This document shows, piece by piece, positions 1-64,000 of a DNA stretch of 64,000 nt. The DNA is from Nonlabens dokdonensis. Its GTDB lineage: Bacteria > Bacteroidota > Bacteroidia > Flavobacteriales > Flavobacteriaceae. Position 1 is the stretch's first letter. Each line of letters starts with the position of its first letter. The stretch covers positions 10,496-74,495 of the forward strand of contig NZ_MAAX01000154.1 in the NCBI RefSeq assembly GCF_002162835.1. Direction: 5' to 3'. The notes beneath the pieces were generated by a model. The model was not told the DNA's origin. It searched no databases and saw only the letters and a program-made list of their open reading frames with translations. The position numbers and the translations under genes are program-made.

Positions 1-1283
1 GACTTAAAAACACCATTGAGAAAAGAGAAAATGATGTTTATGCAGCTCTTGAAAACGATCTTGGTAAAAGTGAGTTCGAAGCATTTCTTACCGAATATAA
101 TGTGATTATAGCTGAGTTAAAGAAATTTATTTACCGCACTAAAAAGTGGTCGCAGCCCATTAAAGTTTCCTCTTCCATTCTTAATTTTCCTAGTAAGGCT
201 AGAAAATATCCAGAGCCTTATGGCAACGTATTAATTATATCGCCTTGGAATTATCCATTCCAGTTAGCGCTGGCTCCTTTGATAGGTGCTGTTGCCGCTG
301 GGAATACAGTAGTTTTAAAACCTAGTGAATTTTCCACCGCAACAAGTTCTTTACTTCAAGAAATTATTGAGGAAGCTTTTGACCAAGAACACGTTTCTGT
401 GCAACTAGGTGATGCAAACGTAGCCCAAGAGTTAACTGCCTTATCATGGGACTATATTTTCTTTACAGGTAGTCCTGGCGTAGGTAAAAAAATCTATCAA
501 GCCGCTGGAAAACATCTTACTCCAGTAACTTTAGAATTAGGCGGTAAAAACCCATGTGTGGTACATGAATCTGCAGCGATTAAAGTCACCGCAAAACGAA
601 TTGTTTGGGCAAAATTTCTTAATGCCGGACAGACTTGTATAGCACCAGATTATCTGCTAGTGCATCATTCTATCAAAGATCAGTTAGTTACTGAGATAAA
701 AAAACAACTGAAAGAATTCTTTGGACAAGAAATTAAAAAATCTCCCGATTACCCTAGAATCATAAGAGAAGCACACTTTGACCAGTTGCTTGAAATGATA
801 TCTGGCGAGTCCATTTTAACCGGTGGTACTCATGATAAGGCATCGCTTTATCTTGCACCTACTTTGATTGATGAGCCATCACGAGATTCAAAAGTCATGC
901 AAGACGAGATCTTCGGCCCTATTCTTCCAGTGATAAGTTACAAGACCCAGCAAGAATTAGAAACCTGGATCGAGAGCTATGAAAAACCATTAGGCGCCTA
1001 TTGTTTTACTAATGATTCTAAATTTGAAGATTGGTTTGTACAGCGATTCTCCTTCGGTGGTGGCGTGATTAATGACAGCATTGTACAGTTCATTAACGAT
1101 CGTTTACCCTTTGGTGGCGTGGGCAATAGCGGGATAGGGTCTTACCACGGTAAGCATAGCTTTGAAACTTTTTCCCATTATAAAAGTGTGGTGCATCGTG
1201 GCACGTGGATTGATCTACCAGTAAAGTACGCACCATATGCTAATAAATTAAAATGGGTTAAGAAGCTCATGAGCAAATTATAA
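1..1283 (+). CDS. Aldehyde dehydrogenase (ALDH3/fatty-aldehyde-like), 5'-truncated by the window edge
   Basis: PWNYP, FTGS, ELGGKNP, catalytic GQTCIAPD, EIFGP and PFGGVG motifs; the frame is open back to position 3 (LKNTIEKRENDVYAALENDLGKSEFE), so 102 is not the real start. Confidence 0.95.
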   Translation, partial: LKNTIEKRENDVYAALENDLGKSEFEAFLTEYNVIIAELKKFIYRTKKWSQPIKVSSSILNFPSKARKYPEPYGNVLIISPWNYPFQLALAPLIGAVAAGNTVVLKPSEFSTATSSLLQEIIEEAFDQEHVSVQLGDANVAQELTALSWDYIFFTGSPGVGKKIYQAAGKHLTPVTLELGGKNPCVVHESAAIKVTAKRIVWAKFLNAGQTCIAPDYLLVHHSIKDQLVTEIKKQLKEFFGQEIKKSPDYPRIIREAHFDQLLEMISGESILTGGTHDKASLYLAPTLIDEPSRDSKVMQDEIFGPILPVISYKTQQELETWIESYEKPLGAYCFTNDSKFEDWFVQRFSFGGGVINDSIVQFINDRLPFGGVGNSGIGSYHGKHSFETFSHYKSVVHRGTWIDLPVKYAPYANKLKWVKKLMSKL

Positions 1284-1340
1284 GTAAAACAGGCTCAGCT
1301 CTTAAAGTTCTATTAATGTGAGGTTAATATGTTGTTAGCA

Positions 1341-1356
1341 CGCTTTCGCGAAAGCG
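1341..1356. repeat. 16-bp palindrome CGCTTTCGCGAAAGCG (intergenic)
   Basis: Exact copy. Confidence 0.97.
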
Positions 1357-1385
1357 GTATCGCATCTATCTTTAAAGAAAAAATC

Positions 1386-1598
1386 ATGATTAAAGAAGGA
1401 ACAAAAGTTAAATGGAACTGGGGAAATGGAACTGCAGAAGGAAAAGTACAGTCTACATTTACTAAATCGGTAACCAGAACCATTGATGGAAACGAAGTGA
1501 CTAGAAAGGGTGAAGAAGGCAACAAAGCCTTATATATCAAACAAGACGATGGTGATAGTGTTTTAAAACTTGAAAGTGAAGTAGAACGTGTAGATTAA
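1386..1598 (+). CDS. DUF2945 / Hva1-type Tudor-like small protein
   Basis: KVKWNWGNGTAEGKV...VTRKG...YIKQDDG...LKLESEV pattern; ATG 1386 preferred over 1329, whose extension is the palindrome repeat. Confidence 0.75.
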   Translation: MIKEGTKVKWNWGNGTAEGKVQSTFTKSVTRTIDGNEVTRKGEEGNKALYIKQDDGDSVLKLESEVERVD

Positions 1599-1638
1599 TC
1601 AATTTTATTGATTAAATTTATCAAATAAATAATCCCTC

Positions 1639-1947
1639 TTGAATTTATTACAGACCATATCTCAACAAGTATTACAATCCAGCATTAGTAACATGATAGG
1701 GATGATATTCCTTACTATTGTTGTAATTGCTGCATGGTACTGGTTTGTCAAGAATCACAAGTCAGATGCTGATGATGCAAAAAGCAGGCTTGCCATAAAG
1801 ATAGATCGCAACGGTAAACACCGTTATGAGGTGATACCTAATTTTGGGAATAGTAATCTCAAATTTTGGATCAAGATTGTAATTGCAATTATTGCTTTAT
1901 TATTTTTATGGTTGCCGTTTAAACTTTTATTCCAACCTCAATACTAG
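1639..1947 (+). CDS. Hypothetical membrane protein (2 TM)
   Basis: Two hydrophobic segments; co-oriented with neighbours; start uncertain. Confidence 0.55.
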   Translation: MNLLQTISQQVLQSSISNMIGMIFLTIVVIAAWYWFVKNHKSDADDAKSRLAIKIDRNGKHRYEVIPNFGNSNLKFWIKIVIAIIALLFLWLPFKLLFQPQY

Positions 1948-1952
1948 TTGCC

Positions 1953-2570
1953 ATGGCAGAGCTTGTTAAGATTTACGAAGATAACCCCAATCAAAAAGAG
2001 TTAGCACGCATCGCCAAAGCCATGAAAAATGGTGCATTAGTCATTTACCCAACAGATACAGTGTATGGATTAGGTTGCGACATCACTAATAAAAGTGCTC
2101 TAGAAAAAGTAGCCCGTCTTAAAGGTGTAAAATTAGAAAAAGCCAACTTCTCTTTTATCTGTGAAGATCTAAGTAATTTGAGCGACTACGTAAGCCAGAT
2201 AGATTCCAATACATTTAAAATTCTTAAACGCAACTTGCCTGGACCATATACTTTTATACTTCCAGGAAATAATAACCTACCTACAGTTTTTAAGAAAAAG
2301 AAAACGGTAGGTATACGTGTTCCCGATAACAAAATTGCTGTAGAATTAGTGAAATTACTCGGTAATCCTATTATCTCCACCTCTATTAAAGATGAGGATG
2401 AGGTAATTGAATACACCACAGACCCTAGTCTTATTGTTGAAAAATGGGAACACCTAGTAGATTATGTTATTGATGCCGGTTATGGTGGTAATATAGGTTC
2501 TACGATTATAGATCTTACTGGAGACGAACCTGTTTTAGTAAGAGAAGGAAAAGGATCAACTGAATTATAG
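1953..2570 (+). CDS. L-threonylcarbamoyladenylate synthase family (Sua5/YrdC/YciO-like)
   Basis: IYPTDTVYGLGC, LPGPYTFIL, VGIRVP, STS, STIIDL motifs. Confidence 0.93.
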   Translation: MAELVKIYEDNPNQKELARIAKAMKNGALVIYPTDTVYGLGCDITNKSALEKVARLKGVKLEKANFSFICEDLSNLSDYVSQIDSNTFKILKRNLPGPYTFILPGNNNLPTVFKKKKTVGIRVPDNKIAVELVKLLGNPIISTSIKDEDEVIEYTTDPSLIVEKWEHLVDYVIDAGYGGNIGSTIIDLTGDEPVLVREGKGSTEL

Positions 2571-2572
2571 AT

Positions 2573-3052
2573 TTGCTATCTAAGTTTCATAAAATAGAGT
2601 TTTTTTCAAGTGCTATCTTTCTGTTTCTAAGCTTTTTTCTATTCTTGTACGTCTATGGCTATACATTGAGTTTAGCAGATTCTACTATAGATCTCAATAT
2701 ACATGATACTTACTTTGTAGTTGAATCCTACGATGCATTCAAAACTTTTTTAATCTGCGGAATCACTATAAGTGGCCTATTATTTTTTTTAAGTCAGAAG
2801 AAGTTCTCAAAATTCCATTTTCTTTATGCCATTCTGGTATTGTTGAAATTATTATGGGTATTTGCATACATTAAGACTTATACTTTTTTCTCTCCAGACC
2901 ATTTTCCATCTAGGTATTATACCAATTCTGTTTTAGAATTAGAAATGGTTTATCAAACAGCTAGTATTCTCATTGTTCCTATTTTACTATTTCTAATATT
3001 GATCCTAGTTATTGTCAAGCTTTTTAGTTTAAGAAAAAGACATAAATTATAG
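2573..3052 (+). CDS. Hypothetical 4-TM membrane protein with HDTYFVV motif
   Basis: Four hydrophobic segments; start TTG 2 nt after the upstream stop. Confidence 0.6.
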   Translation: MLSKFHKIEFFSSAIFLFLSFFLFLYVYGYTLSLADSTIDLNIHDTYFVVESYDAFKTFLICGITISGLLFFLSQKKFSKFHFLYAILVLLKLLWVFAYIKTYTFFSPDHFPSRYYTNSVLELEMVYQTASILIVPILLFLILILVIVKLFSLRKRHKL

Positions 3053-3182
3053 TGATCTGATTATTTATTTGGTGAAACGATTCTCATCTAACTATAAGTC
3101 TTAATTTCATACTATTTCACATTTTCTTACCACACTCTTAAGTGGTAATGTTCTAAATTTATTGTGATTAAAAATTATAAAA

Positions 3183-4016
3183 ATGCCATACTTGGAAAAA
3201 ACAACAGCACAAAAAGACGCAGACGTTAATATATACTACGAAGACCACGGCAGTGGTAAACCTATCATCCTTATTCATGGATGGCCATTAAGTGGCGCTA
3301 TGTGGGAATATCAAGTCCCAGCGCTCATAGAGTCTGGACATCGAGTGATTACTTACGACCGTAGAGGATTTGGAAAATCATCACGTCCTTATACAGGTTA
3401 TGATTATGATAGTATGGCAGAAGACCTGCACGACCTGATCAAAAAATTAGACCTAAGAGATGTTATTCTTGCTGGTTTTTCTATGGGTGGTGGAGAGCTG
3501 GCACAATATGTAGGTACCTTCGGTACGAGTAGAATAAGCAAGTTGATTTTTATAAGTTCTATTGCTCCTTTCCTTTTAAAAACAGAAGACAATCCCGATG
3601 GTGCTCCTGACGACGTATTCAAAGGAATGGAAGACAATGTAAAAAATGACCGCTTGGGATTCTTAAAAGGTTTTGGTGAAGGTTTTGTAAATTATGAAGA
3701 TAACAAAGACCGCATCTCTCAAGGGCAGCTGGACTATAATTTCCAGATTGCCGCAGCAGCAAGTCCTAAGGGAACTCTAGACTGTATCAATGCCTTTGGT
3801 AGAACAGATTTAAGAGACGCACTTAAGAAAATAGACGTTCCTACCCTATTTATTCATGGCGATGCCGATAATATCGTACCTATAGAACCTAGTTCTAAAC
3901 AAGGTCACGAGCTGGTAGAAGACTCCAGATTAGAAATTATCAAAGACGCTCCTCACGGATTATATGTCACACATACTGAAGAACTGAATGAGATCTTACT
4001 CGATTTCTTGAAATAG
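3183..4016 (+). CDS. Alpha/beta hydrolase, non-heme chloroperoxidase/arylesterase family
   Basis: LIHGWP, YDRRGFG, nucleophile GFSMG, HGDAD, APHG. Confidence 0.92.
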   Translation: MPYLEKTTAQKDADVNIYYEDHGSGKPIILIHGWPLSGAMWEYQVPALIESGHRVITYDRRGFGKSSRPYTGYDYDSMAEDLHDLIKKLDLRDVILAGFSMGGGELAQYVGTFGTSRISKLIFISSIAPFLLKTEDNPDGAPDDVFKGMEDNVKNDRLGFLKGFGEGFVNYEDNKDRISQGQLDYNFQIAAAASPKGTLDCINAFGRTDLRDALKKIDVPTLFIHGDADNIVPIEPSSKQGHELVEDSRLEIIKDAPHGLYVTHTEELNEILLDFLK

Positions 4017-4040
4017 ACTCCTTTCCCTAAAGGTAAAAAC

Positions 4041-4072
4041 CGCTTCATCTCTATTAATGAAGCGTTTTTTTT
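4041..4072 (+). terminator. Rho-independent terminator
   Basis: CGCTTCAT/ATGAAGCG stem followed by T8. Confidence 0.8.
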
Positions 4073-4106
4073 ATGCCTTGAAACGTTGCGGTGTTGGTAG
4101 TGCATC

Positions 4107-4122
4107 CGCTTTCGCGAAAGCG
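4107..4122. repeat. 16-bp palindrome (intergenic)
   Basis: Exact copy. Confidence 0.97.
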
Positions 4123-4249
4123 CAATCACATCCATCATCCTGCCTTTATTTTGCATTTTACACAAATTAAAAATTATAGATTACTTGATTTGCGCAAATT
4201 GAAATCTGTAAGATGCTTATAGATTTGGTAGGACTTAAAAGGATGAATT

Positions 4250-4849
4250 ATGAATATTCCAAAAGCTTTGATATTTTTTAGATTACTGCTAGCTCCTATA
4301 ATTTTGAGCCTTGCTTATTTTATAGGCGACACTTCAAAAACAGTAATTGTGGTATTGATGTACTTAGGATTGATCTCTGATATCTTAGATGGCATCATTG
4401 CTCGTAAACAAGGTGTTTCAAGTGCTCAATTGAGAAGAATGGACAGCCAGACCGATATGGTGTTTTGGCTCTCGATAGGTTTTGCAACTTGGATCTTGTA
4501 TCCAGAACTTATTGCAACTCATGCCACGGCTATTTATGCCATTCTCGCAATGGAAGTCGCTTGTTATGTGATAAGCATTGTCCGGTTTAAAAAAGAAACT
4601 TGTACGCATGCCTTTTTATCAAAATTATGGGGAATTACACTATTGATAGCTTTTACCTCGTTAATAGGTTTTAATCATGCTGGGATACCATTTACCATAG
4701 CTATAATTATGGGATTGATCTCTCACATTGATCGCATTTTGATCACGCTTATACTACCTAAATGGACGCATGATATTCCAAGTGCCTATCATGCTTATTT
4801 GATAAGAAAAGGAATAGATTTTAAAAGAAACGACTTACTTAACGGTTAA
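4250..4849 (+). CDS. CDP-alcohol phosphatidyltransferase family protein
   Basis: SDILDGIIAR...S...DSQTD signature; multi-TM. Confidence 0.88.
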   Translation: MNIPKALIFFRLLLAPIILSLAYFIGDTSKTVIVVLMYLGLISDILDGIIARKQGVSSAQLRRMDSQTDMVFWLSIGFATWILYPELIATHATAIYAILAMEVACYVISIVRFKKETCTHAFLSKLWGITLLIAFTSLIGFNHAGIPFTIAIIMGLISHIDRILITLILPKWTHDIPSAYHAYLIRKGIDFKRNDLLNG

Positions 4850-4863
4850 TAAATGCTCGAATT

Positions 4864-5217
4864 ATGAAAAAACTAGCCCAACAATACTACGCGATAATAA
4901 GTGATAAAGTATGTACAGCCACATATGCCACATTATGGACCGCATTGCAACACAAACTAGGTGTCACCTATCTTGATTTAAAAATGGAGCAATTTGACAA
5001 GCAGAAAAGAAGAGAATTGCTCTCCTTAGTTCCTAAACACATTAAAAAAGGAAAACAATCCATTTTAAGCATACAGCTTACTAATTCTAGAATCAAAGAA
5101 CTAAGAGAGGTTCTTACTGAATCTGGATTATCAGTTATTAAATTAATACGAATTCCAGCAAATATGAAAGAACAAGAACTGGCGATTCCTTCTCACATTA
5201 TGAGAGATTTGTTCTAA
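4864..5217 (+). CDS. Hypothetical protein
   Basis: 117-aa ORF 14 nt after the upstream stop; no recognised motif. Confidence 0.55.
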   Translation: MKKLAQQYYAIISDKVCTATYATLWTALQHKLGVTYLDLKMEQFDKQKRRELLSLVPKHIKKGKQSILSIQLTNSRIKELREVLTESGLSVIKLIRIPANMKEQELAIPSHIMRDLF

Positions 5218-6438
5218 CTATTCGGCTAGAAGTTCTTCTATAAACGAATAAAATTCTTGCTGAAACCTTTCATGCTTACTGCCTGTTGCAAGACCGTTAT
5301 ATCCAGTGTGAATGCGTCTTACCTTTCCTGTTTTATCTATATAAATACTTGTAGGATAAGATAATACATGATTGAGCATCGGTAACTTTTCATTTGCTGT
5401 TGTTTTATCTGTTGTACCATATTGAGCTAACAATATAGGATACGTGATATCTTCAGATTTTATTAATCGTTGAATAGAATTCATTGCCGCTTTTTCACTA
5501 CGTGCATATTCAAAGGCAAGTCCTATAAATTTTACATCATTATTTTGCTGGTTCAAATATTCTTGATAAAACCTAGTTTCTTCTAGACAGTTAGGACACC
5601 AAGTTCCTAATAGTTGTACGATCACAACTTGATTCTGGAATTCAGAATCATTGATACTTACAACTTCTCCATCTACATTTTTAAAACTAAATTCTATGGT
5701 ATCATATCCTTCTTTGAGATACGTCAATTCCTTTGCGTCAGGTAGTTCATAATTGTTGTTTAACCTTGCTTGAAAAGGTTCTTTCCAGTGATTACCGCTA
5801 TAAAAATCTCCTATGATCGTACTATCGGTGATTGCTGCCTCAAAGAGAAAGGCGTGTGCACCATCAAAAGTGGATAGTTTTAAAGAATCATTTGTAACGA
5901 TTCCTTCTAGAAACCTATAATCACCAGTAGTGGTCTCAAAAGTTCCTGTTACTTGATTACCTGTTTGAGTAAAAACACCTTTGGCAATGTAGCGATCGGT
6001 ATCATTATTAGGACTGAAAACAGTCTCGTAGCTTCCGGTTATATTTTTAACGACAGGTTTAGAAGAGACATTTTCAAATCTCGCAGCCTTATTTGCTAGC
6101 ATCTTAAAAGGTACTACTCGATCTAGACTAGGTTTGATATGAACGCCGGTAATCAAGTTCTTTGATTCAAATTTACCTTTAAAAACACCTTCAAAAACTG
6201 GTGGTTGAATAAATATAGAATCTTGTTTTATAGAAACTTCTGTCACGACTATTTCTTCACTAGCGTTTTTAATGGTAATGCTTTGATCTTTATTTACAAT
6301 AACATTTACCGGTAATTGTTTACCAGATCCTAAGTCTAGTACTAAACGCCAATTTCCTTCTTCTAATTGATATGTAGCCGGTTGATTCTCGCAAGAGTAT
6401 AAAAATAGAACCGAAAGTAGTAAGATGATCTTTTTCAT
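5218..6438 (-). CDS. TlpA/ResA-like thiol-disulfide oxidoreductase lipoprotein
   Basis: Lipobox FLYSC; C-terminal thioredoxin fold with WCPNC and YPTSIYIDK. Confidence 0.9.
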   Translation of the reverse strand: MKKIILLLSVLFLYSCENQPATYQLEEGNWRLVLDLGSGKQLPVNVIVNKDQSITIKNASEEIVVTEVSIKQDSIFIQPPVFEGVFKGKFESKNLITGVHIKPSLDRVVPFKMLANKAARFENVSSKPVVKNITGSYETVFSPNNDTDRYIAKGVFTQTGNQVTGTFETTTGDYRFLEGIVTNDSLKLSTFDGAHAFLFEAAITDSTIIGDFYSGNHWKEPFQARLNNNYELPDAKELTYLKEGYDTIEFSFKNVDGEVVSINDSEFQNQVVIVQLLGTWCPNCLEETRFYQEYLNQQNNDVKFIGLAFEYARSEKAAMNSIQRLIKSEDITYPILLAQYGTTDKTTANEKLPMLNHVLSYPTSIYIDKTGKVRRIHTGYNGLATGSKHERFQQEFYSFIEELLAE

Positions 6439-6533
6439 AATGCAAGATTAAAATTAAATTATCACGTAATTATCATACATTATTTTATTAGTAATTATTT
6501 AGCACTTGTGTGATAATTCAAGACCTTTGCCAC

Positions 6534-7112
6534 ATGAGTCACCGACACTTTTTAATCTACAAACCTTATAAAATGCTCAGTCAGTTCATGACTAACGATA
6601 GGCATCAAAAAAACAAAAAGTTTTTAGGTGATTTACACGATTTTCCAGGAGGCAGCATGGCAGTAGGAAGACTGGACGAAACCAGTGAAGGATTACTACT
6701 CATCACTACCGACGGCCAACTGAGCAGCCATATCAACAAAAAAGGAAAAGTAGAAAAAGAATACTACGCTCAAGTAGATGGAATCATCACCGAAGAAGCC
6801 GTTCAAAAAATGACCTCTGGAATCGAGATCAGCATTAATGGTAGTTTATATCAAACTAAAGAGTGTAAAGCACAAATTTTAAAAGAGGTTCCCAATCTAC
6901 CAGAAACGCATCAGCGTATTAGAGATGAGCGCCATGGTCCTACTTCTTGGGTTTCTGTAACATTAAAAGAAGGGAAATTTAGACAAGTGCGTAAAATGTG
7001 TGCTGCAGTTGGTTTTCCCGTATTGCGACTGGCTCGTGTACGGATAGGTGATTTTACTCTGGAAAGTTTGGATGACAAAACCGTAAAAGAGGTTACTAAT
7101 CAAATGGATTGA
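6534..7112 (+). CDS. Pseudouridine synthase (RsuA/RluE family)
   Basis: YKPY, GRLD catalytic motif, EGLLLIT, EGKFRQVRKM; ATG 6534 preferred. Confidence 0.92.
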   Translation: MSHRHFLIYKPYKMLSQFMTNDRHQKNKKFLGDLHDFPGGSMAVGRLDETSEGLLLITTDGQLSSHINKKGKVEKEYYAQVDGIITEEAVQKMTSGIEISINGSLYQTKECKAQILKEVPNLPETHQRIRDERHGPTSWVSVTLKEGKFRQVRKMCAAVGFPVLRLARVRIGDFTLESLDDKTVKEVTNQMD

Positions 7113-7142
7113 TTTGGTTTACAACCCAAAATAAGGATTTAT

Positions 7143-7757
7143 CTACTTATCATTCTTTAAAATAATCAACGTAGCTCGTACACCAGATGCAAGATTCCAG
7201 ATGTTTTGTTGCACTACTTTGCCTTTCATATCCATCACCTTAAACTCTGCAGTGTTGGGTCCTGAAGTCCCTTGATTTAAGGCTTCGATTTCTAGTTTAT
7301 TAAATCCATCTTTCAGCGGTATTCCTACTCCTTGATAAGCGTTACGTAGATAGATTTTATCGACTAGGATTTTATCATCTTGCCAGATGCGCACCATATC
7401 GCCATCTTCAAATTGGTGATCTCTACAAACTAATCTTAGAATTTTCTCACCAGTTCTTATCTCACCTAAAAAGGTATCACTTCTAAAACCAGCACCTACC
7501 GGAGCATCTTTCTTGAACTTTTGATTTTTGTATTTGATGCCTGGATCTACAAGATCTGTCTCCATACGCATCTTGATCTCGTTATTTTCTTTAGGTCTCG
7601 TATAGGTCTTAGACTCGGTCTTTTCTGGAAACAGCATAGAACCGCCACTTTTAGTTTGTGGTACAGGTTCTATAGTTCTAGGTGTGGTTTTAGGCGTCTC
7701 TTGCGCCATGGAAACACCGAGTGAAAGCATAAAAATAAATACAACTAACTTTTTCAT
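7143..7757 (-). CDS. Hypothetical secreted protein
   Basis: Signal peptide MKKLVVFIFMLSLGVSMA; beta-rich C-terminus. Confidence 0.75.
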   Translation of the reverse strand: MKKLVVFIFMLSLGVSMAQETPKTTPRTIEPVPQTKSGGSMLFPEKTESKTYTRPKENNEIKMRMETDLVDPGIKYKNQKFKKDAPVGAGFRSDTFLGEIRTGEKILRLVCRDHQFEDGDMVRIWQDDKILVDKIYLRNAYQGVGIPLKDGFNKLEIEALNQGTSGPNTAEFKVMDMKGKVVQQNIWNLASGVRATLIILKNDK

Positions 7758-7977
7758 ACTTGCAAGTTATCAAATTCCTTGCCCAAAGTGATCACAAAGA
7801 AGTTATTTTTAGTTAAAGCTTGTGTTCTAAGTACATCATCTTCAGCTTGCCTAACTTAAAATACAAGAGATGGCATCACTTTCTAAATTTGGAAATAGTG
7901 TTTTAAAATAAAAACACCTGTTATGGAGTGGCTACCATTACAGATGTTTCTATATATTCTTATGCTTATATGTATCT

Positions 7978-7993
7978 CGCTTTCGCGAAAGCG
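7978..7993. repeat. 16-bp palindrome (intergenic, just downstream of murA)
   Basis: Exact copy. Confidence 0.97.
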
Positions 7994-8007
7994 GAAACCT
8001 AAAACAC

Positions 8008-9318
8008 TTAGTCTAAACGAGTGATCTTTGCTCCTATCGCCTGTAAACGCGTGTCTATGTTTTGATAACCACGGTCTATTTGCTCAATGTTGTGGATGGT
8101 GCTGGTACCTTTGGCACTTAAAGCAGCGATTAACAACGAGATTCCGGCGCGTATGTCTGGGCTGGTCATGGTTGTTGCTTTTAATTGCGACTGGAAATCA
8201 TACCCTATAACACTCGCTCTGTGCGGATCACAAAGAATAATTTTGGCACCCATGTCGATCAGTTTATCAACGAAAAACAATCGGCTTTCAAACATCTTCT
8301 GGTGAATCAACACACTACCTCTAGCCTGCGTTGCTACTACTAGAACAATACTCAATAAATCTGGCGTGAAACCTGGCCATGGCGCGTCAGAAATAGTTAA
8401 AATAGAACCGTCGATGTAATTCTGGATCTCATAACCATCGGTATGTGCAGGAATATGAATATCATCGCCCTGACGCTCGATGGTGATTCCTAGCTTTCTA
8501 AAAGTCGCTGGGATAATTCCCAACTCGTCATAAGAAACATTTTTAATCGTGACCTCAGATTTAGTCATCGCAGCAAGACCTATCCAGCTACCTATCTCGA
8601 TCATATCTGGCAGAATGCGGTGCGTGGTACCACCTAATTTCTCAACTCCTTCTATGATCAACATGTTAGAACCTATTCCAGAAATATTTGCGCCCATGCG
8701 CACAAGCATGTTACACAATTGCTGTAAATACGGCTCGCAAGCAGCGTTGTAAATGGTGGTTTTTCCTTTGGCAAGAACGGCAGCCATCACGATGTTTGCT
8801 GTTCCTGTTACTGATGCTTCATCGAGTAGCATGTAAGCACCATGAAGCTCGTCTGCTTCTACACCGTAGAAGTATTCTTCTTTGTTGTATCTGAATTTTG
8901 CACCTAGTTTGATAAAACCTTCAAAGTGCGTGTCTAGACGACGACGACCGATTTTATCACCACCAGGACGCGGAATATATCCTTTTCCAAAACGAGCCAG
9001 TAATGGCCCAACTAACATGATAGAACCACGCAAGCCACGACCTTGGATTTTATATTCTTCAGACTGTAACCAGTCCAAGTTGATATTATCGGCTTGAAAG
9101 GTGTAGGATTCTTTACCGTTTTTAGTCACTTTAACGCCTAGATTGTTGAGTAAAGCGATCAATTTATTGACATCTATAATGTCAGGAACGTTATTGATTT
9201 CTACTGGCTGGTCGGTTAATAAGACTGCACAAAGTATTTGAAGCGCTTCATTTTTAGCACCTTGAGGTTGAATTTCTCCTTTTAATTGATGTCCACCTTC
9301 TATGATAAATGTTCCCAT
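8008..9318 (-). CDS. murA: UDP-N-acetylglucosamine 1-carboxyvinyltransferase
   Basis: GAKNEAL, PGGDKIGRR (Asp at the Cys115-equivalent position), PWPGFTPD, SPDIRAG, IDRGY. Confidence 0.97.
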   Translation of the reverse strand: MGTFIIEGGHQLKGEIQPQGAKNEALQILCAVLLTDQPVEINNVPDIIDVNKLIALLNNLGVKVTKNGKESYTFQADNINLDWLQSEEYKIQGRGLRGSIMLVGPLLARFGKGYIPRPGGDKIGRRRLDTHFEGFIKLGAKFRYNKEEYFYGVEADELHGAYMLLDEASVTGTANIVMAAVLAKGKTTIYNAACEPYLQQLCNMLVRMGANISGIGSNMLIIEGVEKLGGTTHRILPDMIEIGSWIGLAAMTKSEVTIKNVSYDELGIIPATFRKLGITIERQGDDIHIPAHTDGYEIQNYIDGSILTISDAPWPGFTPDLLSIVLVVATQARGSVLIHQKMFESRLFFVDKLIDMGAKIILCDPHRASVIGYDFQSQLKATTMTSPDIRAGISLLIAALSAKGTSTIHNIEQIDRGYQNIDTRLQAIGAKITRLD

Positions 9319-9403
9319 GAATAATTTTAATTGTAATTTTTAAAAATAAAGAACTTGGAGTGGTTTGTAAAGCGATCTACTGTGAAGTATTCACAAGTAA
9401 TGA

Positions 9404-9490
9404 ACAGTTGAAAGTCTCAGTTTTTAGTGGCAGGATTTAGTATTCAGTTTTCAGTGGCAGTAGGCAGTAATTAGTAGTTAGTAGTCAGAT
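9404..9490 (+). repeat. Degenerate 6-7-mer (YAG-periodic) tandem tract
   Basis: ctcagtt tttagtg gcag gatttag tattcag ttttcag tggcag taggcag taattag tagttag tagtcag. Confidence 0.7.
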
Positions 9491-9736
9491 TATTAAATTG
9501 TCATCATGCTGCATAGCGGAATCTCTTTGGGTCTTTCGCAAAATATTTAAGATGAAATGAATGCCGCTGTTTGTAAACCCTTTTTTAAGACGTATATCAA
9601 CTAGATTTTAAACGCTTTACAACTACCTACTAATGGGTATTTCTACCCAATTTTTAATCAAACGTACGAAATACCGCTCTTATTCAATTTAATTGCTATA
9701 AATTTCAAGAATCATTTGCTGCTGCAATGCTCCTTA

Positions 9737-9752
9737 TTACGGTTTCCCGTAA
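9737..9752. promoter_or_regulatory. Inverted repeat TTACGG-N4-CCGTAA at the head of the island
   Basis: Seen directly; function unknown. Confidence 0.35.
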
Positions 9753-9922
9753 AGGATATGGATTTTGAGGTTGTACTTTGGGCGGTGGAATGGTGAGTTG
9801 AATGTGCGCCTATCCCGGTAATTGATATAGGATAAAGTGTACGTTTGGGATTGTATAACGATTTAGCAATAATTATAGACGAACATTGTAACTTAAGGAT
9901 AAATCAATTTACAAAACAAATT

Positions 9923-10150
9923 ATGGGATTATTAGATGATTTAATGAAAAGCACGGAAAAAATGATTGATGAAATGGATTCTGGTTCTGAAAAGAGCAGA
10001 AGTCAATCTTTTCTTGAAGAATTCTGGGACAAGCGAAATGAGTTGCAAGACGCAAAAGACACTAGTTACGGAAATGAAAAAAAAGGAATAAGCCAACTTC
10101 TTGATTTATTCAACAGAAAAGGAAGAGACAACGATATGGAACCATATTAG
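9923..10150 (+). CDS. Small acidic hypothetical protein (75 aa from ATG 9923)
   Basis: MGLLDDLMKSTEK...; ATG preceded by an A-rich leader. Confidence 0.6.
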   Translation: MGLLDDLMKSTEKMIDEMDSGSEKSRSQSFLEEFWDKRNELQDAKDTSYGNEKKGISQLLDLFNRKGRDNDMEPY

Positions 10151-10188
10151 GAATTGACAAAAAGAAAAATGACTTTTAAATATTAAAT

Positions 10189-10866
10189 ATGGCAGAAGAA
10201 ATAAATAAAGGAGTAATTATGAAAACTCTGGATTGGACTTACGATAAAGCCGTAAGTGGTTTTCCAGGAATAGATTCCGCCTATGAAATGGCTGAAAATT
10301 ACTTAAAAAATCAACCAGACAAAATAAAGGCAGCGGATAGTTTAATCCGCTGGCAAAATACTAAATCCGGTACAAGTGGGTTTTTAGCAGGACTTGGAGG
10401 ATTTATAACTTTGCCTGTAACTATTCCAGCAAATTTAGCAAGCATAATGTATATTCAAATTAGGATGATTGCTGCAATCGCAGTTATTGGTGGTTATGAT
10501 TTGAAAGATGACAGAGTTAAGTCATTAATTTATGCTTGTATGACTGGTAACGCTGCTAAAGAAATTATTAAGGATGTTGGACTTGCAGCTGGTAAAAAAT
10601 TTGCTATAGTTGGAATTAAGAACATATCAACCAAAACAATTATTGCTATCAATCAAAAGGTTGGTTTTAGATTGATAACTAAATTTGGCGAGAAGGGAGT
10701 TGTAAATTTAGGGAAAGCCATACCGATTGCTGGTGGAGTAATTGGTGGCGCAATTGATTCCTACACTACTAACGTAATTGGTAACATAGCGAGAAATACC
10801 TTCGTAGGAAAAAAAGTTAAGTATTATCCGTATGTCACTATTTTTGGATATGATATTACTTACTAG
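10189..10866 (+). CDS. EcsC family protein
   Basis: LIRWQ...SGFLAGLGG..TLPVTIPA, QIRMIAAIA..GGYD, GKAIP..GGVIGG pattern. Confidence 0.85.
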   Translation: MAEEINKGVIMKTLDWTYDKAVSGFPGIDSAYEMAENYLKNQPDKIKAADSLIRWQNTKSGTSGFLAGLGGFITLPVTIPANLASIMYIQIRMIAAIAVIGGYDLKDDRVKSLIYACMTGNAAKEIIKDVGLAAGKKFAIVGIKNISTKTIIAINQKVGFRLITKFGEKGVVNLGKAIPIAGGVIGGAIDSYTTNVIGNIARNTFVGKKVKYYPYVTIFGYDITY

Positions 10867-10875
10867 GCGAAAATA

Positions 10876-11080
10876 ACTGTTGCTAAAAATGTATAAAAAC
10901 AATAAGGCAATTGTAGCAAAACCGAATGGTTCGGAAACATTTGCAAGGTTGCCAAATTTTTAAATTTGGCTTATTCAGAAAAAAAAGATTATAAGAAAAA
11001 TTAGAAATATGGCTTGTGCTAAACCGAGGTTTAGTGCTTCTTAATCGCCTACTTTTCATATACTAACCGTTGCCATTAAT
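10876..11080 (+). repeat. Inter-cassette spacer, family A (most complete copy)
   Basis: Imperfect terminal IR (tgtataaaaacaataaggc / gcctacttttcatatac), central GCCAAATTTTTAAATTTGGC 10951-10970, GGCTTGTGCTAAA 11011-11023, GTT at 11069. Confidence 0.7.
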
Positions 11081-11093
11081 TAGAACTAACTTT

Positions 11094-11609
11094 ATGAAAA
11101 CAATATTTCTTTTTCTTTTTAGTCTGCTGATTTTTACCACAAATAATTTTGAGATTAATAATGGGGAAGTTCTCTGGCGCAAAGTTAATCAACAATCGAT
11201 TTTAATTGAAACTCTTGAGGAAACTATGATTAAGTCTGGTAGATTTACTAATCTCACTATAACCGAAAATTTAATAACTGCTGAAATACAAAACTTACCA
11301 ATAGATTACAAAGGTGCTGGCGAATCCGAAATGTCAATACCAATGTACATTGCTCGCAGTTCTATTAATGCTTACATAGTGATTGAAATAAAAGAAAACA
11401 GATACAGAGTAACAGTCAAAAACATAAAACTAGTTCAAAATTATTCAGATGCTTTGAGCGAGCAAGGCGAAATAACAGCTCTTGAAGTTTATGCGTTGCG
11501 AAAGAAAAATACTGAGTTCAAAAAAGGATTTATGAAAAAAACTTCCAGAATCCTAGATCATACTTTCGAAAAGCTAATAGTGTTTGAAAATGATAATGGT
11601 AAGTGGTAA
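11094..11609 (+). CDS. Hypothetical secreted protein (DUF4468-like, tentative)
   Basis: Signal peptide MKTIFLFLFSLLIF; IEIKENRYRVTVKNI segment; ATG 11094. Confidence 0.65.
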   Translation: MKTIFLFLFSLLIFTTNNFEINNGEVLWRKVNQQSILIETLEETMIKSGRFTNLTITENLITAEIQNLPIDYKGAGESEMSIPMYIARSSINAYIVIEIKENRYRVTVKNIKLVQNYSDALSEQGEITALEVYALRKKNTEFKKGFMKKTSRILDHTFEKLIVFENDNGKW

Positions 11610-11618
11610 TTAATGAAT

Positions 11619-11740
11619 GTGCTACAACAACATAAAAAAATAATAGGCAATAAGTGCTTAATCAAATGAAAAAGGCACTTTTACGAGATCGCCAAATTTT
11701 TAAATTTGGCTAAAGAAAGATTAAAATAAAGCGATAATAA
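11619..11740 (+). repeat. Inter-cassette spacer, family A (left half only)
   Basis: GCTACAAC...aataggcaa, then an identical 20-mer GCCAAATTTTTAAATTTGGC at 11691-11710; right arm missing. Confidence 0.65.
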
Positions 11741-11752
11741 GAACTGAAAATA

Positions 11753-12244
11753 TTGAAAATAATAGTCAAAGAAATATCAAAAGGGTTAGATGACAATAAT
11801 TGGTTTAAAGAAATCACAAATTCTTTACAAGGTTTAGATTGTAAAAAATATGTTGAAGGACTAATAAATTTTTCTCAAAAAAAACAGAAGAGAAAAGTCG
11901 CTAAATTGCAAAATTTTATATTAAAAATTCTAGAAGAACAGTTTGTAGACTTTCAATGGCAAACTGAATTTAAAGTTAGTGAAAAAAGAGACGCAATTGA
12001 TATTTATGGAAAACGTGAAAATGATATTTTAATTATTGAATTAGATAAATGGAGAGCGGATCAAGTCGCAAAAAAACTAATTTCAAGAACTGCACTTTTA
12101 AAAGAAAATAATATAGGTTTTGTATCTTTATGTTATGCAGGAACACCAAGTATGAATAAGTCTGAATGTTTAAAATATTTTCAGTATGGAAATATAGTTT
12201 TAACTGAACTAAATAACTATTACGCTGGAATGATAATAGAATAA
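11753..12244 (+). CDS. Hypothetical protein with PD-(D/E)XK-like pattern
   Basis: TEFKV...DAIDIYG...IIELDKWRADQ; TTG start. Confidence 0.55.
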   Translation: MKIIVKEISKGLDDNNWFKEITNSLQGLDCKKYVEGLINFSQKKQKRKVAKLQNFILKILEEQFVDFQWQTEFKVSEKRDAIDIYGKRENDILIIELDKWRADQVAKKLISRTALLKENNIGFVSLCYAGTPSMNKSECLKYFQYGNIVLTELNNYYAGMIIE

Positions 12245-12440
12245 CTAACGACTAAAACGTATTAATCAAATATATCGTTAGTCACATAGTCAAAGTTAAG
12301 GTCTAATTCAAAAGAAGCCAAATTTTTAAATTTACCGATTTTCAATAGAAAGATAAATAGTAAAAATTGAAAAATTCGGCTTGTGCTAAATCGAAAAGTC
12401 AGTACATTTTTAAAAGCTACGAGCCATATGCAGAGATGTT
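12244..12440 (+). repeat. Inter-cassette spacer (short IR plus family A core)
   Basis: ACTAACGA/TCGTTAGT IR 12244-12282; GCCAAATTTTTAAATTT 12317-12333; GGCTTGTGCTAAA 12378-12390 at the same spacing as the first copy. Confidence 0.65.
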
Positions 12441-12475
12441 TTGCTTAAAACCTAAAATTATCAAATAAAACAATT

Positions 12476-13021
12476 GTGAGCGAAGAAAAAGATGAACTAA
12501 TAGATAAACTAACCAAACTCAGTGAAAAACCTGGAGGAAAACAAGCTGTGAGATATATCCTAAATACATTAGGAGCAGTTCCATTTGCTGGTGGAGCAAT
12601 TGCTGGAGCTGGACAACTTTGGGGAGAAAAAGAACAACAAAAATTTAATGACACATTGGCTGAATGGGCTGCAAAAACAGATAGTGATTTAAAAATAATC
12701 ACTAACAATATTGATAAATTACTTCAGACACCGACTAGAGCTAAACTGAGTTTATTAATGGGAGAAATTTTAGGAGATGAATTAGCTAAAGGTTTTTTAT
12801 CAAAACCAAATCAATACATACCAATTGCTTTACATAATCAAACTCTTAACGAATTAGAACCTTTTATTGAAAAGAGTTGGATTAAAATTCAACCTACTCA
12901 CAGTACCGTTCAAATGGGCGGTGGAAATCGAGTTGGAAATAACATTGAAGAATTAAAAAGACCATATGGTTTTGGTAGTACTTTTAATATCCAAATTAAC
13001 GAGTCATATTTTAATGATTAA
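12476..13021 (+). CDS. Hypothetical protein
   Basis: 181-aa ORF with GTG start; GAVPFAGGAIAGAG glycine-rich helix. Confidence 0.7.
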   Translation: MSEEKDELIDKLTKLSEKPGGKQAVRYILNTLGAVPFAGGAIAGAGQLWGEKEQQKFNDTLAEWAAKTDSDLKIITNNIDKLLQTPTRAKLSLLMGEILGDELAKGFLSKPNQYIPIALHNQTLNELEPFIEKSWIKIQPTHSTVQMGGGNRVGNNIEELKRPYGFGSTFNIQINESYFND

Positions 13022-13034
13022 AAAGAAAAAAACT

Positions 13035-13170
13035 TAAGCGCAATAATGGCGCGAAGTAATTGCTTGTTCTCGCCTACTTCTTAAAATCCTCGCGGATTTT
13101 CAGTTTGTTGCGTACTGGCTGAGTTTCGTGTTAACCCATGTAGCTACACATAGCCGAGACCTTTTAATGC
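13035..13170 (+). repeat. Inter-cassette spacer, family B
   Basis: taattgcttgttctcgcctacttc, AAAATCC-TCGC-GGATTTT hairpin 13083-13100, ends atagccgagacc. Confidence 0.6.
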
Positions 13171-13195
13171 AATTTTAAAGAAATATCGTGTATTT

Positions 13196-13918
13196 ATGAA
13201 AGAGAAAATAATTTATTTGACCGTCATATTTGGGTTACTCATTTTTATAGGATTTTTGATAGAAGTTGTTTTTTACGTAAATACTGCCTTGAATGATTTT
13301 GTGAGATTTCTGTTTGTATTACCTTGGATTTTAATAATTGGATTTTTCGTATACCGATTTATTAACAAAATTGATGATATTACCATTGGTACATTTGCAG
13401 GGGCATCTGTTTTAATAGGATTGCTATTATCAATCGTTACATTGATTTTAAACTTGTCTTTAGGTCTTGATAAAATAATTGAAAAGAATTATGTGGCAGT
13501 TTATGGAATAACAACAGGTTTTGATAGCCGTTCTGATAGCGAACAAGACATCAAACATAAAACAAACGTATATAAAATTAACGATAGCAGAGCGAAAAGG
13601 GAAATTAATAAAATGGAATATGTATATGAAGATGCTTCGACAAAAGAATTCTTGTTTTGGCAGACAGCATTTGCAAGCGGATTTGAACCAATCAATATAT
13701 CGGAATACAATGGCTCAAATTCCTTTGGTAAAATCATAACCTTATTTTTTACCGTAGGACCAATATTTATTCTTGAACTATTTATAAACGCTATTATGAG
13801 TTCTTGGATTTTATTTATAATACCGATTATAGGATTGTTTTTTAAGAGAATGCTTTTTGAAAAAGAATTGAAACCTTTTACAAACTACTTTACAAACAGT
13901 GTAAAAAAAACTGCATAG
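13196..13918 (+). CDS. Hypothetical multi-TM membrane protein
   Basis: 3 N-terminal and 2 C-terminal hydrophobic segments. Confidence 0.75.
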   Translation: MKEKIIYLTVIFGLLIFIGFLIEVVFYVNTALNDFVRFLFVLPWILIIGFFVYRFINKIDDITIGTFAGASVLIGLLLSIVTLILNLSLGLDKIIEKNYVAVYGITTGFDSRSDSEQDIKHKTNVYKINDSRAKREINKMEYVYEDASTKEFLFWQTAFASGFEPINISEYNGSNSFGKIITLFFTVGPIFILELFINAIMSSWILFIIPIIGLFFKRMLFEKELKPFTNYFTNSVKKTA

Positions 13919-14110
13919 AACAATGTATCTAAAAAATAGCGCAAGAAATTACAAAAAAGGTAACATGCACATTTCCAAGGCAACCAAATTTAAAATTTGG
14001 CTAATTGAAAAAATGATAATAAGAAAAGTAAAAAATACCGCACGTGCTTAATCCTAAAATCATTTTATAATTTACACGCTACGAGAAATATACAAGACCT
14101 TTGTCATTAA
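13914..14110 (+). repeat. Inter-cassette spacer, family A (diverged)
   Basis: aacaatgtatctaaaaaatagcg ... CCAAATTTAAAATTTGGC 13984-14001 ... cgctac...atatacaagacctttgtcattaat. Confidence 0.65.
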
Positions 14111-14122
14111 TAAACATCAAAC

Positions 14123-14629
14123 ATGAAACATCTTCTAACACTTTTGATTTTATTTAGCACTATTCCCATAATAGCAAATGGACAAAATTTTGTCTTTATT
14201 GGTGAGAACAGCTATCCAAGTACTAAAAAGTATACTTTAAAATCTAATTCCGATGATGAGAATATCAATGATTTAAAGCTTGTTTTCGCCAAGGATGGCG
14301 AAAAGGGACTTATCGTTGTTAGTTCAAAACTAACTGACGTTGTTAAAATCGCAAATAAACTAATTATATATCTTGATGATGGGACCGTAATCTCTTGTAT
14401 TGACAGAGGTATTAATGACAATGTTGATGATATCGCAATTTCTGCATATAGTTTAACAAAAGCAGAATTTACTAAAATTAAATTTAGTAATATTAATACA
14501 ATTAGATATCAAATTGTATGTTCTGTATGCGGACCATTTAATTCATGGGAAGGCACTTACTCAGCATCAAATAAAGGAAACTCGAAGACCGACTTTACTG
14601 TAGTTGTCTCTAAGTTTTATGAAAAATAA
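14123..14629 (+). CDS. Hypothetical secreted protein
   Basis: Signal peptide MKHLLTLLILFSTIPIIANG. Confidence 0.75.
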   Translation: MKHLLTLLILFSTIPIIANGQNFVFIGENSYPSTKKYTLKSNSDDENINDLKLVFAKDGEKGLIVVSSKLTDVVKIANKLIIYLDDGTVISCIDRGINDNVDDIAISAYSLTKAEFTKIKFSNINTIRYQIVCSVCGPFNSWEGTYSASNKGNSKTDFTVVVSKFYEK

Positions 14630-14635
14630 AATAAT

Positions 14636-15514
14636 ATGGGAAAGAAACTTACAGTTTACATGATTGACGGAACTGCTTATGGACCTCGTTTGAGCGAAAT
14701 TGGTAATTGGGTCGGTAAAGCAATCTATTCACCTAGAGCATCAGTCAACAAAATAATGAATCGCCCTGAATTTGACAATCCTGGAATCTATTGTTTAAAA
14801 GGTGACCCAACAGACGATGCTTTTGATGAAAAAATATATATCGGCGAAGCAGAAAATATTAAGACAAGATTAAAGCAGCACCTAAGTGATTCTAATAAGG
14901 ATTTTAAAGAGCTTATCTTTTTTGTAAGTAAGGACGAGCTGCTGACTAAAACTCAAATTAGATACTTAGAATCTAGACTTGTTCAAATTGCATTAGAGGC
15001 AAAAACGGCACAAATAGACAATGGCAACTCACCTAGTTTACCAACACTTCATGAAGCGGATATTTCTGACATGGAATATTTTCTTGAGCAGATCAAACTG
15101 ATTCTTCCAGTAATGGGTTTTAAATTTTTAATTTCTTCAACTGTTTCTGCGAATAGTAAATTAGAATCAAATAGTAAAGGAGAAGTACATGAGACTTACT
15201 TGATTAAAACGAAAACGTTTAAAGCAACAATGATTGAAACGGATCAAGGATATATTGTCGCGAAAGGAAGTGAAGCTAAGAAAGACCTGTCCCCTTCTTG
15301 CACAGAAACTTATCGAAATATGAGAAGAAAGCTAATTGAAACCAAAATCATGATTGAAAATAAAGATAAAATGATTTTTACGGAAGATGCAGTTTTCAAT
15401 AGTCCAAGTGCAGCATCAAATATGGTTCTAGGTCGTAATTCAAATGGTTTTACAGAATGGGTTACGAAAAAAGGGGAAACATTTAAGAAAGTTCAAGAAA
15501 AAATAAATAAATAA
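14636..15514 (+). CDS. GIY-YIG nuclease fused to DUF4357 domain
   Basis: GIYCL...IYIGEAENIKTRLKQH and YLESRL (GIY-YIG); C-terminal FNSPSAASNMVLGRNSNGFTEW (DUF4357). Confidence 0.88.
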   Translation: MGKKLTVYMIDGTAYGPRLSEIGNWVGKAIYSPRASVNKIMNRPEFDNPGIYCLKGDPTDDAFDEKIYIGEAENIKTRLKQHLSDSNKDFKELIFFVSKDELLTKTQIRYLESRLVQIALEAKTAQIDNGNSPSLPTLHEADISDMEYFLEQIKLILPVMGFKFLISSTVSANSKLESNSKGEVHETYLIKTKTFKATMIETDQGYIVAKGSEAKKDLSPSCTETYRNMRRKLIETKIMIENKDKMIFTEDAVFNSPSAASNMVLGRNSNGFTEWVTKKGETFKKVQEKINK

Positions 15515-15605
15515 TGCTTAACAAAGTACTATGGTAAAAAACAAATAAATCCTGATACGATACAAATAAGGAGCCGTTATTAAACATTAAAACAGAGATA
15601 AAAAA

Positions 15606-15983
15606 ATGGGACTATTTAATAAATTGATGGGAAACGCCAGTGAAGTTTCTTCTGAGAAATTGAACGAAAAATACGGTAGACTCCTTATAGAAGGTGAAAC
15701 TATAGAATTAGGTTTTAAGCTATTGCGTGATACGTTTATGTTTACCAATAAAAGGTTGATATTAATTGATGTACAAGGACTCACAGGAAGCAAAGTAGAG
15801 TATAAATCTTTACCTTATAAAAGCATTTCAAGACTTTCCTTAGAAACTGCTGGAACATTTGATCTGGACGCTGAGTTGAAAATTTATATCTCAAGTGAAA
15901 ACATACCTTCTGTAAGTAAAAAGTTCAATAAAAGCATTGATGTTTATGAAGTCCAAAAATACCTAGCGTCGAAGATCATGTAG
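15606..15983 (+). CDS. Bacterial PH-domain protein (bPH_1/DUF1696, YvbH-like)
   Basis: RDTFMFTNKRLILIDVQGLTGSKVEYKSLPY, ETAGTFDLDAEL. Confidence 0.9.
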   Translation: MGLFNKLMGNASEVSSEKLNEKYGRLLIEGETIELGFKLLRDTFMFTNKRLILIDVQGLTGSKVEYKSLPYKSISRLSLETAGTFDLDAELKIYISSENIPSVSKKFNKSIDVYEVQKYLASKIM

Positions 15984-16033
15984 GGAATGAAAGGTGTGTT
16001 TAATTTATCCGTTTAGCAATTCATAATTAATTC

Positions 16034-16309
16034 ATGCAGCACAAATCGAGCGAGTATTGTCCTTGTTGTGGTTATAACAGGTTTGACCTAGAAGACAGAT
16101 TAAATTATTCTATTTGTCCCATCTGTTTTTGGGAAGATGATCCAGTTGCTTTTAAGGACATCAATTATAAAGGTGGAGCAAATAGAGTTTCATTAAGACA
16201 AGCACGAGAGAATTATAAAGCATTTGGAGCTTGTGAAGTTTCTATGATTCCTAATACAAGAAAAGTAACTGGTAAGGATATTTTAAATCCTCAATGGAAA
16301 GCTCAATAA
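16034..16309 (+). CDS. CPCC cysteine-rich family protein
   Basis: CPCCG...ICPICFWEDD...GGAN.VSLRQAREN. Confidence 0.88.
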   Translation: MQHKSSEYCPCCGYNRFDLEDRLNYSICPICFWEDDPVAFKDINYKGGANRVSLRQARENYKAFGACEVSMIPNTRKVTGKDILNPQWKAQ

Positions 16310-16324
16310 AGCATCAATTTTTCT

Positions 16325-16645
16325 TCAAAAAGAACTATACCTTATCAAGATATAAATTACTAACAGTCCTAATAATCCAGTTGTGACGTAACCAAAAAAG
16401 ATGCTTACTAAAAGCAGTAAGCACAATATCAAAGTAATGATTTTTAAAACTTTGCTGGTATTATTAGTAGAAGCAGTTTCATTTTTTTTAGGACTCGTCA
16501 TTTGATTAAAAAACAACTCGTCAGATTTTTTAAGGTAATATTGAATTTGGGACTCCTCTACTCCATCTTCTTCCAGCTTTTGTCTTATCTCGCTAGAGCT
16601 TAATCCTTTCTTGCGCAATGACACGATATCGTTTAGTTGGCTCAT
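16325..16645 (-). CDS. Hypothetical protein with C-terminal TM hairpin
   Basis: Helical N-terminus (GLSSSEIRQKL) and two hydrophobic segments. Confidence 0.65.
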   Translation of the reverse strand: MSQLNDIVSLRKKGLSSSEIRQKLEEDGVEESQIQYYLKKSDELFFNQMTSPKKNETASTNNTSKVLKIITLILCLLLLVSIFFGYVTTGLLGLLVIYILIRYSSF

Positions 16646-16803
16646 GTAGCTCTAGAATTATGACAGGTAAAGAATAGCATTTGATTCAGTAGTATTACTG
16701 GCCTTAAGTAACTGCTGGTAACGTCTATCTGTCGCTAAAATAAACTTAAGTCTTGATAGGCACAAATTTGTTTATTATATTAAAGTTGTATTAATTCATT
16801 TTG

Positions 16804-16830
16804 ACATATCGGTAATTATAGATATGTTTG
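16804..16830 (+). promoter_or_regulatory. ArsR operator candidate overlapping -7 box
   Basis: ACATATC-N10-GATATGT inverted repeat overlapping TATGTTTG (TAnnTTTG) at 16823-16830. Confidence 0.6.
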
Positions 16831-16834
16831 CGGT

Positions 16835-17137
16835 ATGAATTTAAAACACGCTACCGAAATAGGAAAATGTTTATCTAATCAAACGAGATTTCAGATTATG
16901 GAATGGCTCAAAGAACCAGAAAAGCATTTCCCACCACATGAAACTTTAAAACATTTTAATGATGGTGTTTGCGTCACATATATTCAAGAGAAGACAGGAT
17001 TATCACAATCTACCGTATCAACCTATCTCACAAATATGGAAAAATGCGGTCTTCTCATTTGCACCAGACACGGTAAATGGTCGTATTTGAAAAGAAATGA
17101 AGAAACTATAAAGCTGTTTACAGAATTCTTAAAATAA
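16835..17137 (+). CDS. ArsR/SmtB family transcriptional regulator
   Basis: LSNQTRFQIMEWL, GVCV..IQEKTGLSQSTVSTYL, GKWSY. Confidence 0.9.
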   Translation: MNLKHATEIGKCLSNQTRFQIMEWLKEPEKHFPPHETLKHFNDGVCVTYIQEKTGLSQSTVSTYLTNMEKCGLLICTRHGKWSYLKRNEETIKLFTEFLK

Positions 17138-17150
17138 AAAATTTAAATAA

Positions 17151-17164
17151 ACATATCGATAATT
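17151..17164 (+). promoter_or_regulatory. Second copy of the ArsR operator-like sequence
   Basis: ACATATCGATAATT, 13/14 identical to 16804-16817. Confidence 0.5.
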
Positions 17165-17180
17165 CGCAATATAACAAAAT

Positions 17181-17450
17181 ATGAAACTACTTATTGATGT
17201 ATTGGGTTGGTCAGGATCTTTATTTGTAATTATGGCTTATGCTTTAACCCTAATAGAAAACTAAAAATACTTAAATTATGCGAAGTATTTAAACTTGTTA
17301 GGTGGTTTATTTATAGCAATAAACTGTTATTACTACAATGCTATTCCATCTTTTGTAACTAATTTAATATGGAGTGTAATAGCAACTTTGACAATTTACA
17401 AAGCAAGAAACAAGAATCAACATTGCAATAAAAATCAATGTCTAACATAA
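17181..17450 (+). pseudogene. Small membrane protein (CBU_0592-like) interrupted by an in-frame TAA
   Basis: MKLLIDVLGWSGSLFVIMAYALTLIEN*KYLNYAKYLNLLGGLFIAINCYYYNAIPSFVTNLIWSVIA...; stop at 17262-17264; not in ORF track. Confidence 0.75.
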
Positions 17451-17460
17451 AACAATAACA

Positions 17461-18063
17461 ATGAAAATTTTAATAATAGGTGGAAATGGTACCATAGGTA
17501 AAACGGTAGCTGCACACTTCAAAGAAAAGAATGACATCTTAATTGCTGGACGTACTAATGGAGATGTTACGGTAGATATAGCTGACAGTAATTCTATAAG
17601 AAATATGTTTGAGAAAATCGGTAAACTGGATGCAATCATTTGCATCGCAGGAGAGGCAAAATGGGATGATTTTAATAACCTAACTGAAGATGATTACTAT
17701 ATAGGTTTAAAAAGTAAATTAATGGGACAGGTTAATCTTGTACGTATAGGACAAGATTTTTTGAACCCTAAGGGCTCGATCACTTTATCTACAGGTATTC
17801 TAGCAGATGATCCTGTAGTTAAAACAACAAGTGCATCAATGGTAAATGGCGGTATTCATAGTTTTGTACAAGCCGTTGCTCTAGAAATTGAGAATGGAAT
17901 AAGAGTGAATGTAGTTTCTTCTGGTATGGTAGAAGATGCTTATGAAAAGTATAAAGACTACTTTCCAGGACACAATCCTATTCCTATGACTAAGGTCATT
18001 AATGGCTACGTAAGAAGCGTAAAGGGAAAAGGCAATGGAGAAGTCATCAGGATTTACGATTAA
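17461..18063 (+). CDS. Short-chain dehydrogenase (short ~200-aa type)
   Basis: IIGGNGTIG Rossmann motif, SKLMGQVNLV, GIRVNVVS. Confidence 0.9.
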   Translation: MKILIIGGNGTIGKTVAAHFKEKNDILIAGRTNGDVTVDIADSNSIRNMFEKIGKLDAIICIAGEAKWDDFNNLTEDDYYIGLKSKLMGQVNLVRIGQDFLNPKGSITLSTGILADDPVVKTTSASMVNGGIHSFVQAVALEIENGIRVNVVSSGMVEDAYEKYKDYFPGHNPIPMTKVINGYVRSVKGKGNGEVIRIYD

Positions 18064-18274
18064 AACGCAATTACCTATATACATTAGATGCTTACAAATG
18101 ACAAAAGCAACCTTAACTGATCAAAGAATTTAAAACCGTATTTCTCTTAAAATAGATGGTAGAGTGAAATGCTTATTTAGGTAAAATAGGTGATTATATT
18201 ATAATTTTTGTAATAGAGCGGATTTAAAGTGCATTGAGACTTACGACTTATATTGAAAAGCAAATTGGATATAA

Positions 18275-18290
18275 ATCTTTCGCGAAAGCG
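18275..18290. repeat. 16-bp palindrome variant (intergenic)
   Basis: ATCTTTCGCGAAAGCG, 2 mismatches. Confidence 0.8.
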
Positions 18291-18303
18291 AAACTATTAC
18301 CAT

Positions 18304-18334
18304 AAAAAACGCCTCTATAAAAGAGGCGTTTTTT
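18304..18334. terminator. Bidirectional terminator
   Basis: AAAAAACGCCTCT-ataaa-AGAGGCGTTTTTT. Confidence 0.85.
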
Positions 18335-18356
18335 AAGTTAATGACTATAAATCAGT

Positions 18357-19175
18357 TTAATACTGCTCATCTTCATTAGGAAAGTCAACTGCTTTCACAT
18401 CTTTAACATAACTAGCAACCGCATTACCCATATCTTCATAGAGATTCAAATAACGACGTAAAAAACGTGGGTTGAACTCGTGCGTCATCCCAAACATATC
18501 GTGAGAAACCAGTACCTGACCGTCTACATTTGCTCCTGCTCCTATTCCTATGACAGGAATGGTAAGCTGGTCTGCTACTTTTTTTGCTAGTGCTGCTGGC
18601 ACTTTTTCTAGAACTAAGGCAAAACAACCCCAGCGCTCCAGCGCTAGTGCATCTTCTACTAGTTTTGCCGCTTCTTCTTCTTCTTTGGCTCTTACTGTGT
18701 AGGTACCAAATTTATAAATGGATTGAGGTGTAAGTCCCAAATGTCCCATTACCGGTATACCAGCATGCAGGATGCGTTTTATGGATTCCTTTACTTCTCT
18801 TCCACCTTCTAGTTTTACAGAGTGGCCACCGCTTTCTTTCATGATACGTATCGCACTGCGCAATGCTTCCTTAGGGTCACTTTGATAACTACCGAAGGGT
18901 AAATCTACCACTACAAGAGCACGCTCTACAGCACGCACAACACTACTGGCATGATAAATCATCTGGTCCAGCGTTATAGGTAAAGTGGTCTCGTGTCCTG
19001 CCATTACATTACTGGCACTATCGCCTACAAGAATGACGTCTATTCCTGCGCTATCGATAATCTTTGCCATGGTATAATCATAGGCAGTTAACATCGATAT
19101 CTTTTCATCGTTGCCCTTCATTTCTACAAGGGTTTTAACGGTCACTCTTTTATATTGCTTCTTTGCGGTAGACAT
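18357..19175 (-). CDS. panB: 3-methyl-2-oxobutanoate hydroxymethyltransferase
   Basis: [31 protein letters not shown]; ATG at 19175 (MSTAKKQY). Confidence 0.97.
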
Positions 19176-19195
19176 AAAACTTATTTTAAGTCTAG

Positions 19196-19203
19196 CAAAA
19201 GTA
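19196..19203 (-). promoter_or_regulatory. Bacteroidota -7 promoter box for panB
   Basis: TACTTTTG on minus strand, 20 nt before ATG. Confidence 0.6.
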
Positions 19204-19235
19204 CTAATATTACAGTTCAAATTAATTGAAACCCT

Positions 19236-19712
19236 ATGAGACTTCTATTTACTGTTATTTGTGTTCTCGCTTTCGCGAAAGCGTACTCACAACAACCTAT
19301 CGCACAAGATTCTACCGTTGTAACTATTAAAAAACCTAGTCCTGTAGATGCGGTGAAGACCTTTTTTAAGAATTTTCACGCACAAGATACAGTGGCGTTA
19401 AAAGAGTCCATTCTAGCAGATATAACACTCACGTCGCTATCAATAAGAGGAGATGAGCGCAGGATAAGCAACACTCAAATAGCTGGATTTTTAAAAGGCA
19501 TTGCGAGTATACCTGATAGTATTCCTTTTGAGGAGCGCCTTATTGAGATAGATTACAGTAATGATACTCAGGTAGCAACGGTTTCTACCACCTATGAATT
19601 TTATTACAATAATAAATTATCGCACATAGGAACAAATAAGTTTACCCTATTTTTTATAGATGATAAATGGGTGATCGTAGGTATTGCAGACACGCGTATT
19701 TATGGGTCGTAA
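19236..19712 (+). CDS. Secreted NTF2-like (DUF4440-type) protein
   Basis: Signal peptide; [30 protein letters not shown]. Confidence 0.8.
19268..19283. repeat. 16-bp palindrome (in signal peptide of the NTF2-like CDS, AFAKA)
   Basis: Exact copy. Confidence 0.97.
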
Positions 19713-20356
19713 TTTAAATTTAAGTTTAAACTTAAGTTGAAGTTGAAGCTGAAGTCTAAGTCTAAGTCTATGCTAAAAATCAAGTTGAAGTTGAAGTTGA
19801 AAATTGCCGTGCAAGCAGATTCAAGGCTTCTTTCCTTAAAATATTCTGTAAAGCGCTTTTATTACTTGCAGCAATGCGCATTGCAAATTCAATTAGTTTC
19901 AACGTAGCACAGATGTGCTCGACATAAATCGTAATTTAAATTTAAGTTTAAACTTAAGTTGAAGTTGAAGCTGAAGTCTAAGTCTAAGTCTATGCTAAAA
20001 ATCAAGTTGAAGTTGAAGTTGAAAATTGCCGTGCAAGCAGACTCAAGGCTTCTTTCCTTAAAATATTCTGTAAAGCGCTTTTATTACTTGCAGCAATACA
20101 CGTTGCAAATTCAATTAGTTTCAACGTAGCACAGATGTGCTCGACATAAATCGTAATTTAAATTTAAGTTTAAATTTAAACCTCAACTTAAGTTAAAGTT
20201 TAAGCTGAAGTCTAAGTCTATGCTAAAAATCAAGTTGAAGTTGAAGTTGAAAATTGCTTTGTAAACAGATTCAAGGCTTCTTTCCTTAAAATATTCTGTA
20301 AAGCGCTTTTATTACTTGCAGCAATGCGCATTGCAAATGCTCAACTAGTTCAACGT
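19707..20356. repeat. Three tandem copies of a ~222-bp unit
   Basis: Units start at 19707, 19929 and 20151; units 1-2 nearly identical, unit 3 diverged; each has hexamer runs (aagttg/aagtct) and a palindrome-rich core. Confidence 0.95.
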
Positions 20357-20558
20357 ATGACTAATAAAGTCAACTTAGTAAGAATTAAAAATGTCTTTAG
20401 AATTCAAAAATTTCAGGAGGAATTTATAATAATATCTAAATAAAGTATTTCCCTTCAGATGAAGGGAAAAAAGTTAAGTAGCTAGCTACTAACGAAAAGG
20501 GTTTGACACGTTGCTAGTTCATGATCTAAGAGCTTAACTACATAACCCTAAAGAATCT

Positions 20559-22241
20559 TTATTTCTTAATAAACTTCAACGTCTCCTGACCTTGATCGCT
20601 TTTTACAATAAGAAAATAAACACCTTTACTTAACTTTACGATAGAAATAGGTGATTCAAAATCAGTTGTTGAGGCATCATATTGAGACTGCAGTCTTCCT
20701 TGAACGTCGTATATCTCAAGAGAATTAATCGCGTAAGAGCTATTAAGTTGTATCAAATCTTGAGATGGATTAGGAAATAGCAAGATGCTATTTTCAGTAG
20801 GATCAGCAACACTTGCTGTAGTTGAAATAGTTACTGTCTCTGTATTAGTAATAATAGGAAAGTTGAAGTCAAAATAGATTTCGGCTGTATTATCAAAGCT
20901 ATCGCCTACTGTTAGAGAGTTTAAGGTTTTGATTTTAAATAGAACATAACCATCATTAGTCGCATCATTAAAATCTAAGTTAATGTCGTCAAAGTAAAAT
21001 TCAATTTCGTTACCATTTGTAATGCTAGCATAATACTCATGACTTGAGCTAAGAGGAACAAAACTATCTATATCAAACTTTGATGTATCAATAACATCTT
21101 TGACTCTTACATTAATCGCGCTTGCCGTTCCTGTGTTTTCAAAACGTATCATATAATCCAGGTACTCGCCTATCATATCGGGCGCAATCGTCTTGCCTTC
21201 TAGACAGGTTTTATCATTGGGATCGTAGCTGTTTACAAGGGTTTGGTATAAGTTGTCTGTATTGTTTAATAAATTCACATCGGCTCCTGTGAGATATGTA
21301 GACGCGCTTAAATTAATTACATCACCTGCATTAAGCGGAAAATTAGGGTCAGTAGGCGTGTTTAGATTAAAGCTAAGTTCGTAGGTAAGTGTTTGTAAAG
21401 GTTGTAAAGAATAGGTCCAGCTCAAAGTATTTGCCGTTGATGCAGTTACCGCAGGAACAGCTGTAAGCAATGTCATTAGATCGTTAGGATAGGTAAATTG
21501 AAGCGCATCTGAAACTGGTACCGTTCCTTGATTCATAACTCTAACGTCATAACTAACATCAAATCCAGGCCTTGCTTGAAGTAATGGGATGATACTTACT
21601 GCTATATCTTGTGCTACAGCGATAGGTGTTAAACAGAAGTCTTGTACTGCGCTGTTAGAAGGATTGGGAAAATTAATAGTGGCAGAAACTGGTGATGAAG
21701 TGATACTAGAAGTTAACATCGTGCTGCTTACATCAAAAATACCATCAGGAACATATAAACTATAAGCACCGTTAACATCGGTAACTGCTTGAAAAGCTAT
21801 TCCTGAAGATGAGTCTGTAGCGGTTATTTGTAAACCTACAGCCGCAGGATCAGTAGTAGTGCATCCATTCATATCAACATCATAGGAAACATTTCCTGAA
21901 ATAAAATTATAATTTCCTGGAACATACAAAGGTCCTGTAAATACAGATGATTGATTACCACATATAGATCTTATATAAAATTCATATTGAACACCAGGAG
22001 TTAAACCTGATATAATCATATTGTTTGCCGCTGTGGCAATTATAACTCCGCCAGAACCTTGTGTATAGGGAGCAACACCGAATTCAACTTCCCAAAATGT
22101 GGCTGATCCTGTACTCTGCCAGTTTAACTGCACAGAAGTTCCTGTAAAATTAGAAAACTCAAATTGAGTTGCTGGTGTACACTGGGATTGCGCAAATTGA
22201 AAACCTAACGTAATAAGAATTAAAAGTAAAAATCTAGACAT
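20559..22241 (-). CDS. T9SS type A cargo protein (FN3-like + NSYDPNDK/DUF7619-type domain + CTD)
   Basis: Signal peptide, LTPGVQYEFYIRSIC, NSYDPNDK, YFDFNFPIITN, C-terminal LFPNP...GVYFLIVK...KFIKK. Confidence 0.88.
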   Translation of the reverse strand: MSRFLLLILITLGFQFAQSQCTPATQFEFSNFTGTSVQLNWQSTGSATFWEVEFGVAPYTQGSGGVIIATAANNMIISGLTPGVQYEFYIRSICGNQSSVFTGPLYVPGNYNFISGNVSYDVDMNGCTTTDPAAVGLQITATDSSSGIAFQAVTDVNGAYSLYVPDGIFDVSSTMLTSSITSSPVSATINFPNPSNSAVQDFCLTPIAVAQDIAVSIIPLLQARPGFDVSYDVRVMNQGTVPVSDALQFTYPNDLMTLLTAVPAVTASTANTLSWTYSLQPLQTLTYELSFNLNTPTDPNFPLNAGDVINLSASTYLTGADVNLLNNTDNLYQTLVNSYDPNDKTCLEGKTIAPDMIGEYLDYMIRFENTGTASAINVRVKDVIDTSKFDIDSFVPLSSSHEYYASITNGNEIEFYFDDINLDFNDATNDGYVLFKIKTLNSLTVGDSFDNTAEIYFDFNFPIITNTETVTISTTASVADPTENSILLFPNPSQDLIQLNSSYAINSLEIYDVQGRLQSQYDASTTDFESPISIVKLSKGVYFLIVKSDQGQETLKFIKK

Positions 22242-22306
22242 AGGAATTGTTTAAATGTTCAATAAAGATAAGGAAATATTTCACAATCAATATTTTAGAA
22301 ACAAAA

Positions 22307-22334
22307 AAAGCGCAAATCATGAGATTTGCGCTTT
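22307..22334. terminator. Terminator hairpin after the SPFH gene
   Basis: AAAGCGCAAATC/GATTTGCGCTTT with an A-run on the left (T-run on minus). Confidence 0.8.
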
Positions 22335-22355
22335 CTATATTATCAATACTATTTT

Positions 22356-23171
22356 TTACTGATTTCCTAAAATAATCGGTAAACCGCCGCTCTCGCCACC
22401 ACCTACAACGATGACTTTAGAATTAGGAGATTCTGCTAATTTTAAAGTTGCTTCAATTCCTTTTTCAGTAAGAATTTTGTCTGTTAAAGAAGCGCTCAAA
22501 ATTTTGTTGGCTACCGCTTTACCTTCAGCATCAATTTTTTGTCTCTGTGCTTCTTTAGTTGCTCTAGCAAGACGGAATTCATATTCTAATGCTTCTTGCT
22601 CTTGCTCTAATTTACGTTCAATAGCGTCCTTAATTTTAGGTGGTAAGGTCACATCTTCTACAAGAACTCTGTTTACTTGTATGTATTGAGCAGATAGTTC
22701 TTTTTGAACCTCGTCTAGAATTTCGTTTTGAATCACATCTCTTTTACTAGAATATAATTGCTCCGGCGTGTAACGACCTACCACACTTCTGGCTGCTGCA
22801 CTTATTGCTGGTGCAAGGATTTGCGATTCATACTCGCGTCCTTTTTCTTGATGTAAATAAGGTAATTTATCATATTCTGGCTGGTACCATACGGTTCCAT
22901 CTACAGTTACTTCAAGACCGTTTACAGAAAGTACTCTCATTTTATCGCTTACAGATAACTGTCTTACTGGATAAATGATCATATCATTCCATGGTGCGAT
23001 GATGTGAAACCCTTCACCATACGTATTCTCTCTATCGACACCGTTACTTAATGTCTTAAACAGCACACCAGCCTGACCAGACTCGATCACAACCGAACTT
23101 TTAATAATAACAATAGCAAGTATCACTAGTCCTATTAAGGATAATACTGCTGCTTTGGGTAATTTTTCCAT
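22356..23171 (-). CDS. Prohibitin/SPFH (band 7) family protein
   Basis: N-terminal TM, EGFHIIAPW, ARSVVGRY, AIERKL, DAEGKA coiled coil. Confidence 0.92.
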   Translation of the reverse strand: MEKLPKAAVLSLIGLVILAIVIIKSSVVIESGQAGVLFKTLSNGVDRENTYGEGFHIIAPWNDMIIYPVRQLSVSDKMRVLSVNGLEVTVDGTVWYQPEYDKLPYLHQEKGREYESQILAPAISAAARSVVGRYTPEQLYSSKRDVIQNEILDEVQKELSAQYIQVNRVLVEDVTLPPKIKDAIERKLEQEQEALEYEFRLARATKEAQRQKIDAEGKAVANKILSASLTDKILTEKGIEATLKLAESPNSKVIVVGGGESGGLPIILGNQ

Positions 23172-23181
23172 AATTCTCTTT

Positions 23182-25200
23182 TTAAACTAATCCGTTATAT
23201 TTTCTTAAAAACCACTCTAGTCCTAATAGTAGTAATATAAGGCCTAAAAGGTATTCCCAGTCTATTAAACTGGTTTGTTTTACAATCGCTCTCTCAATTG
23301 TTTGTAATAATGGGTTCTTCTTAAGATCGGCAATCAATTCTTCTGTTTCACCTTGATAATAGACACTAGAACTACCGACTAACTTTTTCATGCCGGCGTC
23401 ACTCGCACTTACCTGTTGCTTTTCTATATCATATTCTAGTATGCTAAAAGAGCCACTGCGTGATAATTGATCATTTTCTACTTGCACTGTAAATTTATAA
23501 TCGCCCGCTTTGAGACCACTTAAATCCACAACATAAGAATTACCACTCAAAACAAATGGCCTTGTGATCAATTCTTTACTTTCTGTATGAGTCACATTCA
23601 AATTCAAGATACCATTATCTTCAAACTCATAATTCTTGTCTAGGTATTGAGCGTTTATTAGAATGCTTTTATTTTGATAATAGAACGGCTCGTAAGATAA
23701 CTCTAGCCTATTGCGCTTTTTATTACTTGCTAGATATTGCACCTGACTGCTCACTAAATCATCAAAATTTTTAAAATCTTGTTGATCCAGATAGCTTTGA
23801 GCTCTCCATCTCCATAAACCACTTGCTAGCGTTACTGCATGTTTAGTGTCGCCATCTTCATAATTGAACCATATAGGTTGTGTAGTCGTAATGGTACCTA
23901 TTTTCTTATAAAAAAGTACATCAACATTGGTATTAAAAATCAATTCACCGAAAGGTACTTGCACTGGTGGATAATCATCAAAACTTATTTGATCTAGATT
24001 AAAGGTAGTATAAGACGTATTAAGAATGGGCTGTGCTTCATCAAAATCATTACTATCTTCTAAGTTAAAGCTTTGGTACTTGCCATTCAAGTAATCAATA
24101 TCTGGATCGCTACCAGTAATTACCCAAGTATTTTTGTTGAGTTGGCTAATTTGTGCGTACGCTTTCGCGAAAGCGGAACTTACCCCATACATCACGACTA
24201 GATTGTACTCGTTGAGATTATAATCTTCACTAGTACTTTTAATAGTTACTTTGCGCTGCTGGTTAGACTCAATTGCTTTTTTCAAAGCACCGATATCTGG
24301 ATGAACTTGATCAGATAAAATAAGTACATTAGTTTGCTGATCTATTACCTCAACAGCAAAACTTCGGTAATTGTTTTGAGTATTCTTTTCGTTAGGAAGT
24401 GGTTCTATAGAAGCCACCATAGATTGAGTTCCTACAGCGGTACTGGTAAGGTTAAAACTTACGATTGCAGCTCTTTCCTTTTCATTAAAGGAGAGCGTCT
24501 CTGAGTACAAGGTGCGATTACCTTGTGTGACTTTAAATATACGAGACTCTTGTTCCTGACCTTGATAAGCTACAAAAACCTCTACCGGAAACTCATTATT
24601 GAGGTAAGAATACCTGTTAACATTGATGTTAGTAATCTTTAAATCTGCATACTGTGTGGTGTCGCCATAAATTACAGGATACAGACTCGTTTTCTCATTA
24701 ATTTGCGTATAAGAATAACTACTACCTGTGGTTTGATTACCATCTGTAAGGACAACCACCGCTTTATTTCTATTCTTAAATAACTCTTGTGGTTCACTTA
24801 TAGCAATATTTAAATCTGTCTCTGTAGCTTGAAAACTTAAAGAATCAAGCGGCGCTATGGTTTCAGAAAATTTAAATGTCTGGATTTCAAATTTAGAATT
24901 TAAGTCTGAATCGTTAACGATCAATGCCAAATCTCTTTTTACAGCATCACCAGATTTTAAATAGTCAATAGACTTAGAATCATCTACTAGCACTACTAAC
25001 TGCGGCAAAAGCGTTTCATAGGTTTTTGAATCAAACCTAGGGGCAATGAAAAGTAATAGAATAGAAAAAACCGTGAGAAAGCGCAATAACGCAAACCACG
25101 GTTTTTTTCTTGTACTTTTTGAGGTACTGATATAACCATACTGATAAAGAGCTATTAAGGCAGCAATACCTGCAGCTACAATCATCAAAACTACGGTCAT
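23182..25200 (-). CDS. VWA-like domain membrane-anchored protein
   Basis: LVDDSKSI MIDAS-like motif, VVVLTDGNQT, N- and C-terminal TMs (EWFLRKYNGL). Confidence 0.8.
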   Translation of the reverse strand: MTVVLMIVAAGIAALIALYQYGYISTSKSTRKKPWFALLRFLTVFSILLLFIAPRFDSKTYETLLPQLVVLVDDSKSIDYLKSGDAVKRDLALIVNDSDLNSKFEIQTFKFSETIAPLDSLSFQATETDLNIAISEPQELFKNRNKAVVVLTDGNQTTGSSYSYTQINEKTSLYPVIYGDTTQYADLKITNINVNRYSYLNNEFPVEVFVAYQGQEQESRIFKVTQGNRTLYSETLSFNEKERAAIVSFNLTSTAVGTQSMVASIEPLPNEKNTQNNYRSFAVEVIDQQTNVLILSDQVHPDIGALKKAIESNQQRKVTIKSTSEDYNLNEYNLVVMYGVSSAFAKAYAQISQLNKNTWVITGSDPDIDYLNGKYQSFNLEDSNDFDEAQPILNTSYTTFNLDQISFDDYPPVQVPFGELIFNTNVDVLFYKKIGTITTTQPIWFNYEDGDTKHAVTLASGLWRWRAQSYLDQQDFKNFDDLVSSQVQYLASNKKRNRLELSYEPFYYQNKSILINAQYLDKNYEFEDNGILNLNVTHTESKELITRPFVLSGNSYVVDLSGLKAGDYKFTVQVENDQLSRSGSFSILEYDIEKQQVSASDAGMKKLVGSSSVYYQGETEELIADLKKNPLLQTIERAIVKQTSLIDWEYLLGLILLLLGLEWFLRKYNGLV
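24160..24175. repeat. 16-bp palindrome (in VWA-like CDS, AFAKA)
   Basis: Exact copy. Confidence 0.97.
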
Positions 25201-25214
25201 AAAAGTATTGTTTA

Positions 25215-25961
25215 TTAGGTTAGCATTCCGCCATCTACGTTGAGTGTTTGACCAGTAACATAAGTGGAAAGGTCGCTAGCTAGAAATACACATGCATTTG
25301 CTACATCTTCTGGAGTACCACCGCGTTTTAATGGAATGGCATCTCTCCAGCTTTGAACTGTTTCTTCATTGAGCGCTCCAGTCATCTCTGTTTCTATGAA
25401 ACCAGGAGCGATAGAGTTGCAACGTATATTACGAGAACCTAATTCTAGAGCTACTGATTTACTGAATCCTATGATACCAGCTTTACTTGCTGCATAGTTA
25501 GTCTGTCCTGCGTTTCCTTTAACACCTACTACACTACTCATGTTAATAATGCTACCACTACGTTGTTTTAACATAGTACGTTGCACAGCTTTAGTCATGT
25601 TAAAAACAGACTTTAAATTTACCTCGATTACCTTATCAAAATCTTCCTCGCTTATTCTCATCAAAAGATTGTCTTTTGTAATACCTGCGTTGTTGATCAA
25701 CACATCGATACTGTCAAAGTCTTTAGTCACTTCGGCAATAAGATCTTGCGCTTCTTGAAAATTTGCCGCGTTACTTTTATAAGCCTTTGCTTTGATACCT
25801 AGAGTAGAAAGTTCTTTCTCTAATTCAAGGGCTGGACCTTCAGAACTGGCATATGTAAATGCTACATTTGCTCCGTGTTTTGCAAACACCTCAGCAATAC
25901 CTTTACCTATCCCACGGCTACCACCAGTAATGATGACATTTTTACCTTCTAATAATTTCAT
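25215..25961 (-). CDS. fabG: 3-oxoacyl-ACP reductase
   Basis: TGGSRGIG, NNAGIT, YAASK, IAPGFIETEMT; ATG 25961. Confidence 0.96.
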   Translation of the reverse strand: MKLLEGKNVIITGGSRGIGKGIAEVFAKHGANVAFTYASSEGPALELEKELSTLGIKAKAYKSNAANFQEAQDLIAEVTKDFDSIDVLINNAGITKDNLLMRISEEDFDKVIEVNLKSVFNMTKAVQRTMLKQRSGSIINMSSVVGVKGNAGQTNYAASKAGIIGFSKSVALELGSRNIRCNSIAPGFIETEMTGALNEETVQSWRDAIPLKRGGTPEDVANACVFLASDLSTYVTGQTLNVDGGMLT

Positions 25962-25983
25962 AAATAGTTGGTTTATATAAAAT

Positions 25984-26025
25984 ATCCAGAACAAACACCC
26001 ATTTTAATGGGTATTTGTTCTGGAT
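25984..26025 (-). terminator. 20-bp stem hairpin between sucD and fabG
   Basis: ATCCAGAACAAACACCCATT/AATGGGTATTTGTTCTGGAT; the single mismatch is a G-U pair on the minus transcript; weak U-tract. Confidence 0.55.
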
Positions 26026-26034
26026 GTAGAAAAT

Positions 26035-26907
26035 TTATCCTAATACTTCGGCAACTTTCTTACCGATTTCAGCTGGAGAATCCACTACATGAATTCCACA
26101 TTCTGACATAATTGCTTTTTTGGCTTGAGCTGTATCTTCAGATCCTCCTACGATTGCACCAGCGTGTCCCATAGTTCTTCCTGCAGGAGCAGTTTCACCA
26201 GCGATAAAACCTATAACAGGTTTTTTGTTACCAGTTTCTTTGATCCATTTTGCAGCATCAGCTTCTAGTTGTCCACCTATTTCACCTATCATCACAATAG
26301 CTTCTGTTTCTGGGTCGTTCATAAACAATTCAACAGCTTCCTTTGTAGTTGTACCGATGATAGGGTCACCACCTATACCTATGGCAGTAGAGATACCGTA
26401 TCCTTGTTTTACTACCTGGTCAGATGCTTCATAGGTAAGTGTTCCAGATTTAGAAACAATACCTACTTTACCTTTTTTAAATACAAAACCTGGCATGATA
26501 CCTACTTTTGCTTCTCCTGGAGTAATGACACCTGGGCAGTTAGGACCTACAAGTCTACAGTCTTTATCTTTGATATAGTCTGCAGCTTTTACCATATCAG
26601 CCACTGGAATTCCTTCAGTAATTGTGATAATTACTTTGATACCAGCGTCCGCAGCTTCTTTAATCGCGTCAGCAGCAAAAGCTGGTGGCACAAAAATGAT
26701 AGTTACATCAGCTCCTGCTTTTTCCACAGCTTCTTGAACCGTATTGAATACTGGTTTACCTAAGTGTTCTTGTCCACCTTTTCCTGGAGTCACACCACCT
26801 ACTACGTTAGTTCCGTAATCGATCATTTGACCTGCGTGAAAAGTTCCTTCACTACCGGTAAAACCTTGTACTATAATTTTAGAATCTTTGTTTACTAAAA
26901 CGCTCAT
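26035..26907 (-). CDS. sucD: Succinyl-CoA synthetase alpha subunit
   Basis: [26 protein letters not shown]. Confidence 0.98.
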
Positions 26908-26941
26908 TTTTTATATTTTATTTGTGGAGTATTTTTATTAT

Positions 26942-27316
26942 TTAATCTTGAGAAGGATGACTGGATTGATGCACTTCGATAATTTTCTCGTCCTCTATTT
27001 TAAAAATAGAAACAAAATAACCTACTGGCACTTCTTCTCTAGGGTTTTCATTAGTTCGCACGTAAACTGTAAATCTAGCGGCAACTTGTTTTTTATCATT
27101 AAAAATATGAGAGATTTCTGTTCTCATACTCTCATACGATGCAGATGTAGACTGGCAAAGTCTAAAGTAATCGTCATAATCAAACTGTCTGTAACCAGAG
27201 CTTGCATGCCAGTTTACTTTTAAGTCCTTATGCATGTATTTATCAAAGTGTTGTGAATTTACAAACACATCAGAATCTAAAAAATCCTTTACAATTTTCT
27301 TTGCTGAAACAGCCAT
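26942..27316 (-). CDS. NTF2/SnoaL-like protein
   Basis: Size and pattern (MRTEISHIF...VAARFTV...IFKIEDEKI). Confidence 0.7.
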   Translation of the reverse strand: MAVSAKKIVKDFLDSDVFVNSQHFDKYMHKDLKVNWHASSGYRQFDYDDYFRLCQSTSASYESMRTEISHIFNDKKQVAARFTVYVRTNENPREEVPVGYFVSIFKIEDEKIIEVHQSSHPSQD

Positions 27317-27399
27317 TTATCAACTAGTTTAATTTTGTGCTAAACTAGGTAAGATTGAAATGTTAACCTAGTTTTAAATTCTATCTTTTCGTTAAAATA

Positions 27400-28344
27400 T
27401 TAACGTTTATTATTTATATCCTTAATCAATTGCATCATCTCAGGTACTTGCTTGATAGCAGCAATTTCTTTGTATTTACTCCTGAAGTCGTCTGCAGGAA
27501 TACCAAAGTAATGCTTATTACCTTCTAGCGATTTACTAACACCAGACTTTGCAGATATCACAGCTTTCTTACCTATAGTAATCCCACTTGTAATCCCTAC
27601 TTGTCCCCATATGGTCACCTCGTCCTCAATGACTACACAACCGGCAATTCCCGTCTGACTAGCTATCAAGACATGTTTACCAAGTACGGTATCGTGCCCT
27701 ATTTGCACCTGATTATCTAGCTTTGTACCATAGCCTATAGTAGTGTCTCCAGTCACACCACGATCTATAGTACTGTTTGCTCCGATCTCTACTTGATCAT
27801 GAATTACTACCCTACCATTACTCAATAATTTATCATATCCTTCTGGTCTACGTTTGTAATAAAATGCATCTCCACCTAGGACCACTCCAGCATTTATAAT
27901 CACATTATTACCTATAATCGTACGATCGCCTATACTAACATTTGCATGAATTATAGTATGATCTCCTATAACCACATCTTTACCTATACTAGCAGTAGGA
28001 TGAATGTGTGAATTCTTTCCTATGCTTTTAGGAAGTTCCGCTTTCGCGAAAGCGGAAAAAGGATTAAAGTATTGAGTTAATTTATTGAAATCTTTAAAAG
28101 GATCGTCTGAAATGAGTAATGCTTTTCCTTCAGGAGATTCCACCTCTTTATTAATTAAAACAATGGTAGCAGCGCTTGCCAATGCTTTATCATAGTATTT
28201 TGGGTGGTCTACAAACACAATATCACCAGGTGTAACCACATGGATCTCGTTCATTCCCAAAACTGGAAAAGAAGCGTCACCTACATAGTTGCAATCAATG
28301 ATAGATGCTATCTGGGAAAGTGTATGTGCCTTAGGAAACTTCAC
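27400..28344 (-). CDS. LpxD-like hexapeptide acyltransferase (second paralog)
   Basis: Hexapeptide repeats, IDRG, KLDNQVQIGH; GTG start overlapping the efp stop. Confidence 0.88.
   Translation of the reverse strand: MKFPKAHTLSQIASIIDCNYVGDASFPVLGMNEIHVVTPGDIVFVDHPKYYDKALASAATIVLINKEVESPEGKALLISDDPFKDFNKLTQYFNPFSAFAKAELPKSIGKNSHIHPTASIGKDVVIGDHTIIHANVSIGDRTIIGNNVIINAGVVLGGDAFYYKRRPEGYDKLLSNGRVVIHDQVEIGANSTIDRGVTGDTTIGYGTKLDNQVQIGHDTVLGKHVLIASQTGIAGCVVIEDEVTIWGQVGITSGITIGKKAVISAKSGVSKSLEGNKHYFGIPADDFRSKYKEIAAIKQVPEMMQLIKDINNKR
28039..28054. repeat. 16-bp palindrome (in LpxD paralog, AFAKA)
   Basis: Exact copy; extends to 22 bp, TTCC...GGAA. Confidence 0.97.
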
Positions 28345-28910
28345 TATTGCTTCATTCTCTCGTGGTAGTTCCCTTTTTCAGTATCTATACGGATGATATC
28401 ACCTTCATTAATGAATAGTGGTACCATTACCTCAGCACCAGTTTCTACCGTTGCAGGCTTAGTTGCATTTGTTGCCGTATTTCCTTTTACTCCAGGTTCT
28501 GTGGCTGTTACTTCTAGAACTACATATTGAGGCATGTCTACTGATAATGGTGAATCATCTTCTGTATTGATTTGGATTTTTACAATCTCACCTTCTTTAA
28601 GCAATCCAGGTGCATCAAGAACAGACTCTTGCAAACGTATTTGCTCATAAGTCTCTGTGTTCATGAAATGATATCCTTCTGGATCTTGATATAAAAATTG
28701 AAAAGCTTGAGTTTCTACTCTTATATCTTCAATTTTATGTCCTGCAGAAAAGGTGTTATCTATAACTTTACCAGAAGTTACCGATTTTAACTTTGTTCTT
28801 ACAAATGCAGGTCCTTTTCCTGGTTTTACATGTAAAAATTCAATGATTTTGTAAATATCATTATTGTAACGGATGCATAATCCTTTTCTGATGTCGCTTG
28901 TGCTTGCCAT
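28344..28910 (-). CDS. efp: Elongation factor P
   Basis: HVKPGKGPAFVRTKL, KPATVETG, PLFINEGD. Confidence 0.98.
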   Translation of the reverse strand: MASTSDIRKGLCIRYNNDIYKIIEFLHVKPGKGPAFVRTKLKSVTSGKVIDNTFSAGHKIEDIRVETQAFQFLYQDPEGYHFMNTETYEQIRLQESVLDAPGLLKEGEIVKIQINTEDDSPLSVDMPQYVVLEVTATEPGVKGNTATNATKPATVETGAEVMVPLFINEGDIIRIDTEKGNYHERMKQ

Positions 28911-28913
28911 ATT

Positions 28914-29699
28914 CTATTGTTTGCTGATGTATCCTCTCATGATACCTCGCTTTGTGTTTTTAATAAATTCTAATATTTCGTCTCGTTCTGGAGTGGCACT
29001 CATCTCTGCCTCTATAATTTCTACCGCTTGAGAAACATTGTAATTCTTTTGATAAAGGATGCGGTAAATATCTTGTATTTCTCTAATCTTTTCTAATTCA
29101 AAACCTCTTCTACGCAGCCCAACTGAATTGATACCTACATAACTTAAAGGTTCTCTACCAGCTTTTACATAAGGAGGAACGTCCTTACGCACTAATGAGC
29201 CACCAGATACAAATGCGTGACTTCCTACCTGACAAAATTGTTGTACTGCAGCCATTCCTGCCAGTACTACATGATCACCTACGGTAATGTGTCCGGCTAG
29301 TGTGCTGTTATTTGAAAAGATACAATTATCTCCTACTATACAATCATGAGCTATATGACAGTAAGCCATTATCCAGCAATTTTTACCGATAACTGTCTTC
29401 ATCCTGTCTGAAGTACCTCTGTTAATAGTTACACATTCTCTAATAGTAGTATTATCACCTATTATAGTTACCGTGTCTTCATCTTCAAATTTCTTATCTT
29501 GAGGAATAGCGCTTATAACAGCACCAGGAAAAATACTTACGTTTTTACCGATGCGAGCACCTTCCATTATGGTAACGTTAGATCCTATCCATGAGCCTTC
29601 ACCTATTACTACATCATTGTGTATGGTAGTAAATGGTTCAATGACCACATTTTTGGCGATTTTTGCGCCAGGATGTACGTATGCGAGTGGTTGATTCAT
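28914..29699 (-). CDS. lpxA: Acyl-ACP--UDP-N-acetylglucosamine O-acyltransferase
   Basis: Hexapeptide repeats, IRECVTINRGT, HIAHDC, LAGH. Confidence 0.97.
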   Translation of the reverse strand: MNQPLAYVHPGAKIAKNVVIEPFTTIHNDVVIGEGSWIGSNVTIMEGARIGKNVSIFPGAVISAIPQDKKFEDEDTVTIIGDNTTIRECVTINRGTSDRMKTVIGKNCWIMAYCHIAHDCIVGDNCIFSNNSTLAGHITVGDHVVLAGMAAVQQFCQVGSHAFVSGGSLVRKDVPPYVKAGREPLSYVGINSVGLRRRGFELEKIREIQDIYRILYQKNYNVSQAVEIIEAEMSATPERDEILEFIKNTKRGIMRGYISKQ

Positions 29700-31099
29700 T
29701 ACTTTACTTTTGAAATTTGTGCCATTAACTCAGCTTCGGCACAAAGAATACCATTTGCATAAGCATAAGCTTGCATGTGACATATACCTCTTCTTATAGG
29801 CGATATAAGGTCACATTTAAATATAAGTGTGTCTCCTGGAGAAACTTTTCTTTTGAATTTTACATTATCCATTTTCATGAAAAATGTCAAATAATTTTCT
29901 GGATCTGGTACTGTACTTAATACTAAAATACCACCAGTTTGCGCCATTGCCTCTACTATTAAAACTCCGGGCATTACTGGCTGTCCAGGAAAATGTCCTA
30001 CGAAGAATGGCTCATTCATCGTAACATTTTTTAAACCTACCACATGTGAGTCTGACAATTCAAAAATCTTATCGATAAGAAGAAATGGTGGTCTATGTGG
30101 AAGTACGTTCATTATTTGAACAACATCCATTAGAGGCTCTTTGTTGATATCTACTTGAGGTACATTATCTTTTATGTCCTTCTTGATAATCTTTGATAAC
30201 TTCTTTGCAAATTGCGTATTTACAAAGTGTCCCGGTTTAGTCGCAATGACTTTACCTCTTATTCTATAACCTATTAAAGCTAGGTCACCTATAACATCTA
30301 GCAATTTGTGTCGTGCAGCCTCATTAGGGTGATGCAACTCTAGGTTATCTAGTATACCGTTAGGTCTTATAGTAATATTATCTTTATCAAACGCTTTTTT
30401 AAGACTTTCGGTTGTTTTCTCAGACAGCTCTTTATCTACATAGACAATAGCGTTATTTAAATCACCACCTTTAATAAGCCCATGTTCTAATAACATTTCA
30501 ATCTCATGTAAAAAACTAAACGTTCTTGAACTAGAGATTTCATCTTTAAAATTGCTCAGTTTTTCTAGAGTGGCATTTTGAGTACCTAAAACTTTAGTAC
30601 CAAAATCTACCATCGTAGTAATCTGATAGGAATCTGACGGCATCACAATAATCTCACTACCAGTTTCTTCATCTTTATAAGAAATAACTTCCTTAATGAC
30701 ATATTCTTCTCTAAACTGATCTAGCTCTACTTTACCTGCTTTTTCTAATGCTTCTACAAAAAACTTTGATGAACCATCCATAATAGGTGGCTCGCTACTA
30801 TCTATCTCAATCAAGCAGTTATCAATTTCTAAACCTACTAAGGCTGCAAGAACATGCTCACATGTATTTATTTGAACACCTCTTTTATCTAAAGTAGTTC
30901 CTCTTTTAGTATCAGTTACGTAGCTGGCACTTGCCTCAATAATCGGACTTCCTTCTAGATCAACTCTTTGAAAGGCGTATCCATGATTTTCTGGAGCTGG
31001 CTTAAAGACAAGGGTAACTTTATTACCAGTATGCAATCCTACTCCAGATAGGGTTACTTCGTCTTTTATCGTCGTTTGTTTGAATTCTGTTACCGTCAT
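29699..31099 (-). CDS. lpxC: Bifunctional LpxC/FabZ
   Basis: GVGLHTG, EHVLAAL, HKLLDVIGD (LpxC); LPHRPPFLLID, GHFPG.PVMPGV (FabZ). Confidence 0.97.
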   Translation of the reverse strand: MTVTEFKQTTIKDEVTLSGVGLHTGNKVTLVFKPAPENHGYAFQRVDLEGSPIIEASASYVTDTKRGTTLDKRGVQINTCEHVLAALVGLEIDNCLIEIDSSEPPIMDGSSKFFVEALEKAGKVELDQFREEYVIKEVISYKDEETGSEIIVMPSDSYQITTMVDFGTKVLGTQNATLEKLSNFKDEISSSRTFSFLHEIEMLLEHGLIKGGDLNNAIVYVDKELSEKTTESLKKAFDKDNITIRPNGILDNLELHHPNEAARHKLLDVIGDLALIGYRIRGKVIATKPGHFVNTQFAKKLSKIIKKDIKDNVPQVDINKEPLMDVVQIMNVLPHRPPFLLIDKIFELSDSHVVGLKNVTMNEPFFVGHFPGQPVMPGVLIVEAMAQTGGILVLSTVPDPENYLTFFMKMDNVKFKRKVSPGDTLIFKCDLISPIRRGICHMQAYAYANGILCAEAELMAQISKVK

Positions 31100-31100
31100 T

Positions 31101-32120
31101 TCACCTTATTTTTTTCTCAAGATCAGTGATTCTCGATTCAATTTTTCTTAAATTTTTAAATAAAACATAGCTTCTATTCCAGTCTCCAAAATCAAATGCT
31201 GGAGAACCTTGAACTATAGCGCCGCTTTTTAATTTCCTTCCTATCCCACTTTGGGCTTGTATTCCTACGTTATCTTCTATTTCTATGTGCCCAGCGATCC
31301 CTACTTGTCCACCTATTCTACAGTTTTTACCAATTTTTGCAGACCCAGCAATACCAGTCTGTGCTGCTATGACTGTATTCTCTCCTATTTCTACATTATG
31401 AGCTACTTGAATCTGGTTATCTAATTTCACCCCAGATTTAATTATAGTACTACCTAAAGTGGCCTTATCTATAGTAGTAAGTGCACCAATATTTACATTA
31501 TCTTCAATAATTACATTACCGGTTTGTGGAATCTTTGAATAACTACCATCTTCTTTAGGAGCGTATCCAAAACCATCTGCACCTATAACGCTACCAGAGT
31601 TGATAGAAACTTGATTACCTATAACAGTATCTGCCATTATTTGTGCTCCAGATTGAATAATACAATTACTCCCGATGGTAACATTATCACCTATAGTTAC
31701 GTTAGGATATATTTTTACATTATCACCTATGCTTACATTTTCTCCTATGTAACTAAATGCTGCCAAATAAAAGTCTGCACCGTAAGAAGCACTATCATGA
31801 ACAAAAGAAGGTTGCTCAATTCCCGTCTTATTATTTTTGGCCATTTGATAATACTCGAGCAACTTTGAAAAAGCAAGGTAAGCGTCTTCCACTCTTATTA
31901 AGGAACAGTCTACATCTTGATCTAAGGTAAAATCTTTATTTATGATAACAGCACTTGCCTTTGTAGTATACAAGTAAGGTGTGTACTTTGCATTAGATAG
32001 AAAACTCAAACTTCCTGATTCACCTTCTTCTATTTTAGAGAGTTTATCAACTTCAATAGATGGGTCACCTACAATGGTTCCGTCTAAGATGTCTGCAATT
32101 TGTTTAATGGTAAATTTCAT
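31101..32120 (-). CDS. lpxD: UDP-3-O-acylglucosamine N-acyltransferase
   Basis: LSFLSNAKY, GADGFG, KLDNQIQVAHNV, GGQVG. Confidence 0.96.
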   Translation of the reverse strand: MKFTIKQIADILDGTIVGDPSIEVDKLSKIEEGESGSLSFLSNAKYTPYLYTTKASAVIINKDFTLDQDVDCSLIRVEDAYLAFSKLLEYYQMAKNNKTGIEQPSFVHDSASYGADFYLAAFSYIGENVSIGDNVKIYPNVTIGDNVTIGSNCIIQSGAQIMADTVIGNQVSINSGSVIGADGFGYAPKEDGSYSKIPQTGNVIIEDNVNIGALTTIDKATLGSTIIKSGVKLDNQIQVAHNVEIGENTVIAAQTGIAGSAKIGKNCRIGGQVGIAGHIEIEDNVGIQAQSGIGRKLKSGAIVQGSPAFDFGDWNRSYVLFKNLRKIESRITDLEKKIR

Positions 32121-32143
32121 TATCGCAAAAGTACTAATTTATA

Positions 32144-33370
32144 TCAATCTTGTAGCTTAGGATAGCAACAGTAATATTTTTTCACTTCTTTGAGCAATGC
32201 TTTGAAGCTATCTTCTTTTCCAGCTTTGATAAGTTCTATCAATTTACCTTTTTTATTAAGTATTTGTATGGGTTTTGCTTTCGCGTAAGCGAGATTAACA
32301 ACATCACCAGAAAAAACAAAATAAGATGCTTCCTGCTCTGTCAATTGATATGATTTCTGGAGTTTTTTCAAGTGTTTATCCACTTTTCTTTGCGGAATAG
32401 GCTTGTCTGAAAATTTAATCTTGAGCAATTGTCTATTTAAAATCATCTTACAAAGCTCGCTTAAGACAAAATCACGATGCGCGCTACCTAGTTTAAGTGT
32501 ATATATAATATCAGAATCGTCTAGGAAAGAAAAGCGTTCTAGATCTTTAGAATCAGCCTCAAAGCTGAAGAAATCTTTATTAAAAAAGTATTTCAAGTTA
32601 TCAGGCAACTTTACTTCTACACCATTATCTAACAGTTCTTTTATACGTTTTATTACGGACTGCAAGAGATGCTCTGCACCTATTCCTGTTTTATGAAGGT
32701 ACACTTGCCAATACATTAAACGACGTCCAGACAAGAAGTTCTCCACGCTATAAAGCCCTTTTTCTTCTACGACTAATTGATCATCTACCACATTGAGCAT
32801 GGTTATTAATCGCTGGCTATTTATGTTACCTTCTGCCACGCCCGTGTAAAAACTGTCTCGTTTCAAGTAATCTAAACGATCCATATCTAACTGGCTAGAA
32901 ATTAATTCTAACATAAACGGACGGTGGTATTCACCTTTGAAAATTTGAATAGCGAGCGTTAAACTACCGTTAAACTTACGATTTAATTCATTCATAAAAT
33001 GACATGAAAGTTGCTCGTGAGTGACGTTTTTAATGATTTGATATTCTAATGCATGAGAAAATGGACCATGCCCTATATCGTGTAGCAGTATAGCCTTATA
33101 AAGCGCGTCTTCTTCATCCTCAGATATTTCAACTAACTTAGATCTAAGTACTTGTACGGCTTTTTGCATTAAATGCATACAGCCTAACGCATGGTGAAAT
33201 CTGGTATGATGAGCACCTGGATAAACTAAGTAGCTTAGACCCATTTGTGTAATCCTACGCAGGCGTTGAAAATAAGGATGTTCTATGATACTAAAAATCT
33301 CTTCTGAAGGAATCGAAATAAAACCGTAGATAGGATCGTTTAATATTTTAAGTTTGTTCTGTTGTTTCAA
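32144..33370 (-). CDS. HD-domain phosphohydrolase (dNTP triphosphohydrolase-like)
   Basis: DPIYG, FQRLRRI.Q, HHTRFHHALG, LHDIGHGPFSH, DRLDYLKRD; TTG start. Confidence 0.92.
   Translation of the reverse strand: MKQQNKLKILNDPIYGFISIPSEEIFSIIEHPYFQRLRRITQMGLSYLVYPGAHHTRFHHALGCMHLMQKAVQVLRSKLVEISEDEEDALYKAILLHDIGHGPFSHALEYQIIKNVTHEQLSCHFMNELNRKFNGSLTLAIQIFKGEYHRPFMLELISSQLDMDRLDYLKRDSFYTGVAEGNINSQRLITMLNVVDDQLVVEEKGLYSVENFLSGRRLMYWQVYLHKTGIGAEHLLQSVIKRIKELLDNGVEVKLPDNLKYFFNKDFFSFEADSKDLERFSFLDDSDIIYTLKLGSAHRDFVLSELCKMILNRQLLKIKFSDKPIPQRKVDKHLKKLQKSYQLTEQEASYFVFSGDVVNLAYAKAKPIQILNKKGKLIELIKAGKEDSFKALLKEVKKYYCCYPKLQD
32276..32291. repeat. 16-bp palindrome variant (in HD gene, AYAKA)
   Basis: TGCTTTCGCGTAAGCG, 2 mismatches. 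Confidence 0.75.
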
Positions 33371-33388
33371 GGGAACAGCATTTTAATA

Positions 33389-33396
33389 CAAATATA
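33389..33396 (-). promoter_or_regulatory. -7 promoter box for the HD/lpx run
   Basis: TATATTTG on minus strand inside the 31-bp divergent gap. Confidence 0.6.
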
Positions 33397-33401
33397 CTGA
33401 T

Positions 33402-34952
33402 ATGGCAGAGATCAAAATACTTTGGGTAGATGATGAAGTGGATTTATTAAAACCTCACATAATTTTTTTAGAGAAAAAAGGTTATAAGATAGATACTAGA
33501 ATAAGCGGTACTGAAGCTCTCGAAGCGATTGAAGAGACTAATTATGACCTGATTTTTTTAGATGAAAATATGCCTGGACTTACTGGTCTAGAGACCTTGC
33601 ATGAGATTAAAGAGAAGCAAGCTCAACTACCGGTGATTATGATCACTAAGAGTGAAGAGGAATATATCATGGAAGAAGCAATAGGTTCTAAAATAGCCGA
33701 TTACTTAATTAAACCAGTTAATCCTAATCAAATTTTACTCGCTGTAAAGAAAAATCTAGATCATTCTAGACTTATTAATGATAAAACTATAAGCGATTAC
33801 CAGCGAGAATTTAGAAAGATAGCTATGGACATGTCCATGATCAATAGTTATGAAGAATGGGTGCAACTATATCAGAAATTAGTTTATTGGGAAATAGAAC
33901 TAGAAGATGTGGACGACTCTGGTATGTTTGAAATTTTGCAGGCCCAGAAAAATGAAGCAAATCAGCAATTCTGCAAATTTATAGATAGGAACTATCCAGA
34001 GTGGTTTGATGGTGATGAAGACAACCCTATATTAAGTCATAATTTATTTAAGGAAAGAATAGCACCACATTTAAAAAAAGATCAACCTGTACTGTTAGTT
34101 GTCGTAGACAATTTGAGATATGACCAATATAGAGTATTTGAAAATTTGATCAATAATTATTACAAAAAAGTAGAGGAAGAGACCTATTGTTCCATTCTAC
34201 CTACCGCAACACAATATGCGAGAAATGCTTTGTTTTCTGGTCTAATGCCAGAAGACATGAAGAAAAGACATCCTGATTTGTGGCTAGATGACACTGATGA
34301 AGGCGGAAAGAACATGCATGAAAATGCATTTCTAACGGCTCAATTAAAACGACTGAATTTAAATATCACTCATCAATATCATAAGATTACTAATGAAAAC
34401 AAGGGTCGTAAACTAGCTGACAATTTTAAAAGTCAAAAGGACAATGACTTGACGGTTGTGGTATACAATTTTGTAGACATGCTTTCCCATTCTAAAACGG
34501 AAATGGAAGTAATCAAAGAACTAGCCAGCAACGACAAGAGCTACAGATCTTTAACCTTGAGCTGGTTCAAGAACTCTCCACTGTTTGATATTATACAAAA
34601 AGGTCAAGAACTAGGTTTTAAACTTATCCTTACCACTGACCATGGAACTATAAATGTAACTTCACCTAGCAAAGTAATAGGTGATAAAAACACCAGTTTA
34701 AATTTAAGGTATAAAACTGGTAGAAGCTTGTCTTATGAAGATAAGGACGTACTTGCCGCAAAAGATCCTAGTAGTATTAAATTACCAAAGATTAACATGA
34801 GCAGCAGTTTTATTTTTGCTAAAGGAGATTTGTTCTTTGCCTATCCTAATAATTATAACCACTACGTTAGTTACTATAGAAATACTTACCAGCACGGAGG
34901 TGTTTCTTTAGAAGAAATGCTAATACCTTTTGTCATATTTGAACCAAGATAA
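33402..34952 (+). CDS. porX: PorX-type response regulator (REC + PglZ/alkaline-phosphatase domain)
   Basis: ILWVDDE, FLDENMPG, DNLRYDQ, LPTATQYARN, TTDHG, YQHGG. Confidence 0.93.
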   Translation: MAEIKILWVDDEVDLLKPHIIFLEKKGYKIDTRISGTEALEAIEETNYDLIFLDENMPGLTGLETLHEIKEKQAQLPVIMITKSEEEYIMEEAIGSKIADYLIKPVNPNQILLAVKKNLDHSRLINDKTISDYQREFRKIAMDMSMINSYEEWVQLYQKLVYWEIELEDVDDSGMFEILQAQKNEANQQFCKFIDRNYPEWFDGDEDNPILSHNLFKERIAPHLKKDQPVLLVVVDNLRYDQYRVFENLINNYYKKVEEETYCSILPTATQYARNALFSGLMPEDMKKRHPDLWLDDTDEGGKNMHENAFLTAQLKRLNLNITHQYHKITNENKGRKLADNFKSQKDNDLTVVVYNFVDMLSHSKTEMEVIKELASNDKSYRSLTLSWFKNSPLFDIIQKGQELGFKLILTTDHGTINVTSPSKVIGDKNTSLNLRYKTGRSLSYEDKDVLAAKDPSSIKLPKINMSSSFIFAKGDLFFAYPNNYNHYVSYYRNTYQHGGVSLEEMLIPFVIFEPR

Positions 34953-35368
34953 TGGAGTTTACTTATAAATTATCAGAAATAGATAATGCAGCTGCAAAAA
35001 TTCTAGCACATTTAAAATCACAAGTACTATTATTCAATGCTCCCATGGGAGCAGGCAAAACAACCCTGATTAAAGCGCTGTGCCATCAATTAGGTGTTAC
35101 AGATGAGATCACCTCACCTACTTTCAGTCTAGTAAATGAATATAAGGGTAGTAAAGTTGACGTTATGCATTTTGATTTATACAGAATAGAACATACCGAG
35201 CAGCTATACGATATAGGATTTGAAGATTATCTAATAAAAGATGCATTTCAACTAATTGAATGGCCAGAGCTTGCCATGCCTTTTCTATCTGAATATCAGG
35301 AATTAACTATTGAAATTATCGATAGTAGCACAAGAAAACTTAGTTTAAAACCGGTGCAAAAAGATTGA
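34952..35368 (+). CDS. tsaE: tRNA t6A ATPase TsaE
   Basis: APMGAGKTT, SPTFSLVNEY, HFDLYR, LIEWPE. Confidence 0.96.
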   Translation: MEFTYKLSEIDNAAAKILAHLKSQVLLFNAPMGAGKTTLIKALCHQLGVTDEITSPTFSLVNEYKGSKVDVMHFDLYRIEHTEQLYDIGFEDYLIKDAFQLIEWPELAMPFLSEYQELTIEIIDSSTRKLSLKPVQKD

Positions 35369-35525
35369 AATTTTTAACTCCTGAAATGATTACTATACCT
35401 ATTTAGTAGATTTATGTAGTTTAACATACGGTTATAGAATTTCATCGAAAAGGTGAAAAATTACTGCTAAATTTATGGTTGTTGTTTGTAATTTAGTATC
35501 ACTTATTTACTTAAACCCTTTTATT

Positions 35526-35678
35526 ATGAACAACAAATCTATTAAAGCGTTAGCTTTATTGGCTATCTTCGGTGTATCCCTTGCTAGCGCAGCAGTACAA
35601 TTTCAACCAGAAGAAACAAAAACTTCAAAAATTGAAAAGAAATTACTTGCAAAATTTAAGCCACCAGTAACTGGTTAA
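35526..35678 (+). CDS. 50-aa secreted peptide precursor ending KFKPPVTG
   Basis: ATG after an A/T-rich leader; classic n/h/c signal (MNNKSIKALALLAIFGVSLASA); own downstream terminator. Confidence 0.75.
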   Translation: MNNKSIKALALLAIFGVSLASAAVQFQPEETKTSKIEKKLLAKFKPPVTG

Positions 35679-35696
35679 AATAAATTTGATATAATT

Positions 35697-35734
35697 AAAA
35701 AAGCTCACTACATTTACTTGAAGTGAGCTTTTTT
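35697..35734 (+). terminator. Terminator between the peptide gene and the membrane protein gene
   Basis: AAAAAAGCTCACT-N12-AGTGAGCTTTTTT. Confidence 0.75.
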
Positions 35735-35751
35735 CATTCTAAAAATTATCT

Positions 35752-36243
35752 ATGACTACGAGAAGACAGCCTAGTAAAGGAGCCAAAGCATTAGCAATAG
35801 GTAGCGCTGTTGCTGTGATTATGGCAGTTTTACCTTATGCTTTCTATTATTATGAAGCCTTACCTGACTGGTTATGGGATACTAAGTTATTCAATTCTCT
35901 ATCTAAATCTTTTGATGATAATCGACTAATGGCATCGTGGATCCTTTTTCAAAAGTTAGTGCCATTAATTTTATTGATCATTTGGTTCTTGACATGTAAG
36001 CATTGGTGGTACCATGTTATCATAATTCCTATCAGTCTGTACGCTTTTCAACTTTATAACTTGTTTGACTTCTCTTCTACCTATATTGATTCTGGAGAGC
36101 TTTATTTCATAGTTCCAGTTGTGATTATATCACTATCTCTTACTTATCTCGCGCGAATCAAAGTATTTGATCGTATTCATGGTATAGACATAAGTGAGAT
36201 TGAAGACGATATCAAAAAACCAAGTGATCGCTGGTTCAAGTAG
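35752..36243 (+). CDS. Hypothetical multi-TM (about 4) membrane protein
   Basis: Hydrophobic segments; KLVPL...WFLTCKHWWYH..IIP motif. Confidence 0.8.
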   Translation: MTTRRQPSKGAKALAIGSAVAVIMAVLPYAFYYYEALPDWLWDTKLFNSLSKSFDDNRLMASWILFQKLVPLILLIIWFLTCKHWWYHVIIIPISLYAFQLYNLFDFSSTYIDSGELYFIVPVVIISLSLTYLARIKVFDRIHGIDISEIEDDIKKPSDRWFK

Positions 36244-36277
36244 TCTATTTTTTAAATAAGAAAATATAAATTAAGTA

Positions 36278-37477
36278 ATGTCTTCATTCTCCACACCATT
36301 TACTAAAGACCAACTTATTCCTCAAGAAGAGCGACTAGAGGTGACCATTACAAAGAAAGAATTATTCATAGGAATCCCTAAAGAAACGCAGCATCAAGAA
36401 AAACGTATATGCTTAACGCCTGATGCAGTTGCGGCAGTTTGTGCGCACGGACATCGCATTTTAATTGAAAAAGGAGCTGGGATAGCAAGCAATTTTTCAG
36501 ACAAAGACTATGCTAATGCAGGTGCTGAAATGACATCAGACACTTCTAAAGTATTCTCATGCCCTACCATTCTCAAAGTAGCACCGCCTTCTTTGAAAGA
36601 AATAGAAATGATAAAGCCGCAATCTGTTCTTATATCCGCACTACAGCTAAAAACACAAAACCAACAATATTTTAAAAAACTAGCTGAGAAAAAAGTTACT
36701 GCACTCGCTTATGAATTTATAACTGATGACGAAGGTCAATTTACAGCAGTTAACGCTTTAAGCGAGATCTCAGGTGTAGCTTCAGTATTAATTGCTTCAG
36801 AAATCTTATCTAGTGGAGAAAATAGAACCGGTCAGTTATTCGGTAATATTACCGGTGTTCCACCTATAGATGTAGTAATTCTAGGCGCTGGAGTAGTCGG
36901 TGAGTTTGCCGCTAGAACAGCTATAGGTCTAGGTGCCAATGTTAAAATATTTGATAATTCCATTTCAAAGCTGCGCAATGTGCAGAACAAAGTAAATCAA
37001 CAAGTTTACACATCTACCATACAACCTAAATATCTATCTAAAGCATTGAGAAGGTGTGATGTGGCTATAGGAGCACTCACTGGTGAAAATAGAACTCCTG
37101 TTGTAGTCTCACAGCAAATGGTAGAGAATATGAAAAGCGGTGCTGTAATCATTGATGTAAGTATAGATATGGGAGGTTGTTTTGAGACCAGTGAAGTTAC
37201 AAATCATGATAAACCTACCTATAGTAAATTAGGTGTGACACATTATTGTGTACCTAATATACCATCTAGGTATTCAAAAACAGCTAGTGTTGCATTAAGC
37301 AATATGTTTACACCATACATCATGAATATTGCAAATGATGGAGGAATTGAACACGCCATACGCATGGATCAAGGTCTCAAATGTGGTATTTATCTATATC
37401 ATGGAATTGTTACAAACAAATCAGTAGGTCAATGGTATGATTTATCGCATACCGATGTAAATTTGCTCATATTTTAA
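36278..37477 (+). CDS. ald: Alanine dehydrogenase family (Bacteroidota type, N-terminal extension)
   Basis: IGIPKE, LIEKGAG, ILGAGVVG, DVSIDMGGCFETS, HYCVPNIP. Confidence 0.88.
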   Translation: MSSFSTPFTKDQLIPQEERLEVTITKKELFIGIPKETQHQEKRICLTPDAVAAVCAHGHRILIEKGAGIASNFSDKDYANAGAEMTSDTSKVFSCPTILKVAPPSLKEIEMIKPQSVLISALQLKTQNQQYFKKLAEKKVTALAYEFITDDEGQFTAVNALSEISGVASVLIASEILSSGENRTGQLFGNITGVPPIDVVILGAGVVGEFAARTAIGLGANVKIFDNSISKLRNVQNKVNQQVYTSTIQPKYLSKALRRCDVAIGALTGENRTPVVVSQQMVENMKSGAVIIDVSIDMGGCFETSEVTNHDKPTYSKLGVTHYCVPNIPSRYSKTASVALSNMFTPYIMNIANDGGIEHAIRMDQGLKCGIYLYHGIVTNKSVGQWYDLSHTDVNLLIF

Positions 37478-37483
37478 AACAAT

Positions 37484-37858
37484 ATGAAGTTTATAAAAAG
37501 ACTAGGTTTTTACGGTGGTGGTTTTGCGATAGGTATGGTGTTCTTGATATTTTTTCTAACAGGAAAAAGAACACAATGCACCTGGTTACCTGAAGATCGT
37601 GTTCTAAATGATATACGTAGGAAAAACTTTGTACGCTTCTCTCCAGAAATGCGTACTATGCTAGAAGAAAGAAAAATCGATACTTTAGATATTCAACTTA
37701 TTCTCAAATATGGAAATGTAGATTTTTCAAAATCTAATACAGATACAATTCCTTGTAATTTTTATCATATTTCTGGAAAGAAAGAACTCAAAAACACCTC
37801 ACTTTGGGTTCAAAATTGCGAGCGATACGTAAAAGTCGTGAAAGTCTTAAGTCAATAA
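37484..37858 (+). CDS. DUF4258-like conserved protein
   Basis: RLGFYGGGFAIG TM, WLPEDRVL, LKYGNVDFSKS. Confidence 0.7.
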   Translation: MKFIKRLGFYGGGFAIGMVFLIFFLTGKRTQCTWLPEDRVLNDIRRKNFVRFSPEMRTMLEERKIDTLDIQLILKYGNVDFSKSNTDTIPCNFYHISGKKELKNTSLWVQNCERYVKVVKVLSQ

Positions 37859-37865
37859 AAGCACA

Positions 37866-37897
37866 AAAAGAAGAGGAATTTAAATTCCTCTTCTTTT
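37866..37897. terminator. 32-bp perfect palindrome, bidirectional terminator overlapping the proline dehydrogenase stop
   Basis: AAAAGAAGAGGAATTTAAATTCCTCTTCTTTT. Confidence 0.75.
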
Positions 37898-39049
37898 CAT
37901 TTCTTGTTTTATAAGTGTTAATTCTCTACCAGTTTGCCCTGCTACTGAAGTATTCTCTTGAGCTCTTCTTATAAGATAAGGCATCACATCTTCTATAGGT
38001 CCAAAAGGCAGAATCTTGAACGTACGATGTCCTAAAGCAGCAAGATTAAATGTAAGGTTATCACTCATTCCATATAATTGACCAAACCATACGTCTTCAG
38101 TATTAGGTTCTAGACCCTTATTTTCAAGAGTTTTCATAGCATCTAGTGTGCTGGCTTCATTATGAGTTCCTATGCATAATTTTATGACATCTAGTCTGTC
38201 CAGAATGTAATGCATTACATAGTTAAACATCTCATCTGTAGCCTCTTTGTCTTTACAAATAGGGCTATCGTATCCATATTTAATAGCTCGCTCGCGCTCC
38301 TTTTCCATGTATGCACCTCTTACAATTTTTGCGCCTACTATATAATTATTTGCTTTTGCATCTTCATATAATTCCATGATATAATCTAGACGATCATGTC
38401 TATAACACTGGATGGTATTATAGATGTATGCCTTTCCATGGTTATATTTCAACATCATCTCGCGTATTAAATCATCAGCCGCATCTTGCATCCAGGTTTC
38501 TTCACCATCAAATAAGAGCGCGATATCATTATCTACAGCAGTTTTGCACAGTAAGTCTACTCTATTATAAATACGCTCCCATTCTAGCTCTTCAACTTCG
38601 GTAAGAGGCTTTTTTTCAGTAATCTTTTGCCATATATAAAAACGTCCTATACCAGTAGGCTTCACTACTTCAAAGGGCAATGCATTATTTTCACTTGCCA
38701 TATGAATAAGTGTTAATTTTTTACCTACCACAGCATCAAAATCTGCCTCATTTTCTTTACCTTCTACAGAATAATCTAGAATGGAACTCACACCTTTCTC
38801 AAACATTTTTTCTACTAGCGGCATACACTCCTCGTCAGTCGTACCACCGCAAAACTGCTGGAATACAGTGTCCTTTATTACACCTTTGACCGGTAGATTC
38901 CATTTTAAAGCCAGCATGGTAGCCTTTGATCCTAGATCTACCAGCCATGGCTTAGACATAGAACTAAAAATAAAATGAGCCTTCTTAAGTTCTTTGTCAG
39001 ACTTTAAAGAAAAAGCGTTTGCTGTATTATTAAAAGGGTTTTCGTTCAT
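37880..39049 (-). CDS. Proline dehydrogenase (monofunctional)
   Basis: LDYSVEG, FDGEETW, KIVRGAY, GTHN, FGQLYGM, YLIRRAQEN. Confidence 0.93.
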   Translation of the reverse strand: MNENPFNNTANAFSLKSDKELKKAHFIFSSMSKPWLVDLGSKATMLALKWNLPVKGVIKDTVFQQFCGGTTDEECMPLVEKMFEKGVSSILDYSVEGKENEADFDAVVGKKLTLIHMASENNALPFEVVKPTGIGRFYIWQKITEKKPLTEVEELEWERIYNRVDLLCKTAVDNDIALLFDGEETWMQDAADDLIREMMLKYNHGKAYIYNTIQCYRHDRLDYIMELYEDAKANNYIVGAKIVRGAYMEKERERAIKYGYDSPICKDKEATDEMFNYVMHYILDRLDVIKLCIGTHNEASTLDAMKTLENKGLEPNTEDVWFGQLYGMSDNLTFNLAALGHRTFKILPFGPIEDVMPYLIRRAQENTSVAGQTGRELTLIKQEMKRRGI

Positions 39050-39133
39050 ATCACAAATATAATTGCATATATATTTATTTTAATCATATAGACGCTACTT
39101 TTGGGGTTTCATAACAAGATCTATTTTGAATCT

Positions 39134-39149
39134 CGCTTTCGCGAAAGCG
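39134..39149. repeat. 16-bp palindrome (aroB leader)
   Basis: Exact copy. Confidence 0.97.
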
Positions 39150-39180
39150 GAACAAATATAATTTTTACAGTTACTATTCT

Positions 39181-40245
39181 ATGGACTCCATTATTAATGA
39201 CAATTACACTATACATTTTAATTCTAACGCCTATTCTGAGCTGAATAATTTTATAGCTACTAAAGAACCTAGTTGTATTTTCATATTAGTTGATGAAAAC
39301 ACTATGGAGAATTGTTATCCTTTATTTATGCCTCAATTAAATACTACTGCTCGCATAGAAGTAATTGAAATTGATGCTGGTGAAGAATTTAAAAATATAG
39401 AGACGTGCAGCGGCGTATGGAGCGCAATGGTAGAACTAGGTTGTGATCGCAATAGTTTACTTATAAACTTAGGTGGTGGCGTTATTACTGACCTAGGAGG
39501 TTTTGTGGCATCTACTATTAAAAGAGGTATTGCGTTTATTCATATCCCTACTACAGTTTTAGGTATGGTAGACGCTGCTATAGGAGGTAAAAATGGTGTG
39601 GATTTAGGTCATCTTAAAAATCAAATAGGAGTTATTGCTCCACCACAAATGACTTTAATAGATACAAGATTCCTAAAAACTTTAGACCAAAGACAATTAC
39701 TTAATGGCTCTATTGAAATGTTTAAACACGGATTAATCGCAGATCGTATTTACTGGGATAACATGGTAGAGATTGAGGATAATTATTTTTCAGAATTATT
39801 TGAAAGTCTAATTTATCAAAGCGTGGTTATTAAAAATGATGTGGTGAAAAGCGATCCTTTTGAAAACGGAGCTCGTAAATCTCTTAACTATGGGCATACT
39901 ATAGGACATGCAATTGAATCCTACTGTTTATCAAGTGAAAATCAACCTCGTTTATTACACGGTGAAGCTATAGCTGCAGGTTTGTATCTTGAGTCATATT
40001 TAAGTCATTTACATACTGGCTTAAGCAAGAATGAGTTTCAAGAAATAGAAAGCTGGTATAAAAACTTAAATTTAAAACTTTCTTTTTCTCAGTCAGAAGT
40101 CTCTAAAATGTTAGAATTAATGACACATGACAAGAAAAATGTAAATGGACAGATACGTTTTGTTCTACTACAGTCAATAGGCAATTTTGTTACAGATCAA
40201 GTGGTGCCACAGGAAGATGTAATAGCAGCCTTTAAATTGCTATAA
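39181..40245 (+). CDS. aroB: 3-dehydroquinate synthase
   Basis: LGGGVITDLGGF, PTT.LGMVDAAIGGK, LNYGHTIGHAIE, LLHGEA, DKKN. Confidence 0.97.
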   Translation: MDSIINDNYTIHFNSNAYSELNNFIATKEPSCIFILVDENTMENCYPLFMPQLNTTARIEVIEIDAGEEFKNIETCSGVWSAMVELGCDRNSLLINLGGGVITDLGGFVASTIKRGIAFIHIPTTVLGMVDAAIGGKNGVDLGHLKNQIGVIAPPQMTLIDTRFLKTLDQRQLLNGSIEMFKHGLIADRIYWDNMVEIEDNYFSELFESLIYQSVVIKNDVVKSDPFENGARKSLNYGHTIGHAIESYCLSSENQPRLLHGEAIAAGLYLESYLSHLHTGLSKNEFQEIESWYKNLNLKLSFSQSEVSKMLELMTHDKKNVNGQIRFVLLQSIGNFVTDQVVPQEDVIAAFKLL

Positions 40246-40324
40246 TTTAATAATTATACCCTTTTATTTGTTTTGTAAATTAAAAAAAAGCATCTACTTT
40301 CGGTAGGAATAATACGTGTTTACA

Positions 40325-40633
40325 ATGAGAAATATAATTGTTGATTACAAAAAACTTACGCCAGAAGTTCTGGCTTTATTAGTAGAAAAATATCCTGATG
40401 GATATGGTGATGATGATGTGATATCATTTAAAAACCATAAGTATGAAACTATAGAAGCAGTAGAAGTCATTACTGAAGACACAAAATATTTAGTAAAAAT
40501 TTCTAAACGTCTTTCTATGCAAATGGAATCCTTTGATGAAGATGATTATTCTGAAAAAGAAATGGCAGATCCTGATGCTCTTCCTGAAATAACTGTCGAG
40601 GACATTAAAAAAGCTGAACAGGACGAGGATTAA
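40325..40633 (+). CDS. Conserved hypothetical protein with acidic tail
   Basis: IIVDYKKLT..L..L.EKYPDGY; very D/E-rich C-terminus; ATG 40325. Confidence 0.75.
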   Translation: MRNIIVDYKKLTPEVLALLVEKYPDGYGDDDVISFKNHKYETIEAVEVITEDTKYLVKISKRLSMQMESFDEDDYSEKEMADPDALPEITVEDIKKAEQDED

Positions 40634-40703
40634 AAATACTGACCTTGATGACAATCTTCGATTATTTCATTCAATTTGCGTCTTAGTAAAAGCAACAGTA
40701 CTT

Positions 40704-40934
40704 ATGAAAAAGGCGCCTTATAAGATTTTGGTAATTATCGCTATTATCACAATGCTTATCGCTAGTTTATTCTACTTGAGTGACATTCATTTTCAACTGC
40801 AATATTTTAAATGGAAAAACTTTTTAAGTGAAGTAATCATGATAAGCCTACCTATAATTTTAAGTACTGCTATAACGATTTACATGAGCTACAAAGCTCA
40901 AAAGAATAGGGAGACAAATGATACCTTAGTATAA
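40704..40934 (+). CDS. Small 2-TM hypothetical protein
   Basis: Two hydrophobic segments; ATG start. Confidence 0.5.
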   Translation: MKKAPYKILVIIAIITMLIASLFYLSDIHFQLQYFKWKNFLSEVIMISLPIILSTAITIYMSYKAQKNRETNDTLV

Positions 40935-40976
40935 AAATCAAACATTAGTTTAATTCAAACCGTTTCTAGACAAACA

Positions 40977-41007
40977 AAAAAAGCCACGCAAATTGCGTGG
41001 CTTTTTT
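40977..41007. terminator. Bidirectional terminator
   Basis: AAAAAAGCCACGCA-aat-TGCGTGGCTTTTTT. Confidence 0.88.
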
Positions 41008-41028
41008 ACTATAAATAGTGTTATCTAA

Positions 41029-42225
41029 TTATTTATTCAATACTGCTTGAACTTTGTCAGCCGCTTCTTGAAATTCTACAGCACTTTGAACATCTAGTCC
41101 TGAGCTGTCGATTAATTCTTTTGCGATTTCGGCATTTGTACCTTGTAATCTTACGATAATAGGCACTTTGATTGCATCACCCATATTTTTATAAGCATCT
41201 ACAATACCTTGTGCAACACGGTCACACCTTACGATACCACCAAAAATGTTTACAAGAATTGCCTCTACTTTATCATCTTTAAGAATGATACGGAACGCTT
41301 CTTCTACTCTCTTAGCATCTGCAGTACCACCTACATCTAAGAAGTTTGCTGGATCACCACCAGCTTGTTTAATAAGGTCCATTGTTGCCATAGCAAGTCC
41401 TGCTCCATTTACCATACAACCTACGTTACCATCTAGATCTACATAGTTCAAGCCTACCGCTTTTGCCTCTACTTCAGTAGGGTTTTCTTCACGAGTGTCT
41501 CTTAACTCAGCAAGATCTTTGTGGCGGAATAATGCATTCTCATCTAGAGTGATCTTACAATCTACTGCTATAATAGTATTATTAGACGCTTTTAAAACTG
41601 GGTTGATTTCAAATAACGCGCTATCAGATCCTACGTATGCATTGTATAGAGAGTTAACAAATTTAGTCATCTCTTTAAATGCTTTACCGCTTAAACCTAA
41701 GTTAAAAGCAATGCGTCTTGCTTGAAAACCTTGTAATCCATGAGCTGGATCAATAGTTTCAGTAAAAATTAAATGTGGCGTTTCTTCTGCAACAGTTTCA
41801 ATATCCATTCCACCTTCAGTAGAATACATAATCATGTTTTTACCTTGAGCACGGTCTAGGAGAACAGACATGTAAAATTCTTCTATTTCTGCCTCTCCAG
41901 GCTCATAAACATCCTCTGCTACAAGTACTTGATGTACTCTCTTACCTTCGGCACTAGTTTGTGGCGTTACAAGATCCATTCCTATAATCTCACCAGAGAT
42001 TTCTTTTACTTGATCAAGGTTTTTTGCTAGTTTAACTCCACCGCCTTTACCACGTCCACCTGCATGAACTTGTGCTTTAATAACGTGCCATCCTGTACCG
42101 GTTTCCTCAGTTAGTGCTTTTGCTGCGGCAACTGCCTCGTCTGATGTGGTTGCGACTTTACCTCTTTGTATGGTTACTCCATAACTAGCGAGAATTTCTT
42201 TACCTTGATATTCGTGAAGATTCAT
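41029..42225 (-). CDS. sucC: Succinyl-CoA synthetase beta subunit
   Basis: MNLHEYQGK, KAQVHAGGRGKGGGVK, GCMVNGAGLAM, NFLDVGG. Confidence 0.98.
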   Translation of the reverse strand: MNLHEYQGKEILASYGVTIQRGKVATTSDEAVAAAKALTEETGTGWHVIKAQVHAGGRGKGGGVKLAKNLDQVKEISGEIIGMDLVTPQTSAEGKRVHQVLVAEDVYEPGEAEIEEFYMSVLLDRAQGKNMIMYSTEGGMDIETVAEETPHLIFTETIDPAHGLQGFQARRIAFNLGLSGKAFKEMTKFVNSLYNAYVGSDSALFEINPVLKASNNTIIAVDCKITLDENALFRHKDLAELRDTREENPTEVEAKAVGLNYVDLDGNVGCMVNGAGLAMATMDLIKQAGGDPANFLDVGGTADAKRVEEAFRIILKDDKVEAILVNIFGGIVRCDRVAQGIVDAYKNMGDAIKVPIIVRLQGTNAEIAKELIDSSGLDVQSAVEFQEAADKVQAVLNK

Positions 42226-42400
42226 AAATGTTCTTTAAAGTTCAATTTAAGTAGAGCAAAAATAAGCAAGTGAGTCATTAAAGAAAAAGAATTCTTTCTA
42301 AAAGAATGTTTAAATCGAGATATAAAATAATCGATTTCATTATTTCTATTTCTATTGAAAAACTTTAAGATTTTATTCACTTTTATTTTTCACACTCTAG

Positions 42401-42408
42401 TACTTTTG
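42401..42408 (+). promoter_or_regulatory. -7 promoter box for lysA
   Basis: TACTTTTG 18 nt before ATG. Confidence 0.6.
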
Positions 42409-42426
42409 TAGGCTTAAGTTTTTAAC

Positions 42427-43650
42427 ATGAATAATCAAGATTTATTAAGCATAGCTCGAGAACACGGTAGTCCGGTCTATGTCTATGATGCAAATGTCAT
42501 TGTAGCGCAGTATGAACGTTTAGTTTCCGCTTTCGCGAAAGCGAAAAACCTAAGAATACACTATGCTGTAAAAGCACTGTCTAACATCTCCATCTTGAAA
42601 CTTTTTAAACAGTTAGGCGCTGGACTCGATACCGTGAGTCTACAAGAGGTAGAATTAGGCCTAGCCGCTGGTGTAGATCCTAAAAAAATAATTTTTACAC
42701 CTAATGGAGTATCTCTTGAAGAGATTGAAAAGGTGGCAGAAAAAGGAGTGCAAATAAATATTGATAATCTATCCATCCTAGAACAATTCGGCTCTAAACA
42801 TCCTAGAACGCCAGTTTGTATTAGAATCAATCCTCATGTAATGGCTGGTGGTAATGCAAATATTTCTGTAGGACATATAGATAGTAAATTTGGTATTTCA
42901 ATTCACCAGATACCTCATATTTTAAGAATTGTAGAGAATACAGGTATGACGGTAAACGGTGTGCATATGCATACTGGTAGTGATATCTTAGATATAGGTG
43001 TGTTTTTATATGCTACAGAAATTCTTTTTGAAACTGCGGCTAAGTTTAAAGATCTAGAGTTTATAGACTTCGGTAGTGGATTTAAAGTACCTTATAAAGA
43101 AGGTGATGTTTCTACAGACATAGAAGATCTAGGCGAGCAGCTAAGCGAGCGCTTTAATGCTTTTTGTAAAAGTTATGGTCGTGATATAACTATGGCGTTT
43201 GAACCTGGTAAATTTCTTGTAAGTGAAGCTGGTCATTTTCTAGCACAAGTAAATGTTGTGAAACAAACTACATCTACCGTGTTTGCAGGAGTTGATTCTG
43301 GTTTTAATCATTTAATTAGACCTATGCTCTATGGCTCTTATCATGGGATTAAGAATATTTCAAATCCAGGAGGTAAAAATAGATTTTATAGTGTGGTAGG
43401 ATATATTTGTGAAACAGATACTTTTGCAAACAACCGTCAGATCTCAGAAATTACAGAAGGCGACATACTTTCATTTTCAAATGCTGGTGCCTACTGTTTT
43501 TCTATGGCGAGCAATTATAATTCCCGATATCGTCCTGCAGAGGTGCTATGGTATGATGGAGCGGCTCACCTTATAAGAGAGCGAGAAACTATGAAGGATA
43601 TTTTAAAAGGTCAACATCAACTAAACTTTGAAGAGCTAGTTATTTCTTAA
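42427..43650 (+). CDS. lysA: Diaminopimelate decarboxylase
   Basis: YAVKAL (PLP Lys), SKFGI, HMHTGS, EPGKFLV, GYICETD, SNYNSR. Confidence 0.96.
   Translation: MNNQDLLSIAREHGSPVYVYDANVIVAQYERLVSAFAKAKNLRIHYAVKALSNISILKLFKQLGAGLDTVSLQEVELGLAAGVDPKKIIFTPNGVSLEEIEKVAEKGVQINIDNLSILEQFGSKHPRTPVCIRINPHVMAGGNANISVGHIDSKFGISIHQIPHILRIVENTGMTVNGVHMHTGSDILDIGVFLYATEILFETAAKFKDLEFIDFGSGFKVPYKEGDVSTDIEDLGEQLSERFNAFCKSYGRDITMAFEPGKFLVSEAGHFLAQVNVVKQTTSTVFAGVDSGFNHLIRPMLYGSYHGIKNISNPGGKNRFYSVVGYICETDTFANNRQISEITEGDILSFSNAGAYCFSMASNYNSRYRPAEVLWYDGAAHLIRERETMKDILKGQHQLNFEELVIS
42528..42543. repeat. 16-bp palindrome (in lysA, AFAKA)
   Basis: Exact copy. Confidence 0.97.
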
Positions 43651-43674
43651 TTAGTATCTATTTCTATTATAATC

Positions 43675-43702
43675 AAGCTCAACTAAAACGTTGGGCTTTT
43701 TT
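43675..43702 (+). terminator. Terminator after lysA
   Basis: AAGCTCAAC/GTTGGGCTT stem plus T-run. Confidence 0.7.
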
Positions 43703-43791
43703 ATTTTTCTATGGTCCTGCTTACTTCAAGTTTTCATGGTCTACCCATTGAAATAAATTACTTTTGTTTCTTAATCAATAATAAATAATTA

Positions 43792-44676
43792 ATGGCTTCA
43801 GGATTTTTTGCTTTACTAGATGATATAGGTGTTCTCATGGATGACGTAGCCTCGATGAGTAAAATTGCTACTAAAAAAACTGCTGGTATTCTAGGAGATG
43901 ATCTAGCTGTAAATGCTGAAAAAGCCTCTGGTTTTGTTTCTTCGAGAGAAATTCCTGTTCTATGGGCAATTACTAAAGGATCATTTTTAAACAAATTAAT
44001 TATTTTACCTGTCGCTTTCTTGCTGAGTGCATTTGTCCCTATAGTGGTAACAATTATTTTGCTATTAGGTGCTATCTACCTGGCTTTTGAAGGAGCCGAA
44101 AAAATTTATGAATGGATCATCCCGCATGAAAAATCTGAAACAGCTATTGCTGCTCCAGAAATGACAGAAAAAGAAATTCTTGAACTAGAAAAGGATAAAA
44201 TAAAGAGCGCCATCGTGACTGATTTCATACTGTCAGTTGAAATAGTAATCATCGCCTTAAGCACTGTAACTGAAGAACCTATACTAAATCAAATTTTAGT
44301 GGTTTCTGTGGTTGCCATAATTGCTACTATAGGAGTTTATGGAATAGTTGCTGGAATAGTAAGAATGGACGATCTAGGAATACGGTTAATAAGATTAAGT
44401 AACGGTAAAAAAGGTTTTTCAAAAATTATTGGAACCTTTCTAGTAAATGCGTTACCATGGATCATCAAGAGTCTTTCGGTAATAGGTACTATCGCCTTAT
44501 TACTAGTCGCTGGTGGCATCTTTTTACATAACATACATATGATCGAAGAATTATTGCATGGCCTTCCATCTATAGTCGCAGAGTTCTTGACTGGACTAGT
44601 TGTAGGAATTATTTCTCTAGGAGTTTTTAAACTTTTTAAAGCTATATTCTTGAGAGGTAGAGCAGCAAGTCATTAA
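43792..44676 (+). CDS. DUF808 family inner-membrane protein
   Basis: GFFALLDDI, AGILGDDLAVNA, TDFILSVEI, GIVRMDD. Confidence 0.92.
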   Translation: MASGFFALLDDIGVLMDDVASMSKIATKKTAGILGDDLAVNAEKASGFVSSREIPVLWAITKGSFLNKLIILPVAFLLSAFVPIVVTIILLLGAIYLAFEGAEKIYEWIIPHEKSETAIAAPEMTEKEILELEKDKIKSAIVTDFILSVEIVIIALSTVTEEPILNQILVVSVVAIIATIGVYGIVAGIVRMDDLGIRLIRLSNGKKGFSKIIGTFLVNALPWIIKSLSVIGTIALLLVAGGIFLHNIHMIEELLHGLPSIVAEFLTGLVVGIISLGVFKLFKAIFLRGRAASH

Positions 44677-44718
44677 AATTTTAGCTATCTATTTATTTAA
44701 GGATGTCGGTTATGATCT

Positions 44719-44734
44719 CGCTTTCGCGAAAGCG
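44719..44734. repeat. 16-bp palindrome (intergenic)
   Basis: Exact copy. Confidence 0.97.
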
Positions 44735-44890
44735 GAACTACTATAGAGCATTTAACAGATGAACTAATGTCTGTACGGACCAACTTACCTTTAATCAAAT
44801 AGGAGCTTTAATCTAGCCCGTACTAAAATACTTTTCTTAAGAAGCTTAACGTATCATATAGTAAGTGCACACCTAAAGGTAAGAAAAAAG

Positions 44891-44921
44891 AAAGCCTGCT
44901 TTAAATAGCAGGCTTTTTTTT
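44891..44921. terminator. Terminator between convergent genes
   Basis: AAAGCCTGCT/AGCAGGCTTT plus T-run. Confidence 0.8.
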
Positions 44922-44944
44922 GTTAAGATAAAAAGTGATTACTA

Positions 44945-47900
44945 TTACTCAATAATAACTTTTCTAGTTATCACACCGAGATTAGAATTCAACTTTACAA
45001 TGTAATTACCACTTGCGATCTGTGATATATTTACGTTGATAATAGTGTCGTGATTAGCAACATCATAAGTTTTTACTTGCTGTCCTAACATATTGATGAG
45101 AGTTAAGTCTTCTAACAAAATGGTGTTTGATGTTTTTACATGAAGTTCTTTTAAACCTCTAGGCGTGTAAAATATAAGATCACTATCACTTACTTGAGTC
45201 GTTTCTGTACTCAATGTACCTTGTTGAGAGAATGTTATATAGAAACGATCATTATAATTCCCAGCGCTAAGCATAGGACTTGTATAAGTCGTGTCCTTGA
45301 TATTAACATAGGTATTTAATAAGGCATCTTTTACAAATATATCTTGATCTACAGGAACATTCTTTAACTCGTCTATCACGATATTAAATGTGCTGTTATT
45401 ATTTAATTTAATAAATAACGGTAGCTCTGTTTGATCTCCTATAGCTGGAACTCCTTGAATAGTCAGTTTTTCGTTAGCTGTTTTCCATGCCATATCATCA
45501 ATTTGCTCATCAAGTAGTTTACCGTCAAAACCTCTATCTATTCCAAAAGTTGCATTATTATCCACGGTTACTAACAACTGTCTATGTATTAAGTTTGAAG
45601 AGTCAAAACCTAATCTAATTTTCATACGTGGATCGCTAGGTGTATTTATATCACCAGCCGCTGCAACAGGAGTAGCTCCAGGAGCTGAAACAAAGAGACT
45701 CTGTCCACTAGATTCTTTTACAAACTGTCTTTGATCATTTCTAAAACGTATCTGACCATTATCATTAATTCCTGTCACAAAGAAACCTTGACCTACAGGA
45801 ATGTATTGCTCTGGTCTCTTAGTAGGAATTCCTCCTTGGTTAACGTCTGGATTAGAAGTTCCAATTGTAGCATTACCTACTCCGCCAGAAAAATTATAAG
45901 TAGCATATCCACCTTGATAGTTTGCAAGAATATGCGTGTTTCCACCCCAATGTTCCCAGAAATATACAGTACCATCAGTATCTGGATTATCGCTGATAAA
46001 CTCGTGAGCATCTAATGCACTAGGATACGGATTACCTACTAAATAATCGTTACCACTGTCTATATCTAAATTGATATTACCATTATTAGGTTTACCAACG
46101 AAAACATAGTTTTGAATGGTACCAGTTGCTCCTGTTCCTTTCATAGTCCATCCTTCTCCAGAAACCTGATTACCATTAGGCCCAGCATATTCCCAGTTTG
46201 CATAGGTATTACTAGTAGTATTACCATATTTAAATAACCATCTTCCAGAGATAGTAGCTGCGGTAGTAGCGTCTCCAGGCGCTCCATCACGAACATTTCG
46301 AGATGTAAAATTCAAATCTCTAGGATTATTTACCAAAGTACCATCCTTTAACACCTCAGCAATAGAGAATCCATTGTTGTTAGAATTATTACTAATTCTA
46401 CTTACAGGTGAACTCCAGTAGTTATAATCATATTTGTTTGAAGTTCCTTGTTGATCGATCTCAATTTTACCAGTAGTTGAAGAAACTAAATCACTATTAT
46501 TATGTTGAATAAGCTGAGACTCTCCAACTAAATCAATTATTCCGTCTAGTTTGAGCTGGTGAGTAAGTGTTAAACCTCTATCGTTTTCTACCAGAAGTTT
46601 TCCAGGGTTACCGACCTCTAAACTTAGAAGCGTATAATTTCTATTATTTGCAACAATCTCGTGATTAACCACCGCAATATTCCAATTTATTGCTCGATTC
46701 CTACCATTTATTAATCTAGGAGTACCAGGCATGAATAAAGAATTTCCATTTTGCCATGCTGCAGGAGAATTCCAGTTTGCGTCACTTTCAGATATATAAG
46801 GCAATGGTGCTGTTTGCTCATTAATATTGAAAACATCTGGTTGTATTAAACTACCTCTGTGTTTGTTTCCAGAAGCGTCATTTAAATGAGTACCTATGTA
46901 TGTATTCATATTAAAATAAGCTTCTAGAGAATCCCAGTTAAGACCAGAAATATCATTTCTTGTAATAGTATTAGGTATAATAGCTCCCTTAATTCCATTA
47001 CCGTCTTTTTCAATTTCTTGATTCATCATGAATCTAATTTGACGCTGAGTAATTGCTTGATTGAAAATTCTTATTTCATCCAGACTTCCTGAAAAGTTAT
47101 CTAGAATATTATTTTTATCTACATATCTAGAACCAATACAAAACTTAGAAGTATTTAATAATGGCGCATCTATATTTACTCTTCTATCTCTATGTCCGTC
47201 AATGTATAAACTAGCCTGTCCTGAACTATAGACAATTGTTAAATAATACCATACATCATTATTTAAAGCTGTGTTACTAGTAATTGTAGAATTACCATTA
47301 TGTGTCATTTCTACACGATTATCGTCTCTTAAATAAAAATGATAACCATCAACACCAGAAGCACGTTTAGACACAATGGTTTTATTTGATGTAGAAGTAT
47401 TTGAACCGTCAGTCTTTACCCATGCAGATATGGTATAATCACCAGATAATTCCAGCTCGTCACCCATTGCTACATAATCATTAGTACCATCAAAAAGAAT
47501 ATCTTTTGATGCGATTACCTCGTGAGCTACTCCAAATTTCACGTAACGAGTACCATCAAAGTCGTAATATGTAGTTTGATTAGTTCCTTCTGTTTCTAGA
47601 AAAACTGTTTCTACGTTTGTAGTAAAAGAATCATCATCTGCAAGTATCATAACATATGCATCGTTACCAACTAATGGTGGTAATGAAGCAAGACCTGTAG
47701 TAGATACCGATAATTTTACTTGTGGTATATCATTACCTACTTGAGAAATTTCTTTAAACTTCCAGGTACGTTCTGTGACATCTGTAAACGTAGTAACTAA
47801 ACTAGGTCCTAATGTAACCTCTAGTGGATCTGGTAATGCCGTAAGAGTTGAACGTGTGCTTCCCCACATTAGGAAGTCGCCACTTGATTCAAATGTACTT

Positions 47901-49609
47901 GGGTTAGCACTATTTGTATCATATATATCTCCTAAACCGATAGTAATAAAAGTAAATGGATCTACACTTTTTGCCTGTTTTTGATTTAACAAAGAACAAT
48001 CATCATAACCTATTCCTGCAACATTGTAAGTATAGCCATTATCAGTTACAGCATTCCATAGTGGATTACCATCTGAATCAAAGTAAGAACCTGGAACATG
48101 AGGAAGACCAATTTGAGGAACAGCAAATAGCCCTAATGTGATTCCATATTTTACAGCTAAGTAAGATTCCAATCGCTGTCTGTCGATATCTGGCTTACGC
48201 TCTGAAAAAGACATAATTTCTAAAATATCTCCTGTAAAACTAGGACCAAAAAATTCTGATCTACCTAACCAGTATCTAGAATTAAGAATATCTTTAAAAG
48301 TATTAGCATTCTCTTCTCTCATAAGTGCTGGGTCTAATGTAAGACCTAAGTCTACACCATCCAGATATAAATCCATTCCATCACCAGCAGCATTAAGTCG
48401 CGCATTAAAAATAACTGGTCTATCATATACTAATGTTGGATGTACAATAGCACGACCATAAGTACCACTAGAGCCTTGATTATAAGCGGCGATATCCGGA
48501 TATGGACCGTATCTTGCGGATGTGTCATTTATAGAAATCCCTGTAACGTCTTCAGTACCTATTCCATCAAGATAATCATCACCTAAAAAAACGTCTTCTG
48601 TAGGTCTTGCGGCAGATATTGTAGCTGTAGGATTTATTACTATATAAATGTCTCTATTATAAAAACCTGACTTACCAAACATTTCATTGGTACCATCAAA
48701 AGACACTACAGGATTGAAGTTGGTGTTTTTCGTAGGGTTATCATAATAGGTAGGACGTAAATTTCCGCTTGAAGTTGCGCTGGTCCACTCGGCACTAATA
48801 TTAGACAATGGATTTAAAGAAGAAATATTAGTCCATTGACTCACACGATCACCATCAGATAGACCTGCAAGTGTTCTCGTATTCAACCATAGTTCAAGAT
48901 TTTGCCCTATTCCCAGCCCACAATCAGAATAATTTTTAGTTAATTTATTATATCCGATGATTTTAAAATTGTCAAAAGCAAATCCATTAGCAGCATGACT
49001 ATTTCCATCACTTTGAAATATGAATCCAAAAACAATACCAGATTTATCATCAAAACCTTGTGAAGGTAAATCAATAGAAGCTGTCACCCATCCACCAGTA
49101 TCCGTTCCCCATCCACCTAAACCGTCGATAGATGTCAAAGCGCTAATATTTCTAGTTGTATACCAGTTGATTGCTTCATCATTTTCTTTCCCAAGAGTTT
49201 GAAAAGTATTACCATTATCCGTACTGTAAATAACTTTCACTCCATCTACATTAGTTCTCGCAACATCTAAATACATTTCAAAAGACAGATTTAACTTATC
49301 GTAACCAGTAAGATTAATTGTAGGTGAAAGCGTATAAGCAAACTCATTAGGTTGATACGTATAATTTCTTCGGTTACGATAGTTGCGTTGAAGATATTTG
49401 TAACTCCCCAATCTAGTAAATCCGAGGGCGTCATTTCCTCGGACCCAATTACCATTTGCTACGTCTGTCCAGGCATTATCTCCTGTACCATTGTTAAAAT
49501 TTGCATTAAAAATTGTGACTTGCCCAATCGATAATTGTAGGACAAAAAAGAAAAATGTTAGGACTGAGATCCTGTGGTTTAAGTATACTGTTTTATTCAT
49601 GTTTTCCAC
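44945..49609 (-). CDS. Large T9SS type A cargo (LamG-like jellyroll, adhesin-like), 1554 aa
   Basis: Signal-like N-terminus; FDGTNDYV...YTISAWVK...GSLDEIRIFN LamG; YNYWSSPV; GNPYPSALD; C-terminal GNYIVKL...RKVIIE; start may be ATG 49600. Confidence 0.88.
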   Translation of the reverse strand: MENMNKTVYLNHRISVLTFFFFVLQLSIGQVTIFNANFNNGTGDNAWTDVANGNWVRGNDALGFTRLGSYKYLQRNYRNRRNYTYQPNEFAYTLSPTINLTGYDKLNLSFEMYLDVARTNVDGVKVIYSTDNGNTFQTLGKENDEAINWYTTRNISALTSIDGLGGWGTDTGGWVTASIDLPSQGFDDKSGIVFGFIFQSDGNSHAANGFAFDNFKIIGYNKLTKNYSDCGLGIGQNLELWLNTRTLAGLSDGDRVSQWTNISSLNPLSNISAEWTSATSSGNLRPTYYDNPTKNTNFNPVVSFDGTNEMFGKSGFYNRDIYIVINPTATISAARPTEDVFLGDDYLDGIGTEDVTGISINDTSARYGPYPDIAAYNQGSSGTYGRAIVHPTLVYDRPVIFNARLNAAGDGMDLYLDGVDLGLTLDPALMREENANTFKDILNSRYWLGRSEFFGPSFTGDILEIMSFSERKPDIDRQRLESYLAVKYGITLGLFAVPQIGLPHVPGSYFDSDGNPLWNAVTDNGYTYNVAGIGYDDCSLLNQKQAKSVDPFTFITIGLGDIYDTNSANPSTFESSGDFLMWGSTRSTLTALPDPLEVTLGPSLVTTFTDVTERTWKFKEISQVGNDIPQVKLSVSTTGLASLPPLVGNDAYVMILADDDSFTTNVETVFLETEGTNQTTYYDFDGTRYVKFGVAHEVIASKDILFDGTNDYVAMGDELELSGDYTISAWVKTDGSNTSTSNKTIVSKRASGVDGYHFYLRDDNRVEMTHNGNSTITSNTALNNDVWYYLTIVYSSGQASLYIDGHRDRRVNIDAPLLNTSKFCIGSRYVDKNNILDNFSGSLDEIRIFNQAITQRQIRFMMNQEIEKDGNGIKGAIIPNTITRNDISGLNWDSLEAYFNMNTYIGTHLNDASGNKHRGSLIQPDVFNINEQTAPLPYISESDANWNSPAAWQNGNSLFMPGTPRLINGRNRAINWNIAVVNHEIVANNRNYTLLSLEVGNPGKLLVENDRGLTLTHQLKLDGIIDLVGESQLIQHNNSDLVSSTTGKIEIDQQGTSNKYDYNYWSSPVSRISNNSNNNGFSIAEVLKDGTLVNNPRDLNFTSRNVRDGAPGDATTAATISGRWLFKYGNTTSNTYANWEYAGPNGNQVSGEGWTMKGTGATGTIQNYVFVGKPNNGNINLDIDSGNDYLVGNPYPSALDAHEFISDNPDTDGTVYFWEHWGGNTHILANYQGGYATYNFSGGVGNATIGTSNPDVNQGGIPTKRPEQYIPVGQGFFVTGINDNGQIRFRNDQRQFVKESSGQSLFVSAPGATPVAAAGDINTPSDPRMKIRLGFDSSNLIHRQLLVTVDNNATFGIDRGFDGKLLDEQIDDMAWKTANEKLTIQGVPAIGDQTELPLFIKLNNNSTFNIVIDELKNVPVDQDIFVKDALLNTYVNIKDTTYTSPMLSAGNYNDRFYITFSQQGTLSTETTQVSDSDLIFYTPRGLKELHVKTSNTILLEDLTLINMLGQQVKTYDVANHDTIINVNISQIASGNYIVKLNSNLGVITRKVIIE

Positions 49610-49744
49610 TCTTTAAGTGATTCTCACAAGAATATGTCGCAACACTAGGTAACACAAGAAAAGTATTATGCAGTGAATACAATTATTATGCATGCATAAC
49701 ATAATTATCTAGTTATCAGATACGAAAGAAAATAATGCTAAACA

Positions 49745-49925
49745 ATAAAATCGATGAAATGCATGCCGTTTATCGAAAAATTGTATTTTGAACATATGTT
49801 AAGTTACTTAATTCATCGACAAAACACATATATTAATTAACATATGTTAATTAATTTAACTTTCAAAAGTTAAGTAATGATTAAACAAATCATAAAATCG
49901 ATGAAATGCACAATATAAATCGTGC
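49745..49925. promoter_or_regulatory. Repeat-rich operator region upstream of the T9SS gene
   Basis: 19-bp direct repeat ATAAAATCGATGAAATGCA at 49745 and 49892; ATCG half-sites 22 bp apart; 24-bp perfect palindrome 49832-49855. Confidence 0.7.
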
Positions 49926-49969
49926 TAATCTTTGAAACATAAAATATGGATATTTAACCTAGATTTTGA

Positions 49970-51199
49970 TCAATCAACATTCTTTTCTTCAATCCACTTG
50001 CTCAGATATTTATTAGCTTTTTGGGAATGATAAACAAGCATTTGTATACTAAACGAGCCTTCTAATGTGGTGTTATTTTTGTAGGAAAAAAGCAACTGCA
50101 CTCTTCCTAATAAAGCTTTCGCGAAAGCGGAATACGAATAAAACTCCTCCCATATTACCAAATTTTTACCGCTTAGAGCACACCAGTCATTCTCGTTATT
50201 ATAAACCTCTAAACATTTAGAAGCAAAAGCTTCAGGATTATCTTCTACAAATCCATAAGTATCTGATTTGTTAAACATACCTTCTGCTGCAATAGACGTC
50301 ATGGCTACAGGTGTATTTGCTTTCATGGCATCAAATATTTTTCCTTTTTGACCAGCACCAAAGCGCAACGGAGCTAATAGCAAGCGGTATTTACTTATAG
50401 TTTCTACTGCATCAACTGCATAACCTTTAATGATAAAGCCCAATTGAATGTCATTTAATTGATATATCGCTTGATTTTGGTATGCTCCATATACATGAAC
50501 TTCTACATTTGGGTTGTTTTTTCTAATTTTTGGCCATATAAAGTTTCTCATATAAAATATAGCATCGTAATTAGGCTTGTGCAAAGAATTGCCTATCATG
50601 ACCATATGTGACCTTTCTGAAAAAGTCGTGGCCTTTTCTCTGGCCGCCAGTATTTCTTTTTGATCGATTAAAAAAGGAATGTAAAATACCTTAGAGGCAT
50701 CCATGTCAAATGCGTCCAGTAATAATTGGTATTCTGTCAATGAAATAATCAAGGATAAATCGCATCTATGAATCGCGGCTATCTCGCGCATTGCTACCTC
50801 TGTATACAAATTTATTTTGTTATTTTTCTTAAATGCTTCTTCTCTAGCCTTCCTTAGAAAGTGTAAATCTTCTGTATCGAGTATATGTTTTGTGTGCGGA
50901 GCATTTTCTTTAACACGCCAGCTGTACTGCTCTTCCATCATAAATCGATCATACAGTACGACATCTGGTTGTAACTTTTGAATATAAGTGTCAAAAGAAG
51001 AGTTATTCAATTTTATTTCTTGTTCTGTAATATTTAATCCGGTTAAGTCTACCGAATAATCAGATTTTGCTGCGGCACTTGCAAAATGGACCTCATAACC
51101 ATCACTTTGAAAAATTTTCAATAATTGTAATAATCTAGTTCCAGCAGCGGTTGTGGTAGGTTCTGGCCAGTTATTTCCTATTACTAACAGTCGTTTCAT
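49970..51199 (-). CDS. Glycosyltransferase (GT-B, family 4-like)
   Basis: WPEP..TAAG, LDTEDLHFLR, HKPNYDA, APLRFGAGQKGK. Confidence 0.85.
   Translation of the reverse strand: MKRLLVIGNNWPEPTTTAAGTRLLQLLKIFQSDGYEVHFASAAAKSDYSVDLTGLNITEQEIKLNNSSFDTYIQKLQPDVVLYDRFMMEEQYSWRVKENAPHTKHILDTEDLHFLRKAREEAFKKNNKINLYTEVAMREIAAIHRCDLSLIISLTEYQLLLDAFDMDASKVFYIPFLIDQKEILAAREKATTFSERSHMVMIGNSLHKPNYDAIFYMRNFIWPKIRKNNPNVEVHVYGAYQNQAIYQLNDIQLGFIIKGYAVDAVETISKYRLLLAPLRFGAGQKGKIFDAMKANTPVAMTSIAAEGMFNKSDTYGFVEDNPEAFASKCLEVYNNENDWCALSGKNLVIWEEFYSYSAFAKALLGRVQLLFSYKNNTTLEGSFSIQMLVYHSQKANKYLSKWIEEKNVD
50114..50129. repeat. 16-bp palindrome variant (in glycosyltransferase, AFAKA)
   Basis: AGCTTTCGCGAAAGCG, 1 mismatch. 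Confidence 0.9.
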
Positions 51200-51464
51200 A
51201 CGACAAAGCTATACTTATTGTTTCATATATATGTAATTTGGTTTTTGAAATATTTGTAATGTGAAATGGAAAATGTCAATACAAACTGACGGTTCTGGTA
51301 CCGTGGCAGATAAGTAGAATAAAGTATCTTCATCGATTTTAGGGATTTTACAATAGCTTACTCATACTGAGTGGCTTTAAAATCTTGTTAATCTTATTAT
51401 CATATTTGCCCCATAAATACGAGGTAAAATATTTACTTTAGCATTTTAAAATTTAAATACTTCC

Positions 51465-52229
51465 ATGGGTAAAATAGTTGCAATAGCAAATCAAAAAGGT
51501 GGTGTAGGAAAAACAACAACAGCCGTTAATCTAGCGGCTTGTCTAGGTGTTTTAGAGAAAAAAGTATTGTTAATAGATGCTGATCCACAAGCAAATGCAA
51601 CTTCAGGTTTAGGGATAGATGTAGAGGCAATATCTCAAGGTACATATCAATTAGTTGAAAATTCTGTAGACCCTAGTGAGCTTATTTTATCCACAGACTC
51701 TCCTAACGTTGATATTATCCCAGCACATATAGATCTTGTTGCGATCGAGATTGAACTGGTTGATAAAGATCAACGCGAGTATATGATGAAGGAAGCCTTA
51801 AAAGAAATTAAAAAGAACTACGATTATATCATTATAGATTGTGCACCATCGTTAGGTTTACTAACTCTTAACGCGCTTACAGCTAGTAATTCTGTACTCA
51901 TTCCTATACAGTGTGAATACTTTGCATTAGAAGGTTTAGGAAAACTCTTAAACACAATTAAAAGTGTTCAAAAAATACATAATACAGAACTTGATATAGA
52001 AGGACTATTATTAACCATGTATGATAGTAGGTTGCGATTATCAAATCAAGTTGTAGAAGAAGTAAATCAACATTTTGAAGGGTTAACATTTAAGACAATC
52101 ATTCAAAGAAATGTACGTTTAAGTGAAGCACCTTCATATGGAGAAAGCATTATTAACTATGATGCATCTAGTAAAGGCTCAGAAAATTACTTGAGTCTAG
52201 CAAATGAACTTATACAGAAAAACGCTTAA
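51465..52229 (+). CDS. parA: Chromosome partitioning ATPase
   Basis: NQKGGVGKTTT, DADPQANAT, IIDCAPSLG, EYFALEG. Confidence 0.97.
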   Translation: MGKIVAIANQKGGVGKTTTAVNLAACLGVLEKKVLLIDADPQANATSGLGIDVEAISQGTYQLVENSVDPSELILSTDSPNVDIIPAHIDLVAIEIELVDKDQREYMMKEALKEIKKNYDYIIIDCAPSLGLLTLNALTASNSVLIPIQCEYFALEGLGKLLNTIKSVQKIHNTELDIEGLLLTMYDSRLRLSNQVVEEVNQHFEGLTFKTIIQRNVRLSEAPSYGESIINYDASSKGSENYLSLANELIQKNA

Positions 52230-52234
52230 GCACT

Positions 52235-53131
52235 ATGGCCAAGGCAACTAAGAAACAAGCGCTGGGAAGAGGACTATCTGCTCTATTAAAAGACCCTAGC
52301 AACGACATAAAATCGGCAGAGGATAAAAATGCCGATCAAATAGTAGGAAACGTGATCGATCTTCCTTTAAAGGATATAGACATGAATCCTTTTCAACCTA
52401 GAACCAGCTTTAATGAAGAGCACTTGCGTGAACTTGCCAGCTCAATAAGTGAACTAGGTGTGATACAGCCTATCACAGTGCGCAAAAAAGGATTTGGAAA
52501 ATATGAGCTGGTTTCTGGTGAACGTAGATGTCGTGCTTCAAAATTGCTCGGTATAGAAACCATTCCTGCATATGTGCGTATTGCAAACGATCAAGAATCT
52601 TTAGAAATGGCACTGGTAGAAAATATCCAGCGTCAAGATCTAGACCCTATTGAAATTGCACTTTCCTATCAGAGGTTAATTGAAGAAATAGACCTTACAC
52701 AAGAGCAAATGAGCGATCGTGTAGGTAAATCTCGTAGTGCTATTGCAAATTATTTAAGGCTTTTGAAATTGGATCCTATCATACAGACTGGTATGAGAGA
52801 TGGATTTATTTCTATGGGCCATGGTCGTGCTTTAATTAATTTAGAAAGTTTAGAGCAACAATTAGATGTATATCAAAAAATTCTTGCCGACAGCCTTTCT
52901 GTAAGAGAAACAGAGAAATTAGTTAAGGATTTAAAAGGAGGCACGCTTTCGCGAAAGCAAACTAAAAAGAACTCATTGCCAGAAAATGTGGCTGAGAAAA
53001 CAAGCCATTTGAATTCATTTCTGGACACCAAAGTTACTACTACGATGTCCAGCTCTGGAAAGGGAAAAATTACTATCAATTATGCCTCAAAAGCAGACTT
53101 TGAACGCATAGTAAAATTGATTAATGAATAA
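52235..53131 (+). CDS. parB: Chromosome partitioning protein
   Basis: LGRGLSAL, NPFQPR, GERRCRA, LVENIQRQDL, HTH GKSRSAIANYLRL. Confidence 0.97.
   Translation: MAKATKKQALGRGLSALLKDPSNDIKSAEDKNADQIVGNVIDLPLKDIDMNPFQPRTSFNEEHLRELASSISELGVIQPITVRKKGFGKYELVSGERRCRASKLLGIETIPAYVRIANDQESLEMALVENIQRQDLDPIEIALSYQRLIEEIDLTQEQMSDRVGKSRSAIANYLRLLKLDPIIQTGMRDGFISMGHGRALINLESLEQQLDVYQKILADSLSVRETEKLVKDLKGGTLSRKQTKKNSLPENVAEKTSHLNSFLDTKVTTTMSSSGKGKITINYASKADFERIVKLINE
52944..52959. repeat. 16-bp palindrome variant (in parB, LSRK frame)
   Basis: CGCTTTCGCGAAAGCA, 1 mismatch. Confidence 0.9.
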
Positions 53132-53708
53132 ATATTTATTTTACATATTTATATTTATTTGCTTTCAAGGATGGTCGCAAACAGATCCTGATACCACTGT
53201 GGATCTTAACGATATTATCGTGGCTAAAGACAGTATTTCCAGAGTTTATGATGCAAACCGCCCATCTAAGGCTGCTTTTTACAGTGCTGTGGTTCCTGGA
53301 TTAGGTCAAGCATACAATAAAAAATACTGGAAGATACCACTAGCTCTAGCAGCAGTAGGAATTCCTGTTTACGTATACACTGTAAATGATAAAGAATACA
53401 ACAGGTTTAGGGATGCTTTTAGAATACGTCTCGCCGGTGGTACTAATGACGAGTTCTCTAATGAAGATGGTACTCCCATAATTACTACAGCAGCTCTGGA
53501 AAGAGCACAAAGAAATTCACAGCGCAATAAGGAGTTGAGTATATTATTTACCGCAGGACTGTATGTGTTGCAAATAATTGATGCTAACGTAGATGGACAT
53601 CTAAGTCAGTTTAATGTAGATCGCAACTTGAGCGTTTTACCGTATATAGATTATAACACTCTTGCTATAGGAAACACCTACGGCTTTAATTTAAGTTATT
53701 CTTTTTAA
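53124..53708 (+). CDS. DUF5683 family protein
   Basis: PSKAAFYSAVVPGLGQAYNKKYWKIP, IIDANVDGHL. Confidence 0.85.
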   Translation: MNKYLFYIFIFICFQGWSQTDPDTTVDLNDIIVAKDSISRVYDANRPSKAAFYSAVVPGLGQAYNKKYWKIPLALAAVGIPVYVYTVNDKEYNRFRDAFRIRLAGGTNDEFSNEDGTPIITTAALERAQRNSQRNKELSILFTAGLYVLQIIDANVDGHLSQFNVDRNLSVLPYIDYNTLAIGNTYGFNLSYSF

Positions 53709-53709
53709 A

Positions 53710-54414
53710 ATGAAAATTGCACTTTTAGGTTATGGTAAAATGGGTAAAACCATTGAACGTATCGCGTTAGAACGTGGTCATAGTATCATAGCAAAGTTAG
53801 GGCGTAAAGATTCTATAATAGATGGAATTTCTAATGCCGATTTAGTCATAGAATTCACAAGTCCAGAGAGCGTTCTTGATAACCTTTACAAAGTAATTCC
53901 CACAGGTATCCCATTGGTTTGTGGTACCACAGGATGGAACGATCACCTAAGCGATATTGAAAAATTAGTAGCTGAAAATAATGGAAGTATGGTGCATGCT
54001 TCTAATTTTAGTTTAGGAGTAAATTTGTTTTTTGAGTTGAATAAAAAATTAGCTCAAATGATGCATTCTTTTCCTGAATATGATGTGAGCATGCAAGAAA
54101 TTCATCACACAGAGAAAAAAGATGCGCCTAGTGGAACTGCGATTACTTTGTTTGAAGGTATTTCAGAAAAATTAGATAAAAAAGAGTGGCATTTAGGTAA
54201 GCAGTCTAACGAGCAGTCTATTGCGATAGAAGCGTTGAGAGAAGAAGATGTAAAAGGAACTCATAGCGTTCTTTACAAAAACGAAATAGATAGTATAGAG
54301 ATTATACATAAAGCAAACACCAGAGATGGATTTGCACTAGGTAGTATCATTGCTGCTGAATGGATTAGTAATAAAAAAGGAATATATACCATGAAAGATG
54401 TTTTAGGATTGTAA
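53710..54414 (+). CDS. dapB: 4-hydroxy-tetrahydrodipicolinate reductase
   Basis: GYGKMG, GTTGW, EIHHTEKKDAPSGTA. Confidence 0.96.
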   Translation: MKIALLGYGKMGKTIERIALERGHSIIAKLGRKDSIIDGISNADLVIEFTSPESVLDNLYKVIPTGIPLVCGTTGWNDHLSDIEKLVAENNGSMVHASNFSLGVNLFFELNKKLAQMMHSFPEYDVSMQEIHHTEKKDAPSGTAITLFEGISEKLDKKEWHLGKQSNEQSIAIEALREEDVKGTHSVLYKNEIDSIEIIHKANTRDGFALGSIIAAEWISNKKGIYTMKDVLGL

Positions 54415-54453
54415 CAATCTTGAATCTTATCTTACATACTATAAAATAGTTAT

Positions 54454-56094
54454 ATGAGCTGGACAGAATGGTTAATCACATTTTTAGTAATCCAATTAAT
54501 ACACGGATTAGGAACATGGAAAATGTATGTGGCTGCTGGATTTAAAGCATGGCAGGCATTTGTACCTGTTCTCAATGCAGTTACATTAATGAAAATAATG
54601 AATAGACCTTGGTGGTGGACTATTTTACTATTTTTACCTGTAGTAAATATTATGATGTTTATTGTAATATGGGTGGATACCTTAAGGTCTTTTGGCTACA
54701 ATAAACCCAAGGATACTTTTTTGAGCGTTGTCACCTTAGGTTTTTACATCTACTATATCAATTACACACAACCTTTAAATCACATTAAAGAGAGAGAATT
54801 AACTCCTAGAACTGCTGCTGGAGAATGGACTAATTCTATTTTATTTGCGGTTATTGCAGCTACCATAGTGCATACCTATGTTATGCAACCATTCATTATC
54901 CCGACTTCTTCTTTAGAAAAAACGTTGCTTACTGGAGACTTTTTATTTGTAAGTAAGTTTCATTATGGAGCTCGATTACCTATGACTCCTATTGCAGCGC
55001 CCATGGTGCATGACACCATTCCTGTTTTAGGTGTAAAAAGCTATTTAGAACGTCCACAGTTGCCTTATATGAGATTGCCTGGTTTTCAAAAAATTGAAAG
55101 AAACGATATCGTTGTTTTTAATTTCCCTGCAGACTCTACTAATACGTATCCTTATGACGATGGAAAATATTATTATAAGCCCATCGATAAAAAGTCTAAT
55201 TATGTAAAAAGATGTGTTGCTATAGCTGGAGATAAAATGTCCATGAAAGATGGAGATATTTTTATTAATGGAGAATTGTTAATTCTCCCAGAGCGTGCAA
55301 AACCACAATTCATTTACAATGTAGTAGCACAACGTATAGACCTGATGGCAGATCGTGCCTATATGATTGAAAATTATGATATAACCGAGAATATACAACA
55401 ACCTGATAGAGATAATAATCCTAACGATTTACAGCTTACTGCTACAAGAGCAACTGTTGAGCGTCTTAAAAATGATGGGGTTATTTCTAGCTATGAGCGT
55501 AGAACGCTAGATGTAGGTGCACCATACAAACAATGGAGAAGAGATTTTAAGGATCCTGAAACTGCATTTTTAAAACCTAACGTTTTCCCGTACGACGGTA
55601 GAACTGGAAATAATAATGAGGATCGTGCAGAGTTTATTATTCCTGCAAAAGGTATGACAGTTGATATTGATCAAACTAATATCGCCTATTTTGAAAGAAT
55701 TATAGAGGTCTATGAAGGTAGTGAGATGAACATCTTTAACGACGTCACTTACAAAGGAAATGAGGTATTTCTTAACGGTAAGCCACTTACTTCATACACT
55801 TTCAAGCAAGACTACTACTGGCTCATGGGAGATAATCGCGGTAATAGTCTAGACAGTAGATTCTGGGGTTATGTACCTTTTAATCATGTAGTAGGAAAAC
55901 CAGTTTTTGTATGGATGAGTTACGATAGCAACAAGTCTTTTCCTAGTGGTTTTAGATTTGAAAGAATGTTTACCACCGTAAATGGATCTGGACAGCCTAC
56001 CTCTTATTTAGTATATTTCTTAGTCGTACTTGCTGGTTATTTTGTGGTAAGAAAGATTATGAAAAATAAGAAAGCTAATAAAGAGAAGTCTTAA
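54454..56094 (+). CDS. lepB: Signal peptidase I with N-terminal membrane (DUF5684-like) domain
   Basis: IPTSSLEKTL (catalytic Ser), YVKRC (Lys), MGDNRGNSLDSRFWG. Confidence 0.94.
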   Translation: MSWTEWLITFLVIQLIHGLGTWKMYVAAGFKAWQAFVPVLNAVTLMKIMNRPWWWTILLFLPVVNIMMFIVIWVDTLRSFGYNKPKDTFLSVVTLGFYIYYINYTQPLNHIKERELTPRTAAGEWTNSILFAVIAATIVHTYVMQPFIIPTSSLEKTLLTGDFLFVSKFHYGARLPMTPIAAPMVHDTIPVLGVKSYLERPQLPYMRLPGFQKIERNDIVVFNFPADSTNTYPYDDGKYYYKPIDKKSNYVKRCVAIAGDKMSMKDGDIFINGELLILPERAKPQFIYNVVAQRIDLMADRAYMIENYDITENIQQPDRDNNPNDLQLTATRATVERLKNDGVISSYERRTLDVGAPYKQWRRDFKDPETAFLKPNVFPYDGRTGNNNEDRAEFIIPAKGMTVDIDQTNIAYFERIIEVYEGSEMNIFNDVTYKGNEVFLNGKPLTSYTFKQDYYWLMGDNRGNSLDSRFWGYVPFNHVVGKPVFVWMSYDSNKSFPSGFRFERMFTTVNGSGQPTSYLVYFLVVLAGYFVVRKIMKNKKANKEKS

Positions 56095-56105
56095 GAAGAA
56101 ATCTC

Positions 56106-56720
56106 ATGCAGGAACTTGTTATTCATCCATCGTATTTTCCTGATGTTATTTCATTGATACATATACACAAGTCAGCTTCTATTACATTTGAAGTGAACGA
56201 TAGTTATGTAAAACAAACCTATAGAAACCGTGCAAATATTGCTGCAGCAAATGGTAAGCTAGCGCTTAACATACCCATAATACATCAAAAAAAAGGACAT
56301 TCTGTTCCTTATGCCTCCATAGAAATAGATCATTCTCAAAACTGGAAGTCTATTCATTTGAAAAGTATAAAAAGTGCTTATTACAGTAGTCCATACTATG
56401 AATACTATCAAGATGAATTAGAAAAATTATACAATGATGTGCCAAAGTCTTTATTGAAATGGAACATAAAGACTACCCTATTTCTACTAGAACATTTGAA
56501 TATAGATAAGGATGTAGATGAAACTACGACCTATATTAATGACACTACAGCAAAGGTACTAGTCACCGCAAAAGGTACTCCTAGCATCGAGCTCGATTCT
56601 TATATTCAAGTTTTTCAAGAAAAGCATGGGTTCCTGCAACCGCTCAGTGGACTAGACCTTCTTTTTAACTTAGGTCCAGCAGCTGGTAGTTATTTAAAAA
56701 GTCAGCATTCTAAAATTTAA
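56106..56720 (+). CDS. WbqC family protein
   Basis: KQTYRNR, AYYSSPYYE, Y.QVF, LSGLDLLFN. Confidence 0.88.
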   Translation: MQELVIHPSYFPDVISLIHIHKSASITFEVNDSYVKQTYRNRANIAAANGKLALNIPIIHQKKGHSVPYASIEIDHSQNWKSIHLKSIKSAYYSSPYYEYYQDELEKLYNDVPKSLLKWNIKTTLFLLEHLNIDKDVDETTTYINDTTAKVLVTAKGTPSIELDSYIQVFQEKHGFLQPLSGLDLLFNLGPAAGSYLKSQHSKI

Positions 56721-56725
56721 GATTC

Positions 56726-57574
56726 ATGAACAACAACTTTGCGCGTTTTAAAGCATTTTATAAAACAGCAAGTTTGTGGTCTGGCTCTCTTTTAGGATTA
56801 CAACAGTTTCCTCTTAAAGAATTTGATTTTTCCTACCTTAATGAAGAAGAGGCATTAGAGTTACCTGCTATACCTCAAGGAACTGTATTAGGCAAAAGAG
56901 CTGAGTACTTTTTTAAATTTTGCATAGAAAAGTGTCAAAATTATGATCTAGTTCTTTCTAACGCTCAAATTTTTAATAAAAAAGTTACCATAGGAGAATT
57001 AGATTATATAGTACAAGAAACTACAACTGGCCAATTAGTTCATATTGAACTGGTCTATAAATTTTATATTTATAATCCAGATTTTCAATCTAGTGAGAAA
57101 GATGATCGTTTAATTGAATTAAGTAAATACAGAGGTCCTAACGGGAGAGATAACTTAATTAGAAAAATCAACCACCTTAAAAACCATCAACTTCCATTAC
57201 TTTATCATACAGAAACTGAGGCGCTTTTAAACTCTCATTCTATATCCATTGAAAACATAAAGCAGCAAGTATGTTTTCTAGCTCATGTATTTATCCCTCA
57301 TAAATTTTGGAATTTTAAATTCAAATACATCAATAAAGCATGTATTGTAGGTTATTATTTTAATATATCCGCTTTCGCGAAAGCGGAAACACAAAACACC
57401 TATTACCTACCAGAAAAATTTGCATGGAAAATGTCTCCTTACCCTACTGCCCTTGAACACACCTTTCAGGAAGTACTTGAAAGCGCTACACAAAGCTTGG
57501 AGCGAGGTTTTGCGCCGTTAGTATGGATGCAACTGGAAACAGGCAAATTCGAAAGATTTTTTATTGTTAAGTAA
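56726..57574 (+). CDS. DUF1853 family protein (PD-(D/E)XK-like)
   Basis: LGKRAEYFF, IGELDYI, HIELVYKFY, GPN.RD.L. Confidence 0.85.
   Translation: MNNNFARFKAFYKTASLWSGSLLGLQQFPLKEFDFSYLNEEEALELPAIPQGTVLGKRAEYFFKFCIEKCQNYDLVLSNAQIFNKKVTIGELDYIVQETTTGQLVHIELVYKFYIYNPDFQSSEKDDRLIELSKYRGPNGRDNLIRKINHLKNHQLPLLYHTETEALLNSHSISIENIKQQVCFLAHVFIPHKFWNFKFKYINKACIVGYYFNISAFAKAETQNTYYLPEKFAWKMSPYPTALEHTFQEVLESATQSLERGFAPLVWMQLETGKFERFFIVK
57370..57385. repeat. 16-bp palindrome (in DUF1853, AFAKA)
   Basis: Exact copy; extends to 20 bp. Confidence 0.97.
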
Positions 57575-57706
57575 ATTATTATCTTATAATAAATTAAGAC
57601 TATAGCTGTATATGTCCATATGATTTGTGATAATGTAAACATCATTTAACTCAATTTTCATTAAAACAGGCGTTACCTACTTGTATCTTTATAAAAAATA
57701 AACGCC

Positions 57707-57835
57707 ATGAACAAAAAATTTGAAAGAAAGACAAAAGACCAACCTTTATCAAGTTTTGGAGATACTAAAACAAAAAATAGAGATTTCAGCTTAGAGACTG
57801 AAACTATTAAAGACAAACAAGAAAAATCTAAATAA
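57707..57835 (+). CDS. 42-aa charged small ORF upstream of dps (not in ORF track)
   Basis: MNKKFERKTKDQPLSSFGDTKTKNRDFSLETETIKDKQEKSK*; A-rich leader; stop 3 nt before the dps ATG. Confidence 0.6.
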   Translation: MNKKFERKTKDQPLSSFGDTKTKNRDFSLETETIKDKQEKSK

Positions 57836-57838
57836 AGA

Positions 57839-58330
57839 ATGAACTACCTAAACTTTGACATAGACAAAGCAAAAGATACTAGTAAAGAATTAAATATATT
57901 ACTTGCTGACTATCACTTATACTATCAAAAATTAAGAAATTACCACTGGAATATTGTTGGGCATTCCTTTTTTGATCTTCATGAGAAGTTTGAAGAAATG
58001 TATGACGATGCAATCATTAAAATTGATGAAATTGCAGAGAGAATCTTAACATTAAGATTTCAGCCTACTTCTAATTACAGTGAGTATTTAGAATTATCAA
58101 ACCTGAAAGAAACTAAATCAGAACTATCTGATAGAGAAATGGTAGATAATTTAATAGAAGATCACGGTCACATTTTAAGTCAGATGACCAAAGTTGTAGA
58201 AACTGCTGACAAGTGTGGAGATGAAGGTACTATTGATTTAATAGGAGCCTATATAAGAGAATTAGAGACTACTTCATGGATGTTAGATGCCTGGAGAATG
58301 AAAACTGAAGACACTAGAAAATCCATTTAG
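57839..58330 (+). CDS. dps: Dps family DNA starvation/stationary phase protein
   Basis: NYHWNIVG, FFDLHEKFEE, DEIAERIL, WML. Confidence 0.95.
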   Translation: MNYLNFDIDKAKDTSKELNILLADYHLYYQKLRNYHWNIVGHSFFDLHEKFEEMYDDAIIKIDEIAERILTLRFQPTSNYSEYLELSNLKETKSELSDREMVDNLIEDHGHILSQMTKVVETADKCGDEGTIDLIGAYIRELETTSWMLDAWRMKTEDTRKSI

Positions 58331-58350
58331 AGTTGTAATTTTATTATTTT

Positions 58351-58387
58351 AAAAATCCCATTTCAATAAATTTGAAATGGGATTTTT
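58351..58387. terminator. Bidirectional terminator
   Basis: AAAAATCCCATTTCAA/TTGAAATGGGATTTTT. Confidence 0.85.
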
Positions 58388-58409
58388 TATGTTTTGAAGT
58401 ATAACAAAC

Positions 58410-59078
58410 TTAATTTCTACGGCGTCTATTGTTAGTATTTCCTCTACCGTTCTTTTTAGTATGCTGCCTTTTATTGCTATTAGATCTAGAGCGGTTGGTA
58501 CTTGTATTACGATAAATTAAGGCTTTTGATTCCAGAAGGTCTTCTTCCTTTGCCGCAAGATTAATTTCTCCATCGCTCAATTCAAATAAATGTTTAAATA
58601 TTACAGAATCATCAACAGAATCTTTATTCCAGTTAAGGAAGGACTTCTTCATATGATTTGCTATGATATAAGCGAGTGCTTCTCTTTTCTCTCCTTTTTC
58701 CCATCCTAAGGCCACGTTAATCATACCTTGAATATTGTTTCCATAGAAACGGTAACGAGGACGCTTTTGTGGATATGCCATTTTCTTAGGTCTTGCCGCG
58801 AGCTCTTCTTTATCTGGTATAGGGTAAGGAGAATCAACATCAAGATCAAATCCTGCTATAACAAATAATTGATCCCAAAGCTTATGTTGAAAATCTGCAA
58901 CATCTCTTAAATGAGGATTCAAGTTACCCATAACGCCTATAATAGCAGTCGCCATGCGGTTGCGCTCTTCCTTTGTTTCCAAGGTTTTACAATGCTCTAC
59001 TAATTTTTGAATATGTCTTCCATATTCAGGTATGACAAGCTGGTTGCGCTCAGTATTGTATTCTAATGATGATATCAA
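58410..59078 (-). CDS. DUF4290 family protein
   Basis: LEYNTER..L.IPEYGR.IQKLV, HKLWDQL, YGNNI; TTG start. Confidence 0.9.
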   Translation of the reverse strand: MISSLEYNTERNQLVIPEYGRHIQKLVEHCKTLETKEERNRMATAIIGVMGNLNPHLRDVADFQHKLWDQLFVIAGFDLDVDSPYPIPDKEELAARPKKMAYPQKRPRYRFYGNNIQGMINVALGWEKGEKREALAYIIANHMKKSFLNWNKDSVDDSVIFKHLFELSDGEINLAAKEEDLLESKALIYRNTSTNRSRSNSNKRQHTKKNGRGNTNNRRRRN

Positions 59079-59139
59079 ATTGAAATGTATTTCTTAATAT
59101 GAAGAGCTGCAAAATACGCAAAATAGTATTAATAATGAC

Positions 59140-59427
59140 TTAAAGTGAAATAACACCTTCAACTTTACTAACCTCTTTATATTTTGCGATGACAGCATCT
59201 GGGTTTTTCATGTTAACGACTATAGAAACACTGGTATAAGTTCCTTTACTAGATTGCTTTGTGTTTATAACCGCTCCGGTATTATTAAAAATATCTTCTA
59301 TATCTTTAATCTGAGTGCCTGAAGATGGCACTATAAACTTATACAAGTACTTTGACGGCCATAAACTAGTGTCTAAAAGTTGACTTTTTAACTTAGCATA
59401 AAACTCGTCTGATTTCTTTCTATCCAT
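59140..59427 (-). CDS. DUF493 (YbeD-like) family protein
   Basis: WPSKYLYKFIVP, SSKGTYTSVS, VEGVISL. Confidence 0.88.
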   Translation of the reverse strand: MDRKKSDEFYAKLKSQLLDTSLWPSKYLYKFIVPSSGTQIKDIEDIFNNTGAVINTKQSSKGTYTSVSIVVNMKNPDAVIAKYKEVSKVEGVISL

Positions 59428-59496
59428 AACTATTGTGCAAATATAATTAATGATACTATCGATTGCTATCCTTAGATTTAGTTATTTTGTAACCTT

Positions 59497-60024
59497 ATGG
59501 AAAAAACCAAACGAATTTTAATAATAGGTGGTCCTGGATCTGGAAAAACGAGCGTTTTACAAACGATTGAAAAGAACAATTTTAAGGTACATCACGAGAT
59601 TTCAAGAGAAGTGACTGCAAATGCTCAGAAGAGTGGCATAGAGCAACTTTTCCTTACTGATCCGTTTGCTTTCAGTAACCAGTTGCTCGATGGTAGAATA
59701 CAGCAATTTAAAAACGCTGCTTCAGGGATTAATTTTTATGATCGAGGCATTCCAGATGTACCTGCTTATCATGTTTTTACAGGAGATAAAATACCAGAAG
59801 TGTTTATGAAAGCCTGTAAAGAATATAGGTATGATCAAGTCTTTTTCTTACCACCGTGGGAAGAAATATATGAAAGTGATAATGAACGCTATGAAACTTA
59901 TGATCAAGCTGTAGTTTTAGGTGATATTTTATTAGATTTTTATAAAAAGTTAGACTACTCTCCTATCTCTGTACCTAAATCTTCTATTGAGAACCGCTAT
60001 AATTTTATCATAGAACAACTATAA
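59497..60024 (+). CDS. AAA_28/NadR-like small ATPase
   Basis: GGPGSGKTS, FYDRGIPD, FFLPPWEEIY. Confidence 0.88.
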   Translation: MEKTKRILIIGGPGSGKTSVLQTIEKNNFKVHHEISREVTANAQKSGIEQLFLTDPFAFSNQLLDGRIQQFKNAASGINFYDRGIPDVPAYHVFTGDKIPEVFMKACKEYRYDQVFFLPPWEEIYESDNERYETYDQAVVLGDILLDFYKKLDYSPISVPKSSIENRYNFIIEQL

Positions 60025-60026
60025 TA

Positions 60027-61913
60027 TTGATTGAAAAATCCTTACATATTCTCAAAAATAGATTTGGCTATGAGTCTTTTAGACCTCTTCAACAAGAAAT
60101 AATTTCTACGGTTTTAGAAGGTAAAGATTCCTTAGCACTGCTACCTACCGGTGGTGGAAAATCCATTTGTTATCAAATACCAGGTATACAATTAGATGGA
60201 ATATGTATTGTTATTTCACCCTTAGTGGCTCTGATTAAGGATCAAGTAGATCAATTGAAAAAAAAAGGTGTCAAAGCAAGCGGTATTACCGGTGGTATTT
60301 CCTATAGAGATCTAGATGACATCCTTGATAATTGTGTTTTTGGCAATTATGATTTTTTATATTTAAGTCCAGAAAGATTAAAGCAAGATTTAGTACAAGA
60401 ACGCATTCTTAAAATGAATGTTAACCTTATTGCAGTAGATGAAGCGCATTGCATTAGTGAATGGGGACATGACTTTAGACCAGCCTATCGAGAAATTAAT
60501 ATTCTTAGAGAGTTGCACCCACAAATTCCTGTGATCGCAGTTACAGCAACGGCTACAAAAGAAGTGCAGCAAGATATCATCTCCGTACTAGCACTTAAAA
60601 ATCCACAGGTGTTTAAATCCAGTTATGAAAGAGCTAATATTCATTACCATATCCTGAACACCGCAGATAAACGTCAGGCCCTTAAAAAATTCTATGCGCA
60701 ACATTCAGGTTCCAGCATAAGTTATGTACGTAGTAGAAAAAACGCAGTAGAATACAGTCTTTTACTACAGCAACAAGGTATAACTTCTGCATTTTATCAT
60801 GGAGGCCTTACTAACAAATTGAGATCTACCACGTCTGACGCATGGTTACATAATAAAACACAAGTTATTGTTGCGACAAATGCCTTTGGTATGGGAATAG
60901 ATAAACCAGATGTGCGCACTATAGTTCATTTACAGCTTCCTGATAGTATAGAAAGTTTTTATCAAGAGACCGGTAGAGCTGGTAGAGATGGTAAATTAAG
61001 CACGGCTCAGTTCATATATAATCGCAACGATATACAGCATGCTTATAATCAATTTGTAAAATCACAACCTACTGCAGCTTTTTTAAAATTCATTTATCGT
61101 AAGTTATCTAACTATTTAAGAATAGCGTTAGGAGAAGGTGAAGGAGATTCATTCCCATTATCATTCTCTCAATTTTGTAAAGCATATGATCTTAATGGGA
61201 TGCAGGCATACAGTGCCTTAAACGCCTTAGATCGCTTTAGTGTGATACAGCTCGCCCAAGGATTTCATAGACGGTGTAGTATCCGCTTTCGCGAAAGCGG
61301 AACACAAATAATTAACTTTGCACAACATAGACCTGAAGTTAACGCTATCATTCAATCCATTTTGCGAACTTACGGCAGCAGTAAAAACCAAACACTTCAA
61401 ATCAATCCATCACTTATTGCGACGAGAAGTAACACCAGCGAGGAGCTCGTTTTTGAAACTATCGATTTACTTCAAAGTCGTGAACTGATAGATGCTAGTA
61501 TTGTTCATACAGATTTGCAAGTAACTTATTTAATACCTAGAGACGATGATCGCACCATTAACTCCTTTTCTAAAGAACTAGAACGACAAAATCGCATACG
61601 TCTAGAAAAATTAAAATCTATTATACAACTGGTAACGGAAACAGATAAATGTATTAATAGGATGATATTAGAGTATTTCAATGAAGAGAACGTTTCAAAT
61701 TGTAATCATTGCAGCAATTGTTTAAAGTCAAGACACGAGACAGTAACAAGTTCTACCTTATTGAGATCAATAAAAGAAAAGCCGTTAAATATTCAAGAGA
61801 TTATAAGTGTTACAGGTGCTTCACAAGAGTCGGTAATTGTAGAAATTAAAAGACTATTAGAACAACAATTAATTATCCTGACAGATAATAATAAATACAT
61901 AGTAAATGAATAA
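60027..61913 (+). CDS. recQ: RecQ family ATP-dependent DNA helicase
   Basis: LPTGGGKS, DEAHCISEWGHDFRP, ATNAFGMGIDK, QETGRAGRDG, Zn-site C...CNHCSNC. Confidence 0.96.
   Translation: MIEKSLHILKNRFGYESFRPLQQEIISTVLEGKDSLALLPTGGGKSICYQIPGIQLDGICIVISPLVALIKDQVDQLKKKGVKASGITGGISYRDLDDILDNCVFGNYDFLYLSPERLKQDLVQERILKMNVNLIAVDEAHCISEWGHDFRPAYREINILRELHPQIPVIAVTATATKEVQQDIISVLALKNPQVFKSSYERANIHYHILNTADKRQALKKFYAQHSGSSISYVRSRKNAVEYSLLLQQQGITSAFYHGGLTNKLRSTTSDAWLHNKTQVIVATNAFGMGIDKPDVRTIVHLQLPDSIESFYQETGRAGRDGKLSTAQFIYNRNDIQHAYNQFVKSQPTAAFLKFIYRKLSNYLRIALGEGEGDSFPLSFSQFCKAYDLNGMQAYSALNALDRFSVIQLAQGFHRRCSIRFRESGTQIINFAQHRPEVNAIIQSILRTYGSSKNQTLQINPSLIATRSNTSEELVFETIDLLQSRELIDASIVHTDLQVTYLIPRDDDRTINSFSKELERQNRIRLEKLKSIIQLVTETDKCINRMILEYFNEENVSNCNHCSNCLKSRHETVTSSTLLRSIKEKPLNIQEIISVTGASQESVIVEIKRLLEQQLIILTDNNKYIVNE
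61284..61299. repeat. 16-bp palindrome (in recQ, RFRES frame)
   Basis: Exact copy; extends to 20 bp. Confidence 0.97.
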
Positions 61914-62859
61914 ATCTTTAAAAATTATATTTTTTGGAACACCAGAATTTGCAACCGGTGTATTAAATGAGTTGCATCATTCCATTCATGAAATAGTTGT
62001 GGTAGTAACAGCTCCGGATAAGCCAGCAGGTAGAGGAAGAAAAATAAATGAAAGTGATGTAAAAAAATATGCTGTAGAAAATCAAATTCCTGTTTTACAA
62101 CCCAAAAATCTCAAATCAGAGGAGTTCCTTAAAGAACTTAGATCCTTCCATGCAGATCTTCAAGTCATAGTTGCTTTTAGAATGTTACCGAAACAAGTCT
62201 GGGACATGCCGCCATTAGGCACTTTTAATTTACATGCAAGTTTATTACCTCAGTATCGCGGTGCAGCACCTATCAATTGGGCTATTATTAATCAAGAATC
62301 AAAAACTGGTGTAACTACTTTTTTCATAGATGAAAAAATAGATACAGGAGCTATAATTGCAAATAAAGAAACTGAAATTTTACCTAATGAAAATGTAGGC
62401 AGTCTCTATAGTCGTTTAATGGTAATGGGCGCACAACTGTCACTTGAGACAGTACATATGATAGCGCAAGGCAACGTTTCTACCACAATTCAAGAAGAAA
62501 ATAAACAACTTAAACCTGCGCCCAAACTTAATAACCAAAACACATTAATTAATTTTGATAAGTCTGCAACTGAAGTTGATGCTCTTGTTAGAGGGCTCTA
62601 TCCCTATCCAGTAGCAAAGGCTGTTTTACAAGATCAAGATGAGAAAATTGTAAAAATCCACAAATCAAGCATTGTTCATAAAAAACATCAAATGATACCA
62701 GGCAGTTTTGTAATTGAAAACGGCTGCATACTTATTGCATGTAAAGAGGACATGATAGTAATAGAAGAGATGCAATTACCTAACAAAAAACGAATGAAAG
62801 TAAAAGATCTGTTAAATGGTTACACCTTTGATCAGGATGCTAGATTTGGCAAGGCTTGA
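61906..62859 (+). CDS. fmt: Methionyl-tRNA formyltransferase
   Basis: FFGTPEFA, PDKPAGRG, NLHASLLPQYRGAAPI. Confidence 0.97.
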   Translation: MNKSLKIIFFGTPEFATGVLNELHHSIHEIVVVVTAPDKPAGRGRKINESDVKKYAVENQIPVLQPKNLKSEEFLKELRSFHADLQVIVAFRMLPKQVWDMPPLGTFNLHASLLPQYRGAAPINWAIINQESKTGVTTFFIDEKIDTGAIIANKETEILPNENVGSLYSRLMVMGAQLSLETVHMIAQGNVSTTIQEENKQLKPAPKLNNQNTLINFDKSATEVDALVRGLYPYPVAKAVLQDQDEKIVKIHKSSIVHKKHQMIPGSFVIENGCILIACKEDMIVIEEMQLPNKKRMKVKDLLNGYTFDQDARFGKA

Positions 62860-63012
62860 GAGGAAATCTCTTCAAATGGCATATAGTTATTAACAATTTG
62901 TTAGTTTTATGAACAAAAGAAAGAGATTTAGCTTGTAATCCTTGTGTGGTCGCATAATCCGTATAAATTTGTTTCACGTTTTAGTTTAACCAACATTAAT
63001 TTAAATTCAATT

Positions 63013-63285
63013 ATGAACAAAACAGATTTAATCGAAGGAATGGCAGAGCACGCTGGTATTTCAAAAGCAGCAGCAAAAAAAGCATTAGAATCATTCTTAG
63101 GTAACGTAGAAGGATCTCTTAAAAAAGGTGACAGAGTATCACTTGTAGGATTTGGATCATTTTCAGTTTCTAAAAGAGCTGCACGTGAAGGTAGAAATCC
63201 ACAAACAGGAAAAACTATCAAAATTGCTGCTAAAAAAGTTGTAAAATTCAAAGCAGGTAGCGATTTACAAAAAGCAGTAAACTAA
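63013..63285 (+). CDS. hup: HU DNA-binding protein
   Basis: MNKTDLI, LVGFGSF, GRNPQTG; ATG 63013. Confidence 0.97.
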
Positions 63286-63307
63286 TTTTTTTTTTAGTTT
63301 ATTTATT

Positions 63308-63344
63308 AAAATCCCTTCTTAATATAATTAAGAAGGGATTTTTT
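63308..63344 (+). terminator. Terminator after HU
   Basis: AAAATCCCTTCTTAA/TTAAGAAGGGATTTT plus T-run. Confidence 0.85.
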
Positions 63345-63509
63345 TATACCGCTAATATTAGAAGGAGAGAAAAGTTACTGGTATAAAACAAAGGAATGGC
63401 ACTGTAATACTATTTAATGACTTTGACAGACTTGAAAAACAGTAATTTTTAAAAGTTTGCGGTTAATCCACAAATTTTGTTTATGTTTAAACATATCTTT
63501 TGAGATTTT

Positions 63510-64000
63510 ATGAAAAATAAAGCGCCTGAAAGAGGTAACCTTTTAGTATCAGAACCATCCATTATAGGAGACCATTCTTTTTCACGATCAGTTGTGCTAC
63601 TTACTGAGTTCAATACTGAAGGTGTTGTAGGGTTCATTCTTAACAAACCGCTAGGCTGCACATTAGATCAATTAATTCCAGAAATCTCTACAGAACTTGA
63701 AGTTTATCAAGGTGGTCCTGTGGATACTGATAATCTTTATTTTCTACATAATATACCAGAACTTATTCCAGGATCCCATCTAATTGAAGATGGAATTTAT
63801 TGGGGTGGAGATTTTCACGCGGTAAGTGATCTTTTAAACAAAGGATTAATTACCGGTGAGGAAATTAAATTCTTTCTAGGGTACTCAGGTTGGGAAACGC
63901 ATCAATTGAGTGAAGAACTAGAAGGTAATTCTTGGGTTGTTGTTGAAAATACTGATAGTAAAAACATTCTATCCAATAATATGCAAGATATCTGGAAGAA
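63510..64000 (+). CDS. YqgE/AlgH family protein, 3'-truncated by the window edge (not in ORF track)
   Basis: MKNKAPERGNLLVSEPS...FSRSVVLL...GFILNKP...YQGGPV...FFLGYSGW. Confidence 0.92.
   Translation, partial: MKNKAPERGNLLVSEPSIIGDHSFSRSVVLLTEFNTEGVVGFILNKPLGCTLDQLIPEISTELEVYQGGPVDTDNLYFLHNIPELIPGSHLIEDGIYWGGDFHAVSDLLNKGLITGEEIKFFLGYSGWETHQLSEELEGNSWVVVENTDSKNILSNNMQDIWK

What the first reader, a model, noticed from the sequence alone, without database searches (positions are those of the whole stretch)
35526..36243. Secreted 50-aa peptide plus membrane partner behind porX-tsaE: candidate peptide-signalling module
Seen: signal peptide (about 22-23 aa), a short polar linker and a basic tail IEKKLLAKFKPPVTG ending in Gly. 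It has its own intergenic promoter region and terminator, followed by a multi-TM protein with a distinctive WFLTCKHWWYH loop. Known: Sec-exported propeptides with a short active C-terminus are the design of Phr/RRNPP-type signals in Gram-positives; PorX is linked to T9SS regulation. Inference: an uncharacterised Flavobacteriaceae pheromone or antimicrobial peptide with a receptor, maturation or immunity protein. My recollection is that similar short K-rich ...P-P-x-x-G peptides recur in this family, but I cannot verify that here.
Basis: partly seen in the sequence, partly recalled or inferred. Interest (0 to 1): 0.72.

Follow-up and report, generated by a model that had tools for sequence, protein, structure and literature searches.

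The report
Exported mini-peptide with cognate membrane partner
A 50-residue exported peptide and the four-helix membrane protein next to it form an undescribed gene pair found in every marine Flavobacteriaceae locus examined and in temperate phages that infect them, so they very likely work together in the cell envelope, but not as the PorX-linked pheromone system first proposed.

Summary
A 50-aa ORF (35526-35678) encodes a signal peptide, a polar linker and a basic tail ending in Gly. A hairpin terminator follows, then a 163-aa 4-TM protein with an invariant WFxTCKHWWYH motif.

- All 80 related genome loci, plus two fetched separately, carry a 43-55-aa exported peptide directly upstream of the membrane gene. 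About 40% have a lipoprotein lipobox. The tail consensus is ..VDKxKIKVPxNG-stop.
- In 55 of 80 loci the two genes overlap by 50-80 nt, always with the membrane gene in the +1 frame.
- The peptide is under purifying selection (dN/dS about 0.27).
- The peptide gene forms tandem arrays of up to 7 copies, and the whole pair duplicates as a unit.
- In one lineage the peptide is a pseudogene and its partner has decayed.

Neither protein matches Pfam, NCBIfam, PHROGs, PADLOC or a PDB fold.

The same pair also sits between integrase and repressor in the temperate Cellulophaga phage Ingeline and in other viral contigs.

Best reading: a self-contained pair of periplasmic ligand and inner-membrane partner, acting within the cell. 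Its biological role is unknown; phage exclusion, envelope sensing and signalling all remain open. Nothing found links it to PorX, and the defining RRNPP features that could be tested are not met.

The parts
35468..35475 (+). Possible -7 promoter element (TAAATTTA, a relaxed match to the Bacteroidetes TAnnTTTG box), 50 nt upstream of the peptide ATG
   Evidence: Only a relaxed match in this window. A strict TAnnTTTG lies 27-50 nt (60 nt in two loci) upstream of the first peptide ATG in 64 of 79 related loci, against 8.5% of shuffles. The assignment in this window is tentative.
35526..35678 (+). Peptide gene (50 aa plus stop): exported mini-protein
   Evidence: ORF found. Fourteen protein clusters of homologues. 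An orthologous ORF is present in 80 of 80 related loci. dN/dS is 0.25-0.29 in lineages where it does not overlap the membrane gene. Metatranscriptome contigs cover it.
35526..35591 (+). Signal peptide (residues 1-22, predicted cleavage A-S-A|A)
   Evidence: Read directly from the sequence: Lys-containing n-region, hydrophobic core, Ala at -3 and -1. The N-terminal half is invariant among Nonlabens homologues. In other genera the equivalent segment ends in a lipobox Cys in 42 of 97 peptides. No dedicated signal-peptide predictor was available.
35628..35675 (+). Conserved basic C-terminal tail KIEKKLLAKFKPPVTG (net charge +4), ending in Gly directly before the stop codon
   Evidence: Family logo: Pro at position -4 in 87 of 97 peptides, Gly last in 91 of 97, Ile at -7 in 73 of 97. 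The tail is retained in lineages where it does not overlap the membrane gene. Mean tail charge is +2.3.
35697..35734 (+). Intrinsic-terminator-like hairpin (13-bp stem, 12-nt loop, T-run) between the peptide and membrane genes
   Evidence: Read. My hairpin scan finds an equivalent in all 10 Nonlabens loci, with different stem sequences in different clades. RNA contig depth drops after the peptide ORF.
35752..36243 (+). Membrane-partner gene (163 aa, 4 TM, inferred N-in/C-in), founding member of an uncurated family
   Evidence: No Pfam or NCBIfam family above threshold. 1445 clusters at 90% identity and 580 clusters at 50% identity. AF2 pLDDT 80 with 4 TM helices. No PDB fold match at E below 1. 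Topology is inferred from the positive-inside rule.
35983..36015 (+). Motif WFLTCKHWWYH (residues 78-88) in the short loop between TM2 and TM3, inferred to be cytoplasmic
   Evidence: C82, K83, H84, W85, W86, Y87 and H88 are invariant in 81 orthologues. In distant paralogues and phage copies only W-[FY]-x-[TSN]-x-x-x-W-W-[KRY] is kept, and Cys and His are replaced. A catalytic or metal-binding Cys/His role is therefore not a family-wide feature.

Best explanation
The two ORFs form one functional cassette with its own promoter.

**The peptide.** It is exported by Sec. Signal peptidase I cleaves it in Nonlabens; in many other genera a lipobox predicts lipoprotein processing instead. This leaves a mini-protein of about 25-30 residues in the periplasm. 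The peptide gene is probably expressed well above its partner. The grounds are its own terminator here and tandem arrays of 2-7 gene copies elsewhere; the metatranscriptome contigs fit this only weakly.

**The partner.** It is a 4-TM inner-membrane protein that probably works as a dimer, because many relatives are natural fusions of two or three such units.

**Proposed mechanism (inferred).** The conserved basic tail (..[VI]-[DE]-K-x-x-I-[KR]-[VI]-P-x-x-G-COOH) docks onto the acidic, aromatic-rich periplasmic loops of its cognate membrane protein. It thereby sets that protein's state within the same cell. This is a periplasmic ligand with an inner-membrane receptor, not a diffusible pheromone.

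**Biological role (speculative).** Homologous pairs sit between integrase and repressor in temperate flavobacterial phages. That is where lysogen-expressed exclusion and conversion genes usually lie. My leading guess is therefore that the module guards or gates the inner membrane, for example against phage genome entry, or reports on the state of the envelope.

**Status of each step.**
- Shown: the genes, their conservation, co-inheritance, overlap, duplication and decay as a unit, and the phage homology.
- Inferred: export, topology, dimerisation and tail-loop contact.
- Speculative: the biological role.
For: **Co-occurrence**
- 80 of 80 genome loci carry at least one peptide ORF directly upstream of the membrane gene, giving 101 peptides. 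Cellulophaga baltica and Aquimarina loci fetched separately carry it too.

**Physical coupling**
- In 55 of 80 loci the peptide's 3' end overlaps the membrane gene's 5' end by 50-80 nt, most often 59. The membrane gene is in the +1 frame in all 55.
- Within the overlap the peptide frame is the best conserved: entropy 1.70 bits, against 1.99 for the membrane frame and 2.26 for the third frame.

**The peptide is a real protein**
- dN/dS is 0.25-0.29 where the genes do not overlap. The mature part is more constrained than the signal in the lipoprotein forms.
- The tail logo is conserved.

**Expression**
- A -7 box precedes the first peptide gene in 64 of 79 loci.
- Terminator hairpins are conserved in Nonlabens.
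- Arrays of up to 7 near-identical copies have 30-61-nt spacers.
- Metatranscriptome contigs cover the peptide ORF.

**The pair behaves as one unit**
- The whole module is triplicated in Kordia and duplicated in Aequorivita, with the overlap kept in each copy.
- Between these paralogous modules the peptides differ almost only in the tail. The membrane proteins differ most, or close to most, in periplasmic loop 1: 23-50% identity there against 42-85% in the other regions.
- In one Nonlabens lineage the peptide is a pseudogene. Its partner has lost 12 of 30 residues that are at least 95% conserved. All 81 others keep at least 28 of them.

**Charge complementarity**
- The tail averages +2.3. The two periplasmic loops average -2.7 and -3.75. 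The correlation is weak (Spearman -0.26, p 0.02, not corrected for phylogeny).

**Dimer inference**
- Many relatives of about 400 aa contain two or three repeats of the unit.
- A natural two-unit fusion folds with pTM 0.68.

**Phage link**
- hhalign of the host family against the phage and paralogue family gives probability 100% and E 2e-39.
- The window protein hits Ingeline gp14 directly (E 1e-8).
- Ingeline gp13 is a 49-aa lipoprotein ending in ..PPPTNG. It overlaps gp14, and the pair lies between the integrase and an HTH regulator.
- Two further IMG/VR contigs carry the same pair next to a divergent HTH repressor. Two metagenomic contigs carry it among genes with phage-family (PHROG) matches.
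Against: - No direct evidence of binding.
- The invariant CKHWWYH motif is inferred to face the cytoplasm. The most conserved part of the membrane protein is therefore not where the peptide would bind.
- The membrane protein has no recognisable output or enzymatic domain, so what it does after binding is unknown.
- Exclusion genes are normally patchy and fast-evolving. This module is fixed at one core-genome position in every locus examined, which fits a housekeeping envelope function better than defence. PADLOC and PHROGs give no hit.
- Anchoring varies between genera: lipidated, soluble, or possibly uncleaved. The location of the mature peptide is not established.
- Paralogues of the membrane protein exist without a peptide gene. 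These are the double-unit and coiled-coil forms next to an HTH gene.
- Only the best 80 of 200 genome relatives were inspected.
Confidence: 0.55

Rival explanations
1. Peptide signalling. The C-terminal tail is cleaved off and released, and the 4-TM protein senses or imports it. The information then passes to cytoplasmic regulators. In phages this would resemble an arbitrium-like lysis-lysogeny signal; in the host, a kin or density signal.
For: - The design resembles Phr and AimP pro-peptides (from memory): Sec signal, spacer, conserved C-terminal unit.
- Peptide gene dosage is high: arrays of up to 7 copies, plus a dedicated terminator.
- The tail unit is duplicated in-frame within single peptides in a Maribacter locus (L080) and in viral contig L092, as in multi-core precursors.
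- Tails and loop 1 diverge between paralogous modules, like pherotype-receptor pairs.
- Phage copies lie beside HTH repressor and LuxR-type regulator genes. Paralogues and phage copies carry, or are followed by, a cytoplasmic coiled-coil segment.
Against: - The hosts are diderms, and no outer-membrane export route or processing protease is encoded at the locus.
- 42 of 97 host peptides and most or all of the 5 phage peptides have a lipobox (one is unclear), so they would be membrane-anchored.
- No RRNPP/TPR receptor or kinase is nearby.
- The membrane protein has no known transporter or sensor fold.
- Proximity to phage regulators is expected for any gene in an immunity region.
Confidence: 0.17
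2. The peptide is an abundant small structural or regulatory subunit of the envelope. In this reading it resembles MgrB, CydX or KdpF as a small subunit, or the RcsF-IgaA lipoprotein-sensor pair. The pair would serve housekeeping envelope homeostasis, and phages merely borrowed a copy.
For: - The position is fixed among housekeeping genes in every locus examined.
- Purifying selection acts on the peptide.
- Peptide gene dosage is high; contigs from two metatranscriptomes are compatible with higher RNA levels over the peptide.
- Translational linkage through the overlap is usual for subunits of one complex.
- The membrane protein's periplasmic face is rich in aromatic residues.
Against: - No homology to any known small-subunit system or stress sensor.
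- Duplication into diverging cognate pairs, and presence in prophage immunity regions, are unusual for housekeeping subunits.
- One Nonlabens lineage has let both genes decay, so the pair is dispensable there.
Confidence: 0.18
3. The peptide ORF is a cis-acting leader of the SecM/MifM/VemP 'monitoring substrate' type. In this reading ribosome stalling or slow termination at ..P-x-x-G-stop, modulated by export of the nascent chain, controls translation of the overlapping membrane gene. The peptide itself would be a by-product.
For: - An N-terminal export signal plus a conserved motif ending exactly at the stop codon, lying directly upstream of or overlapping a membrane-protein gene.
- Fujiwara et al. 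2024 (PMC10987492) report Bacteroidota-specific uORFs ending in NSP-stop or NAP-stop, upstream of secA or secDF, that stall in vitro.
Against: - The spacer between signal and C-terminus is only about 20-30 aa. That paper requires more than 30 aa so that the signal emerges from the ribosome during arrest.
- The downstream gene is not a Sec or YidC component.
- Tandem arrays of up to 7 copies, a lipobox in 42 of 97 peptides and a conserved acidic linker (SVADEDxLY) make no sense for a leader.
- In Nonlabens a terminator separates the two genes.
- In the overlap type, the membrane gene's start codon lies about 59 nt upstream of the presumed stall site, not downstream of it.
Confidence: 0.06
4. 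A secreted antimicrobial peptide (bacteriocin or microcin) with a membrane immunity protein.
For: - A small cationic amphipathic peptide lies next to a small polytopic membrane protein.
- The pair duplicates as diverging cognate units.
- The precursor gene occurs in multiple copies.
Against: - A fixed position among housekeeping genes in 80 of 80 loci, rather than patchy, mobile distribution.
- Sec or lipoprotein signals instead of a double-glycine leader, and no ABC exporter or modification enzyme at the locus.
- Lipid anchoring in many genera.
- No route across the outer membrane.
Confidence: 0.04

Closest known systems
Prophage superinfection-exclusion and lysogenic-conversion genes in the integrase-repressor interval (for example Ltp of Streptococcus phage TP-J34, Sie2009 of lactococcal phages, SieA of P22; also the T4 Imm membrane protein plus periplasmic Sp) - recalled from memory
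   Same: - The phage homologues (Ingeline gp13/gp14, L091, L092) occupy the same kind of position, beside the repressor and integrase.
- The products are a small lipoprotein and an inner-membrane protein, which are the usual kinds of exclusion factor.
   Different: - No sequence or profile similarity to any phage family or defence model (PHROGs, PADLOC).
- Exclusion activity is untested.
- The host copy is a fixed core gene pair in every locus examined, which is not how exclusion genes normally behave.
- The obligate two-gene overlapped architecture is not, to my knowledge, a feature of those systems.
Two-component spanins Rz/Rz1 of phage lysis cassettes (from memory)
   Same: - A small, Pro-containing lipoprotein gene and a membrane-protein gene overlap in the +1 frame.
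- Both overlapped and separated architectures occur in different lineages.
   Different: - The gene order is reversed: the lipoprotein comes first.
- The partner has 4 TM helices and only short periplasmic loops, not a single-TM protein with a long periplasmic coiled coil.
- The location is the lysogeny region, not next to a holin or endolysin.
- The host copies are not in phages at all.
Phr/RRNPP pheromones and phage arbitrium AimP-AimR
   Same: - A short Sec-exported pro-peptide of about 40-55 aa whose conserved part is the extreme C-terminus.
- The phage copies lie close to lysis-lysogeny regulators.
   Different: - No TPR receptor is present.
- The hosts are diderms.
- A lipobox occurs in many members.
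- The adjacent partner is a 4-TM protein of unknown fold.
- No evidence of processing or release.
SecM/MifM/VemP and the Bacteroidota NSP-stop and NAP-stop uORFs (Fujiwara et al. 2024, PMC10987492)
   Same: - An export signal plus a conserved motif next to the stop codon, immediately upstream of a membrane-protein gene.
   Different: - The peptide is too short for co-translational sensing.
- The downstream gene is not a Sec or YidC component.
- The peptide gene is multi-copy, often carries a lipobox, and is selected along its whole mature length.
Small-protein regulators and subunits of membrane proteins, and lipoprotein-sensor pairs (MgrB-PhoQ, RcsF-IgaA; from memory)
   Same: - A protein of about 30-50 aa with a periplasmic C-terminal part acts on a polytopic inner-membrane protein within the same cell.
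   Different: - No homology.
- The partner here has no kinase or other known output domain.
- The conserved gene overlap, the tandem arrays and the phage copies have no counterpart in those systems.

Membership tests
Phr / RRNPP-type (including arbitrium) peptide signalling | Sec-exported pro-peptide whose C-terminal few residues form the mature signal | tested here: inconclusive
   A signal peptide and a conserved C-terminal tail are present. Processing and release cannot be tested here.
Phr / RRNPP-type (including arbitrium) peptide signalling | Adjacent cytoplasmic TPR-repeat receptor (Rap, NprR, PlcR, PrgX or AimR) | tested here: not met
   The neighbours are PorX, TsaE, alanine dehydrogenase and a DUF4258 protein. 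The partner is a 4-TM protein with no Pfam or NCBIfam domain.
Phr / RRNPP-type (including arbitrium) peptide signalling | The peptide is free to leave the cell and be re-imported | tested here: not met
   The hosts are diderm Bacteroidota. 42 of 97 peptides have a lipobox Cys. No exporter or Opp-type gene is at the locus.
Sec/YidC monitoring substrates (SecM, MifM, VemP, Apc/Apd, Bacteroidota NxP-stop uORFs) | uORF directly upstream of a sec or yidC gene | tested here: not met
   The downstream protein matches no Sec or YidC model.
Sec/YidC monitoring substrates (SecM, MifM, VemP, Apc/Apd, Bacteroidota NxP-stop uORFs) | More than 30 residues between the localisation signal and the conserved C-terminal end (criterion iv of PMC10987492) | tested here: not met
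   Peptides are 43-55 aa in total, which leaves about 20-30 residues after the signal.
Sec/YidC monitoring substrates (SecM, MifM, VemP, Apc/Apd, Bacteroidota NxP-stop uORFs) | The C-terminal motif stalls the ribosome | not testable with these tools
   A conserved P-x-x-G-stop exists. Stalling needs in vitro translation or ribosome profiling.
Two-component spanin (Rz/Rz1) | i-spanin: a single N-terminal TM helix with a long periplasmic coiled coil; o-spanin gene embedded in or overlapping the i-spanin's 3' part; located in the lysis cassette | tested here: not met
   The partner has 4 TM helices and short loops. The lipoprotein gene comes first. The phage copy lies between the integrase and an HTH regulator.
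Prophage superinfection-exclusion genes | Encoded in the lysogeny module next to the repressor or integrase | tested here: met
   Met for the phage homologues only: Ingeline gp13/gp14 lie between integrase gp11 and HTH regulator gp16, and L091 and L092 lie beside a divergent HTH repressor. The window copy is chromosomal and sits among housekeeping genes.
Prophage superinfection-exclusion genes | Homology to a described exclusion or defence protein | tested here: not met
   No PHROGs or PADLOC family at E up to 0.01.
Prophage superinfection-exclusion genes | Blocks infection or DNA entry by a superinfecting phage | not testable with these tools
   This needs plating and DNA-entry assays.
Class II bacteriocin or microcin with immunity protein | Double-glycine or dedicated leader with a cognate ABC exporter; patchy, mobile distribution | tested here: not met
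   The peptides carry Sec or lipoprotein signals. No exporter is at the locus. The pair is present at the same position among housekeeping genes in 80 of 80 loci.
Pfam YWFCY (PF14293) / N-terminal domain of Bacteroides MobC | Score above the Pfam gathering threshold | tested here: not met
   15.2 bits against a cut-off of 24.4. Only 2 of 23 family members give even a weak hit.

The most novel reading that the evidence does not exclude
The pair could be a peptide ligand-receptor communication system shared by Flavobacteriaceae and their temperate phages, a Gram-negative counterpart of arbitrium or Phr signalling.
- The C-terminal tail would be released from an abundant, sometimes lipid-anchored precursor.
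- A new class of dimeric 4-TM receptor would read it.
- That receptor would talk to cytoplasmic HTH regulators through a coiled-coil segment.
- Phage copies would let prophages sense, mimic or jam the host signal when deciding between lysogeny and lysis.
Probability: 0.12. Interest if true: 0.9.

Novelty: new variant of a known kind. Interest (0 to 1): 0.64.

Why it matters
Flavobacteriaceae are major degraders of algal biomass in the sea, and their small proteins are almost unstudied.

This finding gives a concrete, testable cassette.
- It is an exported peptide of about 28 residues with a dedicated membrane partner.
- It is present at one fixed locus in every related genome examined, and it is copied into temperate flavophage immunity regions.
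- Neither protein has any annotated relative or known fold.
- The conserved 50-80-nt out-of-frame overlap is an unusual and strongly maintained gene arrangement.

What it would mean depends on the role.
- If the module controls phage entry or lysogeny, it would be a new host-phage interface in an ecologically important group.
- If it senses envelope state or carries a signal, it would be a new type of small-protein and receptor pair in Bacteroidota.

The work also has a practical annotation consequence. At least one of the gene calls seen here missed the peptide gene (L085), and the membrane partner's start was called too far downstream in phage Ingeline (gp14).

Tried and rejected
- **Curated families.** Pfam, NCBIfam, PHROGs and PADLOC were scanned for both proteins and for ten diverse peptides. 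Nothing scored above threshold. The only peptide hits were to signal or lipobox regions of unrelated lipoprotein models.
- **YWFCY/MobC lead.** Rejected: 2 of 23 members hit, all below threshold.
- **Fold searches.** The monomer model and a natural two-unit fusion model were compared with the PDB. There was no match at E below 1.
- **Cys/His catalytic or metal site in CKHWWYH.** Weakened. Cys and His are replaced in paralogues and phage copies, and the loop is inferred to be cytoplasmic.
- **Programmed +1 frameshift fusing peptide and membrane protein.** Rejected. The membrane gene has its own ATG in nearly all loci. The genes are fully separated in Nonlabens, Galbibacter, Joostella, Robertkochia and Cellulophaga.
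- **Tail motif as a by-product of the overlapping membrane frame.** Rejected. The tail is conserved where there is no overlap, and the peptide frame is the better-conserved frame within the overlap.
- **RNA evidence from an isolate.** The Cellulophaga locus was not accepted by the run finder. Only low-depth metatranscriptome contigs were obtained.
- **First IMG/VR scan.** The scan with host-type motifs found nothing. A second scan with a phage-type alignment found 3 contigs.
- **Plasmids.** No match.
- **Literature.** Searches for the module, for PorX-neighbouring genes and for Ingeline gp13/gp14 found no description.
- **Peptide copy number against number of membrane units per locus.** No consistent proportionality.
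Full report
**1. What is in the window**

- The peptide has a typical Sec signal, with cleavage predicted after A-S-A at residue 22. It then has a short polar stretch and a basic tail, KIEKKLLAKFKPPVTG, that ends at the stop codon.
- Between the two genes lies a 13-bp hairpin with a 12-nt loop and a T-run, at 35697-35734. The consensus scan missed it because of the long loop.
- Upstream are PorX (NCBIfam equivalog, 846 bits) and TsaE. Downstream are an alanine dehydrogenase and a DUF4258-like protein.
- Protein hits place the organism in or near Nonlabens, Flavobacteriaceae.
- A six-frame scan of the 64-kb window for short ORFs with the same design returns only this one.

**2. The peptide is a real gene, conserved well beyond Nonlabens**

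- A direct protein search finds only close relatives: 14 clusters, all Nonlabens-like.
- The membrane protein has many more relatives: 82 clusters in the single-sequence search, 1445 with a profile, and 580 clusters at 50% identity in an exhaustive search.
- I fetched 80 genome loci encoding it, from more than 20 genera. The gene order HD-hydrolase, porX, tsaE, gap, membrane gene, ald, DUF4258 is conserved in nearly all of them.
- In every one of the 80 loci the gap holds at least one 40-67-aa ORF, most of them 43-55 aa (101 ORFs, 97 unique). Each has a basic N-terminus and a hydrophobic core. 42 of the 97 have a lipobox Cys.
- After the signal comes an acidic or polar linker, often SVADEDxLY, and then a tail with consensus Q-A-V-D-K-x-K-I-K-V-P-T-N-G-stop. 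Pro is at -4 in 87 of 97 and Gly is last in 91 of 97.
- Cellulophaga baltica and Aquimarina loci fetched separately show the same thing. In the Aquimarina record the peptide gene had not been called.
- In lineages where the peptide gene does not overlap anything, pairwise dN/dS is 0.25-0.29. In the lipoprotein forms the mature part is more constrained than the signal.

**3. Gene architecture**

- In 55 of 80 loci the last 50-80 nt of the peptide ORF, most often 59 nt, overlap the start of the membrane gene. The membrane gene is always in the +1 frame, so VPTNG-stop and the membrane protein's LLTGS are written in the same bases.
- Within the overlap the peptide frame is the most conserved: 1.70 bits, against 1.99 and 2.26. 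Nucleotide variability peaks at the peptide's third codon positions.
- In Nonlabens, Galbibacter, Joostella, Robertkochia, Spongiivirga, Cellulophaga and one Maribacter the genes are separate, yet the tail is still conserved. The tail is therefore selected for the peptide's own sake.
- All 10 Nonlabens loci have a terminator hairpin between the genes, with clade-specific stem sequences.
- Several genomes carry tandem arrays of the peptide gene: 2, 3, 4 or 7 near-identical copies, 30-61 nt apart, with no terminator between copies.
- A strict Bacteroidetes -7 box lies 27-50 nt (60 nt in two loci) upstream of the first peptide ATG in 64 of 79 loci, against 8.5% of shuffled sequences. The cassette is therefore its own transcription unit, not part of a porX-tsaE operon.
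- Contigs from two marine metatranscriptomes cover just the peptide ORF of this window, at higher depth than the membrane gene. In a Dokdonia locus an RNA contig spans the overlap. This evidence is thin, because these are assembled contigs at low depth.

**4. The pair behaves as one unit**

- Kordia jejudonensis has three complete peptide-plus-membrane modules in tandem, and Aequorivita has two. Each keeps the overlap.
- Between these paralogous modules the peptides are almost identical up to the tail and differ within it. The membrane proteins differ most, or nearly most, in periplasmic loop 1: 23-50% identity there, against 42-85% in the other regions.
- A divergent Nonlabens lineage (L086) has only a remnant of the peptide gene. 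The remnant has no start or signal and contains in-frame stops, but is still recognisable as ..VQFQPQ*TTTAKIKKIVAKFKPLATEEF.
- The membrane protein of that lineage has lost 12 of 30 positions that are at least 95% conserved. Every one of the 81 proteins with an intact partner keeps at least 28.
- Together with the 82 of 82 co-occurrence, this is strong evidence of functional interdependence.

**5. The membrane protein**

- No curated family matches. The weak YWFCY/MobC hit is not reproducible across the family.
- AlphaFold2 gives four TM helices and a structured first periplasmic loop (pLDDT 80). In a natural two-unit fusion the first loop is predicted as a beta-hairpin (pLDDT 73, pTM 0.68).
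- Foldseek finds nothing in the PDB for either model.
- By the positive-inside rule both termini and the WFxTCKHWWYH loop are cytoplasmic. The two periplasmic loops are acidic (-2.7 and -3.75 on average), while the peptide tail is basic (+2.3).
- Many distant relatives are fusions of two or three units, so single-unit proteins probably dimerise.
- In these relatives the Cys and His of the motif are replaced. That argues against a family-wide catalytic or metal site.

**6. The phage connection**

- The contexts of distant single-unit relatives turned out to be phage-like. Their neighbours match PHROG families and a Rha regulator. Each again has an overlapping upstream lipoprotein-type peptide ending in ..PPNG.
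- A translated search of cultured phage genomes hits only Cellulophaga phage Ingeline (Duneviridae; potentially temperate according to PMC8776804).
- Ingeline gp13 is MKKITIYFTAAVILITSASCIKDAGDSEIYHNLNYEPPIDKGVPPPTNG. gp14 is the membrane homologue, and its real ATG overlaps gp13 by 47 nt. The pair lies between integrase gp11 and the HTH regulator gp16.
- Two more IMG/VR contigs show the same order: peptide, membrane protein, a small coiled-coil ORF, then a divergent HTH repressor and cro-like and LuxR-type genes.
- Profile-profile comparison of the host and phage groups gives probability 100% and E 2e-39. The window protein also hits gp14 directly (E 1e-8).
- In several host genera, double-unit or coiled-coil-tailed paralogues plus a similar small HTH gene are inserted between porX and tsaE or beyond the membrane gene. 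These look like remnants of such phage immunity regions, and they lack a peptide gene.

**7. Interpretation**

- Firmly supported: an exported mini-protein and a 4-TM protein form a cognate pair, inherited, duplicated and lost together.
- Inferred: the tail contacts the periplasmic loops. The grounds are charge complementarity, divergence concentrated in the tail and loop 1, and tolerated in-frame duplication of the tail unit (L080, L092).
- Action within the cell is more likely than a diffusible signal. The hosts are diderms, many peptides would be lipid-anchored, and no export route is encoded.
- The phage position suggests a lysogen-expressed function at the membrane, of which superinfection exclusion is the classical example (from memory). 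However, the fixed position of the host copy among housekeeping genes in every locus examined fits a housekeeping envelope role equally well.
- I therefore commit to the ligand and membrane-partner mechanism at 0.55 and treat the biological role as open. The rivals are signalling (0.17), a small structural or regulatory subunit (0.18), an arrest-type leader (0.06) and a bacteriocin with immunity protein (0.04).
- The leader idea fails the spacer-length criterion of PMC10987492. It also cannot explain the arrays, the lipoboxes or the terminator.

**8. Comparison with known systems, and novelty**

- The module is not a member of the Phr/RRNPP, monitoring-substrate, spanin, bacteriocin or YWFCY families. 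For each, at least one defining feature was tested and not met.
- It resembles prophage exclusion or conversion cassettes in location, and small-protein and membrane-protein pairs in logic.
- I found no description of it in the searchable literature.
- I rate it a new variant of a known kind, namely a small exported protein acting on a cognate membrane protein, shared between host and prophage. Neither protein has any annotated relative.

**9. Limits**

- Only the best 80 of 200 genome relatives were examined, and the taxonomic limits are unknown. Whether the genus Flavobacterium has the pair was not determined.
- Export, lipidation, topology, dimerisation and binding are all predictions.
- RNA evidence comes from assembled contigs only.
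- Statistics across loci are not corrected for phylogeny.

Noticed in passing
L081 3001-5863 (Spongiivirga citrea); L011, L012, L013, L016, L019, L033 and L041 between porX and tsaE; L082/L083 1-3609: Paralogues of the membrane protein are inserted at the same chromosomal locus, together with a 118-121-aa HTH protein. The paralogues are double-unit forms of about 400 aa, or forms of about 200 aa with a C-terminal coiled coil (..EYLxKLxxLRxxL). The HTH protein resembles the phage repressor-like genes (Ingeline gp12 and gp16). The set looks like a remnant of a flavophage immunity region and has no peptide gene of its own.
   Followed up: partly
L080 832-1011 (Maribacter sp.); L092 2532-2702 (viral contig): The C-terminal tail unit is duplicated in-frame within a single peptide: ..IDRTKIKVPANG-IDRTKIKVPSAG and ..EKGTPIPKNG-VEKGTPPPGNG. 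This happened independently in a host and in a phage, which suggests the tail is a modular functional unit.
   Followed up: no
L005-L010 (Nonlabens ulvanivorans group): A variant tail lacks the Pro and carries 2-3 extra residues after the Gly (..KKLAVAKANGLL(G), ..RRLQIAKEKGYI). The membrane partner has a correspondingly different loop 1 (..SLGGDAYIT..). The JCM 19298 assembly (L008) has a truncated 40-aa version.
   Followed up: no
L089 7037-7474 (NC_062749.1, gp14); L085 3925-4071: Two annotation problems. Ingeline gp14 is annotated from an internal start; the homology-supported ATG is at locus position 6968, overlapping gp13. The Aquimarina peptide gene is not called at all in the gene calls held for that record. 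Small overlapping genes of this family are likely to be under-annotated.
   Followed up: partly
window 37484-37858: A 124-aa protein with an N-terminal hydrophobic segment and a DUF4258 match (26.5 bits, just above the Pfam cut-off) follows the alanine dehydrogenase gene. It keeps this position in nearly all 80 related loci. Its function is unknown.
   Followed up: no
window 31101-35368: The block lpxD (-), HD-domain hydrolase (-), porX (+), tsaE (+) is syntenic across the family. The porX stop and the tsaE start are only 2 nt apart, so porX and tsaE are probably co-transcribed. The peptide and membrane pair has its own promoter.
   Followed up: partly
L091 1594-2190; L092 4264-4851: The Ingeline-like viral contigs encode a LuxR-type HTH protein a few genes downstream of the peptide and membrane module. 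Bartlau et al. (PMC8776804) had suggested that LuxR genes in such phages, together with the integrase, may let them respond to host cell density.
   Followed up: no
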